Shown here: positions 1-10,152 of the stretch, one piece after another
How the letters are laid out: each line of letters starts with the position of its first letter
Position numbering within the stretch: position 1 is the stretch's first letter
Source of the DNA: a bacterium
GTDB lineage: Bacteria > UBA8248
Direction of reading: 5' to 3'
DNA: 10,152 bases
Assembly: GCA_965200245.1 (NCBI GenBank)
Contig: CBDATS010000014.1
Location: 1-10,152, forward strand
The notes under the pieces: generated by a model
What the model saw: the letters and a program-made list of their open reading frames with translations, nothing else
The model's database searches: none
What the model was told of the DNA's origin: nothing
Translations under genes and position numbers: made by a program

Positions 1-193
1 TCTGCTTTCACCAGTCCACATTTTCCTGTCAGCGCTCGCTACGGTCGACCCGTCGGCGAGCCACCGGGCCAGGATGACAGCCATGTCGCCATCTCGGCAT
101 ACCGACGCCACCTCGCATGGACATGCCGTCCGGTGTGGACAGACGCCGGCCATGAGTGTGTCAGCCGGAACGGGTTGGCAGGCTGCTCAGGAG

Positions 194-335
194 TCAGTGA
201 AATCTCGGCGGTCGGCGGTCGGTGTGGACGGGCCGGGAGCTCCGGCCTCCGGAGGGCATCGGCGACGATGTGGACGACACCCGATTCGGACCGGAGCTTC
301 CCGCTCACCCCGAGGAACGATGCGGTGCGAGCTCC
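194..335 (-). pseudogene. dnaE2: 3' remnant of error-prone DNA polymerase DnaE2/ImuC
   Basis: Minus-strand peptide ARTASFLGVSGKLRSESGVVHIVADALRRP resembles the DnaE2 C-terminal OB fold. It is followed by CGCCGAGATTTCACTGA, which is the DnaE2 terminal RDFH-stop motif missing one base and out of frame. The upstream part is replaced by ISKra4 sequence. Confidence 0.6.
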
Positions 336-936
336 TCGAGCGGGTCGAGATTGCCGACGGGGCGAGCGACCACTGGACATTCCTCGGCCGCGTGCTCCCG
401 CACGGCGTCGAGTTCATCGACTTCTACCACGCCGCCGCGCATCTCGAGGATGTCTTCGATGCGGCTGATGGGGCCGATGACCCCAGGGCGACGGTGCAGT
501 TCGAGAAGGACCGTCATCGGCTGCGCTACGAGACCGGGGGAGCCTCGAAGGTCATCCGGGCACTGTGCCATCTGCGCCCGCCCCGTCCCGGATGTGAACG
601 CATCGGGCAAGTGCTCGGCGACTTCCGCAACCATCGCCACCGCATGGGCGACGCCGAGGCGAAGGACCAGGGGTTGCTCTATCGGCTCCGCAGTGGTCGA
701 GGCGATATGCAAGACCTTTGGTCACGCAACGGCTCGAGCGTTCGGGCATGCGATGGAGTGAGCGCGGCGGGCAGGCCATTCCGACGCTGCGCGCGCTACT
801 GCAAAGCAATCGCTTCGAGTCAGGGCGGGCGTTGTTGTCGGAGACGTATCGCGCTGAAGTGTCCGTTCCCGATCATGTCGTGCCCCTTGCGCCGACCAAT
901 CATCCACTCATCGATGAGCAGTTTCGGGGCACACCC
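336..936 (+). mobile_element. ISKra4-family transposase 3' remnant (frameshifted) with probable right end
   Basis: Three frames join to give ADGASDHW...IDFYHAAAHL...FRNHRHRM...G(L)IGSAVVEAICKT/VTQRLERSGMRWSERGGQAI.TLRAL, an ISKra4-type motif set. Frameshifts lie near 678 and 718. The segment ends in GGGGCACACCC (936), a plausible terminus. The 5' part is missing. Confidence 0.8.
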
Positions 937-1615
937 GGTCAGCGACCCATGCCAGTCGAAGGGCCACGCCTTCGAGGGTGACTTCCTCCGAAAGCTTATT
1001 CCGGCAAGAAACCGGTGCCTTGATGGCTTCGGCAAATTTTCGGAAGTCGTCGAACCCTTTATGCTTCTCCGAGAACGAGTGCACCAGCATGACCGCCTTG
1101 CAGACTTTGTAGCTCTGTGCTTCATATATCGTGGCTGCCGTGCGGTGCAGAAGCTGATAGCGCAGGTTCTGGGCGTCGCTATCCTCGAGCTGCAAGGTCT
1201 CAAGGAGACCCGATAGCCGATGCTTGCCCTCCGAGGCACCATTCAGCCATTTCGAGACAACTTTATCGAAACCCTCGTTCACCTTGCCCTCAACCCCAAG
1301 TACGACGCACCCGTTCCTGTCGCCAATCAACGCCAATAAATCTGTGTGGCTGGATCCTCCAGGAACGGGGGGGCGAAGATCGGTCTTCTTTTCGAAAATG
1401 CCCTCGATCAGCTCCATGCCTCGGAATTCTTCAGCCTGACGCAGGACCTTCGCTACCGGCTCAGGGATGCCGTTTGCCCGTACCCAGGAATGGGCCAGCT
1501 CATAGGCCGAATGCCCCTTCTTCCAGTGCCCCTTCGGGAGATGCTGCATTACGTCTTCTGGATTCTCGACTGGATTCTCGACCTGCCCGAAGAAGAATTT
1601 GAATCTGTCGGTCAT
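908..1615 (-). CDS. DUF6946-like protein (putative PD-(D/E)XK nuclease fold), 235 aa
   Basis: Motifs HWKKGHSAYELAHSW, E...L...S.TDLL, VEGKVNEGF, LRYQLLHRTAA and VMLVHSFS; RBS-like GAGG upstream. The last ~9 codons are read from the ISKra4 end. Confidence 0.8.
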   Translation of the reverse strand: MTDRFKFFFGQVENPVENPEDVMQHLPKGHWKKGHSAYELAHSWVRANGIPEPVAKVLRQAEEFRGMELIEGIFEKKTDLRPPVPGGSSHTDLLALIGDRNGCVVLGVEGKVNEGFDKVVSKWLNGASEGKHRLSGLLETLQLEDSDAQNLRYQLLHRTAATIYEAQSYKVCKAVMLVHSFSEKHKGFDDFRKFAEAIKAPVSCRNKLSEEVTLEGVALRLAWVADRVCPETAHR

Positions 1616-1694
1616 TTGAACCTCGCCTTGTCGTTGAACTGAAGCATGTCGGATTGCACGAGATCGGATCTTCCTGGGCCGCGACGCCCGCGCG

Positions 1695-1702
1695 AAACCG
1701 AA
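1695..1702 (+). repeat. Left copy of 8-bp target-site duplication AAACCGAA
   Basis: Identical copy at 7628-7635, directly outside the right IR. Confidence 0.9.
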
Positions 1703-1720
1703 GGGAATTATACGGATAAC

Positions 1721-1749
1721 TTGATTTTCTAGCCGAGATCTCGTAAAAT
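1721..1749 (+). promoter_or_regulatory. Putative sigma70 promoter of the IS1595 transposase
   Basis: TTGATT (1721-1726, overlapping the inner end of IRL), 17 bp spacer, TAAAAT (1744-1749), about 30 bp upstream of the ATG at 1779. Confidence 0.55.
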
Positions 1750-1778
1750 GATGACATCGTAATCAACCGGATACCACG

Positions 1779-2777
1779 ATGTCGAAGAAAGGCCCCGGAC
1801 GAGCCCACCGAGAAGGGCTCACGGTAGTCGAACTACTCCAGATGTTCCCCGACGATGCCGCCGCCGAGAAGTGGTTCGAGGACCAGCGGTGGTCGGCGAC
1901 TGGTCGTTTCTGCCCCGCTTGTGGCTCCCTCGACACCTATGAGGTGAAGGGCCGCAAGCCCATGCCCTACGCGTGCCGCGACTGCGACGAATACTTCTCC
2001 GTCAAGAAAGGCACCGTGATGCAGTCAAGCAAGCTCGGGCTCCAGAAATGGGCGATCGCCATCTACATGATGGTGACGGGCATCAAGGGAACCTCCAGCA
2101 TGAAAATCCATCGTGACCTCGGAATTCGCCAGGCCACGGCGTGGCACCTGATGCAGAGGATACGGGAGGGTTTTCTCGAGGGGACCGCAGGGAAGATGAC
2201 CGGTCCCGTTGAGGTGGACGAGGCTTACATCGGAGGTAAGCGCTCGAACATGCGCCCGGAACGGGCAAAGCGGTTCAGCGGTCGAGGGGTTCAGGGAAAG
2301 GCCATCATTGCCGGAGCCAAGGACCGCAAGACGAAGCGCGTCAGCGCGGAGGTTGTCCCGAACACCACGAAGCCGGTCCTGCATGACTTCATCGAGAAGC
2401 GAGTCGATGAGTCGGCGCAGGTGTACACCGATGAGCATCAATCGTACGAGGGGATCCCCTTCGAGCACGATTCAGTGAAACATTCAGTCGGCGAGTACGT
2501 GCGTGGGCAGGCTCACACGAACGGCATGGAATCGTTCTGGGCGCTGATGAAGCGCGGCTACCACGGCACCTTCCACAAGATGAGCCACAAGCACCTTGAC
2601 CGGTATGTGAACGAGTTCGCTGGACGGAACAACATCCGGGACCTCGATACGATGAAGCAGATGGAGGTGCTATCTCAGGGGATGGTGGGCAAACGATTGA
2701 CCTACGAGAAGCTCATTGCCCCGAACGGGCGAGAGTCAGGCGCACGGCCCCTCGGGCGAGGGAAGATGGCGGATTGA
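1779..2777 (+). CDS. IS1595-family transposase, 332 aa, apparently intact
   Basis: Zn ribbon (CPACGS...YACRDC), HTH-like region, VEVDEAYIGG, VYTDEHQSY, HTNGMESFWALMKRGYHG and HLDRYVNEF..R.N. Confidence 0.95.
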   Translation: MSKKGPGRAHREGLTVVELLQMFPDDAAAEKWFEDQRWSATGRFCPACGSLDTYEVKGRKPMPYACRDCDEYFSVKKGTVMQSSKLGLQKWAIAIYMMVTGIKGTSSMKIHRDLGIRQATAWHLMQRIREGFLEGTAGKMTGPVEVDEAYIGGKRSNMRPERAKRFSGRGVQGKAIIAGAKDRKTKRVSAEVVPNTTKPVLHDFIEKRVDESAQVYTDEHQSYEGIPFEHDSVKHSVGEYVRGQAHTNGMESFWALMKRGYHGTFHKMSHKHLDRYVNEFAGRNNIRDLDTMKQMEVLSQGMVGKRLTYEKLIAPNGRESGARPLGRGKMAD

Positions 2778-2836
2778 CTATGCTGAGGCAGGAGAAGAAA
2801 ATTCCCTCCACTGCGAAATTGGCGTAGGAGACGAAC

Positions 2837-3106
2837 GTGCGTTACATCATCAGCTACGATTTACTCGATGAAGATCGAAGAGCCGATTACAGACGGGTGG
2901 AAAGGTATCTAGAAGATAGGGGCGCTCAAAAGATACTGAACACCGTATGGGTCATCAAAAGCACAGAAAGCGCCACTTCAATCCTTGACGAGTTGAAACT
3001 TGCTACCACCGGCAAAAAGGATAGGATCGCTGTCATCCCCAGTAGAATCAAGATCGAACTCTGGGCGGTGAGGCGACTCATAACTCCCAAAAAGAGACTC
3101 AAGTAA
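2837..3106 (+). CDS. Stand-alone Cas2/VapD-like small ferredoxin-fold protein, 89 aa
   Basis: GTG start after AGGAG. N-terminal YIISYDL strand carries the Cas2-type Asp, followed by Y..V...L...GA.KILNTVW and D.I.V near the C-terminus. AT-richer than the flanking DNA. Confidence 0.7.
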   Translation: MRYIISYDLLDEDRRADYRRVERYLEDRGAQKILNTVWVIKSTESATSILDELKLATTGKKDRIAVIPSRIKIELWAVRRLITPKKRLK

Positions 3107-3190
3107 ATCTCCTACTTGGTTGAGTATTTTTTCTTCTCGGCGATTTTCTGGACAGATACACAACTCAGCATTCAGCCAATGTATTTTCAT
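2978..3190 (-). CDS. Small hypothetical protein (70 aa), convergent with and overlapping the Cas2-like gene
   Basis: ATG at 3190 after a purine-rich tract; MKIHWLNAELCICPENRREEKIL...; 129-nt antisense overlap. No family recognised. Confidence 0.35.
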   Translation of the reverse strand: MKIHWLNAELCICPENRREEKILNQVGDLLESLFGSYESPHRPEFDLDSTGDDSDPILFAGGSKFQLVKD

Positions 3191-3230
3191 GATCTCTTTC
3201 TCTAACAACAGCCAGTAGATTGAATAATCC

Positions 3231-3248
3231 GGGAATTATACGAGGAAA
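3231..3248 (+). repeat. Internal copy of the IS1595 terminal IR (same orientation as IRL)
   Basis: GGGAATTATACGAGGAAA: the first 12 bp are identical to both termini, and it matches the IRR over 17 bp with a 1-bp insertion. Confidence 0.75.
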
Positions 3249-3260
3249 TAACTCTCTAAT

Positions 3261-4100
3261 CTAATCTCCTATCTTCAATTTTCCGGCTTGTTTCTTGAGG
3301 TTTCCTGATGCTCTGATTACCGAAGTGACTAGAGGCCGCCAATCAGACTCCATGTTATTGTCCCAGAATATTTGCATAGTTTCACAATGTGTTCCTGATA
3401 TCTTCTTCTGTCTGCATCGCTCAATGTAAGAGTCGTAGAAGGCTTGAACTGCTAGCGCAAATTCTGGCTCAATAGAAGAATCATGAGGCCCGTCATACTC
3501 TCCCAAAGAAGCAAGAATCTGTTTGTTGACTGAAATATTGCGTGGCCCCCATCTCTCTAAATCTAGAGCGATATCCAAACGCAGTCCTGGCACGTTATCG
3601 TGCAATCCAATCTCGGCTACCCCGCACTGTTTTAGTACGGGAGCAATGGCATCATACGACCCCGACAGGTCGAATGACGCGGTGTGCCCTACTCCGCGGA
3701 AATCAGTTACTTCGATGACAAACGAGTCCCCGGTCATGAGAAGTCTGGCTAGATGTGCGTCGTCTACTGCGAATATTGCTGTTCCCTTTGAAGATGGAAG
3801 CCATTTGTCTTCTACTACCTTCTCCTTGTTTACTCGGTACCTAACTTCCATCAAGTCATTACCCAAATATTCTCGAAAGTTGAAGTAGGTAGAGAATTCC
3901 GTACCTTTGCAACGAATAACCGCGCTGTTCTTGTTAGTTCCTGCACCAGAAGAACCGACGGCAATTGCCACTGTCTCGTCTGTGAACGGGTCTGTTTTTG
4001 TATCTAGAGTCCATTTGGAGTCAGAAGCATCAGCAAACAGGGGACTGATTGTCAGTATCGTCAAGAGAGAAATGACTAACGCCTGTCTTCTTTTCGTCAT
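3261..4100 (-). CDS. Exported protein, T6SS VasI/TagO-like domain plus possible peptidoglycan-binding-like C-terminal segment, 279 aa
   Basis: ATG 4100 with GAGGAG RBS; signal peptide MTKRRQALVISLLTILTISPLFA; W.....DPFTD...IRC...YLG....V.YR...W..S..G.A.F...F.L.G...AI.P....C pattern. Later segment KQILASLGEYDGPHD...ALAVQAF. The CDS is solid; the domain names are tentative. Confidence 0.7.
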   Translation of the reverse strand: MTKRRQALVISLLTILTISPLFADASDSKWTLDTKTDPFTDETVAIAVGSSGAGTNKNSAVIRCKGTEFSTYFNFREYLGNDLMEVRYRVNKEKVVEDKWLPSSKGTAIFAVDDAHLARLLMTGDSFVIEVTDFRGVGHTASFDLSGSYDAIAPVLKQCGVAEIGLHDNVPGLRLDIALDLERWGPRNISVNKQILASLGEYDGPHDSSIEPEFALAVQAFYDSYIERCRQKKISGTHCETMQIFWDNNMESDWRPLVTSVIRASGNLKKQAGKLKIGD

Positions 4101-4143
4101 GGCTCGATCTCCTCGCATCGCGCGCACGAATCCGAATCCCGAC

Positions 4144-4309
4144 GCAAAATGGCGCCGGGCCGTGCATACGTCTCTCGGAACGAGTGAAGTCCCGCCTATT
4201 CACCCAAGCTCGGGGAGCTACCCTTCGCCGGGAATGCAGGCTGTTGTATTCAGCGGGCAACCCGGCAGAGGGCCGGACGCCCGAGAGACGTATACGGGTG
4301 CCATCTTGC
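4144..4309. ncRNA. Putative structured RNA (long closing stem with three internal hairpins), family not recognised
   Basis: ATACGTCTCTCGG (4166-4178) pairs perfectly with CCGAGAGACGTAT (4281-4293), extendable with bulges to 4144/4309. Internal stems GTGAA/TTCAC, AGCTC/GAGCT and CCCT..GCCGGG...GCTG/CAGC...CCCGGC..AGGG. Confidence 0.45.
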
Positions 4310-4377
4310 TACAGGACGTGTCAGGGAGTCAATCAGAGGTGGCTCTGGTTGACCGTCGTACTGCGGAGTCGGACACT
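4303..4377. promoter_or_regulatory. Palindrome with back-to-back -35 boxes (possible divergent promoters/operator)
   Basis: GTCAATCAGAG-gtgg-CTCTGGTTGAC (4328-4353). Rightward TTGACC-17-GACACT; leftward TTGACT-18-CAAGAT. Both -10 boxes are imperfect. Confidence 0.35.
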
Positions 4378-4446
4378 ACCCGTTGACGTGAACGACCGCA
4401 GGAGCCGCAGCCATGCCGAAATCCGGTAGCCGAGGGGCGGCCGCAC

Positions 4447-5855
4447 CTTAGAGATCCCCTCATGTTTCTTGTCAAGTTTGTATTTTCATGAATTGATACT
4501 ATTGTGTTTCTATATTTCTCGGTCTGACGATTGCATACCCGAACACTCAAAAGTGGCTCATCAGGAGAAGGTCAACGTCATTTCGACTCGCCTGACCATT
4601 CATCCCATTTGCAAAGAGTTTCTTTTGAGATCATCATCCCAATCCGCACCCTCGTGAATGGAGATGGATGATGGCACCGAAGAACATCCTGCCAAGGAAG
4701 AAGATCGCCGACTTTATCGACCACTTGTACGACGGGGACCTGCACGCCAAACGCGTGTTGTCATTGGCCAACGCCACCTTGGGAGTGCTGGTCGGCGCCT
4801 CGTTGGCAGTGCATGCCATCGGCCAAGGACTGGCCCAGGCATTGGGCAAGCTGAGCAAGCATGGAGTGAAGCAGGTCGACCGGCTACTGAGCAATCAGGG
4901 AATCGATGTCTGGGAGTTTTTCGGCGACTGGATTCCGTATCTGGTCGGTGCACGCACCGAAGTGGTCGTGGCGATGGATTGGACGAGCTTCGCACGAGAC
5001 CAGCAAGACACGGTGGTGTTGTCGATGTTGACCAGTCATGGACGTGCGACGCCGCTGATATGGAGAACGGTGGAGTCGTCGTCGCTCAAAGGGCAGATGA
5101 AGCGCCATGAGAAGGAGCTACTGGAGAGGTTGCGCGAGGGGGTGCCGGCAGGGGTGAAGGTGACGGTAGTCGCGGACCGGGGATTCGGGGACTGCAAGCT
5201 GTTCAAGACGCTCACGCAGGAGTTGGGATTCGAGTACGTGAGACGTATTCGCGGTGACATCTACGTCACGAGTGCGAAGGGTGAGCGGCGCAAGGCGGCG
5301 CAGTGGGTGGGCAACGCAGGCCGGTCGCGCACGTTGCGCAACGCGCAGGTGAGCGGCGAGCACGCCCTGGAGGTGGGCACGGTGGTGTGCGTGCACGCGC
5401 GCGAGATGAAGGAGCCGTGGTGCCTGGTGGCGAGTGAATCGAAAGTGGGGACGCGTCCATTGATTCGCTACGATGCGAAGCGGTGGGGGATCGAGACGAG
5501 CTTTCGCGACATCAAGGACATGCGGTTCGGGATGGGGCTGTCGGCGATGCGGGTATCCAGCGCACAACGTCGGGACCGGATGTTGTTGCTCAGTGCGTTG
5601 GCGATTGCATTGCTGTCGTTGTTGGGAGCGGCGGGGGAGAGCTTGGGGTACGACCGGTGGTTGAAGGTGAACACGGTGAAGTATCGCACGCATTCGTTGT
5701 TTCGTCAGGGGTTGATGCGATATGACCATATACCCGACTGGCCGGATGAGCGTGTACGGCCATTGATGGAGAAGTTTTCGCAAATGCTTATGGAGCAACG
5801 GGTATTCAAGGAAATCTTTGGTGTCATTTGATAGTTAAATGAGGGGATGGATAAG
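4447..5855 (+). mobile_element. IS4-family IS10-group insertion sequence, 1,409 bp
   Basis: IRs CTTAGAGATCCCCTCAT (4447-4463) and reverse complement of 5839-5855 CTTATCCATCCCCTCAT (14/17), resembling IS10 ends as I recall them. 8-bp TSD GGCCGCAC at 4439-4446 and 5856-5863. Confidence 0.92.
4668..5831 (+). CDS. IS4-family transposase, 387 aa
   Basis: VAMDWT, VADRGFGD, EPWCL and KRWGIETSFRDIKD...G. The Tyr of the Y-2-R-3-E-6-K motif is Asp here. Confidence 0.93.
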   Translation: MMAPKNILPRKKIADFIDHLYDGDLHAKRVLSLANATLGVLVGASLAVHAIGQGLAQALGKLSKHGVKQVDRLLSNQGIDVWEFFGDWIPYLVGARTEVVVAMDWTSFARDQQDTVVLSMLTSHGRATPLIWRTVESSSLKGQMKRHEKELLERLREGVPAGVKVTVVADRGFGDCKLFKTLTQELGFEYVRRIRGDIYVTSAKGERRKAAQWVGNAGRSRTLRNAQVSGEHALEVGTVVCVHAREMKEPWCLVASESKVGTRPLIRYDAKRWGIETSFRDIKDMRFGMGLSAMRVSSAQRRDRMLLLSALAIALLSLLGAAGESLGYDRWLKVNTVKYRTHSLFRQGLMRYDHIPDWPDERVRPLMEKFSQMLMEQRVFKEIFGVI

Positions 5856-5871
5856 GGCCGCACCCGGTCAG

Positions 5872-5900
5872 AAGGGGCCGGTGCGGGAGTCGGCCCCTTT
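5872..5900 (+). terminator. GC-rich hairpin, possible weak intrinsic terminator
   Basis: AAGGGGCCG-N10-CGGCCCCTT; the U tail is only 3 nt. Confidence 0.3.
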
Positions 5901-6021
5901 CGGGCTTCCGTCCGATTCGGAGTTCACGAGGTTCGTCGTCGAACGAGACCTTCAGCGTCGCATTCGAGACGACCGGAGCATGGGGCCGAAGTTAATCAAG
6001 CGGGATGAGGTATAGCTACCC

Positions 6022-6204
6022 ATGAGCAGAAAGCCGATAGGAAGAATCGAAGGCGCGACGCCGGAGCAGGTTGCTCAGGCGATATTCGCCGCCGCAACCC
6101 CGCCGGACCCGACGAAGCGGAAGCCGAGGAACAAGCGCAAGCGTCGGGTGACCGATGAAATCTCCTACATGCGGAAGCCGAAGGAGCGAGGGTCGAGCGC
6201 GTGA
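6022..6204 (+). CDS. Small basic hypothetical protein, 60 aa
   Basis: MSRKPIGRIEGATPEQVAQAIFAA...; starts 8 bp inside the IR; its stop overlaps the next start (GTGA). Resembles short ATPE.VA.A peptides I recall near IS1595 ends. Confidence 0.55.
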   Translation: MSRKPIGRIEGATPEQVAQAIFAAATPPDPTKRKPRNKRKRRVTDEISYMRKPKERGSSA

Positions 6205-6452
6205 GTTTCCCTCAACGCTGCAAGGTTTGTGGAAAACGAGACAAGTTCAACTTCTCTGTGCCGGACGATATCTGGGCTGAAGTCGTGCCAGAACCCTTTC
6301 GGCAACGTGTGGTCTGTCTTGGCTGCTTTGACGCCTTCGCTAGTCAGAAGGGCGTGCAATACGTGCATACCCTTTCTCGTAACCTTCACTTCGCCGGAGA
6401 TGCTGCGAATCTCACCCTGGAGATTCGCGGCTGCTTAGGTAGACCGGAATGA
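6201..6452 (+). CDS. Small putative zinc-finger protein, 83 aa
   Basis: CKVC...F.VPDDIW..V...VCLGCF (two CxxC pairs); translationally coupled to the upstream ORF. Confidence 0.65.
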   Translation: MSFPQRCKVCGKRDKFNFSVPDDIWAEVVPEPFRQRVVCLGCFDAFASQKGVQYVHTLSRNLHFAGDAANLTLEIRGCLGRPE

Positions 6453-6454
6453 CG

Positions 6455-6622
6455 CTATGACGACTTCTTGCAAGTGCCGTCGTGGTCTTTGCTCTGGCAC
6501 TGATTGCATAGCTCGCCGCTTGTCGGTTTCGAGTACCGGGTTTTATACCCGGACGTCGGTCAGTTGCTGCAATTCGTGCACCAGTGCCATGTATCGGAAT
6601 AGGTTCTCCTTCGGTATTGCAT
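6455..6622 (-). pseudogene. Small Cys-rich protein (55 codons) with in-frame TGA, absent from the ORF track
   Basis: AAGGAG RBS, then MQYRRRTYSDTWHWCTNCSN*PTSGYKTRYSKPTSGELCNQCQSKDHDGTCKKSS; TGA at 6562-6560. Confidence 0.75.
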
Positions 6623-6670
6623 CAGAAACTTCTCCTTCAAGGCGCGATTGATGAGTGGCGTATCCAGCTA

Positions 6671-7511
6671 GGGCCTGTTAACGCTATATGGATTTGATTG
6701 CGTCGACGATCAGTGCAAAGTAGATGAAGAAGGTGAAGACCACATCAAGCTTGTCGAACCGGGTGAATACGCGCCTGAACCGCTTCAGCCGCCGGAACAG
6801 ACGCTCGACCTCGTTGCGCCTCTTGTACAACTCCCGATCATAGTCCCATGGACAGACGCGATTGGCCTTGGGCGGCACGACCGGCTTCAGCCCCAAGTCC
6901 ACCACGAGCTGACGGGTCTCATCGCCTTCGTAGGCTTTATCCATCACCAGGCAACGCGCCTCATCGGGCAACGCCGTACGGGCCAGCAGGGCACGTCCTT
7001 GTGGCCCGTCACCCGCTTCTCCCCCGGAGAGTGAGAATCCGATGGCGCTTCGATCATCCGAGGCAATCAGATGAACCTTGGTGCTCCAGCCCCCGCGTGA
7101 CTTCCCGATGGCTTGGGGACCGTTTTTTTGAGCGCTCCCGTCCCATCCGGGTGCACTTTCACTCTCGTGCTGTCGAGCGACATCACCTCCACTCGCACCC
7201 GAATGAGGTCCAGACGTTGCAACTCTGCAAACACTCGGTCCAGCACTCCGGCCTTCGCCCAGCGATTCATCCGTGTGTAGATGGTGTGCCAATTCCCGAA
7301 GGACGCCGGCAATCCACGCCACTTGCATCCTTGCTCGGCCACGTACAGGATGGCATCGAGCACCGCGAGATGACTGAGCGAGACATTGCCGCGTTGCTTG
7401 GGGAACAGGTGCGCGATGCGTTCGAAGTGTGTTTGCGTGAGTTCCATCGCCTGGAATCCTCTTCATCGACTGTGGTTCCAGCAGTCTATCAGAAATTGCG
7501 TTAACACGTCC
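6671..7511 (-). mobile_element. IS5-family IS427-group insertion sequence, 841 bp
   Basis: IRs GGGCCTGTTAACGC (6671-6684) and reverse complement of 7498-7511 GGACGTGTTAACGC (12/14). TA duplication (6669-6670, 7512-7513) in a CTAG site. Confidence 0.92.
6684..7447 (-). CDS. IS5-family transposase with -1 programmed frameshift
   Basis: OrfA (GCKWRGLP..FGNWHTIYTR..RW, LDSTRVKVH) joins OrfB (IGKSRGGWSTKVH, MDKAYE, YKRRNEVERLFRRLKRFRR) at an A7 run (7123-7129). Confidence 0.92.
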
Positions 7512-7627
7512 TAGCTAGGATACCTCATCCCGATGCCAACGGCTACTCGTGAAGATACGCCGTCGCAGCCCGCCACACGCCGAATCTGGCGATGGATAGG
7601 GATTTTCAAGTTTCCCGTATAATTCCC

Positions 7628-7635
7628 AAACCGAA
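7628..7635 (+). repeat. Right copy of 8-bp target-site duplication AAACCGAA
   Basis: Identical to 1695-1702. Confidence 0.9.
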
Positions 7636-7964
7636 ACCGTCTTGCGCACGACGGACCGATTCCCGTGCCGATCCTCGATCACCGCAAACAACCGAGGTGG
7701 TTCTGGTTCGTTGGACAATCTGATGGTGTAATGAAGGTGTACTGCGATTGATTGGGCGCCCTCGATAAACGGCTCCTGCCGACGGCAACTGGCGATGTCA
7801 ACAGCATCGTCGCGGCGCTCATGGTCCCTGGTAAAGTGGGACCACCTCAATTCGCCGCGGACCGACCTGGATCGTGACTTGCTCGACACCCGAACGAAGT
7901 GCAGGCGGGTTGCCGTAGCGGTCGCGAATCCCGCAACGCTTGGCTTCGGAATGACTGGGCAGGC

Positions 7965-8759
7965 ATGACTGCCGCGGTCCACTATCATGCGGGCCGATTC
8001 CCACTCGACGATCACCTCGACTGGAGCCGACTGATCCCGCTGCTCGGCCCAGCGGCCGGGGAGGTGGCGCGGTACGACGGAATGCTCGCCGCCCTGCCCA
8101 ACGCCAACCTCCTGCTCGCACCCCTGACTACCCGGGAAGCAGTCCTTTCCTCGCGCATCGAAGGAACCCGGGCCACCATGGGCGAAGTGATGGAGTTCGA
8201 GGCCGGACGCCGCGATGTCCCCCGAATCGCCAGGACGACATACTCGAAGGGCTCGACTACCCCGCGGCCATCCGCCGAGCAGAGGAACTGATCGAGCGGC
8301 TGCCGCTCTCCGGGTCGGTTGGTGCCTGTTCTTCCTGAACGCGGTGCGGTCAGGCCGAGGACGATCTGGCCCGGACCAAGGGCATCCTCGACCTCTACGA
8401 CGACATGAAGGTCCAGGTTGCGGAGACCACCCGCTCGTATGGAAAAACCGGCCACTCGTCGAATCCGGTCGAGACCTGCCGGTTGCTCCCTGCGTGACAA
8501 CGGGGGTCGGGATCTCCGACCATGACCGGCTCACAGTACGCCATGCAGGCTCTGGAGGGGATTTTTCGACATCCGATCTTCCGCGCCACCGATTTCGGAG
8601 CGATGGCGGGTATCCCGGCGCCCACAGCGCGGCGGATTCTGATGGTGCTGCGGGAGAACGGCATTCTGCGCGAGCTTCGGGCCGACAAGGGGCGTCGGGT
8701 GGCAATCCTCGCGTTTCCGGCCCTTCTGGACGTCTGTGGAGGGGAACGACGCCCGTTGA
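7965..8759 (+). pseudogene. Fic-family protein pseudogene lacking the catalytic core
   Basis: Fic N-terminal region (LLLAPLTTREAVLSSRIEGTRATMGEV), then LPLS joined directly to GWCLFFLNAV with no HPFxDGNGR. C-terminal HTH (SQYAMQAL..IF.HPIF...TARRIL). Several frameshifts. Confidence 0.85.
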
Positions 8760-8793
8760 CGCTCGCCCGTGATCACCAACACCGTTTGTCGCT

Positions 8794-8880
8794 TACAGTC
8801 CGCACCCCGGACCCGATACGGACAAGGGCGCGGTGGCCAGTATACGGAGTTGGCTGAAGCGAAACGGGGTGGAGCCATGA
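8794..8880 (+). pseudogene. hicA: HicA toxin 3' remnant
   Basis: Frame not in the ORF track: YSPHPGPDTDKGAVASIRSWLKRNGVEP*, matching the HicA C-terminus (HRPHP..DTDKGAV..IR.WL..NGV.P). Its stop overlaps the hicB start (ATGA). Confidence 0.8.
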
Positions 8881-9218
8881 GAAACACGATGGAGATCGAA
8901 GGGTACCGTGCCGTCATCCAGTTCGATCCCGACATCGAAATGTTCCGAGGCGAGTTCGTCGGTCTGAACGGAGGCGCGGATTTCTACGCCCGGGATATCG
9001 CGGGCCTCAGACGCGAGGGCGCCGCGTCCCTCGAGATGTTTCTGGATATGTGCAGGGAGGACGGGGTCGAGCCGCGAAAGCAGTTCTCCGGGAAGTTCAG
9101 CATGCGCATCCCGGTGGACCTGCACGCCGCCATTGCCGCGGCCGCCGCCGCCGATGGCAAGAGCCTCAATCAGTGGGTCACGGACGAGCTTCGTGCCTGC
9201 ATCGGCGGCTCGGGGTAA
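8877..9218 (+). CDS. hicB: HicB-family antitoxin, 113 aa
   Basis: GYRAVIQFDPDIEMFRGEFVGLNGGADFYA...FSGKFSMRIPVDLH...GKSLNQWV; ATG at 8877. Confidence 0.92.
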   Translation: MRNTMEIEGYRAVIQFDPDIEMFRGEFVGLNGGADFYARDIAGLRREGAASLEMFLDMCREDGVEPRKQFSGKFSMRIPVDLHAAIAAAAAADGKSLNQWVTDELRACIGGSG

Positions 9219-9228
9219 GGATCACGCC

Positions 9229-9770
9229 ATGGCCCTGAACCCCGTCGCCTACACCAAGAACGTCGTCCGGAGCTTCCTGCGCTACCAGCTCACCGCGTAT
9301 CCCTTCGCCGACCCACGCCTGCACGCGCAGATGCGAGGGCTCCTTTCGCTCGACGAGACCCGCCGCTCGCCGCTGCTCGAGGGGCCGTACATCAGCCTTT
9401 CGTGACCATTCCGGCCGGGCGCTTCGGTGGCCTCGCTGGTCGCCGAAGGCCTGCTCCACCCGCATCCGGGCGAGCGGATCCCGCCGGAGATTACCCACCT
9501 CTACAGCCACCAGGAACGCGCCATCCGCGCGATTGCCGAGGGCCGGACGACCCTCGGCTCCACCGGCACCGGGTCGGGCAAGACCGAGTGCTTCCTCTAC
9601 CCCATCGTCAGCCGGTGCCTCGCGCTGCGGGACGAGGGGGTGTCGCCCGGTATCAGTGCCATCATCGTCTTGTCCGATGAATGCGCTCGCCGAGGATCAG
9701 CTCATGCGGCTACGCGGGGTGCTGGCGGGCACGGGGATCCCATTCGGGATCTACGTCGGCAAGACCCCAG
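9229..9770 (+). pseudogene. N-terminal remnant of a large DEAD/DEAH-box helicase (DUF1998-associated type)
   Basis: GPYISLS*PF (stop 9403-9405), LYSHQERAI, TGTGSGKTECFLYPI, frameshift near 9670, then PMNALAEDQL.RL...YVGKTP. Cut off by IS3 sequence. Confidence 0.88.
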
Positions 9771-9777
9771 CCCTCTC

Positions 9778-10059
9778 TGCCGACATGACCGAGACATCGG
9801 TTCCCCGTGGAATGACTGTAGGGCGTGGAGGTGAACACCGATGAGAGCACAGAGCGATTCGATGACGTGGACCGATGCGGACGCCCCGGCCCTGGGGACC
9901 GAGGAGCGTAGCGACGAGGCCCCCAGGGCCGCAACCGCACAGGCGAACTGTCCACCCGATCCCGAGGTCGTGGCCAAGCCCACCCGGCGCCAGCTCATCG
10001 CCGAGTACCGGCTGCGGCTCCTCGAACAAGCCGACCGCTGCACACACCCCGGCGAGGGG
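9778..10059 (+). mobile_element. IS3-family 5' fragment (OrfA N-terminus)
   Basis: PDPEVVAKPTRRQLIAEYRLRLLEQADRCTHPGE matches IS3 OrfA starts. A TG-initiated candidate end lies at 9778. Similarity stops near 10059. Confidence 0.7.
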
Positions 10060-10152
10060 CAATGGCGTTCGGTTAGCGGCTCAAACGCCTCGATCCGGCT
10101 CTGTGGGGCAGTCCGTATTCATAAAAAACAATAGGTTATGATGAATTCTACC
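10060..10152. mobile_element. Probable IS4-family terminus running off the window
   Basis: CAATGGCGTTCGGTTAG resembles IS4-family IRs and coincides with the point where IS3 OrfA similarity breaks. The other end is not visible. Confidence 0.45.

Follow-up and report, generated by a model that had tools for sequence, protein, structure and literature searches.

Cas2 proteins, with solved examples such as SSO1404 (2ivy), the B. halodurans protein 4es1 and the S. pyogenes protein 4qr0, are about 90 amino acids (aa) long and adopt a beta-alpha-beta-beta-alpha-beta fold. VapD is another small Cas2-fold protein, found on plasmids and other mobile DNA, with an N terminus that starts x-Y-x-x-x-F/Y-D-L, and the type V antitoxin GhoS has a Cas2-like fold as well. 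VapD is an endoribonuclease according to literature cited by Makarova, Anantharaman, Aravind and Koonin in 2012 (PMC3506569), and the accessible portions of that paper describe antitoxin-less Cas2 homologues on mobile elements, near resolvases or relaxases, for which an addiction role was proposed. Cas2-like proteins also occur in integron cassettes, as described in the available text of PMC3710099. Further solo small genes of mobile elements belong to the phage family phrog_1090, which includes phiSP44-1 gp11 (Staphylococcus), phiFL1A gp05 (Enterococcus), phage R18C gp22 and a member on Klebsiella pHNLW22-3. Among carriers of passenger genes are the transporter insertion sequences (tIS) of the IS1595 family, defined in a TnCentral preprint (excerpt), which have a zinc-ribbon DDE transposase, short inverted repeats (IRs), an 8-bp duplication and passengers between the transposase and the right inverted repeat (IRR).

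The locus described here lies in a 10,152-nt stretch of bacterial DNA (the window) and holds, at 2837..3106 on the + strand, a gene for an 89-aa protein. This protein is like Cas2 in length and fold, in the Tyr-Asp that ends strand 1, in an S-V-aromatic motif and in its predicted homodimer packing. It differs from Cas2 in that its gene has neither cas1 nor an array nearby and in that the motif reads SVW...KS here, compared with SVF/SLFE in Cas2; most members of the phrog_1090 family differ further in a distinct C-terminal A-W-x-N...W-L. The phrog_1090 proteins named above are 20–43% identical to the window protein (alignment A3); here, by contrast, the gene is carried by a transposon of a sponge-metagenome bacterium, and the protein has a divergent C terminus. 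Unlike VapD with VapX, the gene is not adjoined by a VapX-type antitoxin: upstream lies a transposase gene, and a search for a toxin-antitoxin partner among flanking + strand ORFs of at least 25 aa returned only two short ones (29 and 32 aa), both downstream. Nor does a small membrane-toxin gene sit beside it, which sets it apart from GhoS. The homologues in PMC3506569 and PMC3710099 are, as here, solo Cas2-like genes on mobile DNA. Their examples in the accessible text come from Campylobacter and Helicobacter, correspond to the window family by description only, and are given there with no mention of an IS1595 tIS as carrier. On that description, the window gene is a new member of the group of solo mobile Cas2 homologues noted in 2012 (PMC3506569). 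Compared with other IS1595 tIS, the element contains two nested insertion sequences (ISs) and an extra internal copy of its terminal repeat, and its Cas2-like cargo is absent from the 20 relatives examined.

Gene and element structure

The open reading frame (ORF) begins with a GTG, the earliest start codon in a 92-codon open frame, and the motif YIISYDL, which resembles the VapD start, occupies residues 3–9. A spacer of 59 nt (2778–2836) separates this GTG from the TGA (2775–2777) of the transposase gene on the same strand. Coordinates and letters agree with an earlier note on this DNA, which had reported an 89-aa ORF with its own ribosome-binding site, 59 bp past a same-strand transposase stop and with a YIISYDL motif. 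The ORF is a real gene, beyond chance. It is present as a single copy in the genome, and a full-length homologue (P0002), 86% identical, lies on another contig. The features of the element and its surroundings are listed below by window coordinates and strand.

1695..1702, no strand: left target-site duplication, 8 bp, AAACCGAA, identical to 7628–7635 and abutting the left inverted repeat (IRL)
1703..1724, +: IRL, 22 nt, GGGAATTATACGGATAACTTGA, 91% complementary to 7606–7627
1779..2777, +: IS1595-family transposase, 332 aa, zinc ribbon and DDE (PF12762, PF12760, NF033547)
2826..2830, +: Shine-Dalgarno-like AGGAG, 6 nt 5' of the GTG; sequence match only
2837..3106, +: solo Cas2-fold protein, 89 aa, family phrog_1090, from sequence profiles and predicted fold
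3231..3247, +: third terminal-repeat copy, internal, with a GGGAATTATACG core and oriented like IRL
3261..4127, −: second cargo gene, 288 aa, hydrophobic N terminus, signal-peptide-like by eye
4446..5856, +: nested IS with a 387-aa DDE_Tnp_1 transposase (ORF 4668–5831), from an inverted-repeat pair and PF01609
6022..6452, +: a pair of short, overlapping cargo ORFs of 60 and 83 aa, with no Pfam match
6666..7516, −: nested IS4/IS5-type IS with a two-frame transposase (DUF4096 and DDE_Tnp_1), from an inverted-repeat pair and domains
7606..7627, −: IRR, 22 nt, inverted-repeat pair with IRL
7628..7635, no strand: right target-site duplication, 8 bp, AAACCGAA, abutting IRR

The Cas2-like gene lies in a 5.9-kb cargo-carrying IS1595 element (tIS). 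IRL and IRR match at 20 of 22 positions, and the tip GGGAATTAT of IRL is common to related elements. The transposase matches PF12762 (E = 3.1e-39), PF12760 (E = 6.4e-07) and NF033547 (186.5 bits against a cut-off of 75). Searched by tblastn against plasmids, it reached at most 39% identity and no named IS subgroup; its IS1595 subgroup may be ISNwi1, a name that a literature search did not turn up. Inside the IRs travel, as passengers, the Cas2-like gene, the 288-aa gene and the two small ORFs. The earlier note had called the Cas2-like gene the first passenger of a transposon, and this is borne out by its place within IRL, IRR and the 8-bp duplications, next after the transposase. The direct abutment of the duplication to the inverted repeat recurs in four related elements whose 8-bp duplications are clear.

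Both states of the insertion site were found in metagenomes. A 275-nt contig from run X4 represents the empty site, joining position 1692 to 7632 and thereby skipping 5,939 nt, 6 nt above the length predicted from the element plus one duplication. The filled site is covered by a 2,882-nt contig from run X2, which belongs to another study and matches 1593–4474 with zero differences. With these contigs, the window documents an IS1595 tIS that has both empty and filled sites in natural populations. Other metagenome joints, with short sides or unknown letters between, connect 1619 with 9599, 5855 with 7083 and 8918 with 9256. Among the contigs listed for metatranscriptome runs X6 and X7 (Logan contigs), some cover parts of the transposase gene (1780–2089 and 2348–2564), 3212–3558 and 4030–4262, and none lies over 2837–3106; because rare sequence is lost from such contigs and RNA libraries may contain DNA, these runs are uninformative on expression either way.

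Within the cargo region, the Cas2-like gene and the 288-aa gene have nearly the same GC content (0.470 and 0.468), compared with 0.603 for the transposase gene. The 288-aa protein has no match in Pfam or NCBIfam. The repeat at 3231..3247 stands between these two genes as an unexplained junction mark: no matching internal third terminus copy was seen in any of 20 related loci, which held a few weak one-mismatch 10-mers. The nested IS at 4446..5856 is flanked by the direct repeat GCCGCA(CC) and shows very high contig depth in metagenomes. Toward the right end, the 60-aa ORF weakly resembles a conserved small right-end ORF of related elements (BLASTP, 8 of 11 residues identical, E = 0.012, L057:3112-3261).

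One reading of this structure makes the gene a neutral hitch-hiker, that is, an intact, functionless passenger captured together with low-GC DNA when two elements merged. The low-GC block 2837–4127 contrasts with the transposase, the third repeat at 3231 suggests that the element is rearranged or chimeric, and the cargo region has since received two other ISs; that the genome holds only one copy points the same way. We consider this reading unlikely: the ORF is intact, with a good ribosome-binding site and all four residues that are invariant in its family (see below), P0002 is full-length, and the identical sequence occurs in samples of two studies.

Sequence family and predicted structure

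Sequence scores of the 89-aa protein for Cas2 are borderline, with 21.3 bits for PF09827 (Cas2, Pfam; gathering score 23.8) and 24.8 bits for TIGR01573 (cas2 equivalog, NCBIfam; cut-off 24.5); PADLOC matches were to Cas2 models only. By profile comparison the clear family match is phrog_1090, a phage family that lacks functional annotation (E = 4e-8, 34.4 bits, residues 2–67 on profile positions 3–66 of 90, in a collection, PHROGs, that has no curated cut-off). The same profile was matched by all 20 aligned members of alignment A2, with a best E value of 8.5e-26. An exhaustive phmmer search returned 22 proteins at E ≤ 1e-3, including the protein itself and a few long or multi-stretch matches; 18 short proteins (64–142 aa) among them were aligned and have Y7, D8, W38 and D62 in common without exception. 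A search with the single protein for relatives in genome, metagenome and viral contigs found no related loci, and ESM Atlas scores (≤0.88) serve as leads only.

Four residues, Y7, D8, W38 and D62, are invariant in A2 (20 sequences, 23% mean column identity). Y7 and D62 are again invariant across a second set of 16 sequences, in which D8 is nearly so; the exception, as read from the alignment, is the homologue G016, with an Asn instead of Asp8. The HMMER alignment places Y7-D8 on Y9-D10 of the solved Cas2 protein SSO1404 and W38 on its F37; the N-terminal Asp expected by the earlier note is therefore D8, the counterpart of D10. The SSO1404 residues aligned with Y7-D8 and W38 reportedly matter for RNase activity, as Beloglazova is said to have found in 2008. 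The family profile reached solved Cas2 chains (2i8e, 2ivy, 4es1, 8d3l and 3exc) with E values of 0.0017–0.026. The C terminus of the 89-aa protein lacks the A-W-x-N...W-L motif common to most family members. A 13-mer resembling the terminal repeat, located just past the G016 homologue, was rejected as within chance for a two-mismatch search of about 200 kb, in which we estimate that a few such matches would occur.

The protein is predicted to have a Cas2/VapD-type ferredoxin-like fold, as the earlier note had expected. An AlphaFold2 model built from a 20-row alignment (pLDDT 86, pTM 0.72, with low predicted confidence at the C terminus) has the order b1-a1-b2-b3-a2-b4 (E2–8, H14–27, E31–34, E37–41, H46–56, E63–69). 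The top-ranked rows of a Foldseek search against the PDB were almost all Cas2 (TMq 0.55–0.67), with GhoS at rank 18 (TMq 0.56, 12% identity) and no VapD chain among the rows listed. Against BFVD, Foldseek gave one unnamed match (E = 3.6e-4) and nothing informative.

As a homodimer, the protein obtained a prediction score of 0.80 versus 0.18 for the best control, a pass that may reflect likeness or memory because Cas2 dimers have already been solved. Among proteins with solved structures, 20 of 30 one-chain pairs and 1 of 23 single chains attained the mark applied. Prediction runs agreed in at least 48% of contacts, with a partner pLDDT of at least 67. The predicted interface comprises residues 4, 6–8, 33–37, 45–47, 49–50, 54, 61–71 and 75–82, and the C-terminal segment is predicted to pack on strand 4 of the partner.

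Linkage to IS1595 transposases

By analogy to Cas1–Cas2, the earlier note had suggested an accessory subunit: the Cas2-like protein would assist the IS1595 transposase as Cas2 assists Cas1. The gene does lie on the transposase's strand, close downstream and inside the element, and the available portions of Makarova et al. 2012 (PMC3506569) liken Cas2-like genes next to recombinases to the Cas1–Cas2 dyad. No linkage was seen in three comparisons. No family match neighboured any of the 114 transposase places examined across 26 related genomes, and a six-frame search (E ≤ 10) of 20 close IS1595 loci, 184,890 bases in all, found no family member; the first cargo slot of these loci is filled by unrelated genes. 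Conversely, neither an IS1595 transposase nor Cas1 occurred near family members in any of 22 contexts, namely 11 annotated ones, 2 in related genomes and 9 on representative viral contigs (standing for 21). Both ends were found for 12 of the 20 related loci, giving elements of 1,644–5,094 bp in which the cargo after the transposase varies and includes methylase-HNH fusions, a DUF4875 protein and small ORFs. The gap in GC content between gene and transposase also suggests separate origins. With no enrichment beside IS1595 transposases, the accessory-subunit idea is unsupported, and we regard it as highly improbable. The gene is very likely Cas2-superfamily cargo with no role in transposition. 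We share the other proposal of the note, a putative stand-alone mobile nuclease; its gene is carried here by an IS1595-family element, with neither cas1 nor an array.

CRISPR context

Scans of the window for CRISPR components were empty throughout, in line with what had been read from the letters. No Cas1 domain was found among the window ORFs scanned against Pfam, there is no repeat-spacer array (all seven tandem-repeat rows in the window are ≤26 nt), no regularly spaced direct-repeat family was found, and no Rfam family reached its gathering score. A canonical cas1-cas2 pair lies on other contigs of the same genome, as do additional cas1-like matches; these lay outside the window and were invisible to the earlier reader.

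Could the gene be a true CRISPR Cas2, displaced when a transposon picked up a CRISPR-cas remnant? The TIGR01573 score lies just above its cut-off, and RefSeq labels phage members of the family 'CRISPR-associated endonuclease Cas2'. Against this, the window has no cas1 or array, the Pfam score is below its cut-off, BLASTP finds no similarity between the protein and the genome's own canonical Cas2, and the protein falls in a separate family whose members stood alone in 22 of 22 contexts. We therefore judge a displaced Cas2 to be very improbable. The pipeline label, which is attached to the window gene and to its phage and plasmid relatives alike, misleads CRISPR censuses, because none of the 22 contexts holds CRISPR parts.

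Phage and plasmid contexts

A tblastn search with the homologue G008 returned 48 phage and 90 plasmid records, and phrog_1090 is a typical mobile-element cargo family. Its span runs from Staphylococcus phages to a haloarchaeal plasmid with motifs unchanged. In six of nine viral representatives and two of five annotated phages, the gene points the same way as repressor or integrase genes and opposite to the early lytic genes, which is the arrangement of a prophage-expressed gene.

These contexts bear on a reading in which the protein is an anti-adaptation decoy: by binding the host's Cas1, or by pairing with the host's Cas2, it would keep spacers from being acquired. A Cas2 fold and a Cas2-like interface are both predicted for the protein, and its family occurs on exactly those elements that CRISPR targets, in phages often oriented with the lysogeny genes. 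The genome's own cas1-cas2 loci would be possible targets, and a 2024 review, in the part available, deems Cas-derived dominant-negative inhibitors plausible and rare, naming viral Cas4, not Cas2. However, the dissimilarity to the genome's own Cas2 speaks against this reading, mere binding would not need a strictly conserved Tyr-Asp and Asp62, and motifs kept across very different hosts fit a host-independent activity better than a partner-matched decoy. For this protein we find the decoy quite unlikely. The bold general form, in which phrog_1090 consists of Cas2-derived decoys by which resident elements poison the host Cas1–Cas2 integrase, is likewise a long shot; if true, a Cas protein would have given rise to an anti-CRISPR that acts on adaptation. 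A more modest version would make phrog_1090 a one-gene prophage immunity or exclusion nuclease of about 90 aa.

Proposed function

Our favoured explanation, which we hold to be probable, is a stand-alone Cas2-superfamily protein of the phrog_1090 family, carried as cargo by an IS1595 tIS and serving as a putative homodimeric nuclease in conflicts between elements. Most likely, the gene encodes what is predicted to be a homodimeric nuclease of the Cas2/VapD type, carried as cargo for mobile-element conflicts. The 89-aa protein would work as a Cas2/VapD-like homodimer, with a possible metal-dependent nuclease site formed at its interface by the invariant residues Tyr7-Asp8 and Asp62. Its benefit to the carrier element could lie in excluding incoming phages and plasmids. 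Alternatively, it might exert a toxin-like addiction effect, as the accessible portions of PMC3506569 propose for antitoxin-less homologues. That the protein is an active nuclease with a conflict or addiction role is a tentative prediction, quite possible as it stands. Without an antitoxin, a lone toxic RNase is difficult to keep, and no partner ORF can be seen here; nor does conservation of acidic residues alone show catalysis. Also counted against the favoured explanation are the PF09827 score below gathering, the missing A-W-x-N...W-L and the Asn in G016.

The family is small, widespread and placed like prophage-expressed genes, and we found no experimental work on its members in the literature; it is thus a cheap target for a defence, anti-defence or toxin screen. 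It also bears on an older proposal, put forward in the available text of PMC3506569, which traces Cas2 back to a toxin-like nuclease of mobile elements. Some of the family contexts hold a resolvase or relaxase, and small neighbours are tightly linked to several members: a 136-aa ORF beside G008, a three-gene operon on pHNLW22-3 and a 120-aa ORF on a Natronomonas plasmid.

A Cas2-like passenger of an IS1595-family transposon

The genome containing the window comprises 3.68 Mb in 15 contigs, of which the window is one entire contig (10,152 bp, C14). The ORF singled out in the earlier note is present as described: it encodes 89 aa from a GTG start at 2837..3106 (+ strand), begins 59 nt after the end of the IS1595-type transposase ORF (1779..2777), has its own putative ribosome-binding site (AGGAG at 2826-2830, 6 nt 5' of the GTG) and carries the YIISYDL motif at residues 3-9. 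The transposase contains IS1595 DDE and zinc-ribbon domains, and AAACCGAA directly abuts both ends of the element. Both nested insertion sequences (ISs) are later insertions into the cargo region.

Repeats and nested elements of the transposon
1703-1724 and 7606-7627: 22-nt terminal inverted repeat GGGAATTATACGG..., 20/22 positions matching
4446-5856: nested IS with DDE_Tnp_1 transposase, in the cargo region, flanked by a short direct repeat
6666-7516: nested IS4/IS5-type element, in the cargo region

As the earlier note had also stated, there is no Cas1 domain among the window ORFs scanned against Pfam and no repeat-spacer array in the window; Rfam families at gathering score are likewise absent from it. 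A canonical cas1-cas2 pair is located elsewhere in the genome, on contig C4, and additional cas1-like matches occur on contigs C9 and C13. BLASTP of the genome's canonical Cas2 (P0026) against the window protein found no similarity.

Sequence family and predicted fold

The window protein scored 21.3 bits (E 3.2e-4) against Pfam CRISPR_Cas2, below the gathering score of 23.8, and 24.8 bits against NCBIfam TIGR01573 (cut-off 24.5), while PADLOC returned weak matches to Cas2 models only. By these sequence models it is a borderline Cas2. Among 5.8 billion proteins, a word-indexed search identified a sole close relative, P0002 (86% identity, 93 aa), and an exhaustive phmmer search of 1.84 billion representatives identified 22 proteins with E≤1e-3, including the window's own and a few that are long or match in several stretches. 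The family alignment was formed from the 18 short phmmer proteins (64-142 aa), the window protein and P0002. All 20 share the pattern Y-x-I-S-Y-D-L ... S-V-W-x-x-K-S ... D-R, with Y7, D8, W38 and D62 invariant at a mean column identity of 23%, and all 20 match phrog_1090 (best E 8.5e-26; window protein E 4e-8), which PHROG labels 'unknown function'. In the homologue from the related genome G016 (L023:3364-3648, contig C20), Asn replaces the otherwise invariant Asp8 and the SVW Trp is also absent; this protein may represent a branch that has diverged or lost its activity.

Compared with solved Cas2 chains, the profile of the family alignment gave E values of 0.0017-0.026 and paired Y7-D8 with Y9-D10, and W38 with F37, of SSO1404. 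AlphaFold2 on the same alignment produced a model (pLDDT 86, pTM 0.72) with the element order of Cas2, and nearly all top rows of a Foldseek search against the PDB were Cas2 chains (TMq 0.55-0.67); GhoS ranked 18th. These two results therefore bear out the ferredoxin fold that the earlier note had proposed. A two-copy complex prediction scored 0.80 against 0.18 for the best control, a mark reached by 20/30 proteins solved as same-chain pairs and 1/23 solved as single chains, although, because Cas2 dimers have already been solved, the score measures likeness and is not proof of dimerisation. Contacts agreed to 48% or more and partner pLDDT was no lower than 67; the predicted interface includes residues 6-8, 61-71 and the C-terminal segment 75-82. 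The window protein resembles Cas2 in fold, element order and Tyr-Asp alignment, but differs in having no cas1 or array nearby.

Distribution of the family on mobile elements

Using the same-genus homologue P0025 (from genome G008) as a tblastn query, we found 48 phage and 90 plasmid records, the former including Staphylococcus, Enterococcus, Klebsiella, Mannheimia and P2-like phages and the latter 3-5-kb ColE1-type plasmids and a Natronomonas plasmid. In IMG/VR, scanning for the motif yielded 56 loci; 21 of them encode a family member, and these fall into nine sequence groups. We examined 22 contexts: 11 annotated, two in related genomes and nine viral representatives.

Annotated and related-genome contexts of the family gene
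phiSP44-1, phiFL1A: adjoins lysogeny genes
Phage R18C: between tail-fibre-assembly and sheath genes
Klebsiella prophage: adjoins portal gene
Mannheimia phage: annotated context
Vibrio pVP17-2: Tn3 transposase, recombinase and RelE/Phd nearby
Two small plasmids (one is pHNLW22-3): annotated contexts
Acinetobacter plasmid: type I restriction-modification system alongside
B. cytotoxicus plasmid: recombinase alongside
Natronomonas plasmid: annotated context
G008: chromosomal; a 136-aa ORF (L022:7734-8144, - strand) overlaps its stop
G016: on a contig with TrwC relaxase and AbiE

Among 90 neighbour ORFs of the nine viral representatives, Pfam identified repressors, Cro-like proteins, antirepressors, integrases and recombination genes, with no IS1595 transposase and no Cas1; phmmer with the transposase also found nothing in the 21 IMG/VR loci. 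The family gene was co-oriented with repressor, integrase or ImmA genes, and opposed to early lytic genes, in 6/9 representatives and 2/5 annotated phages. Two ORFs (72 and 100 aa) lie upstream of it in pHNLW22-3 (L069:13-537, + strand), and a 120-aa ORF lies 4 nt upstream in the Natronomonas plasmid (L073:3135-3497, + strand). The tightly linked small neighbours in these two plasmids and G008 have no Pfam matches and may be variable partners.

Related IS1595 elements lack the gene

The earlier note had alternatively suggested an accessory subunit of the transposase. We searched 60 relatives, most of which share genus and family with the source genome. The transposase matched 114 places in 26 of these genomes (E≤1e-20, identity at most 58%); the family profile gave five hits across the same 60, none at a transposase place. 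For 20 of the closest loci we looked for the element's borders and located both ends in 12, which likewise have the GGGAATTA-type tip and measure 1,644-5,094 bp; four related elements had clean 8-bp duplications. Cargo lay 3' of the transposase in 8/8 dissected elements and included a DUF4875 protein, predicted secreted proteins and, in three elements, N6/N4 methylase-HNH fusions.

Cargo features of related elements
N6/N4 DNA methylase-HNH nuclease fusion: L055:1919-3352 (+); L059:6687-8012 (-); L064:1991-3236 (-), split in two ORFs
Small right-end ORF: L052:6087-6242 (-); L055:3337-3540 (+); L057:3112-3261 (+); L060:6608-6856 (-)

Variable cargo is routine in this transposase clade, in keeping with the 'tIS' type that a TnCentral preprint describes for the IS1595 family. 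When all 20 loci (184,890 bases) were searched in six frames, the family HMM returned nothing at E≤10, the window's own gene scoring 9.2e-30 as control. With variable cargo and no family member in any of the 20 loci, the clade thus works without a Cas2-like partner. The accessory-subunit proposal is not supported by these counts (0/114 transposase places, 0/20 close loci, 0/22 family contexts), homologues showing no enrichment beside IS1595 transposases in either survey; nor was any of the 22 contexts linked to cas1.

The small right-end ORF of four elements (50-83 aa, motif Y/HQPSKxELE; BLASTP E 2e-15 to 7e-6) may be a conserved element-encoded factor. A 60-aa ORF of the window (6022-6204) faintly resembles it (8/11 identical, E 0.012).

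Proposed function

The stand-alone, mobile, Cas2-like protein envisaged in the earlier note is supported by its Cas2 fold, its position as cargo and solo occurrence in 22/22 contexts; fold, family, cargo status and solo presence on mobile elements are shown. Expressed by the resident element, it would act as a Cas2/VapD-type nuclease that forms homodimers and depends on metal, in which the strictly conserved Tyr-Asp and Asp62, located at the predicted interface, may form the nuclease site; the benefit might lie in conflicts with other elements or in addiction. The rival idea of a Cas2-derived decoy that blocks spacer acquisition is improbable, given the lack of similarity to the host's Cas2 and the conservation of the family in hosts that are unrelated. 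Excerpts of a 2024 review of Cas-derived anti-CRISPRs name Cas4 and not Cas2. Essentially the same nuclease hypothesis appears in a passage of Makarova et al. 2012 (PMC3506569) for Cas2 homologues that lack an antitoxin and lie next to resolvases and relaxases, and a 2013 paper (PMC3710099) mentions Cas2-like proteins in integron cassettes. Our literature search found no experimental study of the family; supplements of the papers cited could list such genes. Solo Cas2 homologues on mobile elements were thus known already, as uncharacterised genes, and what is new is the carrier, an IS1595 tIS.

Insertion polymorphism and composition of the element

In the public run X4, a 275-nt contig bridges 1692 to 7632 and represents the empty site, 8 letters at the joint being compatible with either side; other contigs of this run contain the filled site. 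In X2, from a different study, a 2,882-nt contig spans 1593-4474 with zero differences. Together these contigs show a real insertion polymorphism in public runs. The empty-site contig skips 5,939 nt, that is, the length from repeat to repeat plus 8, plus 6 more, the latter being one AAACCG unit. Because the target has a tandem AAACCG unit, slippage within it, or excision between flanking CGAAACCG repeats, could account for the 6 nt. Summed contig depth in the sponge runs was hundreds to about 15,000 at the nested ISs (4408-5763 and 6442-7797) and about 13-21 over the rest of the element, summed depth not being equal to copy number; these IS types are very abundant in the communities sampled.

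GC content is 0.470 in the Cas2-like gene, 0.379 in the spacer 3' of it and 0.468 in the 288-aa gene, lower than in the transposase (0.603). At 3231-3247 the repeat core (GGGAATTATACG) occurs for a third time, in the same orientation as the left terminal repeat; it separates the Cas2-like gene from the cargo gene that follows, both low in GC. We estimate that chance would produce an exact 12-mer in about one of every thousand windows this long, and none of the 20 related loci has a matching third copy of its own termini. With its uneven GC content and this extra copy, which may mark where two elements merged, the transposon looks chimeric.

An intact DUF6946 protein is encoded at 908-1615 (-) (E 2.5e-65), directly to the left of the insertion site. 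The right flank (7899-10152) begins with a Fic_N fragment (7899-8291), after which the ORFs are out of frame. It also includes a HicB antitoxin gene (8769-9218) that has no obvious HicA partner, and pieces of a DEAD-box helicase in different frames (9427-9834). Either this is a defence/TA-type island in decay or the assembly contains frameshifts.
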